Source: an uncultured Candidatus Rokubacteria bacterium
GTDB lineage: Bacteria > Methylomirabilota > Methylomirabilia > Rokubacteriales > CSP1-6
DNA length: 64,000 bases
Assembly (NCBI GenBank): GCA_963762145.1
Contig: CAVXJS010000021.1
Span: 544,001-608,000, forward strand
Reading direction: 5' to 3'
The notes below the pieces were generated by a model that was given only the letters and a program-made list of their open reading frames with translations, had not been told where the DNA came from and made no database searches. Every line of letters starts with the position of its first letter. The stretch's first letter is position 1. The translations under genes and the position numbers were made by a program. This document shows, one piece after another, positions 1 to 64,000 of the stretch.

Positions 1-752
1 GGTCCTACAAGAGGCGGCAGGAGACTGCCGATGGAGCCGCGCAGGACGGCATCCGCCAGCGGGTCCATGTCGGTCGGCTCGGCATTGATGATGACGACGC
101 GCGCGCCCGCGTGCCTGGCGACCGGGACCACCCCCGCGATCGGAAACACGGACAGCTTGGTGCCCACCGCGAGCATCAGGTCGCAGCGCGCGGCGGCCTG
201 CTGGGCGCGCTCGAGGTCCTCGGCCACGAGCCCCTGACCGAAGGAGATCGTCGCGGACTTGAGGACGCCGCCGCACGATCGGCAGGGCGGATCGTCCTCC
301 CCCGCGCGCACCCGGGCGAGCGCTCGCTCCATGGGCGCGCGCTCGCCGCAGTCCAGGCACACCACCTCGCGCATGGTCCCGTGGATCTCGACCACCCGGT
401 CGGGCGAGGAGCCGGCGGCCTGATGGAGCCCGTCCACGTTCTGGGTGATGAGCGTGTCGAGCTTGCCCCGCCGCTCGAGCTCGACGAAGGCCCGGTGTCC
501 CGCATTGGGCTCGGCCTTCCACACCGGTGAGTCGAGGCGGCTGCGCCAGGAGCGCTTGCGCACCTCGGAATCGGCCAGGTAGTTCTGCAGCGTGGCGAGC
601 TTCTCCGCGCCGGGATCCCGGGTCCAGACGCCCTGCGGGCCGCGGAAGTCGGGGATGCCGGAGTCGGTGGAGATGCCGGCGCCGGTCAGGGCCACGATGC
701 GCTCGGCCTCGTCGATCCAGGCCCGGACGTCGCGAGGAGTCGGCTCTGGCAT
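1..752 (-). CDS. cobB: Sir2/CobB-family NAD-dependent deacylase (3' end runs off the window)
   Basis: Manual translation from ATG 752: ALTGAGISTDSGIPDFRG, ITQNVDGLH, HGT and VGTSL-like motifs. No stop before position 1, so it is absent from the ORF track. Confidence 0.9.
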   Translation of the reverse strand, partial: MPEPTPRDVRAWIDEAERIVALTGAGISTDSGIPDFRGPQGVWTRDPGAEKLATLQNYLADSEVRKRSWRSRLDSPVWKAEPNAGHRAFVELERRGKLDTLITQNVDGLHQAAGSSPDRVVEIHGTMREVVCLDCGERAPMERALARVRAGEDDPPCRSCGGVLKSATISFGQGLVAEDLERAQQAAARCDLMLAVGTKLSVFPIAGVVPVARHAGARVVIINAEPTDMDPLADAVLRGSIGSLLPPLVG

Positions 753-807
753 CCCGGGAGCCTAGCACGGCCCGGGCGGCGGACCGAGGCTCTGGATTTC
801 AAAGTAC

Positions 808-837
808 TTGACACAATGAATCGAGCCACGCTATACG
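808..837 (+). promoter_or_regulatory. sigma70-type promoter, probably leaderless, for the 845-4086 operon
   Basis: TTGACA (808-813), 18-nt spacer, TATACG (832-837), 7 nt before ATG 845; no SD. Confidence 0.6.
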
Positions 838-844
838 TGAATCG

Positions 845-1450
845 ATGACGTCTTCGAACCAGCCCCTCTCCGAATCCCCCGCGCTCCACGCCCGCGCGAT
901 GGCCGATCTTCGCTTCATCCGGGAGACCATGGAGAACGTCTCCTCGTTCTCGGCGTTCTCCGGCTGGGGCTTGATCCTGATCGGCGTCATCGCGACCGCC
1001 TCCGGGATCCTGGCGGCGCGACAACCCACCCACCTGGGCTGGCTGACGGCGTGGGTGGCGGCCGCCGCCGTCTCGGCGCTGATCGGCGCGTTCTCCACCG
1101 CGCGGAAGACGCACGCCGCTCGTCAGCCGCTGATCCCGGGGCCGGCCAGCAAGTTCGCCCTGAGTCTCGCCCCCGCGGTCATCTCGGGGGCCCTTCTGAC
1201 GGGAGCCCTCGCGCGGGCCGAGCGCTTCGATCTCCTGCCGGGGACGTGGCTCCTGCTCTACGGAGCCGGGCTCGTCGCGGCCGGCGCCTGGTCGGTGCGG
1301 GTCGTCCCGATCATCGGCATCACGTTCATGAGTCTGGGCGCGGTGGGGTTGCTGCTGCCCCTCCCGTGGAGCAACTGGCTCCTGGTCGGCGGCTTCGGCG
1401 GTCTGCACGTCGCCTTCGGCGTGATCGTGGGGAGGAAGCACGGTGGCTGA
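845..1450 (+). CDS. Integral membrane protein, about 6 TM segments, function unknown
   Basis: Hydrophobic segments; overlaps the downstream regulator start. Confidence 0.8.
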   Translation: MTSSNQPLSESPALHARAMADLRFIRETMENVSSFSAFSGWGLILIGVIATASGILAARQPTHLGWLTAWVAAAAVSALIGAFSTARKTHAARQPLIPGPASKFALSLAPAVISGALLTGALARAERFDLLPGTWLLLYGAGLVAAGAWSVRVVPIIGITFMSLGAVGLLLPLPWSNWLLVGGFGGLHVAFGVIVGRKHGG

Positions 1451-1844
1451 TTCGAGCGCGGCGCGACGGCAGCGATCGGAGGCTTCGGCGGGGCGGGCCT
1501 CGTCGCCGCGGGCCGCCGGCGGGCGCGGCACGCCGCGAGGGTCGGGGAGCCTCGACAACCTCGTCCATCACCGCATCCGTCTCGGCATCGTGAGCGCCCT
1601 CGCCGCCGCCGAATCGCTCACGTTCAACGAGATCAAGGCGCTCCTGGAGACGACGGACGGCAACCTGAGCGTGCACGCCCGCAAGCTCGAGGAAGCGGAG
1701 TACGTCACCTGCACCAAGACCTTCGACGGTCGGCGGCCGCGGACCGAGTACCGCCTCACCCCGGTCGGCCGCCGCGAGCTCACCCGGTACCTGACCCACA
1801 TGGAAGCGCTGATCCGGGCGACGCGGGACACGCTCAAGCGCTGA
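1443..1844 (+). CDS. Winged-helix transcriptional regulator (HTH_34/MarR-ArsR-like)
   Basis: IRLGIVSAL...LTFNEIK..TDGNLSVHARKLEEAEYV..RPRTEYRLT. Confidence 0.88.
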   Translation: MADSSAARRQRSEASAGRASSPRAAGGRGTPRGSGSLDNLVHHRIRLGIVSALAAAESLTFNEIKALLETTDGNLSVHARKLEEAEYVTCTKTFDGRRPRTEYRLTPVGRRELTRYLTHMEALIRATRDTLKR

Positions 1845-1871
1845 CGCGGAACCAAATTTTTTTGCCAGGAG

Positions 1872-1892
1872 ACTTTGACATGCAAAGTACTT
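1872..1892. promoter_or_regulatory. Palindromic operator candidate overlapping the uppS start
   Basis: Perfect ACTTTG-N5-CAAAGT followed by ACTT. A related copy, GCTCTG-N5-CAAAGTACTT, lies at 790-809 abutting the operon -35. Confidence 0.6.
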
Positions 1893-2599
1893 CGCACCCT
1901 CGACACCCGGGACTCCACGTGGCCGTCATCATGGACGGCAACGGACGGTGGGCCCTCGACCGCGGGCTCCCGCGCGCGGCCGGACACCATGCGGGGGTCG
2001 ACGCGATCCGGCGGGTCGTCGAGGCCGCGCCCGGCGTCGGGATCGGCACCCTGACCCTGTTCGCCTTCTCCTCCGACAACTGGGCCCGGCCGGTGGAGGA
2101 GGTGCAGATCCTGATGGGGCTGTTCGAGCGGTTCCTGCGAGACGAAGCGGCACCGCTGCTCGCCCACGACGTGCGACTGTCCGTGATCGGGCGCCGGGAC
2201 CGGCTGCCCTCCAGGGTGGTCTCGGCGATCTCGGCCGCCGAGACGATCACGGCGCGAGCGAATCGCCTGCACCTCCGGGTCGCCGTCGACTACTCCTCGC
2301 GCGACGCGATCCTCGAGGCGGCCCGTCTCGGCCGGCTCGACCACCTGACGCGCGAGAGCTTCGCGCATCGACTCGGAGAGGCCCACGGCGCGCCCGCGCC
2401 CGACGTGGAGCTGCTGATCCGCACCGGCGGCGAGCAGCGCCTGAGCGACTTTCTCCTGTGGGAAAGCGCGTACGCCGAGTTCTTCTTCACGGCTCGCATG
2501 TGGCCCGACTTCCACGGGGACGACCTCGCGGCGGCCGTCGCCGAGTTCCGGACGCGGGACCGCCGCTTCGGCGCCCTGTCGGAATCGGGGAAGCGGTGA
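1880..2599 (+). CDS. uppS: cis-prenyltransferase / undecaprenyl diphosphate synthase
   Basis: IMDGNGRWA, FAFSSDNWARP, IRTGGEQRLSDFLLWESAYAE; SD AGGAG before ATG 1880. Confidence 0.92.
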   Translation: MQSTSHPRHPGLHVAVIMDGNGRWALDRGLPRAAGHHAGVDAIRRVVEAAPGVGIGTLTLFAFSSDNWARPVEEVQILMGLFERFLRDEAAPLLAHDVRLSVIGRRDRLPSRVVSAISAAETITARANRLHLRVAVDYSSRDAILEAARLGRLDHLTRESFAHRLGEAHGAPAPDVELLIRTGGEQRLSDFLLWESAYAEFFFTARMWPDFHGDDLAAAVAEFRTRDRRFGALSESGKR

Positions 2600-4086
2600 G
2601 CCTCATGGCACGCCCGCTCCTGCTGTGGTCCGTCGCGCTCGCGCTGGGAGGGCTCGGCACCGGCGTCCTGTTCGACGCGGCCCCCGGACTCAACTGGGGC
2701 GCGTGGACACTGGCCGTCGTCAGCGGCATCCTGCTCTGCGCCCGGGTGGCGCCCTCGCCGATGCGGGCCTCCCTCCTGCCGCTCGCCCTCGCGGTGGCCT
2801 TCGCGGCGGCGGCGGCCATCACCGTCGCGCCGGCCGCTCATGCCGTCATCGTCGGCGCGGTGGCCGTGCTCCTGGCGATCGCGGTGCTCCTGGCCGGCGA
2901 CTTGGGGTGGAAGCGGCTGACCGCGCCCTTCATGCTGTGGGCGCCCGCGGCGGCACCCCTCCTGGTGCTCGCGGAGGCGATCCGACGCGCCCACGAGATG
3001 ATCGGGCTCGTCGCGACGCCTCGCTACCGGCCGCTCTGCCGGGGCGCGCTCCTGGCGCTTCCGGTGGTGGGCCTGTTCACGCTGATCCTCGCCAACGCCG
3101 ATCCCGTGCTCGCCACCCTGCGCGATGGCCTGACCGAGGCGCTGGCCCGCCTGGAATTCGTGCCCCGGCTCATGTTCTGGGGCGCCCTCTTCGCCCTTGC
3201 CCTGGGAGGCGGCGGGATCGTCATGCGCCGGGCGAGCGTCCCGGCTCCGGCGTTCGTGGAGCCGGCTCCGGCCCCGCGCCTCGCCGACACCGAGCGCCTC
3301 GTCGTGCTCGGCGCGGTCGGCACCCTCTTCGCCGCGTTCCTCCTCCTGCAGCTGAGCTACCTGTTCGGCAACGCCCCGGTCGTCGCGGGATCGGGCGTGA
3401 CGTTCTCGGAATACGCCCGCCGGGGATTCGCCGAGCTGAGCACGGTGGCGACCCTCTGCACGATTTTGCTGGTGACCCTCGAGCACTGGGCCGCGCGCGG
3501 CCCGCGCGAGCGGTGGGCGCGCCTCCTGGCCATCGCGGTCGTCGTCGAGGTCGAGATCCTCCTGATCTCGGCGCTCCGCCGCCTCTGGCTCTACGAGTCC
3601 GCCTACGGGTTCACGACCGCGCGGCTCTACGCCCACGTCTACATGGTCGGGGTCGCGCTCTTCCTCGGGCTGCTCGGCTGGCGGCTGTCCCGCGGCTTGA
3701 AGGCGGGGTGGCTCGCGCGGCGCGCGGCCGCGATCGCCGCCGTCGCGATGATCGTGCTGATCTACTGGAACCACGAAGCGTGGATCGTCCGTCAGAACGC
3801 GGGACGCTTCCTCCGGACCGGACAGCTCGACACCGCGTATCTGGTCTGGGGGCTCTCGCCGAACGCGGCGCCGGCCCTGGTCCGGACGATGCCTCAGCTA
3901 TCGCCCGCCCAGGCCGACGCGGTGCGCGTCGGGCTTCGGCAGCGCTACGGACAGGTCGCCCGCGGCGCTTCGTGCCGCTGGTTCGAGTGGAATCGCGGCC
4001 GGAGCCGCGCGGTGGCCGCGCTCCGGGCGGCGGGGATCGTGGAAGGAGACGTCCAGCTCCATCCTCGCGATTGCGTCGCGCGGTGA
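2596..4086 (+). CDS. DUF4153/DUF4173-type polytopic membrane protein
   Basis: SEYARRGFAEL and RLWLYESAYGFTTARLY motifs; GTG overlaps the uppS stop (alternative ATG 2605). Confidence 0.82.
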   Translation: MSLMARPLLLWSVALALGGLGTGVLFDAAPGLNWGAWTLAVVSGILLCARVAPSPMRASLLPLALAVAFAAAAAITVAPAAHAVIVGAVAVLLAIAVLLAGDLGWKRLTAPFMLWAPAAAPLLVLAEAIRRAHEMIGLVATPRYRPLCRGALLALPVVGLFTLILANADPVLATLRDGLTEALARLEFVPRLMFWGALFALALGGGGIVMRRASVPAPAFVEPAPAPRLADTERLVVLGAVGTLFAAFLLLQLSYLFGNAPVVAGSGVTFSEYARRGFAELSTVATLCTILLVTLEHWAARGPRERWARLLAIAVVVEVEILLISALRRLWLYESAYGFTTARLYAHVYMVGVALFLGLLGWRLSRGLKAGWLARRAAAIAAVAMIVLIYWNHEAWIVRQNAGRFLRTGQLDTAYLVWGLSPNAAPALVRTMPQLSPAQADAVRVGLRQRYGQVARGASCRWFEWNRGRSRAVAALRAAGIVEGDVQLHPRDCVAR

Positions 4087-4092
4087 CGGGGC

Positions 4093-5520
4093 CTAGCGCC
4101 CGCCGCCCAGGACCTTGACCAGGCGGTACAGGAACTCGTGGCCGCCGTACAGCGACTGCACCGGCATCCGCTCGTTGAGCCCGTGCGACCGCGCGTCGTC
4201 GGGACCCAGGAAGAGGCCGGACACGCCGTAGGCGGGAATGCCCGCGTTGCGGAGGAAGCGCGAATCGGTCGCGCCGGTGCTCATGGTGGGGATCACCGGA
4301 ATGCCCGGCCACAGCGCGGTGGTCGTGGCCTCGACCGCCTGCATCAGGTCGGGACGCAGCGACGACGGCTGGCTCAGCTCCGGCTCGGTCATCTGGGTCA
4401 CCGTGATGCCCGGATCGCCCAGGGCCTTCACGATCTCCTCCCGTACGCGGTCGATCGGCTCCCCCGGGAGGACGCGGCAGTTCACGACCGCGCGCGCGGT
4501 CTGGGGCAGCGCGTTGCTCGCGTGGCCGCCCTCGAGGCGCGTGGCCACGCAGGTCGTCCGCATGATCGAGTTGTAGAACGCGTGGACGGCCGAGAGGCGG
4601 GCGGCGGCCTGCGGGTCGGGCGCGCCGTCCTTCGCGACCGCGCGCATGTCGTCGGCCACCGCGCCGGCGTGGAGCGGCGCGCTCCGCTGGAAATAGCCGC
4701 GGGTGATCTCGTTCAGCCTGGCCGGGAACTCGTGGCGCGCGAAGCGCGCGAGCCCTTCCGCGAGCTGATAGATCGCGTTGTCCTTGCGTGGCATCGAGCT
4801 GTGGCCGCCCGGGTTCTTGCTCTCGAGACGGAAGCTCACGGTCACCTTCTCGGCCGCCTGCACGCGGAGCAGCACCGGGCGCCCATCGCGCGTCATCTCG
4901 GCGCCGCCGCCCTCGTTGAGCGCGAGCTCCGCCTCGATCAGGGGGCGGTGGTGCTTGAGGAGCCAGCTCACCCCGTTCCACGGCGAGCGGAGCTCCTCGT
5001 CCGCGGTCAGGGCCAGGATCAGGTCGCGCTCCGGCGCGTAGCCTTCCTTCTTGTAGCGGATCAGGTTGGCCACGAAGATCGCGGCCATCGCCTTGTCGTC
5101 CACCGAGCCGCGCGCGTAGAAGTACCCGTCTTCCTCGACCAGCTTGAACGGATCGCGCTCCCAGTCCTCGCGCCTGGCCTCGACCACGTCGAGATGGGCG
5201 AGCAGGAGCAGCGGTTTCTTCGCCCCGGTCCCCTTGAGCCGCGCCACCAGGTTGCCCTTCCGCGGCGCGCCGGGCGGAACGATGATCTGCAGCTCGGCAT
5301 CTGAAAAGCCACCGGCCTTGAGCCGGGCCGCCATCGCCCGGGCGGCGGCCGTGTTGTCGCCCACCGAGTCGGTGGTGTTGATCTCCACCAGCTCCTTGTA
5401 GATCTCGCGCAGGCGTGTCTGGTCCGGCGTGGGGGGGCCGGGGGGCGGCAGCTGCGCGTGAGCCGTCGCCGGCCACGCGGACAAGAGCAGCGCCAGGACC
5501 AGACCGGAGCCGGGTCTCAT
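4093..5520 (-). CDS. Secreted M20/M25/M40 metallopeptidase
   Basis: Signal peptide; LAHLDVV, ARGSVDDK, ADEE, NEGG, GGHSS, TGATD, HGLNE. Confidence 0.92.
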   Translation of the reverse strand: MRPGSGLVLALLLSAWPATAHAQLPPPGPPTPDQTRLREIYKELVEINTTDSVGDNTAAARAMAARLKAGGFSDAELQIIVPPGAPRKGNLVARLKGTGAKKPLLLLAHLDVVEARREDWERDPFKLVEEDGYFYARGSVDDKAMAAIFVANLIRYKKEGYAPERDLILALTADEELRSPWNGVSWLLKHHRPLIEAELALNEGGGAEMTRDGRPVLLRVQAAEKVTVSFRLESKNPGGHSSMPRKDNAIYQLAEGLARFARHEFPARLNEITRGYFQRSAPLHAGAVADDMRAVAKDGAPDPQAAARLSAVHAFYNSIMRTTCVATRLEGGHASNALPQTARAVVNCRVLPGEPIDRVREEIVKALGDPGITVTQMTEPELSQPSSLRPDLMQAVEATTTALWPGIPVIPTMSTGATDSRFLRNAGIPAYGVSGLFLGPDDARSHGLNERMPVQSLYGGHEFLYRLVKVLGGGR

Positions 5521-5595
5521 CGCGAGTGGTACAGTACCGAACTGCGCCCCGGCCTGTCCATGGATCCCGGCCGCGACGCCTGGAAGGAGCGCGCC

Positions 5596-6684
5596 ATGCA
5601 CTGCTGCGGTCACGGGAGCACGCGGCTCACCTCCACCTCCGCGATGTTCGCCGGGCACGCGGGGACCCGGTCCGACGCGCCGGCGGCGGCCGCGGAGCCG
5701 TACGCCGCCGCGCGGCGCCTGCTCCGCGAGCACGTCTCGATCGACGTGCACACCCACGCGGGCCCGAATGGCATCACCTCCCGCACCGCGCGCCCGAGCG
5801 ACGATCTCGCCCGCGGCATGCGCGCGGGCGGGATCGCGGTGCTCTGCCTGGCCGACGTGCCCGACGGGCCGATCCTCGGGCGCGACGCCGGCAACGTGCT
5901 CCGGGCGCTGCGCGAGCCCGAGCCCGGCTTCCTCTACCAGTACCACCAGGAGCGCCTCGACTGGCTCGATACGCTGACCGCCAAGCACGGCATTCGCCGC
6001 GTCCTCACGGTGGCGGACCTCGAGGCGGCCCACAAGGCCGGCGCCCCCGCGATCATCCTGGACATCGAGGGCCTGGACTTCCTCGAGCGCAAGCTCGAGC
6101 GGCTCGAGGAATCGTACCGGCGCGGGGTCCGCACCATGCAGCTCGTCCACTACACCCCGAACGACATCGGCGATTTCCAGACCGGCCGCGTCACGCACGG
6201 CGGCCTCACCCCCTTCGGGGCCGACGTCATCCGCGCGTGCCACCGGCTCGGCGTCGTCGTGGATGTGGCGCACGCGACCGCCGACACCGTCGAGCAGGCC
6301 GCGAAGGTCGGGAGCAAGCCGCTGCTCCTCTCGCACACCGCGCTGCGGGACTCCCGGGCCCAGGGCGAGACCCCGCTCGTGGAGCGGCAGATCACGCCGG
6401 ATCACGCCCGGACCGTAGCCGGCACGGGCGGCTCCATCGGGATCTGGCACTTCTTCGCGACGCCCGAGCTCTACGTGGACGGGCTGAAGGAGATGGCGGA
6501 CGTGGTCGGCGTGGACCACGTGAGCATCGGCACCGATGCCGCCTCCGGCCCCGGTCTCTTCCCGACCTACGACCGCTTCACGATCCTGGTCGACGCGATG
6601 CTCCGCGGCGGCTTCACTCCCGCCGACACCGCCAAGATCATCGGGGGGAACTATCGGCGGATCTTCGCGGCTTCGGTGCGCTGA
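5596..6684 (+). CDS. Membrane dipeptidase (peptidase M19)
   Basis: IDVHTH, DIEG, GGLTPFG, VDVAH, SHT, IGTD motifs; SD AAGGAG. Confidence 0.88.
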   Translation: MHCCGHGSTRLTSTSAMFAGHAGTRSDAPAAAAEPYAAARRLLREHVSIDVHTHAGPNGITSRTARPSDDLARGMRAGGIAVLCLADVPDGPILGRDAGNVLRALREPEPGFLYQYHQERLDWLDTLTAKHGIRRVLTVADLEAAHKAGAPAIILDIEGLDFLERKLERLEESYRRGVRTMQLVHYTPNDIGDFQTGRVTHGGLTPFGADVIRACHRLGVVVDVAHATADTVEQAAKVGSKPLLLSHTALRDSRAQGETPLVERQITPDHARTVAGTGGSIGIWHFFATPELYVDGLKEMADVVGVDHVSIGTDAASGPGLFPTYDRFTILVDAMLRGGFTPADTAKIIGGNYRRIFAASVR

Positions 6685-6697
6685 GTCTCGCCGAGCC

Positions 6698-6958
6698 TCA
6701 GTGGACGTCGAGCATCGTCAGGAGCTCGCGCGTCAGGCTGACCCGCACCACGTAGTGCGTCTCGGTCGCGAGCACCCTCCACGCCCGCTCGATCTCGCCG
6801 AGCGGGACGTGTCCGGCGCGGAACACGTCGGTCAGCGCGTCCAGCCCTCTCACGCTGCCGAGACTGAGCGCGATCTCGGTGCTGCGTCCCGAGCCGAAGG
6901 TCAGCAGATATTCCGCGCTGACCGGGTCGACGGCCGGCCGCAATCGCGTGATGTACAT
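6698..6958 (-). CDS. Small hypothetical protein
   Basis: ORF MYITRLRP...MLDVH filling the intergenic gap; start uncertain (6958 or 6985). Confidence 0.5.
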   Translation of the reverse strand: MYITRLRPAVDPVSAEYLLTFGSGRSTEIALSLGSVRGLDALTDVFRAGHVPLGEIERAWRVLATETHYVVRVSLTRELLTMLDVH

Positions 6959-7077
6959 TCGACCAGCGCCGCCACGCCGAGCCATCTGAAGCAGGATACA
7001 GATCGAACCGCTGAAGACCGCTTGATGATCGCGTGCGGCCTCGAGCCGACTCGGTAGTTTCTTCCTGACATTCCGCG

Positions 7078-7629
7078 TCAGGATTCACCCTTGTACGCGA
7101 TCGGCTCGGCGAGCGGCGTCCGATCCGGATGGACGTGGCCGCAGCCGCCGCACGTGCGCAGCGCGAGGCTGGCGTCGAAGCGCTCGATGGCGGCCTTCAG
7201 CTCCCCCTCGATGTCGGCCACGTGCATCGTCACCTCGTGGAGGCGCCGATCGCACCGCTCGCAGAACCACAGGAGGGACTCGGTCTGCTCGGGCCGCCGC
7301 TTCACCTCGACCACCAGGCCCCAGGTGTCGGCCGGGCGGTGCGGGGAATGCGGCACGAGCGCCGGCAGCAGGCACAGCTCGCCCTCCCGGATGATCTGCT
7401 CGTGCCGCCGGCCGGCCTCCATGTACTCGAGCCGCATCGCGCCGCGCAGCATGTAGAAGATCTCGTCGGAGGGATCCACGTGGAAGTCGCGGCGGGCATT
7501 CGGCCCGCGGACCACCATCGCGGTGAACTGCGAATCCTCCCAGATCACCTTGTTGCCGACCGGCGGCTCGAAGGTGGCCCGGTTCTGGTCGATCCACTGC
7601 CATAGGTTGAAGGCGACGAGGCCGCGCAT
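7078..7629 (-). CDS. nbaC: 3-hydroxyanthranilate 3,4-dioxygenase
   Basis: PPVGNK, GPNARRDFHVD..EIFY, VPHSPHRP; rubredoxin-like CERC/CGGC. Confidence 0.92.
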   Translation of the reverse strand: MRGLVAFNLWQWIDQNRATFEPPVGNKVIWEDSQFTAMVVRGPNARRDFHVDPSDEIFYMLRGAMRLEYMEAGRRHEQIIREGELCLLPALVPHSPHRPADTWGLVVEVKRRPEQTESLLWFCERCDRRLHEVTMHVADIEGELKAAIERFDASLALRTCGGCGHVHPDRTPLAEPIAYKGES

Positions 7630-7631
7630 GG

Positions 7632-8069
7632 TCACCTCCGCAGGTAGATCACCAGCGAGACGAGGCTCATCACCACCTCCCCCTGCTGGTTCATGATCCG
7701 GCTCTCGATCTTCACGGTGCCCCGGTCGGGCCGGCTCCGCGACGCGATCTTCTCGCGAATCTCCGACTCCACCGAGAGCACGTCGCCCGGCCGCACCGGC
7801 CGGATCCACTTGAGATCGTCGAACCCGATGGCCCCGGAGGTGGCGTGCACGGGGGTCATGTGCTCGACCACCATGCGGATGAACATGGCCCCGGTGTGCC
7901 AGCCGCTCGCGATGAGCCCGCCGAACATGCTGGCCTTCGCCGCGTCCTCGTCCAGGTGGAAGGGCTGCGGGTCGAACTGCCGTGCGTACTCGACGATCTC
8001 GTCCCGGGTGACCTCGTAGCGTCCGAAGCGCATGACGTCGCCGACCTGCACGTCGTCGAAGTACTTCAT
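7632..8069 (-). CDS. MaoC-family dehydratase
   Basis: YFDD..FDPQPFH..FGGLIASGWHT..PVRPGD. Confidence 0.9.
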   Translation of the reverse strand: MKYFDDVQVGDVMRFGRYEVTRDEIVEYARQFDPQPFHLDEDAAKASMFGGLIASGWHTGAMFIRMVVEHMTPVHATSGAIGFDDLKWIRPVRPGDVLSVESEIREKIASRSRPDRGTVKIESRIMNQQGEVVMSLVSLVIYLRR

Positions 8070-8512
8070 GCCGCCGGCCGCCGCCGGTACATGGTGATCC
8101 CCACCACCGACACCACCACCTCGCCGTGCTGGTTGACCAGCTCGTTGCGGCGCCGGATGAAGCCGATCGGCTTGCTCCGCGAGGGCCAGGTCTCGAGGAC
8201 CTCGGTGCGTCCGGTCAGCACGTCGCCCGGCCGCACCGGCTTGGGCCAGCGGCAGGAGTCGAGGCCGGGCGAGCCGGTGGCGGCCGCCTCTTCCCGGCGG
8301 TTCGCGTCCACCGAGAGGCGCATCAGGAGGGCGCAGGTGTGCCAGCCGCTCGCGATGAGCCCGCCGAAGATGGTCCCCCGCGCCGCCTCCGGGTCGGTGT
8401 GAAACGGCTGCGGATCGTACTTGCGCGCGAAGGCGAGCACCTCGGCCTCCGTGATCGAGCACGAGCCGAGCTCGATGACCTCCCCCACCACGAAGTCTTC
8501 CCAGTACTTCAC
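8066..8512 (-). CDS. MaoC-family dehydratase (tandem paralog)
   Basis: YWEDF..YDPQPFH..FGGLIASGWHT..PVRPGD; GTG start overlaps the upstream stop. Confidence 0.9.
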   Translation of the reverse strand: MKYWEDFVVGEVIELGSCSITEAEVLAFARKYDPQPFHTDPEAARGTIFGGLIASGWHTCALLMRLSVDANRREEAAATGSPGLDSCRWPKPVRPGDVLTGRTEVLETWPSRSKPIGFIRRRNELVNQHGEVVVSVVGITMYRRRPAA

Positions 8513-9060
8513 CCGACCGTCCTTTCCCGCGCCCCCGCGCGACGCAACCCGAACAGGATAAGGCCGATCGCCAGGGCCGGCGGCCAGATCCATCGCAGCT
8601 CCGAGCCCAGCACGGTCAGTCCCCGCGCCGAGAGAAACCGGGCCACCGAGATCGGCGAGGCCTCGACCACCCGCAGGGCGTCGGGCGCCCAGAAGCGCTC
8701 GCCCGACCAGGGCCAGAGGAATGCCACCCCGAGCCCGCCGTTGGTGAAGGCGTCCAGCACGCCGTGGGAGGCGGTGGCCGCGAACAGGAAGAGAAAGGCC
8801 CGCGCGACGCCGGCGCCGAGGAGGCGGTGGCCGGCGGCGCCGGCGAGCCCTACCAGGGCCGCGAAGAACAGGGAGTGGCTGAAGCCGCGATGGCCCAGGT
8901 CGGCGGAGTACGGGATCCCGAGCTGAAACGTGACGACGTCCAGATCGGGAACTACCGCGGCGACCACGCCGGCCACCAGCAGCCGTCGCGGGATGGTCGC
9001 CCGCCCGAGGCCCAGCCCGAGCGCCAGCGGGACCGCCGCGTGGGAGAAGACGGTCGGCAT
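8509..9060 (-). CDS. YdjM-like inner-membrane metal-dependent hydrolase
   Basis: SH..PDLD..GHRGFSHS..SHGVLDAFTNGG.GV. Confidence 0.88.
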   Translation of the reverse strand: MPTVFSHAAVPLALGLGLGRATIPRRLLVAGVVAAVVPDLDVVTFQLGIPYSADLGHRGFSHSLFFAALVGLAGAAGHRLLGAGVARAFLFLFAATASHGVLDAFTNGGLGVAFLWPWSGERFWAPDALRVVEASPISVARFLSARGLTVLGSELRWIWPPALAIGLILFGLRRAGARERTVG

Positions 9061-9065
9061 CCCGG

Positions 9066-9827
9066 CTAGCGCAGCTCGAACTCGAAGGTACTGACCACCC
9101 GGATGCGCTTCATCGGAGTGCTGGTCGGGCTGAACGGGCCCGACTCGTCGTTGCCGGTCGTCCCGAAGATCTGGATCGAGCCCTGGTTGGCGGAGCGGAT
9201 CACGCCCACCTGCGCCCCCGAGTCGGCCGCGAACTGCTGGGCGGTCGCGCGGGCATTCTTGGTGGCATCGGCCAGGAGCTGGGGCCGCAGGTCGTTGAAC
9301 TTGGAGACCACGTAGCGCGGATTGGCCGCGCCCTCGCGCTCGCCGTCCAGGATGACACCGGCCTTGAGCAGCTCCTCGGTGGCGCCGAGGGCGGTCCCCA
9401 CCAGGTCCACGTTGGCGGTCTTCACCACCACCGAGGTCGTCACCACGTAGCGGAACCGGTCGGCGGCCTGCGGCTGGCCGTACTCCCGGGCGAGCTTGTC
9501 CACCGTGCGGGTGGGCTGCCGCTCGATCTCGGTCTCGGCGAAGCCCTGCTTGCGCAGGAAGGCCACCGCCGCGTCACGGTCCGCGCTGATGCGGGTGTGC
9601 GCGTCCTGCAGGCTCTCGCTGGCCCGGCGCAGGCCGAGCGTCCAGACCGCCTGGTCTGCCTTGACCTCCCGCTCCACCAGTCCTTTCACCGTGACGACAC
9701 GGCTGTCGGACCGGAACCGCATCGCCCCCTTGCCGACGAAGTAGCCGCCGAGCGCCAATCCCACCACGAGGCAGAGCCCCACGATGACCGCGGGCAGCAC
9801 CGCCGACCGATTCTCACTGGATGCCAT
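9066..9827 (-). CDS. SIMPL (DUF541) domain protein
   Basis: N-terminal TM; VTVKGLVEREVKAD, ATKNARATAQQFAADSG, IRSANQG. Confidence 0.88.
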   Translation of the reverse strand: MASSENRSAVLPAVIVGLCLVVGLALGGYFVGKGAMRFRSDSRVVTVKGLVEREVKADQAVWTLGLRRASESLQDAHTRISADRDAAVAFLRKQGFAETEIERQPTRTVDKLAREYGQPQAADRFRYVVTTSVVVKTANVDLVGTALGATEELLKAGVILDGEREGAANPRYVVSKFNDLRPQLLADATKNARATAQQFAADSGAQVGVIRSANQGSIQIFGTTGNDESGPFSPTSTPMKRIRVVSTFEFELR

Positions 9828-9846
9828 GGATTCCTCCCGGGTCGAG

Positions 9847-11019
9847 CTAGCCGCGACGGCTGCCCGCCCGCAATGTCAGTAGGGTCACGACCCCCGCCAC
9901 CAGTCCCCAGAATGCGGAGCCGACGCCCGAGAGGGTCACCCCGGACGCGGTCACCAGGAACGTGACGAGCGCCGGCTCGCGTTGATTCTCGTCGCGGAGC
10001 GCCGCGGCCAGCCCGTTGCCGATGGTGGCGAAGAGGGCCAGCCCCGCGATGGCCGCGACGAGCTCGCGCGGGAAGGCCGCGAAGAGGCCGACCACCGTGG
10101 CTCCGAGCAGGCCCACCGCCACGTAGAAGGCCCCGGCGGCCATGGCCGCCACGTAGCGGCGCCGCGGATCCTCGTGCGCCTCGCGGCCCATGCAGATGGC
10201 GGCCGTGATGGCGGCCAGGTTCAGCGCGAAGGCCCCGAAGGGGGCCAGCGCGAGATTGGCCAGGCCCGTCCAGCCGATGATCGGCGAGACCGGCACCGCG
10301 TAGCCGGACGCGCGGATCACCGCCACGCCCGGCACGTTCTGGGACGCCATGGTGACGACGAAGAGCGGCAGGGCCACCCCGATCAGGGCGCCGACGGTGA
10401 AGCGCGGCGTCACCCAGACCGGCGCCGCCAGCGCCAGCCGCGCCTCGTCCAGCCGCAGCAGGCCCTGGCCGGCGGCCACCGCCACGCCCGCGACCAGGGC
10501 CGCGATCACCGCGTAGCGCGGGGTCAGCCGCCGCGCGACCAGGTAGACCGCGAACATGCCGAAGGCGAGCGCGAAGCGGGTTCGCATGGCCAGGAACACG
10601 TCGAGCCCGAAGCGCAGCAGCACGCCCGCGAGCATGCCGGAGGCGATCGCCACCGGGATGCGGTCCATCGCCCGCTCGAACCAGCCGGAGAAGCCGGCGA
10701 TCGTGATCAGGGCGGCCGATACCAGGAAGGCGCCCGTGGCCTCCTCGATGGTGAGCCCGGCGGCGCTGGTCACGAGCAGGGCCGCCCCGGGAGTGGACCA
10801 GGCCGTGACCACCGGCGCCCGGTAGCGGAGCGAGAGCAGGATGCAGGTCAGCCCCATCCCGAGGCCGAGCGCGAGCATCCACGAGCTCACCTGGGCCGGG
10901 GTCGCGCCGACCGCGCCGGCGGCCTGGAGCACGATCACCGCCGAGCTGGCGAACCCCACCAGCACGGTCACGAAGCCGGCGGTCACCGCCGATACGGACA
11001 GGTCCCGGGCCACAGACAC
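9847..11019 (-). CDS. benE: Benzoate/H+ symporter BenE family transporter
   Basis: AWSTPGAALL, TMASQNVPG, NLAAITAAIC, FLVTASG, GSAFWG. Confidence 0.92.
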   Translation of the reverse strand: MSVARDLSVSAVTAGFVTVLVGFASSAVIVLQAAGAVGATPAQVSSWMLALGLGMGLTCILLSLRYRAPVVTAWSTPGAALLVTSAAGLTIEEATGAFLVSAALITIAGFSGWFERAMDRIPVAIASGMLAGVLLRFGLDVFLAMRTRFALAFGMFAVYLVARRLTPRYAVIAALVAGVAVAAGQGLLRLDEARLALAAPVWVTPRFTVGALIGVALPLFVVTMASQNVPGVAVIRASGYAVPVSPIIGWTGLANLALAPFGAFALNLAAITAAICMGREAHEDPRRRYVAAMAAGAFYVAVGLLGATVVGLFAAFPRELVAAIAGLALFATIGNGLAAALRDENQREPALVTFLVTASGVTLSGVGSAFWGLVAGVVTLLTLRAGSRRG

Positions 11020-11041
11020 CCGGCCACTATATACTCCCGGC
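11020..11041. promoter_or_regulatory. Bidirectional leaderless -10 element between benE and the ABC permease
   Basis: TATACT (+, 11030-35) is 6 nt before GTG 11042; TATAGT (-, 11031-26) is 6 nt before GTG 11019. Confidence 0.7.
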
Positions 11042-11971
11042 GTGCGCGCCTACCTCCTGTCCCGGCTCGGACAGACCGTACTCGTCGTCTTCCTCTCGCT
11101 GACCGCCGTCTTCTTCCTCATGCGCCTCGGCGGGGACCCGGTCTTGTTATTCCTGCCCATGGACATCCAGGCCAAGGACCTCACCGAGTTCCGCGAGCGC
11201 CTGGGCTTCAACGATCCGGTGGCGGTGCAGTACGGCCGCTTCGTCGGGCGCGCGATGCACGGCGACTTCGGCGAGTCGCTGCGCTACAAGCAGGACGCTC
11301 TCGGTCTCGTCCTGGAGCGGCTGCCCGCCACCCTCTACCTGGCGCTCGCCGCGCTCGGGCTCACCTTCCTGATCGCGGTGCCGGTCGGCGTGCTCTCGGC
11401 GGTGCGCCGCGGCTCGCTCTTCGACTTCTTCGGCATGGGCGCCGCGGTGCTGGGCCAGGCCATCCCCGGCTTCTGGCTCGGCCTCATGCTGATCTACCTC
11501 TTCTCGGTCAAGCTCGGCTGGCTGCCCACCGGGGGCACCGGCGGCGTGCGCCACTTCGTGATGCCGTGCGTGGTGCTGGCCTCGTTCTACGCCGCCCGGA
11601 TGGCGCGGCTCACCCGCTCCTCGGTGCTCGACACGCTCAACGAGGAGTTCGTGCTCACCGCGCGGGCCAAGGGCCTCGCGGAGTGGGTCGTCATCGCCAA
11701 GCACGCGCTCAAGAACTCGGCGATCCCGATCGTGACCCTCGCCGGCCTCGACACCGGCCAGCTCCTGGGCGGCGCGGTCATCACCGAGACCATCTTCGCC
11801 TGGCCCGGGCTCGGCCGGCTCACGGTGCAGGCGCTGCTCAATCGCGACTTCCCGGTGGTGCTCGCCGCGGTGTTCATCTTCTCGGTCACCTACACCCTGA
11901 TCAATCTCGTGGTGGATCTGCTCTACGGCTGGCTCGATCCCCGCACCCGGACGCGGGCGGCCCGCGCGTGA
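11042..11971 (+). CDS. Peptide/nickel ABC transporter permease (DppB-like)
   Basis: GDFGES, RLPAT, TARAKGL, GGAVITETIFAWPGLG. Confidence 0.92.
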   Translation: MRAYLLSRLGQTVLVVFLSLTAVFFLMRLGGDPVLLFLPMDIQAKDLTEFRERLGFNDPVAVQYGRFVGRAMHGDFGESLRYKQDALGLVLERLPATLYLALAALGLTFLIAVPVGVLSAVRRGSLFDFFGMGAAVLGQAIPGFWLGLMLIYLFSVKLGWLPTGGTGGVRHFVMPCVVLASFYAARMARLTRSSVLDTLNEEFVLTARAKGLAEWVVIAKHALKNSAIPIVTLAGLDTGQLLGGAVITETIFAWPGLGRLTVQALLNRDFPVVLAAVFIFSVTYTLINLVVDLLYGWLDPRTRTRAARA

Positions 11972-12792
11972 AGACCTTCCTCCGGCGGCACGGGCGCGGC
12001 GTCCTCGGGCTCATCATCGCGGGGCTGGTGGTGGTGGCCGCGGTCGCCGCGCCGCTGCTGGTCGGCCAGGATCCGCTGCGGAGCGACTTCGCGGTGGGCC
12101 TCCAGCCGCCCGGCACCCCGGGCCACCCGCTCGGCACCGACCAGCTCGGCCGCGATCTCCTCGCCCGTGTGCTCTACGGCGCGCGGGTGGCGCTCTTCAT
12201 CGGGCTCTGCTGCGTGCTGCTGACCGCGGTGGTGGGCGGGCTCGCCGGCCTCCTCGCCGGCTACTACGAGGGGTGGCTCGGCGCGGTGGTCATGCGGGTG
12301 GCCGACGTGCAGCTCTCGTTTCCGTTCATCCTGCTCGCGCTCACCATCAACGCGATCGTGGGGCTCGGATTGCGCAACATCATCGTGAGTTTGTCAGTCG
12401 CGGGCTGGGTCGTGTATGCTCGCGTCGTCCGTGGGGAGGTCCTGTCGGTGAAGGAGCGCGAGTTCGTGCACGCGGCCCAGGCCCTGGGACTCGGCCGGGC
12501 GCGGCTGCTCTTCCGGCACATCCTGCCCAACGTGGCGCCGTCCATCGTGATCGTGGCCAGTCTCCAGTTCGCCCAGTTCATCGTGGCCGAGGCCGCCATC
12601 TCGTTCCTCGGCTTCGGGGTGCAGCCGCCGACGCCGGCGTGGGGCAGCATGCTCTCGGAGAGCCGCGACTATCTCTACGTGGCCTGGTGGCTCGCCGCGT
12701 TCCCGGGCGCCGCGCTCGCGGTGACCGCGCTCGGCATCAATCTGGTGGGCGACTGGCTGCGCGACGTGCTGGACCCGAAGTTCCGCGTCTGA
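11968..12792 (+). CDS. Peptide/nickel ABC transporter permease (DppC-like)
   Basis: HPLGTDQLGRD, RHILPN, EAAISFLGFG, WGSML. Confidence 0.92.
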   Translation: MKTFLRRHGRGVLGLIIAGLVVVAAVAAPLLVGQDPLRSDFAVGLQPPGTPGHPLGTDQLGRDLLARVLYGARVALFIGLCCVLLTAVVGGLAGLLAGYYEGWLGAVVMRVADVQLSFPFILLALTINAIVGLGLRNIIVSLSVAGWVVYARVVRGEVLSVKEREFVHAAQALGLGRARLLFRHILPNVAPSIVIVASLQFAQFIVAEAAISFLGFGVQPPTPAWGSMLSESRDYLYVAWWLAAFPGAALAVTALGINLVGDWLRDVLDPKFRV

Positions 12793-12817
12793 ACATCGAA
12801 CCAACGAGGAGGCTTTC

Positions 12818-14344
12818 ATGAGGCGCTTCACGACGCTACTGACCGCGCTCGCCGTGCTGCTCGGCCTCGCGGCGTCCGCCCCCGCCCAGGATCGGGTCCG
12901 GGCCAAGGAGGTCGTGGTGGCCTTCGCGGCCGAGCCGCGCACGCTCCTGCCCAACACGATCGTGGACTGGACCACCAACAACATGGTCGAGCACATGTAC
13001 GACCGCCTGGTGGACCGCGATCCCAAGACCTACAAGCCGTCGCCGATGCTGGCCACCGGCTGGAAGGTGGTCAACGACACCACGTGGGAGTTCACGCTGC
13101 GCCGCAACGTGAAGTTCCACAACGGGGAGGTCTTCGACGCCCAGAGCGTGAAGGCCACCATGGACTACATCAAGGACCCCGCGAACAAGACCCACTACAT
13201 GCCGCGCTGGGCCCTGGTGAAGGAGGTCCAGATCGTCAACGACTACACCGTCCGCTTCGTCACCGAGAAGCCGTGGCCCGGCCTCATCGACCGCATCGCG
13301 GGCAGCGACTTCCTCCCGATGCCGCCCAAGGCCCTCAAGGACCAGGGCGTGCAGGCGCTCGCGACCAAGCCGATCGGCACCGGGGCCTTCCGCTTCGTGC
13401 AGTGGGCCCGCGACGAGAAGCTCGTGGTCGAGCGCAACCCGGACTACTGGCAGACTCCGGCCGAGGCGAACCGGGTGACCTTCCGCTTCATCCCCGAGTT
13501 CAGCGCCCGGCTCGCCGCGCTCCTGGCGGGCGAGATCGACATCATGAAGGACGTGCCGCCCCAGAACGTGGAGATGCTCGAGAAGAGCGGCAAGGCCCGG
13601 CTGCGCGCCACCGTCTCCTCCCGCATCAACTACCTGGCGCTGGTGAACCTCAAGCCGGGGCCGATGCAGGACATCCGGGTGCGCAAGGCGATCCACGCCT
13701 CGGTGAACGTGGACGAGCTGATCCAGCAGGTGCTCAAGGGCCGGGCCACCAAGATGTGCGGCTCGCTCTCCCCGATCAACGTGGACTACTCGCCGAAGCC
13801 CCAGTGCTGGAAGTACGATCCCGCGCAGGCCCAGGCCCTCTTCAAGGAAGCGGGCGTGGACCCGACCAAGCTGCAGCTCACGCTCGACACCCCGTCCGGG
13901 CGCTACCCGCTCGACAAGGACATCTCGCTCGCCATCGCGGCCCAGCTCCAGCGGGTCGGCATCAAGACCAACGTGGTGGTGAACGAGTGGGGCACGCATC
14001 TGGACAAGATCAAGAACCGCACCACCGGGGACATGTTCTTCCTGGGCTGGGGGCCCGCGCTGGACGCGCAGAACACCATCGAGCAGCTCTTCATCGGCAA
14101 GCAGACCTATTCGTCCTACGGCAACAACGAGGCCCTCGAGGCCAAGATCAACCAGGCGGTCACCGTGGTGGATCCCAAGAAGCGGCTCGAGGCGTGGGCC
14201 GAGATCCAGCAGCAGGTGCGGGACGAGGCGCCGTGGGTCTTCCTCTGGCAGCAGCACGACCTCTACGGGGTCGCCAACTGGATCGAGTGGACGCCGCGGG
14301 CGGATGAGCGCATCTGGATGTACGAGGCGAAGCTCGCGCGGTAG
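12818..14344 (+). CDS. ABC transporter substrate-binding protein, family 5
   Basis: Signal peptide; LRRNVKFHNG, PIGTGAF, NPDYW; SD GAGGAGG. No ATPase gene in the locus. Confidence 0.92.
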   Translation: MRRFTTLLTALAVLLGLAASAPAQDRVRAKEVVVAFAAEPRTLLPNTIVDWTTNNMVEHMYDRLVDRDPKTYKPSPMLATGWKVVNDTTWEFTLRRNVKFHNGEVFDAQSVKATMDYIKDPANKTHYMPRWALVKEVQIVNDYTVRFVTEKPWPGLIDRIAGSDFLPMPPKALKDQGVQALATKPIGTGAFRFVQWARDEKLVVERNPDYWQTPAEANRVTFRFIPEFSARLAALLAGEIDIMKDVPPQNVEMLEKSGKARLRATVSSRINYLALVNLKPGPMQDIRVRKAIHASVNVDELIQQVLKGRATKMCGSLSPINVDYSPKPQCWKYDPAQAQALFKEAGVDPTKLQLTLDTPSGRYPLDKDISLAIAAQLQRVGIKTNVVVNEWGTHLDKIKNRTTGDMFFLGWGPALDAQNTIEQLFIGKQTYSSYGNNEALEAKINQAVTVVDPKKRLEAWAEIQQQVRDEAPWVFLWQQHDLYGVANWIEWTPRADERIWMYEAKLAR

Positions 14345-14467
14345 GGCGCTGAAAAAGGCCCATCTGCTTCGTTGGCGCCCTCGTCCGCACGCTCGACGTA
14401 CAGAGAGTACGCCTCGCGTGCGGCCGTCGGGCGCCGCCTCGCATCTGGACCTTTTTGAGCGCCCTAC
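14341..14467. repeat. ~127-bp nested palindrome / MITE-like element between convergent genes
   Basis: GTAGGGCGCTGAAAAAGG...CCTTTTTGAGCGCCCTAC ends with inner paired arms (GGCGCCC/GGGCGCC, CCGCACGC/GCGTGCGG, CGTAC/GTACG). Confidence 0.8.
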
Positions 14468-14737
14468 TTACTTCTTGTCCATCTTGTCCTTGTCCATCAT
14501 CTTGCCGTCCTTCTTCATCTTGTCGTCTTTCATCATCTTGTCCTGTTTCATCTTGTCGTCCATCTTCATCTTGTCGTCCTTCATCTTCTCGTCCATCTTC
14601 ATCTTGTCGTCCTTCATCTTCTCGTCCATCTTCATCTTGTCGTCCTTCATCTTGTCGCCGCTCGGGGTCTGCGCGTACCCGACCGCGGGCATCGCCGCCA
14701 CGAGCATCACCGCCGCCACCTGGATCCAGCGCCGCAT
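14468..14737 (-). CDS. Secreted Met/Lys/Asp-rich pentapeptide (MXKDX-like) repeat protein
   Basis: Signal peptide then DKMKDDKMKMDEKMK repeats; SD GGGAGG. Confidence 0.85.
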   Translation of the reverse strand: MRRWIQVAAVMLVAAMPAVGYAQTPSGDKMKDDKMKMDEKMKDDKMKMDEKMKDDKMKMDDKMKQDKMMKDDKMKKDGKMMDKDKMDKK

Positions 14738-14824
14738 GAGAAGCCTCCCTCGCCAAGGATGGTGCTGCTGGCTCGAGGGTAGTTCGCGGCGCGGACGGGG
14801 TGTCACACGCCCGTGAACTTCTCG

Positions 14825-14986
14825 TCAATTCGAGCGGAGCGCCGGCGGCGGAGCCTCCGGCAGCTCTTCGTCCTCGGGCATCGGCTCCGGCAACGCCTGT
14901 TCTGCCTCCGCCAGGATCTCCTTGGCGGGGTCGGTCAGGTCCGACAGCTCGCGGATCGCCAGGTCGTACCAGTTGTCCATCGGCAC
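14825..14986 (-). CDS. Small acidic hypothetical protein
   Basis: SD GAGGTG before GTG 14986; (V)PMDNWYDLAIRELSDLTDPAKEILAEAE... Confidence 0.55.
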   Translation of the reverse strand: MPMDNWYDLAIRELSDLTDPAKEILAEAEQALPEPMPEDEELPEAPPPALRSN

Positions 14987-15047
14987 GGTGTCACCTCGCT
15001 CGGCGCGCTCGGCCGCGCGCCTTTCGTTTGATGTCTCGAGGGGGAGA

Positions 15048-15063
15048 AGCACGCCCAATGCCA
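15048..15063 (-). promoter_or_regulatory. sigma54 -24/-12 promoter candidate
   Basis: TGGCATTGGGCGTGCT (GG-N10-GC) upstream of the 14986 gene. Confidence 0.5.
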
Positions 15064-15225
15064 GGCCATTTCAGCCATATTTTCAGGTACTTGCCGGCCT
15101 GGGCGCCGGCCGGCCCGAGGGCAGAATGCCCACCGCGCGGACAGGTCTCCTGACCCGCCGCGTCACGGGAAAGCCTGCTAGAATTCGGCCGCTGACCCCT
15201 CAACCCCGAGTCCCGGAGGCGCCCC

Positions 15226-16461
15226 ATGGCGATCACGGTCTTCACCAACGCGTTCCTGATCGACTGCACGGGCAAGGACCCCATGGAGGGCGCCGCAGTC
15301 GTGGTGGAGGGCGAGCGCATCAAGGACGTGATCGCCTCCGGCAAGGTCGGGCCGCTCCCCGGCAAGGTGGACACGGTGGATCTCAAGGGCCGCACGCTCA
15401 TGCCGGGCCTCACCGACGCGCACGTGCACGTGTGCGCGGTGGAGGGCAACATCCCCGAGCAGCATCGCCACAACCCCCCGAGCCTCATCGCGGCGAAGGC
15501 CCTCCGTCGCATGGAGCAGTGCCTGATGCAGGGCTTCACCACCGTGCGCGACGCGGGCGGCGCCGACTACGGCTTCCGCGAGGCCGCCGAGTCCGGTCTC
15601 TACCCGGGGCCGCGCATGCTGGTCTCGGGGCGGCCGCTCTCGCAGACCGGCGGGCACGCCGACAAGCGCCGCCGCTCGGAGTGGATCGAGCCGGTGGACT
15701 GCTGCGTGGGCATGGCGGGGATGATCGCCGATGGGGCCGACGAGGTGCGGAAGGCCGCGCGCGAGAACCTCCGCCACGACGTGGACCAGATCAAGATCAT
15801 GGCCTCGGGCGGCGCGATGTCCCCCGGCGACGAGCTCGACACGACGCAGTACACGGTGGACGAGATGCGGGCGGCGGTGGAGGAGGCGCGCGCGGTCGGC
15901 AAGTACGTGCTGGCCCACGCCTACTCCGGCTCCGCGATCCGGAACGCGATCCAGGCCGGCGTGCGCTGCATCGAGCACGGCAACCTGCTGGACGAGGCGG
16001 GCGCGCAGGCCATCAAGAAGGCGGGCGCCTACCTCGTGCCGACCATGGTGACCTACGAAGCCATCTCGCGCGAGGGCAAGAACTACGGCATCGGCGACCA
16101 CCAGATCCAGAAGATCAACCTGGCGCTCGAGAAGAGCCTGGAAGGCCTCACCCACGCCTACCGCGCGGGATGCAAGATCGGCTCGGGCTCGGACCTGCTC
16201 GGCGACATGCAGTCGCAGCGCGCGATGGAGTTCGAGCTGAAGGGCCAGGTGATGAAGCCGATGGAGGTGCTGGTCTCGGCCACCATGGTCAACGCGGAAA
16301 TTTTCAGAATGGCTGACCGAATCGGCTCGGTCGAGCCGGGCAAGTACGCCGACCTGCTCGTGGTGGACGGCGATCCGCTCAAGAACCTGCGCGTCTTCCA
16401 GAACACCGGGCACATCCACGCCATCGTAAAGGGCGGCGTGTTCGTCAAGCGCGCGCTGTAG
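15226..16461 (+). CDS. Metal-dependent amidohydrolase (Xaa-Pro dipeptidase-like)
   Basis: MPGLTDAHVH, GFTTVRDAGG, QTGGHAD, IKIMASGG, AHA, IEHG, GSD, GKYADL. Confidence 0.92.
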   Translation: MAITVFTNAFLIDCTGKDPMEGAAVVVEGERIKDVIASGKVGPLPGKVDTVDLKGRTLMPGLTDAHVHVCAVEGNIPEQHRHNPPSLIAAKALRRMEQCLMQGFTTVRDAGGADYGFREAAESGLYPGPRMLVSGRPLSQTGGHADKRRRSEWIEPVDCCVGMAGMIADGADEVRKAARENLRHDVDQIKIMASGGAMSPGDELDTTQYTVDEMRAAVEEARAVGKYVLAHAYSGSAIRNAIQAGVRCIEHGNLLDEAGAQAIKKAGAYLVPTMVTYEAISREGKNYGIGDHQIQKINLALEKSLEGLTHAYRAGCKIGSGSDLLGDMQSQRAMEFELKGQVMKPMEVLVSATMVNAEIFRMADRIGSVEPGKYADLLVVDGDPLKNLRVFQNTGHIHAIVKGGVFVKRAL

Positions 16462-16468
16462 CCGCGCG

Positions 16469-16500
16469 GATCGAGAAGCGGCCATCGACGGCATCCCGGC
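16469..16500 (+). repeat. Intergenic copy of ATPase coding sequence 23348-23380
   Basis: GATCGAG(G)AAGCGGCCATCGACGGCATCCCGGC; identical except for one G. Confidence 0.8.
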
Positions 16501-16683
16501 GGAACGCCGCCGGGTCTTCATGTCTCCTGTTCCCCATTGGGCACGGCGCGCGCGCTGGTCAAGGACCTTCGCGCCCCCCGACTCTGCCGCCGACCGAGTC
16601 TCGAGTCAATCTGCCGCCCGCCGCTCGTTCTGATACAATCCGCCGCGGCCCCGATCGGGAGGGGCGACCGAAAGGAGCCGCGA

Positions 16684-17061
16684 GTGCGTCAAGTAGTCCG
16701 GACCGGCCTGGCCCCGGAGCCGGCACCGTTCTCCCATGCGGTGGTGGCGAATGGCATGCTCTTCACCGCGCACCTGCCCATCCGGCCCGACGGATCGGCG
16801 GAGACCGGGAGCGCCGCCGCGCAGGCGGAGCTGGCGCTGGGCAACCTGCAGCGCGCCGTCGAGGCCGCGGGCGCCACCATGAACGATGTGGCCCAGGTGA
16901 TCCTCTACATCACCCGCATCGAGGACAAGGCGGCGATCGACGAGGTCTACGCTCGCTACTTCCGGCCGCCGTATCCGTCCCGGGCGTGCGTGGTGGTGGC
17001 GGGCCTGGTCGTTCCCGGCACCCGGCTCGAAGTGCTCGCCTACGCCGCGATGCCGGCCTAG
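16684..17061 (+). CDS. RidA/YjgF-family protein
   Basis: PFSHAVV, QAELALGNL, VYARYFRPPYPSRACV, LEV; SD AAGGAG. Confidence 0.88.
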   Translation: MRQVVRTGLAPEPAPFSHAVVANGMLFTAHLPIRPDGSAETGSAAAQAELALGNLQRAVEAAGATMNDVAQVILYITRIEDKAAIDEVYARYFRPPYPSRACVVVAGLVVPGTRLEVLAYAAMPA

Positions 17062-17102
17062 CGACGATGCGGTCTCATTCACCCCAACGCGGGAGGCTCC
17101 CC

Positions 17103-18191
17103 ATGCAGCGACGAAGGTTCCTCGTGAAGGCCGGCGGAGTGCTCGTGGCCGCCGGCACGGCGGCCGTGATCGATGCTCCCAACGTGATCGCCCAGCCACG
17201 GGTCCAGTGGCGAATGCCCACCATGTGGCCGCCGGCGCTCGACATCCTGCAAGGCAATGCGCAGAAGTTCGCCAAGATCGTCGACGATCTGACCGGCGGC
17301 CGTCTCAAGATCCAGGTATTCGCGGGCGGAGAGCTGATGCCCGCCAGCGGCGTCTTCGACGCGTGCCTGCAGGGTACCGTCGAGGCGTTCAACGGAGCCG
17401 CGTACTACTGGGCGGGTAAGGAGAACGCCCTGCAGTGGTTCACGTCCGTGCCGTTCGGGCTCAACACGCAGGGATACACCGCGTGGTACCAGCACGGTGA
17501 CGGGCTCGCGCTCTGGGAGGAGGCCTACGCGCCCTTCGGGGTGGTGCCGCGGCCCGGGCAGTCGACCAATCCCCAGATGGGCGGATGGTTCCGGAAGAAG
17601 ATCAACACCATCGACGACCTGAAGGGCCTCAAGATCCGTATTCCCGGCCTCGCGGGTAAGGTGTACGCGAAGGCGGGTGCGGCGGTGGTGCTCCTGCCGC
17701 CGGGCGAGATCTACACCGCGCTGGAGCGCGGGACCATCGACGCGGCCGAGTTCATCGGGCCGCACGACGACCTCAAGCTGGGCTTCCAGAACGCGGCTCG
17801 GTACTACTATTACCCGGGCTGGCAGGAGGCCACTTCCATCGCGGAGTTCAGCTTCAACAAGAAGCACTACGACGGCCTGCCGGTCGATTCCCGCCGGGCC
17901 CTCGATTACGCCGCCGCGGTGATCCTCGCGAGCTCCGACGCGGAGTACTTCGTCAAGAATGCGACCGGGCTCCAGCGTCTCAACACCGAGTTCAAGACCA
18001 AGGTGGAGCTGATCAAGTTCCCCGATGCCCTGCTCGACGGGGCACGGAAGGTGGCCGCCCAGGTCATGCAGGAGGAAGCCGACAAGAGCCCCTTGGCCAA
18101 GAAGGTGGCCGCCGCATACACGAAGTTCGTGGCCACCACTGCCGACTGGGCCAAGGTCGAGGGCGCGTACTACAGCACCCTGAGCAACTAG
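17103..18191 (+). CDS. dctP: TRAP substrate-binding protein (TakP-like) with Tat signal
   Basis: MQRRRFL Tat motif; QMGGWFRKKIN, DLKGLKIRIPG, EIYTALERGTID. Confidence 0.92.
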   Translation: MQRRRFLVKAGGVLVAAGTAAVIDAPNVIAQPRVQWRMPTMWPPALDILQGNAQKFAKIVDDLTGGRLKIQVFAGGELMPASGVFDACLQGTVEAFNGAAYYWAGKENALQWFTSVPFGLNTQGYTAWYQHGDGLALWEEAYAPFGVVPRPGQSTNPQMGGWFRKKINTIDDLKGLKIRIPGLAGKVYAKAGAAVVLLPPGEIYTALERGTIDAAEFIGPHDDLKLGFQNAARYYYYPGWQEATSIAEFSFNKKHYDGLPVDSRRALDYAAAVILASSDAEYFVKNATGLQRLNTEFKTKVELIKFPDALLDGARKVAAQVMQEEADKSPLAKKVAAAYTKFVATTADWAKVEGAYYSTLSN

Positions 18192-18204
18192 CTCGATCCA
18201 ATCG

Positions 18205-18240
18205 CACGGGCGGCCGACCTCACGGGTCGGCCGTCCTGTG
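18205..18240 (+). terminator. Intergenic stem-loop after dctP (attenuator or mRNA stabiliser)
   Basis: CACGGGCGGCCGACC-TCACG-GGTCGGCCGTCCTGTG; no poly-T tail. Confidence 0.5.
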
Positions 18241-18256
18241 TTGAGGGAGGAGGTGC

Positions 18257-18790
18257 GTGATGCGTGAGCTGGCCCGGAGGATAGACCGCTTCCAGGAGCG
18301 GTTCGGGCGCGGCGTCTCGTGGCTATCGCTGGGAATGGTTCTCGTCGTGTTCGGCGACGTCATCTGCCGCTATGTGTTCCGAATCACGTCCGGGGCCACG
18401 CAAGAGCTCGAGTGGTACCTCTTCGGCACGCTCTACCTCCTCGCCGCCGGCTACACCCTCCTGCACGACGAGCACGTCCGCGTCGACATCGTGTACTCGA
18501 AGCTCTCGCCCCGGCGGCGGGCGTTGCTCGACTTCGTCCTGTTCTGGCTATTCTTCTTCCCGTCCTGCGCGGTCGTCATCTACTCCGCCTGGCCTTTCGT
18601 GTGGACAGCATGGTCGGTGTGGGAGGGCTCCCCCGACCCGGGAGGGCTCCCGCTCCGCTGGCTGCTCAAATCCATGATCATAGTGGGCTTCCTGCTCCTG
18701 TTCCTCCAGGGTGTTTCACAGACTATCAAGTCGTTCTACTGGGCGATGGGCTGGGAGGCGCCCACGCCCGGGCGGGTGGAGGCCAGCTGA
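18257..18790 (+). CDS. dctQ: TRAP small permease
   Basis: QELEWYLF, HVRVD, EGSPDPGGLP. Confidence 0.9.
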   Translation: MMRELARRIDRFQERFGRGVSWLSLGMVLVVFGDVICRYVFRITSGATQELEWYLFGTLYLLAAGYTLLHDEHVRVDIVYSKLSPRRRALLDFVLFWLFFFPSCAVVIYSAWPFVWTAWSVWEGSPDPGGLPLRWLLKSMIIVGFLLLFLQGVSQTIKSFYWAMGWEAPTPGRVEAS

Positions 18791-18794
18791 GGCG

Positions 18795-20144
18795 ATGGAT
18801 GGCCTGCCGCTCGACCAGATTCTCGCCGCGTTCATGTTCGCGGGGATGATCGCCTTCCTCTTCCTCGGCTTCCCCGTCGCCTTCAGCCTCACGTTCACCG
18901 GGCTCCTCTTCGGCGGGCTCGGCGTCGCCTTCGGCCTCCTCCGGCCCGACTTCATCAACATCCTGCCCATCCGGATCTGGGGCACGATGACGAACTTCAC
19001 GCTGCTCGCGGTGCCGCTGTTCGTGTTCATGGGCGTCGCCCTCGAGAAATCCGGCATCGCGGAGGAACTGCTCGAGACCATGGCCCTGCTCTTCGGGCAT
19101 CTCCGCGGCGGCATTGCCATCTCGGTGGTGGTGGTCGGGGCGATCCTCGCGGCGTCCACCGGCATCGTCGGCGCGAGCGTCATCACGATGGGAATGATCT
19201 CGCTTCCCACCATGCTCCGCCGGGGCTACGACAAGCGGCTCATCTGCGGGACGATCTGCGCCTCCGGCACCCTCGGGCAGATCATCCCGCCCAGCATCAT
19301 CCTCATCTTGATGGGCGACATCATGGGTGTATCGGTAGGGGACCTCTACATCGGCGCCGTCCTGCCGGGTCTCATCCTCGTGGTCCTGTATGTCCTCTAC
19401 CTCGCCGCCATCTCGTGGTGGAATCCGGGGCTCGCCCCCGCCATCGCGGCCGGCGAGATCGCGGCCTTCCGCGCCGACGCGGCGAAGCGCGTCGGGCTCG
19501 CCCTCCTGCCCGCCTTCGGGCTGGTGGTCGGGGTGCTGGGGTCGATCTTCGCGGGTGTCGCCTCGCCGACAGAGGCGGCCTCCGTGGGGGCCGTCGGCGG
19601 GCTCGTCCTGACCGTGCTCAAGGGGCGCTTCTCCATGGATATGCTCCGGAACGTCATGCGCGTCACCACGCGCATCACGAGCCTCGGCTTCATCATCCTG
19701 GTGGGCGCCAACTGCTTCGGTCTCGTGTTTCGCGGGCTGAACGGCGACCACCTCGTCCAGGATTTCCTGAAGTCTCTCCCGCTCGGACCCTACGGCGTGC
19801 TCGCCCTCGTCATGTTCGTGATCTTCCTGCTCGGTTTCTTCATCGACTACTACGAAATCTGCTTCATCCACGTGCCGATACTGGTGCCCGTGCTCGTGGA
19901 CCACTTCGGCTTCAGTGCCCTGTGGCTCGCCATCGTCATCAGCGTGAATCTCCAGACGTCCTTCCTCACGCCCCCCTTCGGCTTCTCTCTCTTCTTCCTC
20001 CGGGGCGTCGCCCCGCCCGAGGTGGCGACCGTCGACATCTACCGCGGCGCGATTCCGTTCGTCATGCTCCAGCTGATCGGCCTCGCCCTCACGATCGCGT
20101 TCCCCATCCTGGTCTTCGGCCCGCTCGCGTTCTTCCGGGGCTGA
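18795..20144 (+). CDS. dctM: TRAP large permease
   Basis: GFPVAF, LAVPLFVFMG, GTLGQIIPPS, QTSFLTPPFG. Confidence 0.92.
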   Translation: MDGLPLDQILAAFMFAGMIAFLFLGFPVAFSLTFTGLLFGGLGVAFGLLRPDFINILPIRIWGTMTNFTLLAVPLFVFMGVALEKSGIAEELLETMALLFGHLRGGIAISVVVVGAILAASTGIVGASVITMGMISLPTMLRRGYDKRLICGTICASGTLGQIIPPSIILILMGDIMGVSVGDLYIGAVLPGLILVVLYVLYLAAISWWNPGLAPAIAAGEIAAFRADAAKRVGLALLPAFGLVVGVLGSIFAGVASPTEAASVGAVGGLVLTVLKGRFSMDMLRNVMRVTTRITSLGFIILVGANCFGLVFRGLNGDHLVQDFLKSLPLGPYGVLALVMFVIFLLGFFIDYYEICFIHVPILVPVLVDHFGFSALWLAIVISVNLQTSFLTPPFGFSLFFLRGVAPPEVATVDIYRGAIPFVMLQLIGLALTIAFPILVFGPLAFFRG

Positions 20145-20172
20145 GCGGCGCCCTCCGAGGAGGACCCCCGCC

Positions 20173-21054
20173 ATGCTGCGTGATCACGGACGCTTCGCGT
20201 ACTCGGCGATCGTGGATCGCCCGGACTGGAGCTGGCCGGGCGGGCGCCGCCTCGCCGTGTACCTGGCGCTCAACCTGGAGCACTTCGCCTACGGGGAAGG
20301 CCTCGGCCTCTCCTACTCTCCCGGGATCCCCCATCCCAACACCTACAACTGGGCCTGGCGAGAGTACGGCAACCGCGTGGGGGTGTGGCGCCTTCTCGAT
20401 CTGTTCAAGCGGCTCGAGCTGCCCGTCTCCCTGCTTCTCAACTCCGAGGTGTACCAGCACTGCCCGGAGGTGGTGGCGGCGTTTCGCGCCCGCGGCGACG
20501 AGGTACTCGGCCACGGGCGCAGCAACTCCGAACACCAGAACGACTTCGACGAGGCCGGGGAGACCGCACTCATCCGCGACGTCACCGAGGCCATCACCCG
20601 ATTCGAGGGGCAGGCCCCGCGCGGGTGGCTGAGCCCGGGGGTGAACCCGAGCGCGGTGACGCCCGATCTCCTGCAGGAGGCGGGATACACCTACCTCCTC
20701 GACTGGCCGATGGACGACCAGCCCGTGTGGATGAGGACGCGCCGGGGCAACATCCTGAGCGTGCCGTATCCGCATGAGGTGAACGACATCCCGATGATCG
20801 CGATCCACCACGGCACCGCCCCCGCATTCGCCCAGATGATCGTGGATACCTTCGAGGAGATGCTGGAGCAGTCCCGGCACCAGCCACTGGTCTTCGGCAT
20901 CGCACTGCACGCCTTCCTCGTCGGTCAGCCCTTCCGCCTGCACCACCTGCGGCAGGCCTTCGAGCACATGGTGCGCCGCCGCGCCGAAATCTGGCTCGCC
21001 ACCACCGGCGCGATCGCGCGGCACTTCGCCGAGCGCGTGCCCCCGATCCCCTGA
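20173..21054 (+). CDS. Polysaccharide deacetylase family (PuuE-like CE4)
   Basis: WPGGRRLAV, EYGNRVGVWR, GHG, PRGWLSP, DDQP, IALHAFLVGQP. Confidence 0.88.
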   Translation: MLRDHGRFAYSAIVDRPDWSWPGGRRLAVYLALNLEHFAYGEGLGLSYSPGIPHPNTYNWAWREYGNRVGVWRLLDLFKRLELPVSLLLNSEVYQHCPEVVAAFRARGDEVLGHGRSNSEHQNDFDEAGETALIRDVTEAITRFEGQAPRGWLSPGVNPSAVTPDLLQEAGYTYLLDWPMDDQPVWMRTRRGNILSVPYPHEVNDIPMIAIHHGTAPAFAQMIVDTFEEMLEQSRHQPLVFGIALHAFLVGQPFRLHHLRQAFEHMVRRRAEIWLATTGAIARHFAERVPPIP

Positions 21055-21077
21055 GCCGCTCAAGCGCGCGCTCTAGC

Positions 21078-23036
21078 TCAGGGGCCGAGACGCCAGACCG
21101 CCGCCGCGGCGTCCCGGTGAAGCAGGCGCGCGTCGCCGATCGTCTCGAGGGCGGCGTGCTGAGTCGGCAGCTCCGCGGACCGGCCGGGGTGCGCCAGGCG
21201 CACCGCCACGACCACGCTGACCCCGGAGGCGGCCAGGTTCGCCCGCAGCGTCGCCGGATCGACCGTGAGATCGCCGGGCTCCATCGCGTCGCCGATCGGG
21301 CGCGTGGAAACGCGACCGTCACCGTCCACCCGCACCGGCTGGAGGTGATTGCGGTCGCCGAAGGCCGGATAGATCCATTGATCGCCGAACACGGCGACGC
21401 GCGCCCCGGCCGGCTGGCGATCCAGCACCGCCACCACGGCCCCGAACAGCGGCTCGCCATGGATCAACGCCGTCGTCGCCGCGACCTTCGTGCCGTGCGA
21501 CCCGACCACACCCGCGGCCGCGCCGAGCGCAAGCGCGCCCAGCACCAGTAGCCGCCCGCGCGTCGTCATGCGCGACGGCACGGCGGCGGCCGCCGACCCG
21601 CGTGGCCGGCGCGCGATGGCGTCGAGGAGAAATCCGAGCGCGACCCAGCCGAGGATGGGGATGAGCGCGACGAACCGCATGCTGTCCCAGTGGATGAAGC
21701 CCGCGCGGAAGGTCAACGCGTTGCCGGCGGAGTACGGAGCGAACGGCAGCAGGAGCAGGATCGCGGCCATCATGGCGAGCCCCCCGCCCGCGAAGTAGCG
21801 TTGAGCGCGGGTCAGGAGCCGTCGATGCCATGCCAGCCAGCCGGCCAGGCCGAGCAGTCCCAGGGCCGCGAGCAGCGCATGCGAGCGCGGCCAGTCCGCG
21901 TACACGACGAGGGCGTCGGCGATCATCCTCCCCGCGCCGTACCGGTGCGCGTACTCGAGCAGCGTCGTCTCGGGAAACGTGGTGCCCGGCCAGATCAGGA
22001 GCTTCGCCGGGTACACGGGGTTGCCGGTGTGCACGACGTTGCGCACGTACCAGTAGCCGCTTGTCGCCGCCCACGACGCCGCCACGACGAGCGTGACCGC
22101 AACGGCTCCACGCCAGCGCCCCCGCGTCCACCCGCGTCGCGCGACCATGCTCAGGACGAGGAGCGCCAGCGGGGCGGCGCTGACCTTCACCCCCAGGGCG
22201 ATGCCGCTGAGCAGTCCCGCGTACGCGGCGTCGGCGCCGACGTCGCGCGCGGCCTCGTCCGGCCCGCGGGGCACCGCGAACACCAGGCTCCCGAACAGGG
22301 CGGCGGCCAGGGCCAGGTCGGCGTCCGAGAAGCTGGACGCCATGACGCCGATCCTCGGCGAGGTCGAGAAGAGGACGACCGGCACCGCCCACGCGCCCGG
22401 CCGACACCCCACCCGCGCGAGCAGCGTGGCGGCGCCGCCCGCGACGATACCGGCATAGAGCGGGCCGGTGAGGCTGACCCAGGCCAGCGCCTCACCGCGG
22501 GATCCCTGCAACGGGGTCATGAACCACGTGGCGACGACGTCCGCCGACAGCGGATACCACGCCTGCATCGTGAAGGCCTGCGGTGGGCTCGGCGCGGCGA
22601 GCGCGTGCTGCCGCAGCCAGAGCGCCGGGTAGACCATGTGGTAGGTGTAGTCGTCCCAGATCCACAGCCCGGTCGCCTGGACGACGTGGGGCCACGCCCA
22701 CACGCCGAGCACGCCGGCGGCGGCGACGGACACGAGCAGCGCGGTGGGCGAGAGCGAGCCGGCGCCGCCCGGACCCCCGTCATGAGGCGCGGCGCGCCGG
22801 ACGAGCCACAGCCCCGTGGCGACCGCTCCCGAGAGGAGCAGTCCGAGGCCGGCCGGCGTGAGCTCCCCCAGCAGTCCGGCGGCGAGGACGAGCGAGTGGA
22901 CGAGCACGAGGTACCCGCTCAGCGTGGCGAAGACCAGGTGGCCCGGACGAGCGGCATACCCGGCCGTGACCGCGAAGGCGCCGGCGACGAAGACGGCCCC
23001 GCCGTTGAGGACGAGCCAGACGATCAACGCACGCAC
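21078..23036 (-). CDS. Large polytopic membrane protein (GT-C-like glycosyltransferase candidate)
   Basis: Many TMs; WDDYTYH, GIALGVK, WYVRN..TGNPVYP; start uncertain. Confidence 0.7.
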   Translation of the reverse strand: MRALIVWLVLNGGAVFVAGAFAVTAGYAARPGHLVFATLSGYLVLVHSLVLAAGLLGELTPAGLGLLLSGAVATGLWLVRRAAPHDGGPGGAGSLSPTALLVSVAAAGVLGVWAWPHVVQATGLWIWDDYTYHMVYPALWLRQHALAAPSPPQAFTMQAWYPLSADVVATWFMTPLQGSRGEALAWVSLTGPLYAGIVAGGAATLLARVGCRPGAWAVPVVLFSTSPRIGVMASSFSDADLALAAALFGSLVFAVPRGPDEAARDVGADAAYAGLLSGIALGVKVSAAPLALLVLSMVARRGWTRGRWRGAVAVTLVVAASWAATSGYWYVRNVVHTGNPVYPAKLLIWPGTTFPETTLLEYAHRYGAGRMIADALVVYADWPRSHALLAALGLLGLAGWLAWHRRLLTRAQRYFAGGGLAMMAAILLLLPFAPYSAGNALTFRAGFIHWDSMRFVALIPILGWVALGFLLDAIARRPRGSAAAAVPSRMTTRGRLLVLGALALGAAAGVVGSHGTKVAATTALIHGEPLFGAVVAVLDRQPAGARVAVFGDQWIYPAFGDRNHLQPVRVDGDGRVSTRPIGDAMEPGDLTVDPATLRANLAASGVSVVVAVRLAHPGRSAELPTQHAALETIGDARLLHRDAAAAVWRLGP

Positions 23037-23171
23037 GTCATGGCGGCCGCGAGCTCTCCGCCAGCATAGGCCGGCCGCGCGCGGAATGCACGACCGCCCT
23101 CTTCGCAAACACCACCGGCGAGCCCTCTGCTATCCTTGGCCTGCTCCAGCTGGAGGGGAGATCAAGCCACC

Positions 23172-25641
23172 ATGCCGAGTGCGGCCGACTTCGAGAAGCT
23201 GGGCGTTTTCTACCTGGGCCGGCCTTACGACTGGCAGCAGAAGAAGGCGCAGGACGGGGTGATCCTCTACGACTCGAAGGACCTGGTCACCCACGCGGTC
23301 TGCGTCGGGATGACCGGCAGCGGCAAGACCGGCCTCTGCCTGGCCCTGATCGAGGAAGCGGCCATCGACGGCATCCCGGCCATCCTCATCGACCCCAAGG
23401 GCGATCTGGCCAACCTCCTGCTCACCTTCCCCGAGCTCAAGCCCGAAGACTTCCGCCCCTGGGTCAACGAGGACGACGCGCGCCGCAAGAGCCTCTCGGT
23501 GGACGACTACGCGCGCCAGCAGGCCGAGCTCTGGCAGAAGGGGCTCGCGTCCTGGGGCGAGGACGGCGCCCGCATCCAGCGCCTGCGCGACGCGGCCGAC
23601 TTCGCGGTCTACACCCCCGGGAGCAATGCGGGCATCCCGCTGTCCATCCTCAAGTCCTTCGCGGCTCCGCCCCCGGCGATTCGCGAGGACGAGGAGCTGC
23701 TGCGCGAGCGGATCGGCACCACCGCCACCAGCCTGCTCGGCCTCCTCGGCATCGACGCCGACCCGATCAAGAGCCGGGAGCACATCCTGATCGCGACGAT
23801 CCTCGATGCCGCGTGGCGCCAGGGACAGGAGGTCGACCTCCCGGGCCTCATCCAGCAGATCCAGACGCCGCCGGTGAAGCGCGTCGGCGTCCTCGAGCTG
23901 GACGCGTTCTTCCCCTCCAAGGACCGGTTCGCCCTCGCGATGTCGCTCAACAACCTGCTGGCCGCCCCCGGCTTCGGGGCCTGGATGGAGGGCGAGCCGC
24001 TCGACGTGGGCAACCTGCTGCACACGCCCGAGGGCAAGCCGCGCGTGGCCATCGTCTCGATCGCGCATCTCAACGACGCCGAGCGCATGTTCTTCGTCTC
24101 GCTCCTGCTCAACCAGGTGGTGGGCTGGATGCGCACGCAGTCCGGCACCACCAGCCTGCGCGCGCTGCTCTACATGGACGAGATCTTCGGCTTCTTCCCG
24201 CCGGTGGCGAACCCGCCGTCGAAGACGCCGCTGCTCACGCTGCTCAAGCAGGCCCGCGCCTTCGGTGTGGGCGTGGTGCTCGCCACCCAGAATCCGGTGG
24301 ACCTCGACTACAAGGGGCTCTCCAACACCGGGACCTGGTTCATCGGCCGGCTGCAGACCGAGCGGGACAAGGCGCGCCTGCTCGACGGCCTCGAGGGCGC
24401 GGCCGGCGGCGCCGGGAAGGGGTTCGACCGCTCGGAGCTCGAGCGCATCCTCTCGGGGCTCTCGAGCCGCGTCTTCCTGATGAACAACGTGCACGAGGAC
24501 CGCGCCGTGGTGTTCGAGAGCCGCTGGGCCATGTCCTATCTGCGCGGGCCGCTGACGCGCGCCCAGATCAAGACGCTGATGGATCCGCGGCGCGCTGCCG
24601 CCGCGCCCGGCGCCTCGAGCGCGGCCGCTCCCGCCAGGGGCGGTCGCGCGGCCACCGCCACGCCGGCCTCGGCCCCGAGCGGAGGGAGCGAGCGGCCGCT
24701 CCTGCCGCCCGACGTCCCTCAGCATTTCGTCCCGGTGCGTGGCACCGCGCCCGCGGGATCGACGCTCCTCTACCGGCCCATGCTCTTCGGATCGGCCCAG
24801 GTCCGGGTGGCCGACGCCAAGAGCAAGGTGGACCTGAGCCGCGACCTGGCCTTCCTCGCTCCGATCACCGGCGAAGCGGTGCCGGTGAGCTGGGAGCAGG
24901 CCGCTCCGGCCACCATCACCTCCTCCGACCTGGCGCCGGCCGCCGAGGGCGAGGCGGCTGTTCGCCGAGCTGCCCGCGGCGGCGGGCCGGAAGAAGAGCT
25001 ACGACGGCTGGACCAAGGACTTCGCGGGCTGGCTACTCTCGTCGCAGCGGGTCGAGCTGCTGCGCAGCCCGTCGCTCAAGGCGGTGTCCCGGCCGGAAGA
25101 GTCCGAGCGCGACTTCCGGGTGCGGCTGCAGGAGTCCACGCGCGAGACGCGAGACCAGGCCAAGGAGAAGCTGCGCCAGAAGTACGCGCCGAAGATCGCG
25201 GCGCTGGAAGAGCGCAAGCGCCGGGCCGAGCAGGCGGTGGCGCGCGAGAACGAGCAGGTCAAGCAGCAGGGCCTGCAGACCGCGATCTCGGTGGGCGCGA
25301 CGATCCTGGGGGCCTTCCTCGGCCGCAAGTCCGTCTCGGTCGGCAGCATCGGCCGCGCCACGACCGCCGCCCGCAGCGCGGGCCGCGTCCTGAAGGAGAC
25401 GCAGGATGTGGGTCGCGCCCGGGAGTCGGTGGCGGCGGTGGACGAGGCGCTCGCCCGCCTCGACGAGCAGTTCAAGGCCGACGCGGAGGCCGCCGGCGCG
25501 GCGACCGATCCGCTGACCGAGGAGCTCGAGACGCTGGCGCTCAAGCCCACGCGGCAGAACATCTCGGTCCGGCTGGTCACGCTGGCCTGGGCCCCGCACT
25601 GGCGCGACCGCGCCGGCGCCCTCTCCCCGGCCTGGGAGTAG
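23172..25641 (+). CDS. HerA/FtsK-superfamily (DUF87-like) P-loop ATPase with a +1 frameshift near 24955
   Basis: Walker A GMTGSGKT, Walker B LYMDE, QARAFGV, ATQNP; the C-terminal coiled coil continues in another frame to TAG 25641. Confidence 0.85.
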
Positions 25642-25731
25642 GCCAAAGAGGGTCAGTAAGGCTTACCCGGTCTCTTGGATCCTGCAGGGGATTGAGTCGC
25701 GTTTCCCCTTGATTCTCCCCAGTTTTCGGCC

Positions 25732-25747
25732 CGGCACGCCCCTTGCG
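25732..25747 (+). promoter_or_regulatory. sigma54 -24/-12 promoter candidate
   Basis: CGGCACGCCCCTTGCG (GG-N10-GC) upstream of SD AAGGAGG and ATG 25777. Confidence 0.6.
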
Positions 25748-25776
25748 ATGCTCCACTATCACAAGGAGGATCAGCC

Positions 25777-25974
25777 ATGGTTGAGACCGGAACGATCCTG
25801 TTGGCCTTCGGCGTGGTACTGGTCGCTATCGTTTTAGCCTTCGGCCTGGACTGGCTTGCCGTCGCGATTCCTCTCCTGTTTGCCACTGGAGGGGCCTACG
25901 TGCTCTTCACGCTGATCCGGCTTTGGTCGCGGCGCGGGCGGCGCAAGAAGACGCACGACCGGATGGCGGCTTAG
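25777..25974 (+). CDS. Small 2-TM membrane protein
   Basis: Strong SD, two hydrophobic helices, basic tail. Confidence 0.7.
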   Translation: MVETGTILLAFGVVLVAIVLAFGLDWLAVAIPLLFATGGAYVLFTLIRLWSRRGRRKKTHDRMAA

Positions 25975-26010
25975 TCCCATAGGAGCCGGGGCCGGGCGCA
26001 ACGTCCCCGC

Positions 26011-26367
26011 TCATCTGCGCCGGGCCTCATAACATCCGAGATGGGCGTCCCCCTCGGGCTCGCGGTAGCGCGGTTCGCCGGGTCGAATCGGCTTCCGGCA
26101 GTGTCGACACGTCGGCTCCACCGGCATGCCACTCGACTCCTCGCGCCAGATCGTGTAGCACGCGTCGTGCGCCACCAGGACCACACCGGGTCCGTCGACC
26201 TGACACTCGACTTCGGCTGGGCCGATTTCACGACGACATACAAGGCAGGGTCGGCCGGTGCCGCGATGGGGATTGTACGCCCCACGGACAGACGGTAGAC
26301 GCCCTTGCGCCAACCGGATTCGTACCTGCTGCCGCAGCTGCTCCTCGGGGAGTGATGAGGTCGTCAT
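26011..26367 (-). CDS. Small protein with two Zn-finger-like modules
   Basis: CLVC...HDAC and CRHC...HLGC; SD GGAG. Confidence 0.65.
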   Translation of the reverse strand: MTTSSLPEEQLRQQVRIRLAQGRLPSVRGAYNPHRGTGRPCLVCRREIGPAEVECQVDGPGVVLVAHDACYTIWREESSGMPVEPTCRHCRKPIRPGEPRYREPEGDAHLGCYEARRR

Positions 26368-26504
26368 GGCGACTCCGGTATGACTGGCTCGTGTGACAAG
26401 GAGGTTGTAGCGGAGCCAGATGCCACGGGGTGGGACGCCACGGCGCGTCAACCAGCGAGCCCGATGGAAGGCAAACGAAGCCTACACCCTATAGGTGAAC
26501 CGAA

Positions 26505-27206
26505 CTAGAGAGAGGAAAGCATCGTTACACCGAGTATCGGCGGGCCGACTGGCCTGCTCGGATCGATGTCTACCCTGGCCATGACGGGTCGGAGGTTTTT
26601 CCCCTCCACCAGTATCTCGGCGGCACATGCATCGCGGAGCGCCCCGCTCGACGTGTTCACCGCCCACGTATAGGGGCCTCTTACCGACCCAAACAGTAAG
26701 TGGAAGTGGTGGTGTCCCGACTGGATTGACGTATTGATCCGACGACCAACCGCACCCTCCCCATACCAAAACAATTCCAGCTTGCCAATGGTCGGCCCGG
26801 GTGTAACGGACGCCAGGTAGACATGGACATCTTCAGCGGTCTGGCCTCTGTTCCAGACACCAAGGCACACCTGCGTGCCCGACTCGTCGTAACAGCCCTC
26901 ACATCGAGGATTGAAAGCTACTTCCAGGTTTGGCTCCGAGGCGGTCCGATGGGCCATGGCGCGGTCTCTGCGGTGGATTGCATCGTCTCTATCGCGGATC
27001 GATCGGTATGACCCTTCAAGCACGGCCGCGACGAAGAGTACCAGCCAGCCGATCACCCACTGCCACCACTCGAGTGCTGGAAGAATGTTCGGCAGACGCC
27101 ATTCATCCTTGAAGGATTGATAGAGCTGCAGGAGGACATACACGGTCGTCAGCGTCCAGACCCATGGACGCCAGACCACTTCCTTCCAAGCGCGTAAGCG
27201 GCCCAC
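26505..27206 (-). CDS. Hypothetical protein with two N-terminal TM helices
   Basis: Long low-GC ORF; start uncertain (GTG 27206). Confidence 0.55.
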   Translation of the reverse strand: MGRLRAWKEVVWRPWVWTLTTVYVLLQLYQSFKDEWRLPNILPALEWWQWVIGWLVLFVAAVLEGSYRSIRDRDDAIHRRDRAMAHRTASEPNLEVAFNPRCEGCYDESGTQVCLGVWNRGQTAEDVHVYLASVTPGPTIGKLELFWYGEGAVGRRINTSIQSGHHHFHLLFGSVRGPYTWAVNTSSGALRDACAAEILVEGKNLRPVMARVDIDPSRPVGPPILGVTMLSSL

Positions 27207-27305
27207 GATGCTTGCCCTGGTCCTGCCATAGCCTAGCGCTTCTTTCGGCGGGCAGTAAACCGTCGTTTCGGCGTGTCCACGCCCGGCGCGAGGGGGCCAC
27301 TCTGG

Positions 27306-27342
27306 CCTCACGAGAAATGGAGGGTCTCGTGTATCGTGGTTG
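27306..27342 (+). repeat. 37-bp direct repeat, copy 1 (att-like)
   Basis: CCTCACGAGAAATGGAGGGTCTCGTGTATCGTGGTTG, identical to 33510-33546. Confidence 0.92.
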
Positions 27343-27709
27343 GTCCACGACGCCCCTCGACACACCGAAAGATGCAGGTTCTGATCCTGCAAAGGACGGC
27401 AAGACGTAGCATCGCGTACCGCGCATCCGCAAGCCCCGCGCAACCGACGCGGATGAGCTGAAACGGCCGAATCCGGTTGCCGGGGCCCCCTTCCCGGGTC
27501 CCATCGGGAGCTTGGCCCTGCCCGTGGCCGCGTGCGCGTCTCGCGTGGCCAAATCGACAAATCGGGCTGCACGCAGTTCCTGAGCCTGCGAATTGAGAGC
27601 TGCAAATCTAACAACCCCTCCGGGGTCAATCCCGGGATGCGGTGCGGTTCGCTGTCGTCAGCTTGACCTGCCCACGGCTGACTTCTAGCCTCGTCCTAGG
27701 AGGTATGCG

Positions 27710-27994
27710 ATGAAGGAGAGCCGGATTCTTGCCATGGGTATGGCGCTGCTTTTCGCTGGCTGTGCATCTTCGTCACCGGATGCTGCCAAAGTCCGCGTCG
27801 TGAATGACGCGAAGCTCGTTAGCACCTGTCAGGTGCTCGGCACGGTGGCCGACAACGAGTTCGAGGACCTGCAAAAGAAGGCGGCTCGCCTGGGCGGGGA
27901 TGTTGCCCTCATGACACCAGAGCGCAAGGCGAAGGGCGGCTACTTCGGGCTCCAAGACTACATGACCGCTGACGTGTACAGGTGCCGTCGGTGA
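27710..27994 (+). CDS. Small lipoprotein
   Basis: Lipobox FAGC; SD AGGAGG; TTGACC-N17-TAGCCT promoter at 27663-27691. Confidence 0.8.
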   Translation: MKESRILAMGMALLFAGCASSSPDAAKVRVVNDAKLVSTCQVLGTVADNEFEDLQKKAARLGGDVALMTPERKAKGGYFGLQDYMTADVYRCRR

Positions 27995-28065
27995 TCTTCT
28001 CCCGATAGTCTGACACCAAGGGCGGTGAAGGAGTGCTGTCCCTCACCGCCCGAGGCGGCTGGGAG

Positions 28066-28353
28066 CTAGCGCCGCTGGTACGGGTTCGTGCCGAGAGTGT
28101 TCGGCTGCGTCCCGTAGAGCCCGGAACTTCTCGGCGACCGCGTTCCCGGCTGTCCCGTGTAGGGGTTCACGTTCCCCTGCGTGGACCAGTTGTTGAGGCG
28201 GTTGCCGTCTGTCGTGGAGCGCATGTGAGGCTGGACGTAGGTGCCATCTTGCCGCGTGTAGCCCCGGACGCGCGTGTCTCCCGCGATAGCGGTTCCGACG
28301 AGCGGCGCGAGGGTCAAAACGGCCAGAAGTGAAGCGAGGACAAGTCGCAGCAT
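28066..28353 (-). CDS. Small secreted protein (VRGYTRxDGTYVxPH...GNVNPYTG family)
   Basis: Signal peptide plus a recognisable motif of a widespread hypothetical family. Confidence 0.75.
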   Translation of the reverse strand: MLRLVLASLLAVLTLAPLVGTAIAGDTRVRGYTRQDGTYVQPHMRSTTDGNRLNNWSTQGNVNPYTGQPGTRSPRSSGLYGTQPNTLGTNPYQRR

Positions 28354-28569
28354 CTTTGCTGGACCTTCTGTCGGGTACTCGCACAGGACGATGGGGCTCT
28401 ACCCGTGGCGTCAGACTAGCAGGTCTAGGAGCAACGAATCGGCAAATCAGCCGTAGGCACGCTGTCTCCGAGGGTGCTCACTTGACGAGCCGCCCGGCTC
28501 GCCCTACGCTGCCGCCGATGCCGAACACGCCGCCCGTGCCTGTTCTCGCTCCCGCCGAGCAGACTTGAC

Positions 28570-28713
28570 ATGCCGGAACTGCTCGCCGCCCTCGACGCAT
28601 TCCTGCAGGAGCCCGCGGGCCGCATCACAATCGACGCGATCGTGACGATGCTGACGTGGCACGACGACAACCACCTGGACCAGTTGCGCCGGGCGCTGGA
28701 AGGGAAGGCCTGA
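28570..28713 (+). pseudogene. Chimeric remnant ending in a DinB-like C-terminus
   Basis: MPELLAALDAFLQEP fused to GRITIDAIVTMLTWHDDNHLDQLRRALEGKA* (HDxxH). Confidence 0.45.
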
Positions 28714-28826
28714 GAGCGTAGGAAACACTAGCACCCTCCGGCGGCGGTCGCCCCGTCCGTGGCCCCCGGCCCCGTGACGTAACCTCCCAGACTCGGACGC
28801 TGGCCGCCCCAGGAGCCGCTGCCACA

Positions 28827-28919
28827 GCCGGAATGTTCCTCGCCATTCCGATCATCACGGTAGTCAAAGTGCTAGTGGCGAGCAGCGCGAAAAACCTCAA
28901 AGCGTACAGGCTGGTCTGA
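28827..28919 (+). pseudogene. C-terminal fragment of an AI-2E family transporter
   Basis: AGMFLAIPIITVVKVLVASSAKNLKAYRLV*. Confidence 0.45.
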
Positions 28920-29167
28920 AGAGATCACGCCTCAGGTTTCGACCAGAGCTACCGCGTAATGGTCGCTACGTCCAAGCATCGGATGGTGGAGGACAGTTAC
29001 ATTTAGGTGACAGGGCGCCGCTGCTGAGACCGCAAGCTTTAGTGGCCGAGGGTCGCTGCTGCTGCAAGACGCGCGGCATTTGCGTCCACTCCGAGCAGCG
29101 CGTTCGCCAGGGCCAGAGCGGTTGTATCGTCGCTTCTCGACGGAGCTGAGGTTTGCATGCGTGCCAA

Positions 29168-30571
29168 TCACCGCCTCGGCACCCGCCAGAAAGACCCCGC
29201 GATTTGTTCGAGGGGCCGGCCGGGCTCGTTAGGCCGCAGACCGTATCGCAGCATCGCAATGATGTCGGCGCTAACCTGCGGATTGGAAATGAAGTAGGAG
29301 TGGCCGAAGAAGTCTGTTGTCCCGCGGACCTGGATGATGTCGACTGCGCGCAACAAGGCGATCGCTTCGATCTGGTCAGCGCTGAACATCGTCGCGTCGA
29401 TCCGCCCGAGCCGGGCGATGCTGCCGAACAGCCAGCTCGCCGTCGCGAGCGCCGTGTCGTCGGGCGAAACGTAGAGGGTGACCCTGAGGCCAGGTGAAGG
29501 GGGGATGACGGCGCCCGGGTCCGCTTTCCCGCCGAACGGCAAGTCAGGGTCGGAGAAGACTTTGAAGATCTTGGTCAGCGCGACGTCGCCATCGAGGTCG
29601 GGAGCGACGAGGACAACATTGCCGATGCGAAACTCGCGATCCGGTGAGCTCTGGAGTGTGTAGGCTTCGGCGCTGAGCGAGGCCAGCGCCGATGCGAGAG
29701 TGTCCGTGCCGCGGCTATGCGCGATGAGGTGGATACGCTCCACGCCCGGCGTCCGGCCGACGATCCGGATCGCCTTCAACAGGTCCTCGACCGCGTATTC
29801 GGCCGACTCCCTGTCGACGACGTAACCGAAGAGTATGCCGCGCTGTCCGCCGGCGGGCCACGTGAAGATGCCGCACACGAAGTCCCGTCCCAGGAAATGG
29901 CACAGCTCGCCCATCGTCAGCGCTGCATCTTGAAGCTGCTGTGGTAGCCGTGCACGAACAGCACGACTTCCTTGCGGCGCGCGATGGCGAGCCGCCTCGC
30001 AATCTCGGCTTGCAGCTGCTGCTTCGCTTTTTCGTACGCCTCGACGACGGCGGGCACACGTCTTATGCCATCCGGAGCGACAGTGACTTCATACGGTATG
30101 GCCGGAAAGCGACCGAGCTCCGTGGTCGGCCCGAGCTTGAGCTGCAGTGGATTGACGCGTGGCGTTGCAGTGCTTTCCTTAACCAGCACGTCCCAGGAGA
30201 CGTCTTCGCCGAACTCGATCATCGCCGATCCGAACCCCATCGAACGCGATCGGCCCGCGGTGTACCGCAAGTCATCGGCTTGCTCTGCCGGTGCGCGATC
30301 GGTGATAAACAGCAGATCGAGAGACGGCCGGCGACTGTCGATCGACAACTCGGCGAAGAGCGGCCTCGCATTCTCCCCTGTGTAGAGCACCGGGGTCGGC
30401 ATCATCGTGTAGGTTCGTCGCGCAACCTGTCAGGACGAATGCGATGGCGGCGATGACGATGGCTGATCGCGCTCCGGGCGCAGGATAGTCGACATCAAGG
30501 CCGTCCCGCGGCGATCGCCTCGCCGGTGGGACGCCCCAGGCAGCCGTAGGAGCCACCGCCACAGCGTACAT
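29168..30571 (-). pseudogene. DUF900-type alpha/beta-hydrolase lipoprotein, two frameshifts (~30410, ~29930)
   Basis: Lipobox LTGC, VLFVHGY, FTWPAGG, IAHSRG, LVAPDLD, GHSYF spread over three frames; SD GAGGAGG. Confidence 0.75.
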
Positions 30572-30919
30572 TAGCAGCCTCCTCGCGCGCGCCGACCACG
30601 CCCGCCTGGCTGAGCGGCATCCTATGCCGGCACACTGCCGCCGTCAACCGGCAGGTGGCCCGGCCAGCTCAGCGCGGATGTCACCTCGCCGCGCAGGCAC
30701 GACGGCGTCCATCGCGCCCTCGAAGTGCCGATCAGGACTCGGGTGGCGCGGGGCCGGCCGCGCTCGTCGAGCCAGGTGGGGCGGGTTCATGGTCGGTGCC
30801 GGAGGCTACCACCGAGCAAGCACATGGCGCTACGCTGCCCCTACCCGGGTGCTACGGCCGCGCCCGGCCATCGCCCGAAGGGGATGAGCCGTGCTCTTGA
30901 GGCTGTCCCTTCGGCTCTT

Positions 30920-31549
30920 CTACGGCCCGTCTTGCTTCCGCTTCCGCTGCCTCCAGCGAGCCAGTCCCAAGCCTGCCGCCGCTGTGCCGAAGAGGAGAAG
31001 AGTGGCAGGCTCTGGGACGGCCGTGGGTGAATGCTCTCCGTGAAGAGTAAATTCCACGGGACCATCTAGTCCGGGGTTCCTATACGCGAGTGTGTAGTTG
31101 TCGAAGTGCGGCATATGAGGAACTGACGTTCCGAAGATCGGAGTCACCGCGTTATTCACGAGCAGTTGGTTTACCGCAAGGTTTGGGAACTCCGGCTCGC
31201 CGGATTGAGGGCTCACCATGTTGAAGCTTCCCTTGAACTGTGTCCCCTTGTCCAAGGTGTCCTGCTGGTCCCCCTTTACGAGATGCTGCCCTATGAAGTT
31301 GAAGAGAAACTGCGTGTGTTCTTGATTGAGAGGTCGGACCTGAACGCTGGAATCCCACTTAGGATGCTCAACACTTGGCCCGGTAAACGCTGGTTGGATC
31401 ACACGCTCCCAACTGAATTTCCATGTGAACTCCGTATCGCTCTCTGTGTAAGCAAGCGTGTTGATCGGAGCGGCGTGGGTGGGAGGAGTGCTGAGAGGAC
31501 CGAGTAGGACACTCAACACGGCAGTCAAGAGAATGTAACTGAGATGCAT
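30920..31549 (-). CDS. PEP-CTERM sorting-domain surface protein
   Basis: Signal peptide; C-terminal VPEPATLLLFGTAAAGLGLARWRQRKRK; SD AGGAGG. Confidence 0.88.
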   Translation of the reverse strand: MHLSYILLTAVLSVLLGPLSTPPTHAAPINTLAYTESDTEFTWKFSWERVIQPAFTGPSVEHPKWDSSVQVRPLNQEHTQFLFNFIGQHLVKGDQQDTLDKGTQFKGSFNMVSPQSGEPEFPNLAVNQLLVNNAVTPIFGTSVPHMPHFDNYTLAYRNPGLDGPVEFTLHGEHSPTAVPEPATLLLFGTAAAGLGLARWRQRKRKQDGP

Positions 31550-31711
31550 GCCCATACCTCCTACCGTCCTTAGGACGCAAGACTCTCGGACCCGGGTTGT
31601 CGCAGACGGTGCTCAGGGGGCGACACACTGGCTGAACTCTATGCCCGCGCCGGATTTGGAAGTCAAGCAAGTCCGAACTCTAGCAGCCTGACCGTCGCTG
31701 TCCTCCGCGTG

Positions 31712-31952
31712 CTACTTCGCCTCGCCTTCCACCACGATCAGCCGCCATCGGCCGTCACGGCCCGGCACCGGGATTCCTTCGACCGGTGCCCGCACCACTC
31801 CACCGTTGCTCCACACCCTGAACGGCTCCCACTTGTACCACTTGAGCAGCTCAGGCGGGATGTGCGAATACCGGAATCTCCCGCCCACATGTCGGACATG
31901 GACGCTTGGCGTGAGGCTGGCCGCGCTCGTCAAGCCATGTGGGCGGGTTCAT
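31712..31952 (-). pseudogene. Decayed small Zn-ribbon-like protein (MNPPTWLDERG...CPTC)
   Basis: ATG 31952 frame stops after 33 aa; C-terminus in other frames; a degenerate second copy of the 5' end starts at 30790. Confidence 0.45.
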
Positions 31953-32114
31953 GGGCCATGGTAGCGGTCTCGACACACTCTCGTCTACACTCCCCCGCGA
32001 GGTCATGGAACTTCGAACGTGGCTAGAATGGTGCTACGCGACGGAAGCTGAGGCGGTTGCGGACCGGCGATGTAGCGTTCCGAGCGGTGCGGCTGCGAGT
32101 CACGGAGGGAGCGC

Positions 32115-32351
32115 ATGAACGACCGGGCGAACGACCATGTGACGCTTCTAGGTGTCGCACTCGCCGGGGCTGTTAGCATGGCGGCTGGAGAAGGCGACTG
32201 GCAAGCGACGAGTAGCCTCATCGGTGGGACGCTCATTCTTATCCTAGTCACATACGAGCCGCCCGGTGTCGGCGGCAATTGGTTGCGTGGGGTTTCCTGG
32301 GGCGCAGTTCTAGGATTGTGTCTCATACTCGTGGCTGGGCCATTCATCTGA
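32115..32351 (+). CDS. Small membrane protein
   Basis: SD GGAGG; three hydrophobic segments. Confidence 0.55.
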   Translation: MNDRANDHVTLLGVALAGAVSMAAGEGDWQATSSLIGGTLILILVTYEPPGVGGNWLRGVSWGAVLGLCLILVAGPFI

Positions 32352-32528
32352 ACCCGCCGGACAGCCCGCGGGCCCAATGCCTGTCCGTGATTATTTGGGG
32401 CATTTCGGTGGCAATTGGCATCGTACTCTGCCGTCGCACTCCCGGATGACTGGCAACCTCGAAGGTCGCTGCCCTTTAGATGAGCGCCCGGCACGGATCA
32501 GCGGCTTTAGTCTAACGGGACCAACTAA

Positions 32529-33382
32529 CTAGCGCAGCGCCCGCCCTACTTCCTCGACCATACCGACGTAGATGCTTCGTCGCCCATGACATTTGATGAT
32601 GCGTCGATCCCCTACACGCGGTTCTTGATAGAACGCAACCCCTGACAAGATCGTGCTCCCTACCTCTAGGTCCCGGTTCGCATTCCGCTTCACGGGGACT
32701 TGCCACAGGCCCGCGCCACTGTAGCCACCAAAGTCGGTTGGCGGTCCGTTCTGGCCACCGTATCCAGCTTCAAAGTCCAAGTAGTCGAACTCGCCGGTGA
32801 CATACTCAGTCTCGACCCACCCTCTGCCGATTCCACCCTCGAAGGTAACTATCTGATTAAATCCCCGTTCAGGACCCGCGCGGTGGTGCCTTCACCGGCG
32901 AACCCGCATAGGAACCACAGACCCTCAGTCAAAGCCCGGGGCGCTGGTAACACGTAGTCAGCGGAGAGCTGATAGAACGATTTTCGGGCTAGGAGTGGTC
33001 CTACGTCCACATCTGCTAACACTAGTAGCCCAAGATCAGGGCCGTCCTCTGCGCGACATCCGGTCTGCAAGGTTACGCTACGTGTGGCGTATCGCGGGAT
33101 CGTCGCGCGCTGGATGAGGGGCTGATTCGTACCCGCGTACAAGAGACCGATAGTGTCGCTTTCTCGCAGGTGTGCAAGTACGTGGGCGGCGGTGAGAACT
33201 CCGTACGTGCCTCCCACGCGAACCAACGTACCCGAGCCGCCAAGTTCCGCTATCTCGCCAGTGCCTAGACCCGGCCGGACGAATCCTATCGAGAAGTTCG
33301 AGATTCTCTGACAGGCGTCCTCGATCAGCTCAGGCGGCAATGCGGTTAGCGGAACGATGTCGGGATCGTCTTCTTGGGCCAC
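32529..33382 (-). pseudogene. Trypsin-like serine protease, frameshifted near 32880
   Basis: GSGTLV..LTAAHV (His), DLGLL (Asp) in ORF 32849-33382; GYSGAGLW (Ser) in ORF 32529-32780. Confidence 0.75.
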
Positions 33383-33509
33383 GTCAGTCGGCTCCCATCA
33401 GCGGAACGTTAGCGACCCGAGCCTTCCTTGATGGCGAGAAGTCTACCAAACACCGTAGACGGCTTGGATACGCACGAATCCGCAAGTCGGGCGCACGAAG
33501 ACACTCTAA

Positions 33510-33546
33510 CCTCACGAGAAATGGAGGGTCTCGTGTATCGTGGTTG
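33510..33546 (+). repeat. 37-bp direct repeat, copy 2, directly upstream of the thermonuclease gene
   Basis: Identical to 27306-27342; internal inverted repeat CACGAGA-N9-TCTCGTG. Confidence 0.92.
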
Positions 33547-33552
33547 ATAACC

Positions 33553-34098
33553 ATGCGTGCGCGCGTCGTCGCCTCCCTCCTCGCGCTTGCCGCTCTCCTC
33601 TTTCTCGTCGCGCCGTCGATCACCCCCTCGCCCACCGGCGGCCCTTCACTCACCGCCAACCCCTCTCTCCCCAGAGGGGAGAGGGCGGAGCTGAGTGGGA
33701 CGGTGGTGCGGACGGTGGATGGGGACACCGTGTGGGTCAAGCTGGCGAGCGGGGTGGAGAAGGTGCGGTACATCGGGATCGACACGCCGGAGGTCCATCA
33801 CCCGACCCGCGGGGAGGAGCCGGGCGGACGCGCGGCCACCGAGATCAACCGCGGGCTCGTGGGCGACCGCCCGGTGCGGCTCGAGCCCGACGTGCAGCTC
33901 CGCGACCGCCACGGGCGTCTCCTGGCCTACGTGTGGGTCAAGCGCGCGGACGGCGCGGAGGTCATGGTCAACGCGGAGATGGTGCGCCTCGGCTACGCCC
34001 AGGTGTTGACGGTCCCGCCCAACGTGCGGCACGCGGAGATGTTCCGCAAGCTGGCCGCCGAGGCCCGCGAGCAGCGCCGGGGCCTCTGGGCGCCCTGA
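33553..34098 (+). CDS. Thermonuclease (SNase-like) family protein
   Basis: Signal/TM; VDGDT, VRYIGIDTPE, DRHGRLLAYV, NAEMVRLGYA, RRGLW. Confidence 0.92.
   Translation: MRARVVASLLALAALLFLVAPSITPSPTGGPSLTANPSLPRGERAELSGTVVRTVDGDTVWVKLASGVEKVRYIGIDTPEVHHPTRGEEPGGRAATEINRGLVGDRPVRLEPDVQLRDRHGRLLAYVWVKRADGAEVMVNAEMVRLGYAQVLTVPPNVRHAEMFRKLAAEAREQRRGLWAP
33648..33699. repeat. CCCTCTCCC/GGGAGAGGG palindromic repeat, in-frame in the thermonuclease linker
   Basis: CCCTCTCTCCCC-AGA-GGGGAGAGGG, same family as 40718 and 42391. Confidence 0.6.
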
Positions 34099-34117
34099 GC
34101 GGTATACTGGGCCTTCC

Positions 34118-35113
34118 ATGAAGATCGGCTCGGTCGAGATCCCCGCGCTGGCCCGCCTGGCCCCGATGGCCGGCATCACCAATGCGCCATTCCGGCTCGT
34201 CGCGCGGGAGTGCGGCAGCGGGCTCACCACCTCCGAGGAAATGGACGCCTCCGCGCTGCTCACCGGCCACCCGCACGCCGACGCGATCGCCGCGTACTAT
34301 CCCGAGGAGCGGCCGCTGGCCATGCAGCTCCTCGGGAAGGATCCCGATCTGCTCGCGCGGGCCGCCGAGCGCTGCCAGCTCCTGGGCGCCGACATCGTGG
34401 ATCTGAACATGGGCTGCCCGATGCCCAAGATCACCGGCAAGGGCAAGGGCGCCGCGCTGATGCGCGACGTCGCCGCGACCTCGGTGGTCCTGCGCGCGCT
34501 CCGCAAGGCGGTGAGCGTGCCGCTCACGGTCAAGATCCGCGGCGGCTGGGACGACGAGCATCTCAACGCGGTCGAGGTCGCCCAGATGGCGGAGGCCGAG
34601 GGCGTGGACGCCATCACGGTCCACCCGCGCACGCGCTCGCAACGCTTCACCGGCCGCGCGCCCTGGACGATCATCCGCGAGGTCGTGGAGGCGGTGTCGG
34701 TGCCGGTCACCGGCAACGGCGACGTGCACTCGATGGCGGAGGCGCGGCGCATGGTCGCGGAGACCGGCTGCGTCTCGGTGATGGTCGGCCGCGGCGCGCT
34801 CGGCAGCCCCTGGATCTTCGACGAGTCGTTCGAGGCGCTCTCGCGCGAGGGCCAGCGCGCCTACAAGGCCCGCGTGATTGCCCGGCACGTGGCGCTGATC
34901 CGCGAGCACTTCGGCGAGAAGTACGCGCTGGTGCAGATGAAGAAGCACCTCGCGTGGTACACGGAGGGGCTCGGCCACGCCACCGAGTGCCGCGCCCGCA
35001 TCTTCCAGACGCGCGAGCCGGACGAGGTGTGGGACCTGTTCCAGTCCTACTGGGAGCGCCCCCGCCCCGAAATCTCCCAGACCGCCTCGACCTGGTCGCC
35101 CCGCATCGCGTAG
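34118..35113 (+). CDS. dusB: tRNA-dihydrouridine synthase
   Basis: LAPMAGITN, DLNMGCP, TVKIR.GWD, VHPRT, GNGD, MVGRGA, KHLAWY. Confidence 0.9.
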   Translation: MKIGSVEIPALARLAPMAGITNAPFRLVARECGSGLTTSEEMDASALLTGHPHADAIAAYYPEERPLAMQLLGKDPDLLARAAERCQLLGADIVDLNMGCPMPKITGKGKGAALMRDVAATSVVLRALRKAVSVPLTVKIRGGWDDEHLNAVEVAQMAEAEGVDAITVHPRTRSQRFTGRAPWTIIREVVEAVSVPVTGNGDVHSMAEARRMVAETGCVSVMVGRGALGSPWIFDESFEALSREGQRAYKARVIARHVALIREHFGEKYALVQMKKHLAWYTEGLGHATECRARIFQTREPDEVWDLFQSYWERPRPEISQTASTWSPRIA

Positions 35114-36147
35114 ATCCGGTCGTAGAGGTTGATGGTCGGATCGCAGTGCGGCGGGAAGAACTCGATGAGCTGCCCGAGCTTGGGCAGCCGCCCCGGCTCG
35201 CTGGTCATGAGCCGTCCGTGCTCGTCACCCGCCCAGGAGAACTCGACCCCGGGCCACTCGACCGTCTCCGGCACGAACGGCCGGTCGGTGGAGAACGCCT
35301 TGAAGCCGCCGTCCACCATCGCCATCTCCGCGGTCGGCACGCTCACCACCGTGGTCAGCACGGTCAGCGCCATCTCGAAGTCGTCGTAGGCCGCCCCGCG
35401 CGGGCCGCCGATGCGCCGGTAGTCGAGGTCCATCACGCAGTAGGAGCCGGACTGCAGCTCGGTGAGCCCCTCGAGATCCACGTCGATGTTGAAGGTGCCG
35501 CTCGACCCGCCGGTCACGATCTCCACCGCCATGCCGTGCTTCTCGAAGAGCTCGCGTGTCCGCATGAGCCGGCTCATCCAGCGCTTCGACGACCGCCGCC
35601 GCTCCTCGAAGCCCATCACGTGGGCGCAGTGGCCCGCGTAGCCCTGCAGCCCGCGGAGGTGGAGCGCGGGCTGCGCGAGCACCTCGCGGCCCAGATCCCG
35701 CGCCGGCTCGCCCGGCTGGCACCCGGTACGGCGGCCGCCCACGTCCACGTCCACCAGCACGTTGAGCACGAGGCCCGCGTCCTTCACGGCCCGACCGAGC
35801 TCGTGCACGTTGTCCGGGTGGTCCACGACCGCCATGGTCTCGGGCTGGCGCCGGAGCACGTCCAGCAGCCGGCCGATCTTCTCGGGCCCCACCACCTCGG
35901 TGGTGATGAGGAGATTGCGCACGCCGGCGGCGGCCATGACCTCGGCCTCGCTCACCTTCGCCACGCAGACGCCGACCGCGCCGGCCGCGATCTGACGGCG
36001 GGCGATCTCCGGGCACTTGTGGGTCTTGGAGTGGGGGCGGAGCTTCTTGCCGGCGGCCTTCACGTGGGCCGCCATCTTCTGGATATTGCGCTCGAAGCGG
36101 TCGAGGTCCAGCAGCAGCGCGGGCGTGGGGAGCTCGGATCGGTTCAT
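35047..36147 (-). CDS. PLP-dependent fold III enzyme (DSD1/D-threonine aldolase-like)
   Basis: LPTPALLLD, RPHSKTHK, RTG, YAGH, ELQSGSY, DEHG, HCDPT. Confidence 0.9.
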   Translation of the reverse strand: MNRSELPTPALLLDLDRFERNIQKMAAHVKAAGKKLRPHSKTHKCPEIARRQIAAGAVGVCVAKVSEAEVMAAAGVRNLLITTEVVGPEKIGRLLDVLRRQPETMAVVDHPDNVHELGRAVKDAGLVLNVLVDVDVGGRRTGCQPGEPARDLGREVLAQPALHLRGLQGYAGHCAHVMGFEERRRSSKRWMSRLMRTRELFEKHGMAVEIVTGGSSGTFNIDVDLEGLTELQSGSYCVMDLDYRRIGGPRGAAYDDFEMALTVLTTVVSVPTAEMAMVDGGFKAFSTDRPFVPETVEWPGVEFSWAGDEHGRLMTSEPGRLPKLGQLIEFFPPHCDPTINLYDRIYAMRGDQVEAVWEISGRGRSQ

Positions 36148-36217
36148 GGCGCACGGAGCATACCATGCGCCGACGCGACCCCGGCCGGCGGCGCGGCCGG
36201 AGTCGCGGGAGAGACAG

Positions 36218-36712
36218 CTAGAGCGCGCGAGCGCGGCGCCGCGCGTCGGCCTCCGCGCGAATCGCCAGCTCGGCGGCCTCGGCCTTGGCCAGCCGCTCGG
36301 TCTCACGATCGCCCAGGCGCCCGAACGCTTCGCCCGCCGCCAGCATGCCATCGCGCGATCCCTGCCGGTGCGCCCGGAGCAGCGCGGTCCGGTAGGCGCG
36401 GCGCGCGCGGGGCTCGAAGACGTCGGCGCTCCCGGTGGCCCGGGCCGCGCGCATGGCCGCATCGCCCACCGCGATCATCCCGGGCCAGTCACGGCTGGCG
36501 TGTGCGGCGACGTAGGCCTCGCGCCACGCCGCGGTGATGGCCACCCTGTCGCCACCCGCGAGCGCCCGGTCCATCTCGGCGATCCTGGCGGCCCAGTCGC
36601 CGCGATCGGCATCGGCCGAGGCCTCCGGGATCAGGGGCAGCACGACCCCTCCCGCCAGAACCAGGAGGAACAGGAGCAGCACGAGCGATGCCGTCCGCGT
36701 TCGATGTCTCAT
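36218..36712 (-). CDS. Hypothetical secreted or membrane-anchored helical protein
   Basis: SD GAGGAGG; N-terminal hydrophobic segment. Confidence 0.7.
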   Translation of the reverse strand: MRHRTRTASLVLLLFLLVLAGGVVLPLIPEASADADRGDWAARIAEMDRALAGGDRVAITAAWREAYVAAHASRDWPGMIAVGDAAMRAARATGSADVFEPRARRAYRTALLRAHRQGSRDGMLAAGEAFGRLGDRETERLAKAEAAELAIRAEADARRRARAL

Positions 36713-36753
36713 GGCGCCCTCCTCGCTGAGCTGAAGCATCTGGCCGAGGATCT

Positions 36754-36769
36754 AGCACCACCTGTGCCA
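36754..36769 (-). promoter_or_regulatory. sigma54 -24/-12 promoter candidate
   Basis: TGGCACAGGTGGTGCT (GG-N10-GC) with an AT-rich patch upstream. Confidence 0.55.
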
Positions 36770-36895
36770 CGCCGAACCCCGCGAAAATATTGGAAAGGAG
36801 GGAACCCCGTGTCCATCCACGAACGGCACGACGCCCGATCACGGCAAAATACCCGGCACCACCGAGTAAGGGCAGGTGGCGGACCGAGCGGCCGC

Positions 36896-37351
36896 TCAGG
36901 AAGGCTCGACGCTCACCCGGTCGGGCAGCTCGTTGACGTCGTCGGGGCGCCGCGGGAAGTGCCGTCGCAGCACCGCGCCCACCTCGCCGACGGCATGGAT
37001 CAGACCGTCGCGGAACCGCTCAGCGCGGAAGTGCCCCAGCACCGCCTCCACCAGCCCGTCCCAGTAGGCCTGGCCCACCCGCTCGTGGATGCCGCGGTCG
37101 CCCAGCACCGCGAGCTTGTGGTCCCCGACACTCACGTAGATGAGCACCCCGTGGCGCGCGGCGGTCCGGTGCATGCCGAGCCGCTCGAAGATCAGCGCGC
37201 CGCGCGCCAGCGGCTCCCCGGGGCAGCGCGCGTCGAGATGCACCCGGATCTCCGCGGAGGTCGCGGCCTCCGCGGCCGCGATGGCCGCGGCCACCGCGTC
37301 CAGATCGGGCTCGCTCAGGAATCGCCGCACCCAGCGTGGATGACGCGCCAT
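36896..37351 (-). CDS. TPM (DUF477) domain protein
   Basis: AEAATSAEIRV, GVLIY, VLGDRGI, NELPD. Confidence 0.88.
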   Translation of the reverse strand: MARHPRWVRRFLSEPDLDAVAAAIAAAEAATSAEIRVHLDARCPGEPLARGALIFERLGMHRTAARHGVLIYVSVGDHKLAVLGDRGIHERVGQAYWDGLVEAVLGHFRAERFRDGLIHAVGEVGAVLRRHFPRRPDDVNELPDRVSVEPS

Positions 37352-38118
37352 CACCAGCTCCCGCTCGAGCCGCCGCCGCCGAAGCTGCCGCCGCCCCCGC
37401 TGAATCCGCCGCCACTGCTGCCCCCGCTCCCGCCGCCGAACCCGCCCCCGCCGATGAACGGCCCGCCCCAGCCCGTCGAGCTCCCGGTCCACCCGCGTCG
37501 CCGCACGTTCGCGCGCGCCACCTGGTTCTGCACCAGGATCATGACCAGCACGAATACCACGAACAGCGCGCCCAGCTCACGCGCGCCGAACCCGTTGGAG
37601 CGGCCGCCCTGGCCCGCCGCGGGCGGGCGGGCGTAGGTGCCGGCGATCGCGCGGTCGATGGCGTCGAGCCCCGCCGCGATGCCGTCCGCGGTGCGGCCCT
37701 CGCGGAAGCGCGGGGCGACGACGTCACGGAGAATGGACGACGAGATGGCGTCGGTGAGCCCGCCCTCGAGCCCGTAGCCGACCTCGATGCGCATCTTCCG
37801 GTCGTCGAGGAAGACGAGGAAGATGACGCCGTTGTCGAGGCCCTTCTGGCCGATCCGCCAGGCCTGCGCCAGCCGGATCGAGTACCCCTCGAGGCTCTCG
37901 CCCTCGAGCGAGCGGAAGATGGCGACCACCACCTGGTTGCGGCTGGTGGTCTCCCGGGCCGCGAGCTGCTGCTCGAGGCGATCCCGGTCCGCGGGAGTCA
38001 GCGCGCCCGCGTAGTCGTTGATGCGCCGGGTCGGCGACGGCGGAACCCCCAGCGCCGCCGCGCCCGTCGCGACCAGCAGCACGAGGAGCAGCGTGCCGAG
38101 CGCGGCGCGGCGGAACAT
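37351..38118 (-). CDS. TPM domain protein (YgcG-like) with Gly-rich tail
   Basis: WRIGQKGLDNG, IEVGYGLEG, GGGGSFGGGG.SGSW. Confidence 0.9.
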   Translation of the reverse strand: MFRRAALGTLLLVLLVATGAAALGVPPSPTRRINDYAGALTPADRDRLEQQLAARETTSRNQVVVAIFRSLEGESLEGYSIRLAQAWRIGQKGLDNGVIFLVFLDDRKMRIEVGYGLEGGLTDAISSSILRDVVAPRFREGRTADGIAAGLDAIDRAIAGTYARPPAAGQGGRSNGFGARELGALFVVFVLVMILVQNQVARANVRRRGWTGSSTGWGGPFIGGGGFGGGSGGSSGGGFSGGGGSFGGGGSSGSW

Positions 38119-38143
38119 CGGCTCGCTCCGCTCGAAGCGCCCG

Positions 38144-38737
38144 CTAGAACTTCACCTTGGGCGCTTCCTGGCTGCCCGGCGCCGCTTCGAAGTAGGCCTT
38201 CTCCTTGAATCCGCGGAGCGAGGCCACCAGGCTGCCCGGAAAGAGCCGCAGGCGGGTGTTGTAGTCGCGCACCACCTCGCTGTAGCGCATGCGCTCCACC
38301 GCGATGCGGTTCTCGGTGCCCTCGAGCTGGCTCTGGAGCGTCAGGAAGTTCTGGTTCGACTTGAGGTCGGGATAGCGCTCGACGGTGACGAGCAGCCGGG
38401 CGAGCGCGCCGCCCAGCTCCTGCTGGGCCGCCTGGAACTTGCGGAACGCCTCCGGATCGTTGACCAGCTCGGGCGTGGCCTTGATCCCGGCCACGCTGGC
38501 CCGCGCCTTGGTCACTTCCTCGAGCACGGTCCGCTCCTGCGCCGCGTAGCCCTTCACGGTCTCCACCAGGTTCGGAATGAGGTCCGCGCGGCGCTGGTAG
38601 ACGTTCTGCACCTGCGCCCACTTCTCGTTGACCGCCTGCTCCTGGGCCACGAGCTGGTTGTTGATGCCGATGGCCCAGCCGATGCCACCGACCACGATGA
38701 GGGCGATCACGCCCAGCACGATCAGTCCAGTTTTCAT
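38144..38737 (-). CDS. lemA: LemA family protein
   Basis: QRRADLIPNLVETVKGYA, ERYPDLKSNQNF, EGTENRI. Confidence 0.93.
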   Translation of the reverse strand: MKTGLIVLGVIALIVVGGIGWAIGINNQLVAQEQAVNEKWAQVQNVYQRRADLIPNLVETVKGYAAQERTVLEEVTKARASVAGIKATPELVNDPEAFRKFQAAQQELGGALARLLVTVERYPDLKSNQNFLTLQSQLEGTENRIAVERMRYSEVVRDYNTRLRLFPGSLVASLRGFKEKAYFEAAPGSQEAPKVKF

Positions 38738-38757
38738 GGCCTCAGTATACCCCGCGC

Positions 38758-39789
38758 TCACCCGCCCAGGTGCGCGACGACCGCGGCGGCGAACTCGGCG
38801 GTGCCGAGCGTGCCGCCCAGGTCGCGCGTCTTCTGTCCCTGGGCGAGCGCCTGGTTGTAGGCGTCCTTGATCCGCTGCGCGCACTCCGCGCACGCCGGGT
38901 CCTCGCGGGTCTCGGCCAGGTAGTTGAGCATCATCACCGCCGACATCAGCAGCGCGAGCGGGTTGGCGAGGTTGCGGCCCGCGATGTCGGGCGCCGAGCC
39001 GTGCACCGCCTCGAAGACCGCGCACTGGTCGCCGATGTTGGCGCCCGGCACCACCCCGAGCCCGCCCACCAGGCCCGCGCACAGATCGCTCAGCACGTCG
39101 CCGTAGAGGTTCTCGAGCAGGAGCAGGTCGAAGCGCGTGGGGTCCTGCACCAGCCCCATGCAGCCCGCGTCGATGATCATCTCCTCGTAGTCGATCTCGG
39201 AGAACTCCGCGTCGTGGACCGCCCGGGCGCAGCGGAGGAACATGCCGTCGGTGAGCTTCATGATGTTGGCCTTGTGGAAGACCGTGACCTTCTTGCGCCC
39301 GCGCTGGCGCGCGTAGCGGAAGGCCCAGCGCGCGATGCGCGTGCACGCCTTCTCGGTGGCGACCTTGATGGTGGTCACCACCCCGGGCGCGAGCGTCGTC
39401 TCGATGCCCGAGTAGAGGCCCTCGGTGTTCTCGCGCACGATGACCAGGTCGACCCCGCTGAACCGGGTGGGCACGCCGGCGAGGTTCCGCACCGGCCGCA
39501 CCGCCGCGTAGAGGTTGAGCTCCTTGCGCAGCCGCACGTTGATCGAGGTGAAGCCCTCGCCGATCGGCGTGGTGCACGGCCCCTTGAGCGCGACCTGGTG
39601 GCGGGTGATCGCCTCGAGCGTCTCCCCGGGCAGCACGTCCTGGCCCTGCTCCAGCGCGGCCAGGCCCGCCCGGCCCTCCACCCACTCGAGCGGCGCGCCC
39701 GCCGCGCCGAGGATGCGCCGCACCGCGGCGGTCACCTCCGGCCCGATCCCGTCGCCGGGAATGAGGACGACCTGATGATGGCGGGGCAT
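38758..39789 (-). CDS. Isocitrate/isopropylmalate dehydrogenase family (NAD-IDH-like)
   Basis: IPGDGIGPEV, RENTEGLY, HKANIMK, NLYGDVLSD, FEAVHGSAPDIAG. Confidence 0.92.
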   Translation of the reverse strand: MPRHHQVVLIPGDGIGPEVTAAVRRILGAAGAPLEWVEGRAGLAALEQGQDVLPGETLEAITRHQVALKGPCTTPIGEGFTSINVRLRKELNLYAAVRPVRNLAGVPTRFSGVDLVIVRENTEGLYSGIETTLAPGVVTTIKVATEKACTRIARWAFRYARQRGRKKVTVFHKANIMKLTDGMFLRCARAVHDAEFSEIDYEEMIIDAGCMGLVQDPTRFDLLLLENLYGDVLSDLCAGLVGGLGVVPGANIGDQCAVFEAVHGSAPDIAGRNLANPLALLMSAVMMLNYLAETREDPACAECAQRIKDAYNQALAQGQKTRDLGGTLGTAEFAAAVVAHLGG

Positions 39790-39849
39790 GCGTCCATTGT
39801 ACGCGCATGCCGTGTTTGTTAGAGTGCGCGGCAAGGAGGACGACGCCCC

Positions 39850-40710
39850 ATGACGGACGCGGTGCATCTCGGCAGCGGCAAGGTCCGCGAGCTGTACGCC
39901 CTCGACGACGAGCGGCTGCTCCTCGTCGCCTCGGACCGGATCTCCACCTTCGACGTGGTCCTGCCCACCGAGATCCCCGACAAGGGCCGCGTGCTGACCG
40001 GGCTCGCCGCCTTCTGGTTCGCCCGCACCCGCGCCATCACCCCGAACCACCTGCTCGCGATCCGGCCCGACGGCCGGTCCACCGAGTGCCGGCGGCTTCA
40101 GATGCTGCCGATCGAGTGCGTGGTGCGCGGCTACCTCTCCGGATCGGGCTGGAAGGACTACGGCAAGACGGGCGAGGTATGCGGCCACCGCCTCCCGGCG
40201 GGGCTCCGCGAGTCGGACCGCCTGCCCGAGCCGATCTTCACGCCGGCCACGAAGGCGACCAGCGGCCACGACGAGAACATCACGGGCGCGCAGGCGGCGG
40301 CGCTCGTGGGCGCCGAGCGGTTCGCGGAAGCGGAGCGGCTCTCGATCGCGCTCTACCGCTCCGCGGCGGCCTACGCGCTCGAGCGCGGCATCATCATCGC
40401 CGACACCAAGTTCGAGTTCGGCGTGGACCGCGACGGCCGGCTCGTGCTGGGTGACGAGGCGCTGACCCCGGACTCCTCGCGCTTCTGGCCCGCCGATCAG
40501 TACGCTCCGGGCGGCCCGCAGCCCTCGTACGACAAGCAGTACGTGCGCGACTACTGCGAGAAGATCGGCTGGGGCAAGACCTATCCCGGCCCCGAGCTGC
40601 CCGCGGACGTGGTGAGCGGCACCCGCCGGCGCTACATCGAAGCCTTCGAGCAGCTCACCGGCCTTTCGTTCGACGCCTACCTCGCGAACCCGTCCGTCGT
40701 CCTGAAGTAG
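39850..40710 (+). CDS. purC: SAICAR synthase
   Basis: GKVRELY, SDRISTFD, ECVVRGY, ADTKFEFG, DEALTPDSSRFW, DKQYVRD. Confidence 0.95.
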   Translation: MTDAVHLGSGKVRELYALDDERLLLVASDRISTFDVVLPTEIPDKGRVLTGLAAFWFARTRAITPNHLLAIRPDGRSTECRRLQMLPIECVVRGYLSGSGWKDYGKTGEVCGHRLPAGLRESDRLPEPIFTPATKATSGHDENITGAQAAALVGAERFAEAERLSIALYRSAAAYALERGIIIADTKFEFGVDRDGRLVLGDEALTPDSSRFWPADQYAPGGPQPSYDKQYVRDYCEKIGWGKTYPGPELPADVVSGTRRRYIEAFEQLTGLSFDAYLANPSVVLK

Positions 40711-42386
40711 CCTTCTTCCCCTTACCCTCTCCCCGCCGGGGAGAGGGCAGGGTGAGGGGGCCCTCGCGTCCAACGTACCCGCGCTCGGCATCCCGCGCCC
40801 GCAGCTCGGCCGGCCGCTGCCCCGCGGGCCCGTATCCCCCACCCCCCGGCGTGCTCACGAGCACGCGGTCACCCTGCTCCAGCACGTGCTGCCGCCGATG
40901 GTCCACCTTCTTGCCGTTGATCCGCACGTCGCCGAGCCCGCCCGCGCCGCCGCCCGCGAGCCCGGGCGCGGGGAAGCGCGTGCGCTCGGCCATGAAGCTC
41001 AGCACGATCGGGCGCTTCGACTGGCTCTCGATCAGCATGTCCTGGCCGAGCCCTCCGCGGAACCGCCCGCGCCCGCCGGATCCCCCGCGCATGCGCTTGT
41101 AGTGGAAGAAGAGCGGGCTGTTCCGCTCGGCCACCTCCACCGGCGTGCTCGAGATGTTGCTGGGCCACGAGAGCACGTGCTCGCCGTCCTTCCCTGCCGT
41201 CGCGCCCATGCCGCCGTTGAAGAAGAGCACGGTGGTGTACGGCCGCCCGTCGTCGCGCACGCCGGACTGGGCCACCGCCCAGAGGGGCGAGCCCGCCGCG
41301 GCGGCGACCCGATCCGGGATCACCTGGTGCAGGGCGCCCAGGATCAGGATCGGCACGTAGTGCCCGGTCTGGGCGCGGCTCACCACCGCGGCCGGGAAAC
41401 TTCGGGTTCAGCAGGCAGCCTTCGGGCGCCTCCACCTTCACCGGCCGGTACATGCCCTCGTTGTTGGGCAGCCCCGGCAGCAGCGCGCAGCGTACCGCGT
41501 AGGCGGTCATGGCGTACGTGTAGGCCATCACGCAGTTGATGGCGCGCGGCTGCGCGGGCGAGGTGCCCGTGAAGTCGGCCACGATCTCGTCGCCCCGCAC
41601 CGTGAGCGCCACGCGAAAACGGTAGGGCGCCTCGAAGCCGTCGGTCTCGATCCCGTAGCGGTAGGTGCCGTCGGGGACCATGCGAATAGCGTCCCGCATT
41701 GCTCGCTCGGAGCGGGCGAAGAGCTCGTCGGCCAGGCCCTCGAGCGAGTCGAGCGCGTACTCGACCATGAGGCTGCGCACGCGATTTTCCATCAGCTCGT
41801 TGGCGCTCACCTGCGCGTAGATGTCCCCCACCGTCTGGTCCGGCGTCCGCACGTTGGCGCGCAGGAGGCCGAGCAGCGTCTCGTCCACCTGCCCTTCCCG
41901 CATCAGATGGGTGAGCGGGATGTGGAAGCCCTCCTCGAACAGCTCGCGCGCCTCGATCGCGCGGATGCGGCCGCCGATGTCGGGCATGTGGGCCGTGGTC
42001 GCCGAGAAGGCGACCAATCGCGGTTTACTGCCCTCCTTGAGGAGGAAGATGGGCTTGACCAGGCAGACGTCGCTCATGTGGCCGGTGCCCTGCCACGGAT
42101 CGTTGGTGATCAGCACGTCGCCGGGCCGCATGCGCTCGGGGCCGATGCCGGCGAGGAAGTGGCGCACCGTCGCGGGCAGCGTGCCGATGAAGGACGGGAT
42201 GCTGCCCGAGTTCTGGGCGAGCGCGAACCCGCGCGCGTCGGTGAGCACGCAGGCGAAGTCGTTGGCCTCGTTGGAGAGGGTCGAGAACGAGGTACGCACG
42301 ATCGCCTTGGCCGCCTCGTCGACCACCGAGATGATCCGCGTCCACAGCACCTCCAGCGTGATCGCGTCGAACGCGGTGGACGTCAT
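40655..42386 (-). CDS. hyuB: Hydantoinase B/oxoprolinase subunit with a +1 frameshift near 41397
   Basis: RTSFS, PGDVLITNDPW, HMPDIGG, GGMGA, PVEVAE, TPGGGGYG. Confidence 0.85.
40718..40760. repeat. REP-like palindrome (CCCTCTCCCC-GCC-GGGGAGAGGG) just after the purC stop, inside the hyuB 3' end
   Basis: Hairpin plus CAGGGTGAGGGG tail. Confidence 0.85.
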
Positions 42387-44623
42387 GAGCGCCCCCTCAT
42401 CCTGCCCTCTCCCCCTCCGGGGGCGAGGGCTCCCGGACTCCCCCCTCTCCCCTCCGGGGAGAGGGCAGAGTGAGGGGCCAGGGTCATCACGATGTTGCCG
42501 CTCGCGGCCACGCGCGCGGTGGCGCCGGGGCCGACCACGAGCGTGGAGCCCTCTTCCTCCACCACCGCGGGACCGGCCAGCTCGTCGCCGATGCCGAGGC
42601 GGTAGCGGTCGTACACCGCGGTCTCCACCCAGCCGTCTGCGCCCGGGAAATAGGCCCGCCGCGTGCCCTTGAGCGCGCCGCGCGCCCCGCCCCCTCGGCG
42701 GCCCTCGAGCACGACATCGCTGCCCGAGACGGGCGCCCGCACCGCCACGCGGATGTTGATGAACTCCACCGGCACGCCCGGCGGCGTCAGCGCGAACTTC
42801 TCCCGGTAGGCGGTCTCGAACGCGCCGCGCAGGACCGCGCGCCCCGGTCCGCTGTCCTGATAGGGTCCCGGCGGCAGCGGCACCACCAGGTCGAAACCCT
42901 GGCCGAGGAACCGGCCGTCGGCCAGCCGCTGCACGGTGGCGCTCTCGAGCTTGAGCCCGGTCTCGGCCATCACCGCGCGCGCCTCGTCCTCCAGCCGCGC
43001 GAATGCGGCCTCGAGCGTCGCGATGCTGCCCTGGTCCAGGCGGATGCCGACGGTGGCTACCCGGTCCACACGCGCCGGCGCCACCAGGAGACCGAGCGCG
43101 GAGGCGACGCCGGCCGACGGCGGGCAGATCACGCGGCCGATCCCGAGCTTGCGCGCCACCGAGAAGGCGTGGACCGGCCCGGCACCGCCCGTGCAGAGCA
43201 GCGCGTAGTCGCGCGGATCGCGCCCGCGCTCCGCGATGTGCACCCGTGCGGCGCCTGCCATGTTCTCGTTGACGATGTCGTGGATCCCCCACGCGACCTT
43301 CGTGGACTCGAGCGCGAGCCGCCGCGACAGCCCCTCGACCGCGGCGAGCGCGGCCGCCATGTCCACCGCCACCTCGCCGCCCGCGAAGTAGTCCGGGTTG
43401 AGATAGCCGAGCAGGAAATCGGCGTCGGTCACGGTGGGCTCGCGGCCGCCCAGGCCGTAGGAGGCCGGGCCGGGATGCGAGCCCGCGCTCCGGGGGCCGA
43501 CCTTCAGGAGCCCGATCTCGTCCACCGCCGCGATGCTGCCGCCGCCCGCGCCGATCTCGATCAGCTCGATCGTCGAGATCCGGATGGGCAGCCCGCTCCC
43601 CTCGATGAAGCGCCGCTGCCGCGCGGCCTCGAAGCTGTAGGCGGTGAGCGGCTCGCCCCCGTCCACCAGCGACAGCTTGGCAGTGGTCCCGCCCATGTCG
43701 AAGGCCAGAATGTTGTGCGAGCCGCTGCCGGAGGCGAGGCGAGCGGATACGGAAGATCCCGCCGAGCGGAGCGAGGCGCCCGCGCTGTCCGGCTGGCCGA
43801 AGAAGGCGGCCGCGATGGCGCCGGCGGCCGGGCCCGACTCCAGCATCTGCACCGGCACGCGCTGCGCTTCCTGCACGTGGGTGAGCCCGCCGCTCGAGAG
43901 CATCAGCAGGAGCGGCGACGGGATGCCCAGCTCCGCCACGCGCCGGGCCATCAGGGCGAGGTACTTCTGGGCGAGCGGCTTGATGTACGCGTTGGCCGCG
44001 GTGGTGGAGGCGCGCTCGTACTCGCGGATCTCCGGGGCCACCTCGTGCGAGGTGGTCACCGCGATCCCGGGATGGCGCTTCACGATCAGCCGCGCCGCCT
44101 CCGCCTCGTGGCGCGGGTTGGCGTAGGCGTGCAGGAACACCACCGCGATGGCCTCGACCCCCGCCTTCGCCAGCGCGGCGGCCCGGGCGGCCAGCATCCG
44201 CGTGTCCAGGCGCCGCGCGATGCCCCCGTCGGCGCGCGTCCGCTCGGCGACCTCGAGGCGAAGATGGCGCGGCACGAGCGGCTCGGGCTTGGCGATGGCC
44301 AGGTCGTAGAGCTCGTACTTGCGCTCGCGCCCGATCTCGAGCGTGTCCGCGAAGCCCGCGGTGGTGATGAGCCCGGTGATCGCGCCCTTGCGCTCGATCA
44401 GCGCGTTGGTGAAGAGCGTGGTCGCGTGGACTGTCCTCGCGAAGGAGCCGGGGTCGAGCCGTTCCTGGGTCAGCAGGCCCGCCACCCCGGCGGCCACCGC
44501 GCGCGCGGGATCGTCGTGGGTGGTGAGCACCTTGCGGCTCACGCTGGTTCCCGCCTCGTGGTCGTAGACCACGAGGTCGGTGAAGGTTCCTCCGATGTCG
44601 ATACCGAGCGAGTACTGGGCCAC
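42383..44623 (-). CDS. hyuA: Hydantoinase A/oxoprolinase subunit
   Basis: IDIGGTFTD, HATT..TNA, REYER, ESGPAAG, DMGGTT, IGAGGGS, PTVTDA. Confidence 0.92.
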   Translation of the reverse strand: MAQYSLGIDIGGTFTDLVVYDHEAGTSVSRKVLTTHDDPARAVAAGVAGLLTQERLDPGSFARTVHATTLFTNALIERKGAITGLITTAGFADTLEIGRERKYELYDLAIAKPEPLVPRHLRLEVAERTRADGGIARRLDTRMLAARAAALAKAGVEAIAVVFLHAYANPRHEAEAARLIVKRHPGIAVTTSHEVAPEIREYERASTTAANAYIKPLAQKYLALMARRVAELGIPSPLLLMLSSGGLTHVQEAQRVPVQMLESGPAAGAIAAAFFGQPDSAGASLRSAGSSVSARLASGSGSHNILAFDMGGTTAKLSLVDGGEPLTAYSFEAARQRRFIEGSGLPIRISTIELIEIGAGGGSIAAVDEIGLLKVGPRSAGSHPGPASYGLGGREPTVTDADFLLGYLNPDYFAGGEVAVDMAAALAAVEGLSRRLALESTKVAWGIHDIVNENMAGAARVHIAERGRDPRDYALLCTGGAGPVHAFSVARKLGIGRVICPPSAGVASALGLLVAPARVDRVATVGIRLDQGSIATLEAAFARLEDEARAVMAETGLKLESATVQRLADGRFLGQGFDLVVPLPPGPYQDSGPGRAVLRGAFETAYREKFALTPPGVPVEFINIRVAVRAPVSGSDVVLEGRRGGGARGALKGTRRAYFPGADGWVETAVYDRYRLGIGDELAGPAVVEEEGSTLVVGPGATARVAASGNIVMTLAPHSALSPEGRGGSPGALAPGGGEGRMRGRS
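42391..42478. repeat. Inverted doublet of the same REP-like palindrome forming the hyuA C-terminus
   Basis: CCCCTCATCCTGCCCTCTCCCCC...GGGGAGAGGGCAGAGTGAGGGG. Confidence 0.85.
43725..43787. repeat. In-frame palindromic insertion inside hyuA
   Basis: About 21 extra aa (SAGASLRSAGSSVSARLASG) between ESGPAAG and DMGGTT; CTCGCTCCGCTCG motif also present at ~38122-38134. Confidence 0.6.
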
Positions 44624-44636
44624 GGGGCGAGACCCG

Positions 44637-46202
44637 CTACCGGGGGGCCTTCAGCTTGAGGTCCTCCATCGGGGCGGAGTAGGCGAAACCCGGAATCAGG
44701 TTCGCCCCGCTCTCCTCCACCCGCGGGCCGACTCCCCAGATGAAGGCGAGCTCGTAGATCGGGATCGTCGTGACCTGCTCGTGGAGGGTCTTCTGGATCT
44801 GCCCGACCAGCCCCTCGCGCTTCTTCGGGTCCGGCTCGCGGCTCTGACGAACGAAGAGATCGTCCACCTCGGGCAGGCTGCCGTAGGCGTAGATGCCGTT
44901 CTTCGTGGCGTACGGCTCGAGCCGGGTGGCCGCGTTGCCGAAGGTGGCGGTGATCACGAGGATCACCCCGTGCAGCTTCTTCTCGCGCCAGGCCGTGAAG
45001 TAGGCGGCGCGCTCCATGCTGCGCGTCTTGGTTCGGATGCCGACCGCCTGCATGTAGCCCTGGATGGCCTCGCCCATGGAGTTGTACGGCGGGAACGGAT
45101 AGAAATCGCCGCCGTCGAAGCCGTTCGGATAGCCCGCCTCGGCCAGGAGCTTCCTGGCCCGCGCCGGATCATAGGGCGGCGGGTCATACGGGACCGCGAA
45201 CTGGAAGATGCGCGGCACGATGCTGCCGGTGAGCCGCGAGAACCCGAGCGTCTCCGCCTGGTTCACCGCCTGCCGGTCGATGGCGTGGCTGGCGGCCAGC
45301 CGCACCCGGCGATCGTGCCACGGCGACTTGGGGTCCCACTGGTCCGGCAGCTCGAGCCAGAACGCGCCGGACAGGAGCGGGGCCACCACCTTGAAGCCCG
45401 CCGTCTTCTGGATGGCCTCCGCGGTCGGGCCGGTGAGCAGATAGGCGATGTCCACCTCGCCGGTGCGCAGCGCGGCCGCGCGCGTGCTCTCCTCCGGCAT
45501 CGAGCGCATCACCAGGCGCTTTACCGACGGCGCCTTGCGCCAGTAGCCGTCGAAGGCCTCCATGACGATCTCGACGCCCGGCTTGAAGGCGACCACCTTG
45601 TACGGGCCCGCGCCGACCGGCGCGGTCTTGAAGCCGTCCTCGCCCACCTGCTGCACGTACTTCTTCGGCACGATCCAGGCGGCACCGGACGCGGTCGTGC
45701 CGTAGAACGTCATGAAGTCGCCCCACGGCTCCTTGAGCACGAAGCGCACCTGATTGGGCGCGAGGACCTGCACCTCCTTGACCTTGTCCTTCAGAAGAGC
45801 GTTGCTCGCGCCCTTGTACCGCTCGAAGGAGAACTTCACGTCCTCGGCGGTGACCGGCTCGCCGTTGTGGAAGCGGGCGTTCTTCCGGATCGTGAACGTG
45901 TAGGCAAGCCGGTCCTTCGACTCCTGCCACGATTCGGCCAGGCTCGGCTGGCTGAGCCCGCCCGGCATCGGCTTCACGAGCGCGTCGTGCACCGCGTAGA
46001 GCACCATGAACGGAGTGTTGAACGCCTCGGTCTCGGCGGGATCCAGCCACTTGGCGGCCAGGGTGACGTGCAGGCCCCAGCGCATCTCGCCCTCGGCGGC
46101 GAAGGCCGGGGTAGGACGGGCCAGCATGGCGAAGCCGACCAGCAGCACGGCCATCACGAGCACGGCGAGCGAGGCGATCCGGCGCGGACGAGGTGTGGTC
46201 AT
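44637..46202 (-). CDS. ABC substrate-binding protein family 5 (upstream of hyuAB)
   Basis: Signal peptide; SLAESW, FHNGEP, PVGAGPY, DRRVRLA. Confidence 0.92.
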   Translation of the reverse strand: MTTPRPRRIASLAVLVMAVLLVGFAMLARPTPAFAAEGEMRWGLHVTLAAKWLDPAETEAFNTPFMVLYAVHDALVKPMPGGLSQPSLAESWQESKDRLAYTFTIRKNARFHNGEPVTAEDVKFSFERYKGASNALLKDKVKEVQVLAPNQVRFVLKEPWGDFMTFYGTTASGAAWIVPKKYVQQVGEDGFKTAPVGAGPYKVVAFKPGVEIVMEAFDGYWRKAPSVKRLVMRSMPEESTRAAALRTGEVDIAYLLTGPTAEAIQKTAGFKVVAPLLSGAFWLELPDQWDPKSPWHDRRVRLAASHAIDRQAVNQAETLGFSRLTGSIVPRIFQFAVPYDPPPYDPARARKLLAEAGYPNGFDGGDFYPFPPYNSMGEAIQGYMQAVGIRTKTRSMERAAYFTAWREKKLHGVILVITATFGNAATRLEPYATKNGIYAYGSLPEVDDLFVRQSREPDPKKREGLVGQIQKTLHEQVTTIPIYELAFIWGVGPRVEESGANLIPGFAYSAPMEDLKLKAPR

Positions 46203-46208
46203 GGCGAG

Positions 46209-46276
46209 AAGCTAGGGCCCGCGGCGCGTCCCGTCAAGTGGGGTTGTTGACAGCGCGCGGGCGCGGCGACCATACT
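46209..46276. promoter_or_regulatory. Divergent sigma70 promoters
   Basis: Minus strand: TTGACG-N17-TAGCTT, 6 nt before ATG 46202. Plus strand: TTGACA (46247)-N18-CATACT (46271). Confidence 0.65.
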
Positions 46277-46288
46277 CCCGGCACTCTC

Positions 46289-46610
46289 CGGAAGTTCCCT
46301 CGAGTGGCTCCACGGCAAGGACACGTTCGGGAAATGGTTCGCGGTCGAGAACGGCTACCGCGTGGGGGCCACCACCATGTGGGAGAACCACGCGATGTGG
46401 AACACGGTGGACGTCGCGCTCAGGCCGTTCCGGGTCGCCGCGCGAGGCTCGCGGATGATCGGCCACGCCGGCCCCTCGAACGCCAAGGCCACCGAGGTTT
46501 ACAGCAAGTACATCATCACCGTCATCTTCGCCAAGGCGGCCCAGGGCACGTCGCCCGACGACGCGGTGAAGTGGGGTGAGGTCGAGCTGAAAAAGATCTA
46601 CGAGGGCTGA
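46289..46610 (+). pseudogene. 3' fragment of a sugar-type ABC substrate-binding protein
   Basis: RKF(L)EWLHGK...GHAGP..KATEVYSKYII...AVKWGEVELKKIYEG*; no N-terminal part present. Confidence 0.6.
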
Positions 46611-46636
46611 GCCGGCGGACGGCGCCCCGCCCGCGA

Positions 46637-47543
46637 TCAGAAGATCGCGAGCGGGTGCGCCGGCGCGCCCGTCGCGCCGACCAGGCGCAGCGGCGTGGCG
46701 GTGAACAGGAACTCGTTGCGCCCTTCCTCGGCGCAGGCCTTGGCCAGGCGCTCCGGATCCGAGTTGTCGATCAGGGCCAGACCCAGGAACGGGATCGCGA
46801 GGTGCGCCGACATCCCGAAGCCCGGGTAGCGGCTCGGGCGCTCGTCCATCATGTCCCACGAGATGCCCGCGATGTCCTTGGCGCGGAACCACTCGAGGCA
46901 GGAGAGATGGAGGCCCGGGTGCTCGGAGATCCGCGGCTTCCAGTCCGGATTCTCGAGGCGGAACTTCTCGTCGCCGCTGCGCACCACCACCACGTCGCCC
47001 GGCTCCACCTTCACGCCGGCGCGCCGCTCCGCCTCGTCGAGCTCCCGCGGCGTGACCGGGTGGCCGACCGTGACGTAGCCCTTCCTTGCGTCCCGCCGCG
47101 ATGTCGAGGAAGACGCCGCGCGTGGTGATGCCCCGTTCGAAGATCGGGTCGATGGGGCACCAGAGCGCGCCCTCGGTGGTGAGGCTGTCCGCGAACGAGC
47201 GGCCGTTGTAGAGCTCGCCGTCCCAGCCCACGTGGCAGAGCGCGTCCACGTGGGTGATCCAGAAGCCGTGGTAGACCATGTCGAAGCGGTCGAGCACCAC
47301 GTTCACCCGCTCGCGCTTGGACGGAAACGTCACGTGATACATGTACACCGGCCGCGGGATCACGTCGCGCGCGAGCGACACGGTGCGGCCCTTCTTGATC
47401 AGCCGCTGCGCCTGCGCCTGCTTGGCCGGCGTGATCAGGTTCACGGTGCCGAGCTGGTCGTCGTGCCCCCAGCGGCCCCAGTTGTTCAGCTCCTTGAAGT
47501 ACCCCTCGACGCGGTCGCGGGTGGGCAGGACGACATCGGCCAT
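46637..47543 (-). CDS. Cyclase-family metal hydrolase with a +1 frameshift near 47082
   Basis: NNWGRWG.DDQLGT.N, THVDALCH, TRGVFLD, PGDVVVVRSG, GATGAPAHPLAIF. Confidence 0.85.
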
Positions 47544-47565
47544 CGGACGGATCCTTTCCTGGCGG

Positions 47566-47985
47566 CTAGCGGCGCGAGCCGAGACGGAAGCCGAGCGCCG
47601 ACGAGGCGATGAGCAGCAGGAGGACGGGCGGCAGGAGCGCGCGGGGGCTCAGGACGGCAGCGGACAGGACCGCGCCGGTCCCGAACGCGGCCCAGAGCGC
47701 CCACCATGCGCCGGTCCCACGCCGGGCCAGGGCCCGCGCGAGCGCCGCGCCGAGCAGGGTGCCGAGCGCAACCGTGAAGAGCAGGGCCACGGGCAGATAG
47801 CCCGTGGGGCCCGACGCGGCGGGATCGAGGAGGGCGGCCATGCGCCACCCGGGGCCCCAGACCGCGGACGACAGGAGAAACCACGCGACGGCGGCGAGAT
47901 GCGGGGCCACGAGCCCCGCGAGGGCGGCCAGCAGCGCATCGCGGACCGTGCGCACCGGCAGGGCGGCCATGACCTGCGTCGTCAT
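47566..47985 (-). CDS. Hypothetical membrane protein
   Basis: About 4 hydrophobic segments; TACCTT 7 nt before ATG. Confidence 0.6.
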   Translation of the reverse strand: MTTQVMAALPVRTVRDALLAALAGLVAPHLAAVAWFLLSSAVWGPGWRMAALLDPAASGPTGYLPVALLFTVALGTLLGAALARALARRGTGAWWALWAAFGTGAVLSAAVLSPRALLPPVLLLLIASSALGFRLGSRR

Positions 47986-48117
47986 GGCCGGAAAGGTAGC
48001 ACGATCCCCGCGACGCCGGATACTCGGCGACGCCATCATGGCGTTTCGCAACGGACTGGCGACGAACGCATGGCGTGTGGTAGCGTCCCCGTGCCCCGGC
48101 CTGCCCCGGGGTACCGC

Positions 48118-48966
48118 ATGCCGAGCTCGAGCCTTCGCCACGTCCTCGATGAGATGTCCGCCTACGTGCGGACCATCCGGGCCCACGAGGCCGGCGCGCG
48201 TGCGGGCCGCGGTCCCAAGCATCTCCACGAGATGCGCGCCGCCGTCCGCCGCCTCCGGGCGACGCTGCGCGCGAGCCGGGAGCTCTTCGACCCCGAGTGG
48301 GTCGACCGCCTCCGGGACGAGCTGGACTGGCTGGGCGGCGCGCTCGGGCACCTCCGCGACCTGGATGTCCTCCATGCCTACCTGCGTCCCCGGCTGGCCG
48401 CGCTCGAGGGCTCCGAGCATCGGGCGGGGCAACGGGTGCTCCGGCGTCTCTCCGCCGACCGGGTCCGGGCGCGCGCCGCCCTCAACGAGGCGCTCGACAG
48501 CCCGCGATATCCAGGGCTCCTGGAGCAGCTCGAGACATTCCTCTCGAAGCCGCCCGCGTTGGCATCGGACGTCTCCCTGCCCGACGTCGCCACGACGGAG
48601 TGGAAGCGCCTGCGCAAGGCGGTCCAGAAGCTGCCCGGACGCCCGAGTGCCGACGAGCTCCACGCGGTGCGCATCAAGGTCAAGCGCGCGCGCTACGCCG
48701 CGGAGCTGGCGCGGGCCGCCGCGGGTGAGCGCGGCAAGCGCTTCATCCGCCAGGCGAAGAAGCTGCAAGACATCCTTGGCGATCTGCAGGACGCTGTGGT
48801 AATCGAACAGTATCTCCACGATGCCATCGATCGCACGGAGCCCGCGCAGGTCCTCGGCAATGACCTCGTCAAGCGGCAGCGGAAGCGCCGGAAGAAAGCC
48901 CGCGCCGCTTTCTTCGAGGAGTGGCCGAAGCTCAAGCGGCGCGGCCGAGAGGCGTGGATCGCCTGA
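48118..48966 (+). CDS. CHAD domain protein (polyphosphate-binding)
   Basis: LHEMRAAVRRLR, LGHLRDLDV, LHAVRIKVKRARY, LQDILGDLQD. Confidence 0.88.
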   Translation: MPSSSLRHVLDEMSAYVRTIRAHEAGARAGRGPKHLHEMRAAVRRLRATLRASRELFDPEWVDRLRDELDWLGGALGHLRDLDVLHAYLRPRLAALEGSEHRAGQRVLRRLSADRVRARAALNEALDSPRYPGLLEQLETFLSKPPALASDVSLPDVATTEWKRLRKAVQKLPGRPSADELHAVRIKVKRARYAAELARAAAGERGKRFIRQAKKLQDILGDLQDAVVIEQYLHDAIDRTEPAQVLGNDLVKRQRKRRKKARAAFFEEWPKLKRRGREAWIA

Positions 48967-48975
48967 CGGTAGCTC

Positions 48976-49062
48976 GTGAAGCTGCTGCTCATCCGGCACG
49001 CCCCCGCGGAGCTCCGCTGGTTCGCCATGCCGCGCATCCTCCGCTCGCTCGGCGGCGCGTAG
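48976..49062 (+). pseudogene. sixA: Internally deleted phosphohistidine phosphatase SixA (28 aa)
   Basis: VKLLLIRHAPAE (RHA motif) fused in frame to LRWFAMPRILRSLGGA*; lies between CHAD and ppx. Confidence 0.7.
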
Positions 49063-49075
49063 GCTCCCGCCCGTC

Positions 49076-50026
49076 ATGGCCCGACGCGCGAAGAGGCGGC
49101 GGCGCACGGATCTGCTCGCGATCGTGGACCTGGGCTCGGCGGCGGTCCGCTTCATCATCGCGCGCATCCGGCCGAGCTCCCGCTACGACATCCTGGTCGA
49201 GGAGCGGGTGCCGACGCGCCTCGGCAGCGGGGCCCCCGGCACCCTGCCGGCCCGCGCGATCGAGAAGACCATCCGTGCCGTCCACCGCTTCTTCGCGCGC
49301 CACTCACCCCAGCGGCACGAGGGTCCCCGCGTGCTGGCCATCGCGACCTCGGCGGTCCGCGACGCGCTGAACCGCGACCGCCTCCTCGATCCGCTGCGGC
49401 GCGAGGAGGGCATCGAGGTCCGCATCCTGAGCGCGCGGGACGAGGCGCGCCTGGGGGTGGCCGCCGCGCGCGCAAGCCTGTACTTCGGCGACGCGCTGGT
49501 GGCGGACCTGGGCGGCGCGAGCCTGCAGCTCAGCCGGGTCCGCGGCGGGCGCATCGTCTCGATGGCGAGCCTGCCCCTGGGCGCGGTGCGCACCACGCAC
49601 CAGTTCCTGCGCCACGATCCGCCCACCCGGCAGGAGCTCCGCGCGTTCCGCGACGTCATCCGCGAGCGGCTGCGCCCGGCCCTGCCCGCCGCCGAGCGCG
49701 GCGAGGAATTGATCGGCCTGGGCGGCACCATGCGCACGCTCGCCAGCGTTCACCTCCGCGCGACGCACGGCGAACGCAAGCACCGCAACGGCCTCGTGCT
49801 CCACCAGTCCGACGTGACCGCGATCCGCGAGCGGCTCGAGGCCCTCTCCGCGCGGCGGCGCCGGAAGATCCGCGGGCTCAGGGAGGAGCGCGCCGACATC
49901 ATCCTGGCGGGGGCGATGGTGGTGGAAGAGGTGATGATCTTCGGCGGCTACCTGCGCCTCGTGATCTGCACCCGCGGCGTGCGCGACGGGCTGCTCTTCC
50001 AGGAAGCCTCGAAGCGCCGGTTCTGA
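49076..50026 (+). CDS. ppx: Ppx/GppA exopolyphosphatase (short form)
   Basis: IVDLGS, ATSAVRDA, EARLG, DLGGAS, GLGGT, RADIILAG, GVRDGL. Confidence 0.9.
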   Translation: MARRAKRRRRTDLLAIVDLGSAAVRFIIARIRPSSRYDILVEERVPTRLGSGAPGTLPARAIEKTIRAVHRFFARHSPQRHEGPRVLAIATSAVRDALNRDRLLDPLRREEGIEVRILSARDEARLGVAAARASLYFGDALVADLGGASLQLSRVRGGRIVSMASLPLGAVRTTHQFLRHDPPTRQELRAFRDVIRERLRPALPAAERGEELIGLGGTMRTLASVHLRATHGERKHRNGLVLHQSDVTAIRERLEALSARRRRKIRGLREERADIILAGAMVVEEVMIFGGYLRLVICTRGVRDGLLFQEASKRRF

Positions 50027-50038
50027 GCGCCGGCCGGC

Positions 50039-51220
50039 TCAGCCGAGCAGGACCGCGTCCACCGGACGCCGCGGGCTCGGCCCGGCGGGCTGCGTGGGCA
50101 GCCCCGCCCTGAACGCGAAGGTGGGCTTCCAGTCGGGCTCCCCGGTCAGCGCGGCCAGCGCCTCGGCGGCGCGCGGCGGCTTCCCCTGCTCGCGCTCCCG
50201 GTCCACCATCTCCACCGGCTGGTTGATCGGCTGCATCGCGAGCCCGCGGGCGGTGCCCATGAGGTGCAGGCGCTGCCAGCGCTGTCCCGCGCGCAGGGCC
50301 TGCGGGCGATCGTAGAGATCGCGGACCGCGATCAGGCCGAAGAGCGCGGTGGTGGGAATCTGCACGTCGCGGGTGGCATCGCGCCAGTAGCGATGGCTCG
50401 TCTCGGCCGAGGCGGCCGGCATCAGCTTGGCCATCGCGGTGACGAAGGAGCCGAGGCCGGCCGCGTCCAGGGTGAGCCCGTCGCGCCGCCGCTGCACGTC
50501 GGGCCAGCGATGACGGAACCACCGCTCGCTGGCCTCCACCATCGCGGGGTCCGCGATGATCGCGTCGGTGGCGGAGAGCACCAGATCGCCGAACTGCTTG
50601 CGCTCGCCCGGCGCCGAGAAGAGGAAGAGGCGCACGTCGGTGTCGTCCTGGAACGCGCCCCACATCTCCTCCAGCGCGCCGGCCGGCAGCGGGCGACCGA
50701 CCGCGTAGGCGCCCCGATCGGTGTGCCGCCGCGGGATGGCCTCCACGAGCTGGTCCGGCCGCGGCCGGCCCGGGGCGAGCCTGAGCGTCGCCACCGGCTG
50801 GGGGCGGGGCGACGGGGTGGCCGCGAGCGGGCCCGGATGCAGCGTGACCGCGACGTCATAGCCCAGGACGCGGGCGGTCCGGGTCATGTTCTCGAGCGCG
50901 CAGCCGAGTCCGATGTGCATCTCGCGCAGGTAGGGATCGAAGGCGCCGAGGTTGCGCCGCACGTCGGCGAAGAGCTCGATGCGCGTCGCGCCCACCTGGA
51001 AGAGCCACGGCTGGGTGTTGTGGGGATTGGCGGCGAGGATGCCGGCCCGCACCAGCCCGAGCGGCCCCGGCGCCTCGTCGCTCCGCCAGTTCGTCCACGG
51101 CTCGTACGCCACGCCGGCCCCGGCCGAGAAGACCCCCTGATCGAACACCCGCCAGACCAGTCCCCCCGCGGCCACGACCGCGACGGCTCCCGCACCTTTC
51201 AGCCACGCCCGGCGGTTCAC
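50039..51220 (-). CDS. Acg-type nitroreductase-family protein with Tat-like leader
   Basis: NRRAWL; LAANPHNTQPW, GCALEN, RRHTDR. Confidence 0.85.
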   Translation of the reverse strand: MNRRAWLKGAGAVAVVAAGGLVWRVFDQGVFSAGAGVAYEPWTNWRSDEAPGPLGLVRAGILAANPHNTQPWLFQVGATRIELFADVRRNLGAFDPYLREMHIGLGCALENMTRTARVLGYDVAVTLHPGPLAATPSPRPQPVATLRLAPGRPRPDQLVEAIPRRHTDRGAYAVGRPLPAGALEEMWGAFQDDTDVRLFLFSAPGERKQFGDLVLSATDAIIADPAMVEASERWFRHRWPDVQRRRDGLTLDAAGLGSFVTAMAKLMPAASAETSHRYWRDATRDVQIPTTALFGLIAVRDLYDRPQALRAGQRWQRLHLMGTARGLAMQPINQPVEMVDREREQGKPPRAAEALAALTGEPDWKPTFAFRAGLPTQPAGPSPRRPVDAVLLG

Positions 51221-51330
51221 GCCAGAAAAGGTAACACGGCCGCCCGGTTGACCGTCGCGCGGCGCCCGTGCTACAAGCGGGGCTACCCCAACGGACGCGC
51301 CAGCCGCAGGCCCGGCAAGGAGGCCCCGCC

Positions 51331-52545
51331 ATGGATCTCAACTACACCGCCGAGGACGTCGCCTTCCGCAAGCAGGTCCGCACGTGGCTCGAGCTGAACA
51401 TGCCACGGCAGATCCGGAACCTTGACGAGCGCAAGGCCTGGCATCGCAAGCTCTACGAGGGCGGCTACCTCGGCATGGGATGGCCGAAGGAGTACGGGGG
51501 CCAGGGCGCGCGGCCGATGGAGCAGGCGATCGTCGCCGACGAGATGGCGCGGGCGGGCGCGCCCGCCCCGACCAACAGCCTGGGAGTCGGCATCGTCGGC
51601 CCCACCATCGTGGTGCACGGCACCGACGCCCAGAAGCGGCGCTACCTCCGGAAGATCCTCACCGCGGAGGAGATGTGGTGCCAGCTCTACTCCGAGCCGA
51701 ACGCGGGCTCCGACCTCGCCGCGCTGCGGACCAGCGCGGAGGACAAGGGCGACCACTTCCAGGTCAACGGCCAGAAGATCTGGACGAGCGGCGGCGCGAT
51801 CGCCGACTGGGGCCTTCTGCTCGCGCGCACCGATCCCGCGGTGGCCAAGCACAAGGGCATCAGCTGCTTCCTGATGAACATGCGCCAGCCCGGCGTGGAC
51901 GTGCGCCCGCTCAAGCAGATCACCGGCTCCTCGGAGTTCTGCGAGGTGTTCATGACCAACGCGCGGGTGGAGAAGGAGAACCAGATCGGCCGCCTGGGCG
52001 AGGGCTGGGGCATCGCGCAGACCACCCTCGGCTACGAGCGCGGAGGCCGCGCGCTGGCCCGCATCACCACCTACGCCTCGCAGTACCGGCAGCTGATGGA
52101 CGCGGCGCGCCGCCTCAAGCGCAACGGCCGCCCGATCCTGGACGACGCGGTCACGCGCCAGAAGCTCGGCCGGATCTGGGCCGATCTGGAGGTGGAGCGC
52201 TACGGCGCCCTGCGCGTGCTGACCCTCCTGGAGCGCGGCGAGCATCCCGGCGCGGGCGGCTCGCTCACCAAGCTCTCCTACTCGGAGTTCGAGAAGCGCT
52301 TCATGGAGCTGGCCGAGGAGATCCTCGGCCCGTACGGGCAGCTCACCGACGGAGTGCCCCCCGAGTACCGATTGGAGGTCGACACCGCGGTGGGCGATCA
52401 CGGCACCTGGGCCTACGCGTTCCTGTGGTCGCGCGCGGGCACGATCTACGCCGGCTCCTCGGAGGTCCAGAAGAACGTCATCGGGGAGCGCATCCTCGGG
52501 CTGCCGAAGGAATCCCGGGCCGATCGCGTCGGAGGCATTCGATGA
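51331..52545 (+). CDS. Acyl-CoA dehydrogenase
   Basis: WPKEYGG, CQLYSEPNAGSDLA, NGQKIWTS, TIYAGSSEVQKN. Confidence 0.93.
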   Translation: MDLNYTAEDVAFRKQVRTWLELNMPRQIRNLDERKAWHRKLYEGGYLGMGWPKEYGGQGARPMEQAIVADEMARAGAPAPTNSLGVGIVGPTIVVHGTDAQKRRYLRKILTAEEMWCQLYSEPNAGSDLAALRTSAEDKGDHFQVNGQKIWTSGGAIADWGLLLARTDPAVAKHKGISCFLMNMRQPGVDVRPLKQITGSSEFCEVFMTNARVEKENQIGRLGEGWGIAQTTLGYERGGRALARITTYASQYRQLMDAARRLKRNGRPILDDAVTRQKLGRIWADLEVERYGALRVLTLLERGEHPGAGGSLTKLSYSEFEKRFMELAEEILGPYGQLTDGVPPEYRLEVDTAVGDHGTWAYAFLWSRAGTIYAGSSEVQKNVIGERILGLPKESRADRVGGIR

Positions 52546-53678
52546 ATTTCTCGTTCAGCGAAGATCAGACCCTGCTCCGGAGCTCCGTCCGCGCCGCGCT
52601 CGACGAGCAGTGCAAGCCCGCCCACGTGCGCGCGATGATGGAGGACGCCGGCTCCGGCTACAGCGACTCGCTGTGGGGCGAGATGGCCAAGCTCGGCTGG
52701 CTCGGCCTGCCGTTCGCCGAGGAGCAAGGCGGCGCGGGCCTGGGCCTGGTGGAGCTCGCGCTCGTGCTGGAGGAGATGGGCCGCGCCGCGTATCCCGGCC
52801 CCTACTTCGCCAGCGTGGTGCTGGCCGGGCTCGGCCTGCAGGCCGGCGGCAGCGCGGCTCAGCAGGAGCGGTGGCTGCCCGCCATCGCGTCCGGCCAGGC
52901 GCGCGGCACCGCGGCGCTGCTGGAGGACTCGCTCGACTGGGATCCCGCCACCACCACCGCGACGGCCACGAAGACCGGCACGGGCTTTCGCATCAGCGGC
53001 GTGAAGCGCTTCGTGCCGTGGGCCCACGTGGCCGACGTGGCGCTGATCCCCGCGCGCGCGCCCGAGGGCGTCTCGCTCTTCCTGGTGGACCCGCGCGCCG
53101 CCGGGGTCACGCTCACCCCCATGGTGGGCATCGATCTCGCCAACCGCTGGTCCGAGATGCGCCTCGACGACGTCGCGGTGCCCGCGGATGCCCTGATGGG
53201 CGCGGCGGGCGGCGCGGGCCCGGTGCTGGAGGGCCTGCTCCGCCGCGCGGCGGTCGGCGCCTCCGCCGAGATGCTGGGCGCGGCGCGCCGCTGCCTCGAC
53301 ATGAGCGTGGGCTACGCGAAGGTGCGCGAGCAGTTCGGCCAGCTCATCGGCTCGTTCCAGGCCATCCGCCACCGCTGCGCCGAGATGCTGCTCGAGGTGG
53401 AGAAGGCGCACGCCGCGGTGTACTACGCGGCCTGGGCGCTCAGCGCCGGCGCGGAGGACGCGACCATGGCCGCCTCGGTCTGCAAGTCGTTCGTGAGCGA
53501 GGCCGCGCGCCAGGTGTGCGGCGACGCCATCCAGGTCCACGGCGGCATCGGCTTCACCTGGGAGTACGATCTCCACCTCTACTTCAAGCGCGCCAAGGCG
53601 CTCGAGCCTCTCTACGGCGACGCCGCCTACCACCGCGAGCTGCTCATCCGGGGTCAGGTCTTACATTCCGACAAATGA
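52542..53678 (+). CDS. Acyl-CoA dehydrogenase (partner subunit)
   Basis: EEMGR, REQFGQLIGSFQA, IQVHGGIGFTWE. Confidence 0.92.
   Translation: MNFSFSEDQTLLRSSVRAALDEQCKPAHVRAMMEDAGSGYSDSLWGEMAKLGWLGLPFAEEQGGAGLGLVELALVLEEMGRAAYPGPYFASVVLAGLGLQAGGSAAQQERWLPAIASGQARGTAALLEDSLDWDPATTTATATKTGTGFRISGVKRFVPWAHVADVALIPARAPEGVSLFLVDPRAAGVTLTPMVGIDLANRWSEMRLDDVAVPADALMGAAGGAGPVLEGLLRRAAVGASAEMLGAARRCLDMSVGYAKVREQFGQLIGSFQAIRHRCAEMLLEVEKAHAAVYYAAWALSAGAEDATMAASVCKSFVSEAARQVCGDAIQVHGGIGFTWEYDLHLYFKRAKALEPLYGDAAYHRELLIRGQVLHSDK
53650..53673 (+). repeat. Single degenerate GGGGTCAGGTCTT REP forming the ACAD C-terminus
   Basis: 21/24 match to the left arm at 55642. Confidence 0.7.
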
Positions 53679-54832
53679 CCGGCGCGCTGGATGGCATCCG
53701 CGTAATTGACCTGACCTCGTACATCGCGGGGTCGTACGGGGCGATGATGCTGGCGGACCTGGGCGCCGACGTCATCAAGGTGGAGGCGATCGAGGGCGAC
53801 TCGTTCCGCGAGCTGCCCGGCTTCTACGGCTGGAATCGCGGCAAGCGCTCGATCGCGGTCAACGTGAAGGACCCCGACGGCCGCGGCATCGTCCACCGCC
53901 TGGCCCGCGACGCCGACGTGGTCATGGAGAACATGCGCCCCGGCGTGGTCGAGCGATTGGGCGTGGACTACGAGACGCTCCGGGCGATCAACCCGCGGAT
54001 CATCTACGCGAGCGTGACCGCGTTCGGCTCCGACGGCCCCTACAAGGAGCGCCCGGGCTTCGATCCCCTGCTGCAGGCCATGGGCGGCGTCATGAGCCTG
54101 CAGGGTCTGGGCGCGACCCCCCAGTACCTGCGCATCGCGGTCACCGACTACTACTGCGCCTCGCTCAACTGCCAGATGGTGCTGGCCGCGCTGTTCGCGC
54201 GCGAGCGCACCGGCCGAGGGCAGCGCGTGCAGACCTCGTTGCTACAGGCGGTGCTCGCGCTGCAGTCCGGGAACGTGGTGGCCTATCCGGGCCACGAGGT
54301 CGTCTACCGCCCGACGCCGACCTACCGCCTCTACCAGGGCAGCGACGGGCAGTGGTTCTTCCTGGCCGTCGGCAACCAATCGTTCTGGGTGAAGCTCTGC
54401 AAGACGGTCGGCCGCGAGGATCTGGCCCAGGATCCGCGCTTCGGCTCCTGGTTCTCCCGGCGCGACAACGCCGACGCGCTGATGCCGCTGCTCGAGGAGG
54501 CGTTCGGGTCCAAGCCCGCGGCGGAGTGGGTGCGCATCCTGACCGAGAGCGACATCCCGGCCGCGGCGACCCAGTCGCTCCAGGAGTTCATGCGCGATCC
54601 CGCGGTGCTCCATCACAAGATGATCGTCGAGTACGACCACCCGGAGCTGGGCCCGCTCTCCCTGATGGGCCAGCCGATCCGGTTCTCCGAGACCCAGGCC
54701 CCCGACGCGGGCCCGCCGCCGCTCCTCGGCCAGCACACCGCCGAGGTGCTGCGCGAGGCGGGCTACGCCGACCCCGAGATCGCCGAGCTGCGCCGCCGCG
54801 GCGTCGTCGCCGGCAAGGACACGCCCGCATGA
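53675..54832 (+). CDS. CoA-transferase family III (CaiB/BaiF)
   Basis: LADLGADVIKVE, NRGKRS, ENMRPG, PGFD, PLLGQHT. Confidence 0.92.
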   Translation: MTGALDGIRVIDLTSYIAGSYGAMMLADLGADVIKVEAIEGDSFRELPGFYGWNRGKRSIAVNVKDPDGRGIVHRLARDADVVMENMRPGVVERLGVDYETLRAINPRIIYASVTAFGSDGPYKERPGFDPLLQAMGGVMSLQGLGATPQYLRIAVTDYYCASLNCQMVLAALFARERTGRGQRVQTSLLQAVLALQSGNVVAYPGHEVVYRPTPTYRLYQGSDGQWFFLAVGNQSFWVKLCKTVGREDLAQDPRFGSWFSRRDNADALMPLLEEAFGSKPAAEWVRILTESDIPAAATQSLQEFMRDPAVLHHKMIVEYDHPELGPLSLMGQPIRFSETQAPDAGPPPLLGQHTAEVLREAGYADPEIAELRRRGVVAGKDTPA

Positions 54833-55641
54833 CCAACGCAAAATCCGACCGAGCGACCACCAAGTACGAGGCCATCCGCTACGAGCAGGCCGACGGCGTG
54901 GCCACCATCACCTTGAACCGGCCCGACGTGCACAACGCGATGAACCAGGCGATGCGCCGCGAGCTGCTCGAGGTGTTCACGCACCTGCGCACCGACGACA
55001 CGGTGCGCGCGGTGGTGGTGATGGGCGGCGGCGACAAGGCCTTCTCGGCGGGCGCCGACATCCGCGAGTTCCTGGAGCCGCCGGTGCCCACCCAGTTCCG
55101 CGAGGCGCGCCGGCGCGTGGACTTCCGCCGCGAGATGGAGCGCTGTTCCCAGCCCATCATCGCGGCGATCCGCGGCTACGCCTTCGGCGGCGGGCTCGAG
55201 CTGGCCCTGGCCTGCGACATCCGGGTCGCCGCGGAGGACGCGCAGCTCGGCCTCACCGAGATCAACCTCGCGATCATTCCGGGCGGCGGCGGCACCCAGC
55301 GGCTGCCGCGGCTCGTGGGCCGGGGCAAGGCGCTCGAGATGATCCTCACCGGCATGCGCATCCCGGCCGCGGAGGCGCTGCGCATCGGCCTGGTGGAGCG
55401 CGTGGTGCCGCTCGCGGAGCACCCGTCCGCCGCGCAGGCGCTGGCCCGCACGATCGCGGACAAGGCGCCGGTGGCGCTGCGCTACGCGAAGGAAGCGGTG
55501 GTGGGCGGCATCGGGATGACGCTCGAGGACGGCATCCGCCTCGAGAACGACCTCGCCACCCTCCTCCGCACCACCGAGGACCGCATCGAGGGCGCCAAGG
55601 CCTTCGTGGAGAAACGCAAACCCCGCTGGACCGGTAAGTAA
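54829..55641 (+). CDS. Enoyl-CoA hydratase/isomerase
   Basis: LNRPD, FSAGADI, GGGLELALACD, PGGGGTQRL. Confidence 0.92.
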   Translation: MTNAKSDRATTKYEAIRYEQADGVATITLNRPDVHNAMNQAMRRELLEVFTHLRTDDTVRAVVVMGGGDKAFSAGADIREFLEPPVPTQFREARRRVDFRREMERCSQPIIAAIRGYAFGGGLELALACDIRVAAEDAQLGLTEINLAIIPGGGGTQRLPRLVGRGKALEMILTGMRIPAAEALRIGLVERVVPLAEHPSAAQALARTIADKAPVALRYAKEAVVGGIGMTLEDGIRLENDLATLLRTTEDRIEGAKAFVEKRKPRWTGK

Positions 55642-55725
55642 GGGGTCAGGTCTTGAATTACGACATTTCCGCGCGCGAGGCGACGCCTCCCTCGGTGAAA
55701 ATGTCGTAATTCAAGACCTGACCCC
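55642..55725. repeat. REPIN-like element: 27-bp perfect inverted repeat with 30-bp spacer
   Basis: GGGGTCAGGTCTTGAATTACGACATTT ... AAATGTCGTAATTCAAGACCTGACCCC between convergent genes. Confidence 0.9.
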
Positions 55726-55728
55726 GGC

Positions 55729-56580
55729 CTAGCGCGGGGTGTCGCCCGCCAGCGTCACGCGATGCATGAGGCGCTTGAAGCCGGCGTAGTCGTTCACCGC
55801 GTTGTGCTGGACGCAGCGGTTGTCCCAGAACGCGATGGAGCCGGGCTGCCACTGGAAGCGGCAGGTCAGCTCGGGCCGCACCTGGTGCTGGAAGAGATAC
55901 GCGAGCAGCGGCGCGCTCTCCTCCTCCGTCCAGCCCTGGAAGCGCGCGGTGTGGCCGTGGTTGACGTAGAGCGCCTTGCGCCCCGTCTCCGGGTGCGTGC
56001 GCGCCACCGGGTGCTCGCTCGTCAGCACCTTCATCTCGACGCCGGCCGCCTTCAGCCGGTCCTCGCGCGTCTTCGACGCCTCCGCCTTGGTCGAGGTGTT
56101 GACGCCGACCAGCCCGTCGAGCGCGCGGCGCAGGCCCTCCGAGAGCGTCTCGTAGGCGGTGTACTGGTTGGCGAAGATGGTGTCGCCCCCGTAGGGCGGG
56201 ATCTCCACCGCGTAGAGCATGCTCGCCATCGGCGGCTGCGCGAGATACGTGGTGTCGGAATGCCACACCCCGCCGAAGTTGATCTGCTCGTGCGCCAGCT
56301 TGACCACCGGCGTGATCAGCGGGCACTCCGGCAGGCCCTTGAGCTGCGGGTACTCCATCGGCTCGCCGAAGCGCCGGGCGAACGCGAGCTGCTCGTGCGG
56401 GGTCACCTTCTGGTCGCGGAAGAAGATCACCAGGTGGTCGAGATAGGCGTGCCGGATCTCCGCGATGACCGCGTCGTCGAGGGCGGCCGCCACGTTGACA
56501 CCGCGGATCTCCGCGCCGAGCGCGCCGGCCACCGGCTGCACCTCGATGTGTCGATATCTCCCGGCCTGGTTGCGCGGCAT
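55729..56580 (-). CDS. TauD/TfdA Fe(II)/2-oxoglutarate dioxygenase
   Basis: WHSDTT, GGDT, HPVARTHPETGRK, WDNR..QH, MHR. Confidence 0.92.
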   Translation of the reverse strand: MPRNQAGRYRHIEVQPVAGALGAEIRGVNVAAALDDAVIAEIRHAYLDHLVIFFRDQKVTPHEQLAFARRFGEPMEYPQLKGLPECPLITPVVKLAHEQINFGGVWHSDTTYLAQPPMASMLYAVEIPPYGGDTIFANQYTAYETLSEGLRRALDGLVGVNTSTKAEASKTREDRLKAAGVEMKVLTSEHPVARTHPETGRKALYVNHGHTARFQGWTEEESAPLLAYLFQHQVRPELTCRFQWQPGSIAFWDNRCVQHNAVNDYAGFKRLMHRVTLAGDTPR

Positions 56581-56600
56581 GAGGCCTCCTGGATTCCCGC

Positions 56601-57527
56601 CTACAGCGAGTTGAAGTGCTCGGCCATCCGCCGGCGGAGCGCGGCGTCCGGCAGCGGCCCCGACAGCGCGCCCAGATTGTCCGCCACGTGGCGGGGATTG
56701 CGCGTCCCCGGGATGACGCACGTGACCGCGGGCTGGGCCACGATCCACTTCAGGAAGAACTGCGCCCAGCTCGCCGCCCCCGCCTCCTTGGCCCACTCCG
56801 GCAGCGGGCGGCCCTTCACCCGGCGGAACATCGCGCCCTCCGCGAAGGGCCGGTTGACGATCACCGCGGTGCCCGCCTCCGCCGCGACGCCGAGCAGCCG
56901 CCGCTCCGCCTCCGGCTCGGCCAGGGAGAAGTTCACCTGCACGAAGTCGATGTCGCCCTTCCGGACGAGCTGCTCCAGATCGCCGTGCGCGCCCGCGTGG
57001 TAGTGCGTGATGCCGAGGTAGCGGACGCGCCCGGCCGCCTTCCAGTCCCGCAGCGTGGCCAGATGCGTCGGCGTGTCCACCAGGTTGTGCACCTGCATGA
57101 GATCGAGGCGATCCACACGCAGCTTCCGCATCGAATCCTCCATCTGGCGGATGCCCGCCTGCTTGCCGCTCGTCCACACCTTGGTGGCCACGAAGAGCTT
57201 GGGCCGCACGCCCAGCTCGGCGGCCAGCTGGCCGGTCACCTGCTCGGAGGAGCCGTACATCGGCGAGCTGTCCACCATGCGCCCGCCGCCTTCCACGAAG
57301 ACGCGGAGCGTCTCCCTGGCCTGCGCCAGCTCCTTGGCGTCGCCGGCCACGTCGAAGACCTGCCAGGTGCCGAGCCCCACCGCGGGCAGCGCCTCGCCGG
57401 ACTTCGGGATGCGTCGCTCCAGCAGCCCCTGCCCGCGCGACTCGGCCGGCATCACCAGCGCGCCCAGGAGCGCGCCGGCGGTCGCGAGGAAGGCGCGACG
57501 GGAGACCGGACGGGCGTCCACACTCAC
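56601..57527 (-). CDS. Aldo/keto reductase with Tat signal
   Basis: SRRAFL; GLGTW, DSSPMYG, ATKV, DLMQVHN, IPGT. Confidence 0.9.
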   Translation of the reverse strand: MSVDARPVSRRAFLATAGALLGALVMPAESRGQGLLERRIPKSGEALPAVGLGTWQVFDVAGDAKELAQARETLRVFVEGGGRMVDSSPMYGSSEQVTGQLAAELGVRPKLFVATKVWTSGKQAGIRQMEDSMRKLRVDRLDLMQVHNLVDTPTHLATLRDWKAAGRVRYLGITHYHAGAHGDLEQLVRKGDIDFVQVNFSLAEPEAERRLLGVAAEAGTAVIVNRPFAEGAMFRRVKGRPLPEWAKEAGAASWAQFFLKWIVAQPAVTCVIPGTRNPRHVADNLGALSGPLPDAALRRRMAEHFNSL

Positions 57528-58336
57528 ACGCTCCCGTCCGCGAGACCGGCGATCAGGGCGGCAACGGCGTCGGCGTGGGTGGTGGTCATGGCGTGGTTGG
57601 CGTTCTCGAGCGTCCTGATCATACCGCGCGGCGCGTGCGAGGCAATGGCCTCCACGATCCGGCCCGTCATCGCCGGGCTCCGCGAGCCGACCGCGCAGAG
57701 GACCGGCATGGCCAGGCCCCGCAGGGCCGCCGCCGAGTACGGGTCGCGAAACGTCGCGCGGACGTCGCGCACGTTGTGCCCGGTGTGGGCGACCAGGAAC
57801 TCGCGCATCGGCGGGGGCATCTGATCGAGCGCGCCCGCGCCGAACCAGTAGTCCACCATGATCCGGACCGCGCCGGGGTCGCCGCGCTCGAAGGCCGCGC
57901 AGTAGCCCTCGAACAGCGCCTGGGCGGCGGCGAAGGCTTCCGTCTCGCCCACCGCGGCCAGCACCGGGATCGCCACCGGCTCGAACAGCGCCAGCCCCCG
58001 CGGCTCCACCCGTCCGCGCAGCGCGGTCTGGAGCGCCACCGCGCCGCCGTACGAATGCCCGGCCAGCACCGCGGGCGGGCCGACCTCCGCGATCAGCGCC
58101 TCGATCAGCCCCGCCGCGTACGAGCTGTCGCCCGGCCCGTCGTCGCGCGGGCGGCTCGTGCCTCCGTACCCGGGCAGGTTCGGCGAGATCACGCGGAAGC
58201 GCGGGGCGAGCCGATCCGCCACCGGCTGCCAGGCGCGCGACGTCCCGGGCGACCCGTGCACCAGCACGATCACCGGACCCTGGCCGGCGTCGTCGTAAGC
58301 GACCGCGTCCGCGTCGGAGATCCGGAGCGTGGGCAT
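57524..58336 (-). CDS. Alpha/beta fold hydrolase
   Basis: LVHG, PGYGG, GHSYGG, NH. Confidence 0.9.
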   Translation of the reverse strand: MPTLRISDADAVAYDDAGQGPVIVLVHGSPGTSRAWQPVADRLAPRFRVISPNLPGYGGTSRPRDDGPGDSSYAAGLIEALIAEVGPPAVLAGHSYGGAVALQTALRGRVEPRGLALFEPVAIPVLAAVGETEAFAAAQALFEGYCAAFERGDPGAVRIMVDYWFGAGALDQMPPPMREFLVAHTGHNVRDVRATFRDPYSAAALRGLAMPVLCAVGSRSPAMTGRIVEAIASHAPRGMIRTLENANHAMTTTHADAVAALIAGLADGSV

Positions 58337-58342
58337 CCGGCC

Positions 58343-58819
58343 CTACCGCGCGCCCCGCGAGGGGGCGACCACGATGGGGTCACCCACGCCGGGCGGCACC
58401 ACGAAGGCGAAGCGGCAGTCCGGCGCGAAGCGGTCGTCGAAGCCCTCGAGCCCCAGCTCGCGCCGCCCCGCGTTGCTCCAGAGCGAGAGCACGTCGCGGC
58501 GCCCGAAATAGCCGACCCAGGGCTCGTGCAGGAAGACGATGGGGTGCGCCCGCTGCGCCTCCGGATGCTCGGCGCCGAAGTGGAGCGCGTCCTCGTAGAT
58601 CGGGCGGGCGAGGCCGCGGCGGGCCGCCTCGGCCAGCGCGTCCGACGCGGTCACCGCGCGGTCGAACCCGAGGAGGACGATCTCCGCGGGCCCGGGCGCC
58701 GCCGTGCGCGCCGGGAAGTTCTCGGACGTCACGCAAGAGTGCGCGTACCCGTACCCGCCGGCCTCCACGAGCTGCTCGGTGGAGCCCCGGCCGGCCCGTG
58801 TGATCCGGTAGCGCGTCAC
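58343..58819 (-). CDS. Hypothetical protein
   Basis: GTG overlaps the dioxygenase stop; ...ENFP...EDALHFGAEHPEAQR..PIVFL. Confidence 0.65.
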   Translation of the reverse strand: MTRYRITRAGRGSTEQLVEAGGYGYAHSCVTSENFPARTAAPGPAEIVLLGFDRAVTASDALAEAARRGLARPIYEDALHFGAEHPEAQRAHPIVFLHEPWVGYFGRRDVLSLWSNAGRRELGLEGFDDRFAPDCRFAFVVPPGVGDPIVVAPSRGAR

Positions 58820-59538
58820 GCGATCTCGAGCGCCAGATCGAAGGTGGCCGCGTAGCCGGGCGCCGCGGGCGTCACCGCGAGCGTGAGCTGGGCGCCCGCG
58901 TTGCGAAAGATGCCGTCCCGCTGGTTGCGCAGGCGCTGCTCGCCTCGCCCCGCGTACGGCGGCCGGGCGAACACCTGGTCGCTGAGCGCGTCGTCGAAGA
59001 AGACCTGCGACGTGAAGTCGTGCACCCGGCCCCCGGCCGCCGCCGAGCGGACCTTGAAGTGGATGTGCACGGCCCGGCCACGGTACGCGCCCGGGTAGAT
59101 CGTGGTGAACCGGACCAGGCCCTCGCCGTCGGTCGTCTGGTAGCCGCGCAGGAACTTCTTGCCGAGCGTGGCGCCGCCCGGATCCTGCACGTCCGAATAG
59201 ACGCCGAGCGCGTCGCAGTGCCAGAGGTCCACCGTGGCGCCGGGCAGCGGCGCGCACGCGCCGCGGGTGAGGCGCGAAACGCGCAGGGTCAGCTGGAGCG
59301 GCGCGCCGGGCCGCACGCTGCCGTCGGCCGGGTCGGAGCGGATGTCCGAGCGATTGAGCTTCTCGTCCACGAAGTACGGGCCCTCGGTCAGCGCGGGGCG
59401 CGCCACGCAGGTGGGCGTCCCGGCCGCCTGGGCCAGGGCGGCCCCGGGGGCGATGGCGGTGAGCCCGCCCGCCGCCAGGAGCGCGAGCGCCTCGCGCCGT
59501 GTCAGGACCGATCCAGCCGGCCGGTCGTCGTCAGTCAT
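58816..59538 (-). CDS. Intradiol ring-cleavage dioxygenase-like protein with Tat signal
   Basis: TRREAL; TEGPYF, DLWHCDALGVYS, FLRG, TIYPGAY.GR..HIH. Confidence 0.9.
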   Translation of the reverse strand: MTDDDRPAGSVLTRREALALLAAGGLTAIAPGAALAQAAGTPTCVARPALTEGPYFVDEKLNRSDIRSDPADGSVRPGAPLQLTLRVSRLTRGACAPLPGATVDLWHCDALGVYSDVQDPGGATLGKKFLRGYQTTDGEGLVRFTTIYPGAYRGRAVHIHFKVRSAAAGGRVHDFTSQVFFDDALSDQVFARPPYAGRGEQRLRNQRDGIFRNAGAQLTLAVTPAAPGYAATFDLALEIA

Positions 59539-59550
59539 CGCACTCTCCCC

Positions 59551-60068
59551 TCACAGGCTCGCGAACGCCGCGTGGTACCGGATCGTGCCGGTAGCGCCCC
59601 GCAGCGCGCCGGGCCGCAGCTCCAGCACCATGAACGCCTCGGTCGGTACATCGTACTCACAGCCGAGGCCGGTCCGCACGCCGGGAGCGAAGCCGAAGCG
59701 CGGATAGTACTCGGGGTGGCCGAGGACCACCACCGCGTCGGCGGGAAGCCGCCGGCACGCCTCCAGGCCCGCGTGCACCAGCCCGGAGCCGATGCCGGAC
59801 CGCTGCCGGGCCGGCGCCACCGCCATCGGCGCCAGGCCCATCAGCGCGAGGGCGGGATGGCCGGGCAGCGTGACCGGCGAGAACAGGATGTGGCCGACGA
59901 TCACGCCGGCATCCTCCGCGACCAGCGACACGAGCGGCCGGGCCCGCGCGCGCAGCGCGTCCACCAGGTCGGCCTCGGCCGGCGTCTCGAACGCCGCGAC
60001 GTTGACGGCGCGGACGCCGCCTGGTCTCCCGCCCGCTCCGTCCGGATCAGCGGAAGAGCGGGACGCAC
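59551..60068 (-). CDS. GNAT N-acetyltransferase (YhbS-like) with a -1 frameshift near 60015
   Basis: LIRTE..D / VRAVNVAAF..EADLVD, GHILFS, LAPMAV, VLGHPEYYPRFGF. Confidence 0.8.
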
Positions 60069-60997
60069 GCGGCCGCGATCTGCTCGACGTGCCGGTGATC
60101 GGTGCCGCAGCAGCCGCCCATGACGTTCAACCGCGGCAGGCGCCGCTTCAGCTCCGCGTACTCCCGGCCGAGCTCGGCCGGATCGCCGATATCGAGCACG
60201 GTCGCCTCGTTCAGCTCGGCGTGGCTCTGGCGCGAGGCGTTCGCGCGCAGGCCGCGCACCCGCTGCGCCCACGGCTGCGTGCCGTCCAGCACGCGCTCGA
60301 AATGGGTCGGGTGCGCGCAGTTGATCATGTAGTAGGCGGGATAGGCCGCCGTCTCGGCGTCCACCCGCTGGATCGCGGCCGGCAGCGTGTCTCCGGTAGG
60401 CAGGCGCCCGTCAGTCTCCACCGTGAAGGAGATCACCGCCGGCACGCCTGCGCGGCGCGCCGCGCGCGTGATCCCGATGGCCTCCTCGACGTAGTTCATC
60501 GTGATCGCGGTCACGAGGTCGGCGGCGGTGTCGGCGAAGACCCCGATCTGCTCCGCGTGATAGGACTCCGCCTCCTCGATCGACATCAGGGTCGTCAGGT
60601 TGTAGCCGTCCCCGCGCGGCCCGACGCAGCCGCTGACCACCGTCCGCGTCCCGGCCTCCTCGATCTCGCCGCGCAGCCCCTCGAGCTGGCGGACGGCCGC
60701 GCGATTGAGCCGCGCCAGCTCGGCGGGCGTGTGGCCCAGGCGCGCGGCCCAGTCCCGGCTGGCCCGCCAGGTCGCGGATTCGAGGATGAGCCCCACGCCG
60801 AAGCGCCGCGCGACGGCGCCGTACGCGCGAAAATACTTCAGGAGCGCCGCTTCGCCATCGGGCCGATCGAGCAGCGCATAGGCGGCGAAGTCGGGCAGCT
60901 CGAGCCCATCGTGAAAGATCAGGGTGGTCTCGATGCCCCCGTCGGTGACGAAGAGATCCCCGCCGAGCTGCGGCAAGCCGTCGCGATACCGAGCCAT
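60047..60997 (-). CDS. Homocysteine S-methyltransferase family protein
   Basis: TDGGIET, GPRGDGY, INCAHP, NAS, GGCCGT. Confidence 0.92.
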   Translation of the reverse strand: MARYRDGLPQLGGDLFVTDGGIETTLIFHDGLELPDFAAYALLDRPDGEAALLKYFRAYGAVARRFGVGLILESATWRASRDWAARLGHTPAELARLNRAAVRQLEGLRGEIEEAGTRTVVSGCVGPRGDGYNLTTLMSIEEAESYHAEQIGVFADTAADLVTAITMNYVEEAIGITRAARRAGVPAVISFTVETDGRLPTGDTLPAAIQRVDAETAAYPAYYMINCAHPTHFERVLDGTQPWAQRVRGLRANASRQSHAELNEATVLDIGDPAELGREYAELKRRLPRLNVMGGCCGTDHRHVEQIAAACVPLFR

Positions 60998-61016
60998 GGC
61001 CGATGATCTTAACGCG

Positions 61017-62009
61017 CTACGCGCCGAGGCGGGGACGGATCACGCGCTCGAAGGCTTCCACCTCGCCCTCGGGCATCTCGTACCCGCCGGCCAGGTCGTG
61101 GGCCGGGAACAGGAACACCTCCTCGACCCCGGCTTCCTCCCGCGCCCGGAGCAGACGCTCCGCGCAGCGCTCGGGGGGCCCGAAGAGGCCGAACGCGTCG
61201 GCGATCCGCCGCGCCCGCGTCTCGTCGATCGCCGCGGGGTCGAAGGGCTCGCGGAGCTCGACGCCGGCCTCGGCCAGCCAACGCAGATTCGACGCGCTCG
61301 GATACGCGAGGAAGGGCTGGCCGGGCGCGAACCAGCTCCGTACCCACCGCACGCCCACGGCCGCGTCGCCCAGGCCCAGGGTGACCACGAAGACCACCGG
61401 GAACCCGGCGAGCGAGCGGCCGGCGCGCCGCGCCCCCTCCTCCAGATGGCCCCGCGCGGCGCGGATCGCCGCCGGGTCGAGGCCAACCATGAGGAACGCC
61501 CCGTCGGCGATCTCCCCGGCCAGCTCCATCATGCGCGGGCCGGCGGCCAGCAGGTAGACGGGCGTGGGCGTGGCGCTCCGGTTCCGGAGGCGCGTGGACG
61601 CCGAGCCGAAGTCCACGAGGTCGCCGGCCAGGAGCCGCCGGAGCTCCCCGATCGCCTGGCGCATGACGGCCACCGAGGCGCGCGGCTTCCCCACGCTCCG
61701 CGTCGAGATGAAGCCCGGCGCGACCGTGAGCATCGCGCGGCCGGGCGCGATCTCGTCCAGGCTGTGCGCGAGCGAGGCGAGCACCAGCGGATGCCGCACC
61801 ACGGGGCTCGACGTGGCCGGGAACAGCCGCAGCCGCCGCGTGGCCTGGGCGGCGAGGGCCAGCGCCAGGTAGACGTCGCGGCCGCTCGACGGATGGTCGT
61901 GGATGCCGACGCCGTCGAGGCCCGCATCCTCGCAGCGAGCGACGAACGCGGCCAGCTCGGGCAGCGGCCGGCCGACGGGGACGCGCAGGTTGACGCGCAC
62001 GCGGGTCAT
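61017..62009 (-). CDS. LLM-class flavin-dependent oxidoreductase
   Basis: AAQATRRLRL, RHP, PGR, AAGPRMMELAGEIADG, GPPERC. Confidence 0.88.
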   Translation of the reverse strand: MTRVRVNLRVPVGRPLPELAAFVARCEDAGLDGVGIHDHPSSGRDVYLALALAAQATRRLRLFPATSSPVVRHPLVLASLAHSLDEIAPGRAMLTVAPGFISTRSVGKPRASVAVMRQAIGELRRLLAGDLVDFGSASTRLRNRSATPTPVYLLAAGPRMMELAGEIADGAFLMVGLDPAAIRAARGHLEEGARRAGRSLAGFPVVFVVTLGLGDAAVGVRWVRSWFAPGQPFLAYPSASNLRWLAEAGVELREPFDPAAIDETRARRIADAFGLFGPPERCAERLLRAREEAGVEEVFLFPAHDLAGGYEMPEGEVEAFERVIRPRLGA

Positions 62010-62863
62010 AGATACCTCCGCAGAAATCCGACCACCTGCGCTTCGTACCCGGCGCGATCGTACGCGAACAGGTCCTCATGGCGCGCGCCCTCGACCATCC
62101 ACAGGCGCTTGGGCTCGACGGCCGCCTCGAACATGTCGCGCGATTCGGCCGCCGTGGTGTGCTCGTCTCGAGACCCCGCCACCACGAACACCGGAGCGCC
62201 GAGTCGGTCGATGAACCGGATGGGCTCGAGATCCGCGGGCGAGACGTCGAGCCGCGGCCCCAGCTGGACGAGCAGGAGTGGCGTCAGGAGCGGGGCGAGG
62301 CCGCCCAGCCGGATCCGAATACGGTTCTCGATGGACCGGCGGAAGCGCGGGTAGACCGCTTCGAGCACCACCGCGTCGAAGCCCGCCGGCTGCGGGCCGA
62401 GCAGCACCGCGGCGCCCCCCAGCGAGGAGCCGATGACGCCGACTCGACGCCCGGGCGCTTCACGCCGGAGCCACGACAGCGCCGAGCGGGCGTCGGTGGA
62501 CTCACGCCAGCCGAACGTGATGGCGGTCCCGGGCGTCTCGCCGTGGGCCTGGAGATCGATGAGCGCCACCGAGAAGCCGTGCCGCACCAGCAGGCGGGCT
62601 CGGGACAGCATGACCGAGCGGTCGGTGCGGATGGGGTGCAGCAGGAGCACGACCGGCGTCCCCGCCCCTTGATCGAGCCACCAGGCGGCGATGCTCGTCC
62701 CGGGGATCGTGAGGGCGCGCGCCGGGAAGTCGGCCGGCAGCGGCACCGCGTGCTGGACGGGCGCGAGGAGCCGCGAGCCGACCCACCACGGTCCGAGCAC
62801 GCCCAGGGCGGCCGCCACGCCCAGAGCCGCCAGGAGCCACCGCGTCGGCCCGCGCTTCCTCAT
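62006..62863 (-). CDS. Alpha/beta hydrolase with N-terminal anchor
   Basis: DLQAHGET, GSSLGG, GSRD, H. Confidence 0.85.
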   Translation of the reverse strand: MRKRGPTRWLLAALGVAAALGVLGPWWVGSRLLAPVQHAVPLPADFPARALTIPGTSIAAWWLDQGAGTPVVLLLHPIRTDRSVMLSRARLLVRHGFSVALIDLQAHGETPGTAITFGWRESTDARSALSWLRREAPGRRVGVIGSSLGGAAVLLGPQPAGFDAVVLEAVYPRFRRSIENRIRIRLGGLAPLLTPLLLVQLGPRLDVSPADLEPIRFIDRLGAPVFVVAGSRDEHTTAAESRDMFEAAVEPKRLWMVEGARHEDLFAYDRAGYEAQVVGFLRRYL

Positions 62864-63004
62864 CACAAGGAGGGAACATAGCACCGGCGGCGGGAGTCAT
62901 TCGCAAGGATCGCCCTGCTGGCGGCGCGGAGGAGATGTCGTCTAGCGCTCGACCGGCGGCGCGGACCATCCCGCCTGGACGGTGCGGCCGACGGGGCCCG
63001 CCTT

Positions 63005-63060
63005 CGGCGATGAAGAACCACCAGCCGCTCCGCCCGGTGTCATGAAGAGGCCGGACGAAT
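63005..63060 (-). pseudogene. DUF805 membrane protein fragment
   Basis: FVRPLHDTGRSGWWFFI matches the DUF805 motif RRLHDxGRSGWW; no start codon or remainder of the gene. Confidence 0.55.
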
Positions 63061-63067
63061 CTACGAG

Positions 63068-63589
63068 CTAGTCGAGGTTGCGGTAGAACACCGTGGTGCG
63101 GCACAGCCCGCCCTGCGGCAGGAGGGCGTAGCCGGGGATCACTCCCACGCGCACCCATCCCTGTCGCTCGTAGAGGCGCTCGGCCTCGTCGCTGGCGGTG
63201 TCGAGCACCAGCAGTGTCTTGCCGCATTCGCGCGCGGTGTCCTCGGCGGCCCGCATGAGCGCCGCCCCCAGGCCGCGGCGCCGGGCGCGGCGGTGCACCA
63301 GCATCTTCGACAGCTCGGCGCGGTGCGGCTGGTTCTCGGGCTGGTCGAGCACGAGCTGCACGGTGCCGCACACGCCGCGCGCGTCCTCGGCGACCAGCAG
63401 CGCGCGCTCGCCCGCGGCCACCCCCTGCGCCACGCGGCGCCAGAACGCCACCGCGCGATCGCGCGTCAGCGGGAGCATGAAGCTGACCGACGCCCCGTCC
63501 TCGACGCAGTCGATCAGCACCTCGGCGAGCTCCTCGATCTGCCGGTCATCGACCGTATGCAGCCGTCGTGGGGATCCGGTGGAGGTCAT
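63068..63589 (-). CDS. GNAT acetyltransferase (tabtoxin-resistance-like)
   Basis: DCVEDGASVSF, NQPHRAE..KMLV, RRRGLG, LLVLDT, LYER.GW. Confidence 0.9.
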   Translation of the reverse strand: MTSTGSPRRLHTVDDRQIEELAEVLIDCVEDGASVSFMLPLTRDRAVAFWRRVAQGVAAGERALLVAEDARGVCGTVQLVLDQPENQPHRAELSKMLVHRRARRRGLGAALMRAAEDTARECGKTLLVLDTASDEAERLYERQGWVRVGVIPGYALLPQGGLCRTTVFYRNLD

Positions 63590-64000
63590 GATCGCCTCGC
63601 GGGAGAGTCGGACGCGATCACCACCGCGTAGCGCGTGGGCTTGCGCGTCGGGTTGTGGAACATCGTCGGGCGGTCGAGCTGCATGGCCAGACAATCCCCT
63701 TCGCGCAGCCGGTGGCGCTCCCCGCCCAGGGTGATGTCGATCGCGCCTTCGAGCACCCACACCTGCTGGTGCACGAGCCGGTCTCGCGCGCCGGTCTCGA
63801 ACGCCACGCGCCCGCGGGGCGGGAACTGCACCTCGACGATCTGCATCGGCTGCGGCACGCCGGGCGGCGAGACGTTGCGTCGGAGGTAGCCCGAGGCCGG
63901 GTCCTGCCACTGCGGCTGGTCCTCACGCCGCGCCACCGGGCCGGTCCGCGCCGGCGCCGCGGCGGCCGGGGCATCGAACAGGGAGGCCAGCATCACGCCC
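63586..64000 (-). CDS. XRE-family regulator with cupin domain (5' part beyond the window)
   Basis: LASLF..., WQDPASGYLRRNVSP, QQVWVLEG, L.EGDCL, FHNP. Confidence 0.85.
   Translation of the reverse strand, partial: GVMLASLFDAPAAAAPARTGPVARREDQPQWQDPASGYLRRNVSPPGVPQPMQIVEVQFPPRGRVAFETGARDRLVHQQVWVLEGAIDITLGGERHRLREGDCLAMQLDRPTMFHNPTRKPTRYAVVIASDSPARRS

Follow-up and report, generated by a model that had tools for sequence, protein, structure and literature searches.

Direct repeats before a nuclease gene in an uncultured Rokubacteria bacterium as probable att junctions of decayed tyrosine-integrase islands

The region between geneA and the nuclease gene

The window analysed here is a 64,000-nt stretch of contig CAVXJS010000021.1, from an uncultured Candidatus Rokubacteria bacterium whose genome comprises 25 contigs (6.26 Mb); all positions are those of the window. 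The locus is bounded on the left by geneA, which ends in a TAG stop codon at 25639-25641 and contains a frameshift near 24960 relative to its orthologue in genome G013, and on the right by a gene for a secreted nuclease. The two genes are syntenic in relatives from the same genus. The features of the region are as follows.

23136-25641, + strand: geneA, encoding a HerA/DUF87-like ATPase (weak Pfam HerA_C/DUF87 matches); left conserved flank
25642-27297, no strand assigned: older low-GC insert (GC 0.60-0.66), starting right after the geneA stop
27298-27342, + strand: repeat copy 1, comprising 14 integrase codons and a 14-bp core; attP-like (P-O-P') junction
27343-27457, + strand: putative P' arm, forming the left end of E2 (the 6.2-kb island) and diverging from the chromosomal ATAC...ATG after GTTG
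27458-28610, + strand: cargo module that includes the gene for a DUF4156 lipoprotein (27710-27994)
29168-30405, - strand: DUF900 α/β-hydrolase gene (Pfam, E 3e-41), split over two frames
30920-31555, - strand: PEP-CTERM protein gene (Pfam PF07589, E 9e-7)
32529-33382, - strand: two adjacent ORFs, apparently the halves of a trypsin-like serine protease on a reading of the translation alone (TAAHV ... GYSGAG)
33374-33544, + strand: 3' remnant of an integrase gene (pseudogene), 39-57 codons, with an in-frame stop upstream
33502-33546, + strand: repeat copy 2, attR-type (P-O-B') junction; integrase stop TGA at 33545-33547
33534-33551, no strand assigned: chromosomal core palindrome TGTATC-GTGGTT-GATA(C)A, 18 bp; putative attB core
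33553-34098, + strand: secreted SNase-family nuclease gene (Pfam PF00565, E 3.7e-21); right conserved flank
34118-35113, + strand: tRNA-dihydrouridine synthase (Dus) gene (Pfam PF01207, E 4e-83); conserved core

The insert that follows geneA contains small membrane and Cys-rich ORFs, with no Pfam family above the cut-off, and is missing from two relatives, G001 and G005, in which the site is empty; it may be the remnant of a first island, E1. Within the 6.2-kb segment to its right, a homologue of the putative P' arm is found in contig C36 of genome G020, where it likewise starts beside a GTATCG-containing junction and is accompanied by the lipoprotein module. That contig ends within the element, and a second copy of the GTATCG junction was not found in G020. 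The lipoprotein module is duplicated in the genome studied here, in a tRNA-Lys island on contig C9, at 95% identity over 27458-28019 and 86% over 28420-28610. The DUF900 gene is present as an intact frame of 496 codons in genome G038, and its DNA is 93-95% identical in genomes of another family, where core genes are about 76-78% identical. The protease-like ORF pair (32529-33382) had no Pfam match. GC content is 0.58-0.62 at 32500-33499 and at least 0.70 from 33500, which places repeat copy 2 at the return to core DNA, as originally predicted. The low GC, together with the gene identity across families, indicates that the cargo is foreign.

No recombinase domain was detected in any of the 84 stop-to-stop frames of at least 60 aa in 25641-33552, in agreement with the original description of a cargo without one, and these frames were equally devoid of transposase and transfer families. 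PF00589 had no match on the whole 1.2-Mb contig, and the serine recombinase family PF00239 had none in the genome.

The repeat pair and the C-terminus of a tyrosine integrase

The 37-mer CCTCACGAGAAATGGAGGGTCTCGTGTATCGTGGTTG occurs as exact copies (37/37) on the + strand at 27306-27342 and 33510-33546. Both are preceded by CACTCT-NN, which extends the repeat to 45 bp with 43 identical positions (27298-27342 versus 33502-33546). None of 100 shuffles yielded a match, and no third copy was found at up to six substitutions across the 25 contigs (6.26 Mb); the direct repeats bracketing the 6.2-kb insert are thus the sole two copies in the genome. Each contains the dyad CACGAGA-N9-TCTCGTG, with a fold of -7.6 kcal/mol (z = -2.26). 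The match between the copies breaks off precisely behind GTTG, where the spacer of the palindrome described below has its right edge; beyond this point one copy continues into element and the other into chromosomal sequence. Copy 2 ends 6 nt 5' of the ATG at 33553, the start of the ORF matching SNase. The exact repeat, the CACTCT-NN prefix, the dyad, the divergence after GTTG and the distance to the ATG had been noted beforehand. An assembly duplication is unlikely because the flanks differ and the copies lie 6.2 kb apart within a 1.2-Mb contig.

Translated in frame, the repeat reads ...TL(A/T)SREMEGLVYRG. This is the C-terminus of one family of tyrosine integrases; the 37-mer corresponds to the last 12 codons of the gene plus the first base of its stop. 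The same ending is displayed by the metagenome integrases P0004, P0002 and P0001. P0004 (395 aa) comprises PF14659, PF22022 and PF00589 domains and ends in ...HLVYRG, while P0001 and P0002 match Pfam Phage_integrase. In copy 1 the last 14 integrase codons (27299-27340, TLASREMEGLVYRG) are retained; the 14 encoded residues are 86% identical to the P0001 C-terminus, and the frame runs on for 21 codons beyond the core, into element DNA. At copy 2 the similarity extends further upstream: the 39 aa encoded by 33428-33544 share 72% identity with the C-terminus of P0001 (E 4e-17) and 53% with that of P0004 (E 1e-8). Given an E value of 4e-17 over 39 aa, it is unlikely that the integrase-like frame is a mere coincidence. 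The motif also lies directly 5' of the nuclease ATG in 14 metagenome contigs and two genus genomes, in which the upstream frame reads ...LRVYTHLIPREGRRAVD.LDTHESASLAHEDTLTPREMEGLVYRG*, and at all tail-bearing loci the integrase stop TGA falls inside the palindrome. A codon-position test for coding constraint, applied to six tails, counted 13, 11 and 16 variable columns at the three positions (32 columns per position).

Beside the att sites of this locus the integrase gene thus persists as 3' remnants only, 14 codons long at copy 1 and 39-57 at copy 2. The puzzle of a recombinase-free cassette, which had suggested an undescribed system served in trans, dissolves because the repeat is the 3' end of an integrase gene whose body has been deleted. 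An integrase with this tail is absent from the 88%-complete genome, and intact integrases of the tail type were identified among metagenome proteins alone; none was found at the locus in 183 genomes of the order, which counts against an island origin. A tblastn comparison of the genome's own integrases with the related loci gave nothing at E 1e-3. The best relatives of P0002 in the order (G130, G172 and G118; 50-57% identity) have different C-termini and no adjoining homologue of the nuclease, dus or geneA, and were therefore rejected as a source of an intact element for this site. The tail pattern had no match in viral contigs, in which the best relative of P0004 is 35% identical.

A conserved palindrome and its occupancy in relatives

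The right end of the repeat overlaps a palindrome, TGTATC-N6-GATACA, that immediately precedes the SNase ATG in all 13 relatives from the genus in which the locus was read, among them the two empty alleles. The 14-bp core GTGTATCGTGGTTG, at 27329-27342 in copy 1, is found before the nuclease ATG, at two mismatches or fewer, in 13/13 genus genomes and 14/14 metagenome contigs, and occurs once per locus in each of these 27. Immediately 5' of the core, tail-less alleles have a G where tail-bearing alleles have a C. No variants of the palindrome or core were found elsewhere in the genome, so the site is not the operator of a regulon. Rfam returned no family over the whole window, which also contains no tRNA or tmRNA gene; the site is therefore not the end of a tRNA or sRNA, consistent with the original statement on tRNA ends.

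In the empty alleles G001 and G005 only 45 nt, with a single core, separate the geneA stop from the nuclease ATG; relatives thus possess the unoccupied site. Across the alleles the fill between the geneA stop and the core varies from 0 to 7.9 kb, and the sequence 3' of the geneA stop is different in every relative. Single-core empty alleles and alleles with different cargo bear out the prediction of a site-specific integration locus before the nuclease gene. The 37-mer was expected in the empty alleles; a single site is indeed present there, but only as the core of 14-18 bp. Extra copies flanking variable cargo, also anticipated, were seen in no relative, two copies being confined to this genome and each of the 27 related loci having one. 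In G011, L025, L026 and L038 a near-identical tail of about 100 bp precedes the nuclease gene. The nuclease-gene tree shows tail-bearing and tail-less loci interspersed, with the empty allele G001 as sister to the tail-bearing L026 (support 100/98).

No attL (B-O-P') junction is left in any genome, and no exact or near O-P' junction was found in 158 other genomes of the family. Both results count against the island model, as do the confinement of the double copy to this genome and the differing sequences beyond the geneA stop. A search at three mismatches returned five genomes versus two control hits, which is at chance level.

Origin of the repeats

We consider it likely that the repeats are hybrid att junctions of tyrosine-integrase islands that integrated serially at the 18-bp palindrome 5' of the SNase gene. 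As the repeat represents an integrase tail fused to a chromosomal att site, the 6.2-kb segment would be an ordinary genomic island that is now immobile. The int ORF of this family is proposed to cross the att core, with strand exchange probably within the GTGGTT spacer, so that in the integrated state the gene would obtain its final codons and its stop from the chromosome (...GTG TAT CGT GGT TGA). The older island E1 (25642-27342) would have occupied the site before E2 (27343-33546) recombined with the attR of the resident element, generating the copy 1 junction, in which an int tail with 14 surviving E1 codons stands to the left and element DNA to the right. Copy 1 would then have the sequence of the free form (attP), and the running of its frame past the core is explained because an attP-type junction is expected to do so. 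Copy 2 would be the attR of the nuclease-proximal E2, retaining the 39-57-codon remnant. Both int genes would later have been deleted and attL lost, after which the cargo could no longer move without a related integrase supplied in trans. This structure fits serial integration, and thus the tandem accretion proposed at the outset.

The same integrase tail and core could have been duplicated without a site-specific recombinase, through RecA-dependent or homology-facilitated illegitimate recombination, if circular or linear DNA from a tail-bearing related strain had entered the cell, the illegitimate route being anchored on the nuclease side. A repeat of 45 bp is long enough for homologous recombination, the same structure would result, and the near-identical tails of about 100 bp in G011, L025, L026 and L038 are a possible anchor; the lack of attL and of an intact integrase also points in this direction. 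However, identity stops precisely where the core spacer ends on its right side (GTTG) and chromosome and element diverge, copy 1 is shaped as an attP-type junction would be, and the same genome contains a classical integrase island that also has a 45-bp repeat. We therefore regard duplication by these routes as unlikely, if still deserving of some weight.

The position of the 37-mer immediately 5' of the nuclease ATG, its folding dyad (z = -2.26) and the retention of the core palindrome in all relatives would also suit a regulatory element of the nuclease gene, such as a promoter, operator or RNA hairpin, copied with neighbouring DNA. This is improbable, as a scan of 33200-33700 revealed neither a sigma-70-like promoter nor a terminator, Rfam gave no match, the genome contains no other instance of the palindrome or core, the nuclease gene is kept in tail-less alleles and no nuclease gene follows copy 1. 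Moreover, six of seven distinct tail variants break one to five of the seven stem pairs, with no compensatory changes; neither a curated family nor a covarying stem therefore marks the repeat as a structured RNA or riboswitch. An integron consists of an IntI gene with attI nearby, and its attC sites have the ends RYYYAAC...GTTRRRY. The original prediction had likened copy 2 to a miniature attC, and its loose resemblance, TCTAAC...GTTGATA, is all that speaks for an integron-like cassette array or a Xer/dif-type insertion. Read directly, the ends CTCTAAC and GTTGATA fail the attC consensus, there is no integron integrase and no PF00589 match on the contig, two copies enclose a multi-gene cargo, and in every relative the site lies at the same place, 5' of a single gene. 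The repeat was thus not recognized as an integron cassette or attC, and we consider such an origin extremely unlikely.

Under the favoured reading, serial island integration, the locus comes nearest to decayed integrative islands of the CIME type and to elements with an Mx8-type attP inside int. The tRNA-Lys island on contig C9 has an exact 45-bp direct repeat, formed by the 3' half of the tRNA gene, at a spacing of 4,910 bp, with an integrase gene that reads into the repeat. It shares with the locus the 45-bp repeat around low-GC cargo, the empty sites in relatives that typify att-flanked islands, an integrase gene at one end reading into the repeat, although only as a 3' remnant at the present locus, and the DUF4156 module at the left end. 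In contrast, the target here is an intergenic palindrome before the SNase gene, the integrase is cut to 14 and 39-57 codons, and the left copy is attP-like rather than attL. CIMEs are decayed integrative elements that have kept their att sites and lost the genes for integration and transfer (PMC6323972). Likewise, att-type repeats here bound a cargo without recombinase or transfer genes (0/84 frames), in a structure that fits accretion at a single site, albeit with a left site that is strictly P-O-P', not attL. The class was defined for elements derived from ICEs of Firmicutes, and no conjugation remnant was seen at this locus. Myxophage Mx8 has its attP within the coding sequence of int, which acquires a different 3' end on integration (PMC6070905). 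Here, too, the att core lies within the int ORF, the frame of the attP-type junction (copy 1) stays open for a further 21 codons, and the integrated form ends in ...LVYRG* through chromosomal bases, which alters the C-terminus; in contrast to Mx8, only the last few codons are swapped and there is no sign of a phage, the tail pattern being absent from viral contigs and the viral relative of P0004 only 35% identical.

These data account for a seemingly recombinase-free 'cassette' by an ordinary integrative island in decay. In practice, a short repeat that stops at the start of a gene may represent the 3' end of an integrase gene that has been deleted, and such cases are settled fast once the repeat is translated and longer proteins are sought. 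It is conceivable, if doubtful, that the integrase-less 6.2-kb unit is a working CIME-like hitch-hiker, which P0004-type integrases of soil Rokubacteria could excise and re-mobilize. If so, the nuclease-proximal palindrome would be an active non-tRNA attB that is used again and again, and the leftover integrase tail would form part of the upstream region of the nuclease gene. Mobile elements of Rokubacteria are little described, none of the eight best matches of a literature search on integrases and genomic islands in this group being a paper that names Rokubacteria. For uncultured Rokubacteria of soil (Methylomirabilota), the locus defines a non-tRNA attachment site, the palindrome before the SNase nuclease gene, along with the integrase family that belongs to it.

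The direct repeat and an integrase 3' end

The original prediction of an exact 37-bp direct repeat was borne out, with copies at 27306-27342 (copy 1) and 33510-33546 (copy 2) and a match in 0 of 100 shuffles. The CACTCT-NN motif does precede both copies, extending the repeat to 45 bp (43 of 45 positions agree). A gap of 6 nt separates the end of copy 2 from the ATG (33553) of a gene whose product is indeed an SNase-family nuclease (Pfam E 3.7e-21), and copy 2 marks the predicted switch to high-GC DNA (from ~0.60 to 0.70 or more). The repeat is not a tRNA end, as there are zero tRNA or tmRNA genes in the window, where no Rfam family was matched either. The source assembly G000 (25 contigs, 6.26 Mb, ~70% GC, 88% complete) holds no third copy of the 37-mer at ≤6 substitutions. 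The view that the cargo lacks a recombinase also held, as no such domain was found in 84 stop-to-stop frames of at least 60 aa across 25641-33552; the same frames contained no transposase or excisionase domain. The 1.2-Mb contig gave no match to PF00589, and in G000 there was no serine recombinase and no integrase with the repeat-type tail elsewhere.

A degenerate pattern of the repeat matched the genomes G011 and G013, among ~185,000 species genomes, and 14 soil-type metagenome contigs, and none of the viral contigs. At all of these loci the motif lies 5' of the nuclease ATG and upstream is an in-frame ...LRVYTHLIPREGRRAVD.LDTHESASLAHEDTLTPREMEGLVYRG and stop, the TGA being that of GGT-TGA inside a palindrome, TGTATC-N6-GATACA. 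A search for longer proteins identified the metagenome proteins P0001 (138 aa) and P0002 (311 aa), both Pfam Phage_integrase, and a second search found full-length relatives of 394-402 aa (66-75% identity; known here as proteins alone), most of which combine PF14659, PF22022 and PF00589. P0004 (395 aa) terminates in ...STRESDHLVYRG, P0024 and P0040 in ...SLVYRG; further members of the family end differently. Judged from these sequences, the repeat encodes the C-terminal end of a tyrosine recombinase. The segment 33428-33544 matches the C-terminus of P0001 (72% identity over 39 aa, E 4e-17) and that of P0004 (53% identity); an in-frame stop lies just upstream and the segment is therefore an integrase remnant. 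Copy 1 codes for the final 14 integrase residues (TLASREMEGLVYRG), and its frame continues for 21 codons (WSTTPLDTPKDAGSDPAKDGKT, then a stop) into DNA unrelated to the chromosome. All 16 related loci contain only 3' integrase remnants, of ~11 to 90 residues. A codon-position test, limited to six tails, counted 13, 11 and 16 variable columns at the three positions (32 columns each).

The geneA-nuclease locus in related genomes

Comparison of positions 25000-36000 with 40 related genomes showed that geneA, encoding a HerA/DUF87-like ATPase (stop at 25639-25641), adjoins the nuclease gene across the genus. The geneA stop is just 45 nt from the nuclease ATG in G001 and G005, where the sequence was read, and G017 has a like spacing, judged from comparison coordinates alone. 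A small ORF (0.3-0.4 kb) intervenes in G009, G010, G008 and G004; it displays a signal peptide and conserved Cys residues, and falls into two sequence types. In G007, G019, G002 and G013 the two genes are separated by 0.9-2.7 kb of unrelated DNA, which in G013 encodes an ABC substrate-binding protein and, in two small ORFs, secreted proteins or lipoproteins, and no integrase; in G000 the separation is 7.9 kb. The DNA following the geneA stop differs in each genome compared. The 14-bp core GTGTATCGTGGTTG, part of the palindrome, occurs (≤2 mismatches) once per locus, directly 5' of the nuclease ATG, in every locus read, 13 of them from genus genomes and 14 from metagenome contigs. As the palindrome is absent elsewhere in G000, it is not a regulon operator. 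Two repeat copies occur only in G000. No attL junction was present in any locus examined, and 158 other family genomes contained nothing resembling the junction between the core and the element DNA right of copy 1 beyond chance-level 3-mismatch matches.

Loci with and without a tail are intermixed in a 19-row maximum-likelihood tree, built from the 850 nt that begin at the nuclease ATG and span the nuclease gene and the beginning of dus. The tree covers loci other than G009, G008, G010, G004 and L029 (too short), L033 and L037 (contigs ending soon after the motif), and L023, L024, L030 and L034 (duplicates of G011 and G013). The empty G001 is sister to the tail-bearing metagenome locus L026 (support 100/98), and the tail-bearing L027 and L032 cluster with G007. 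Judged by eye, no fewer than three state changes are required, in a tree whose metagenome rows were selected for having a tail; strain recombination could uncouple the nuclease gene from the DNA preceding it. G002, G007 and G019, scored as tail-less, read ...ALVYRG, ...ALVYRS and ...AVMYRG on direct reading, and may hold diverged tails.

A probable decayed integrative island and its cargo

The core is flanked by G and ATAC in empty loci, by C and ATAC in tail-bearing loci, and by C and GTCC in copy 1. This defines a 14-bp identity segment, GTGTATCGTGGTTG, with its right breakpoint at the edge of the palindrome's 6-bp spacer. Based on this comparison, copy 2 is a P-O-B' (attR) junction, where O is the core, P and P' are element arms and B' is a chromosomal arm. 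Copy 1 is P-O-P', since an integrase tail lies to its left and element DNA to its right, the product expected if a second element recombined with the attR of a resident element. The P-O-P' form leads us to read 25642-27342 and 27343-33546 as two islands: the former is the putative stump left by the older one, E1, and the latter is E2, which would have arrived later. Both the succession of events and the crossover point are inferred. The sequence layout corresponds to an element with int at its right end, int crossing the att core. A small two-helix membrane ORF lies at 25696-25971 (+), its holin-like Pfam matches being sub-threshold (E ~0.008). The E2 cargo comprises:

DUF4156 lipoprotein gene
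29093-30486, DUF900 hydrolase gene, split over two frames
PEP-CTERM protein gene
two ORFs resembling trypsin-like protease halves, by reading, with no Pfam support

The DUF900 gene shares 93-95% identity with its counterparts in G038 and G040. These two genomes belong to a different family, and their core genes are ~76-78% identical to those of G000, which suggests recent horizontal transfer of the DUF900 gene. The G038 copy is intact, and those in G000 and G040 are split. Compared with the G013 orthologue, geneA (24714-25638) changes frame near 24960 and is either a pseudogene or carries an assembly indel error. As this leaves such errors possible, decay of the cargo genes is not firmly established; indel errors do not account for the loss of >300 integrase codons. 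Short repeats of 60-210 bp (28713-28827, 30543-30752, 30831-30918 and 31705-31951), several flanking the PEP-CTERM gene, have many copies (75-90% identity) on G000 contigs C9, C14, C15, C19 and C22 and in relatives; several are also found close to integrase-bearing regions elsewhere.

A textbook 4.9-kb integrase island occupies C9:79582-84537 (L062:3583-8537) of G000. The 45-bp direct repeat flanking it (spacing 4,910 bp) is exact and corresponds to tRNA-Lys(ttt) over its 3' half. An integrase ORF (247-259 aa) runs into the tRNA copy, and the DUF4156 lipoprotein module at its left end is 95% identical to 27458-28019. An 84% homologue of 27360-28128 (the P' arm and lipoprotein module) occurs in G020 (C36, L018, ~1624-1700), starting beside a GTATCG-CTTCCG-G junction that precedes a response-regulator gene. 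Possibly this is a related element located at a different site; the G020 contig ends within it.

The reading of the locus as a decayed integrase island is, as a whole, probable. RecA-dependent recombination across the 45-bp repeat, rather than a site-specific recombinase, would be expected to leave the same structure, and we consider it unlikely. A regulatory RNA or operator formed by the repeat's dyad is consistent with modest folding (z = -2.26), but is very improbable because one to five of the 7 pairs are broken without compensation in 6 of 7 tail variants and the nuclease gene is kept in tail-less alleles. The proposed likeness to an integron attC can be set aside with near certainty, as IntI is absent, the ends do not fit the attC consensus and just two copies exist.

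Nor does the locus represent an undescribed system, as first proposed: in its workings it resembles an integrative island that has decayed. It also matches the CIME definition of PMC6323972, under which att sites persist while the genes for integration and transfer have been lost. According to PMC6070905, attP of the myxophage Mx8 lies within int, which gains a new 3' end on integration; on that account the int/att overlap is common to Mx8 and the G000 element. None of the eight best-ranked papers for integrases or genomic islands in this group mentions Rokubacteria, which is weak evidence for an absence of published work. The novelty is confined to the integration target, a palindrome preceding an SNase nuclease gene, and to the host group.
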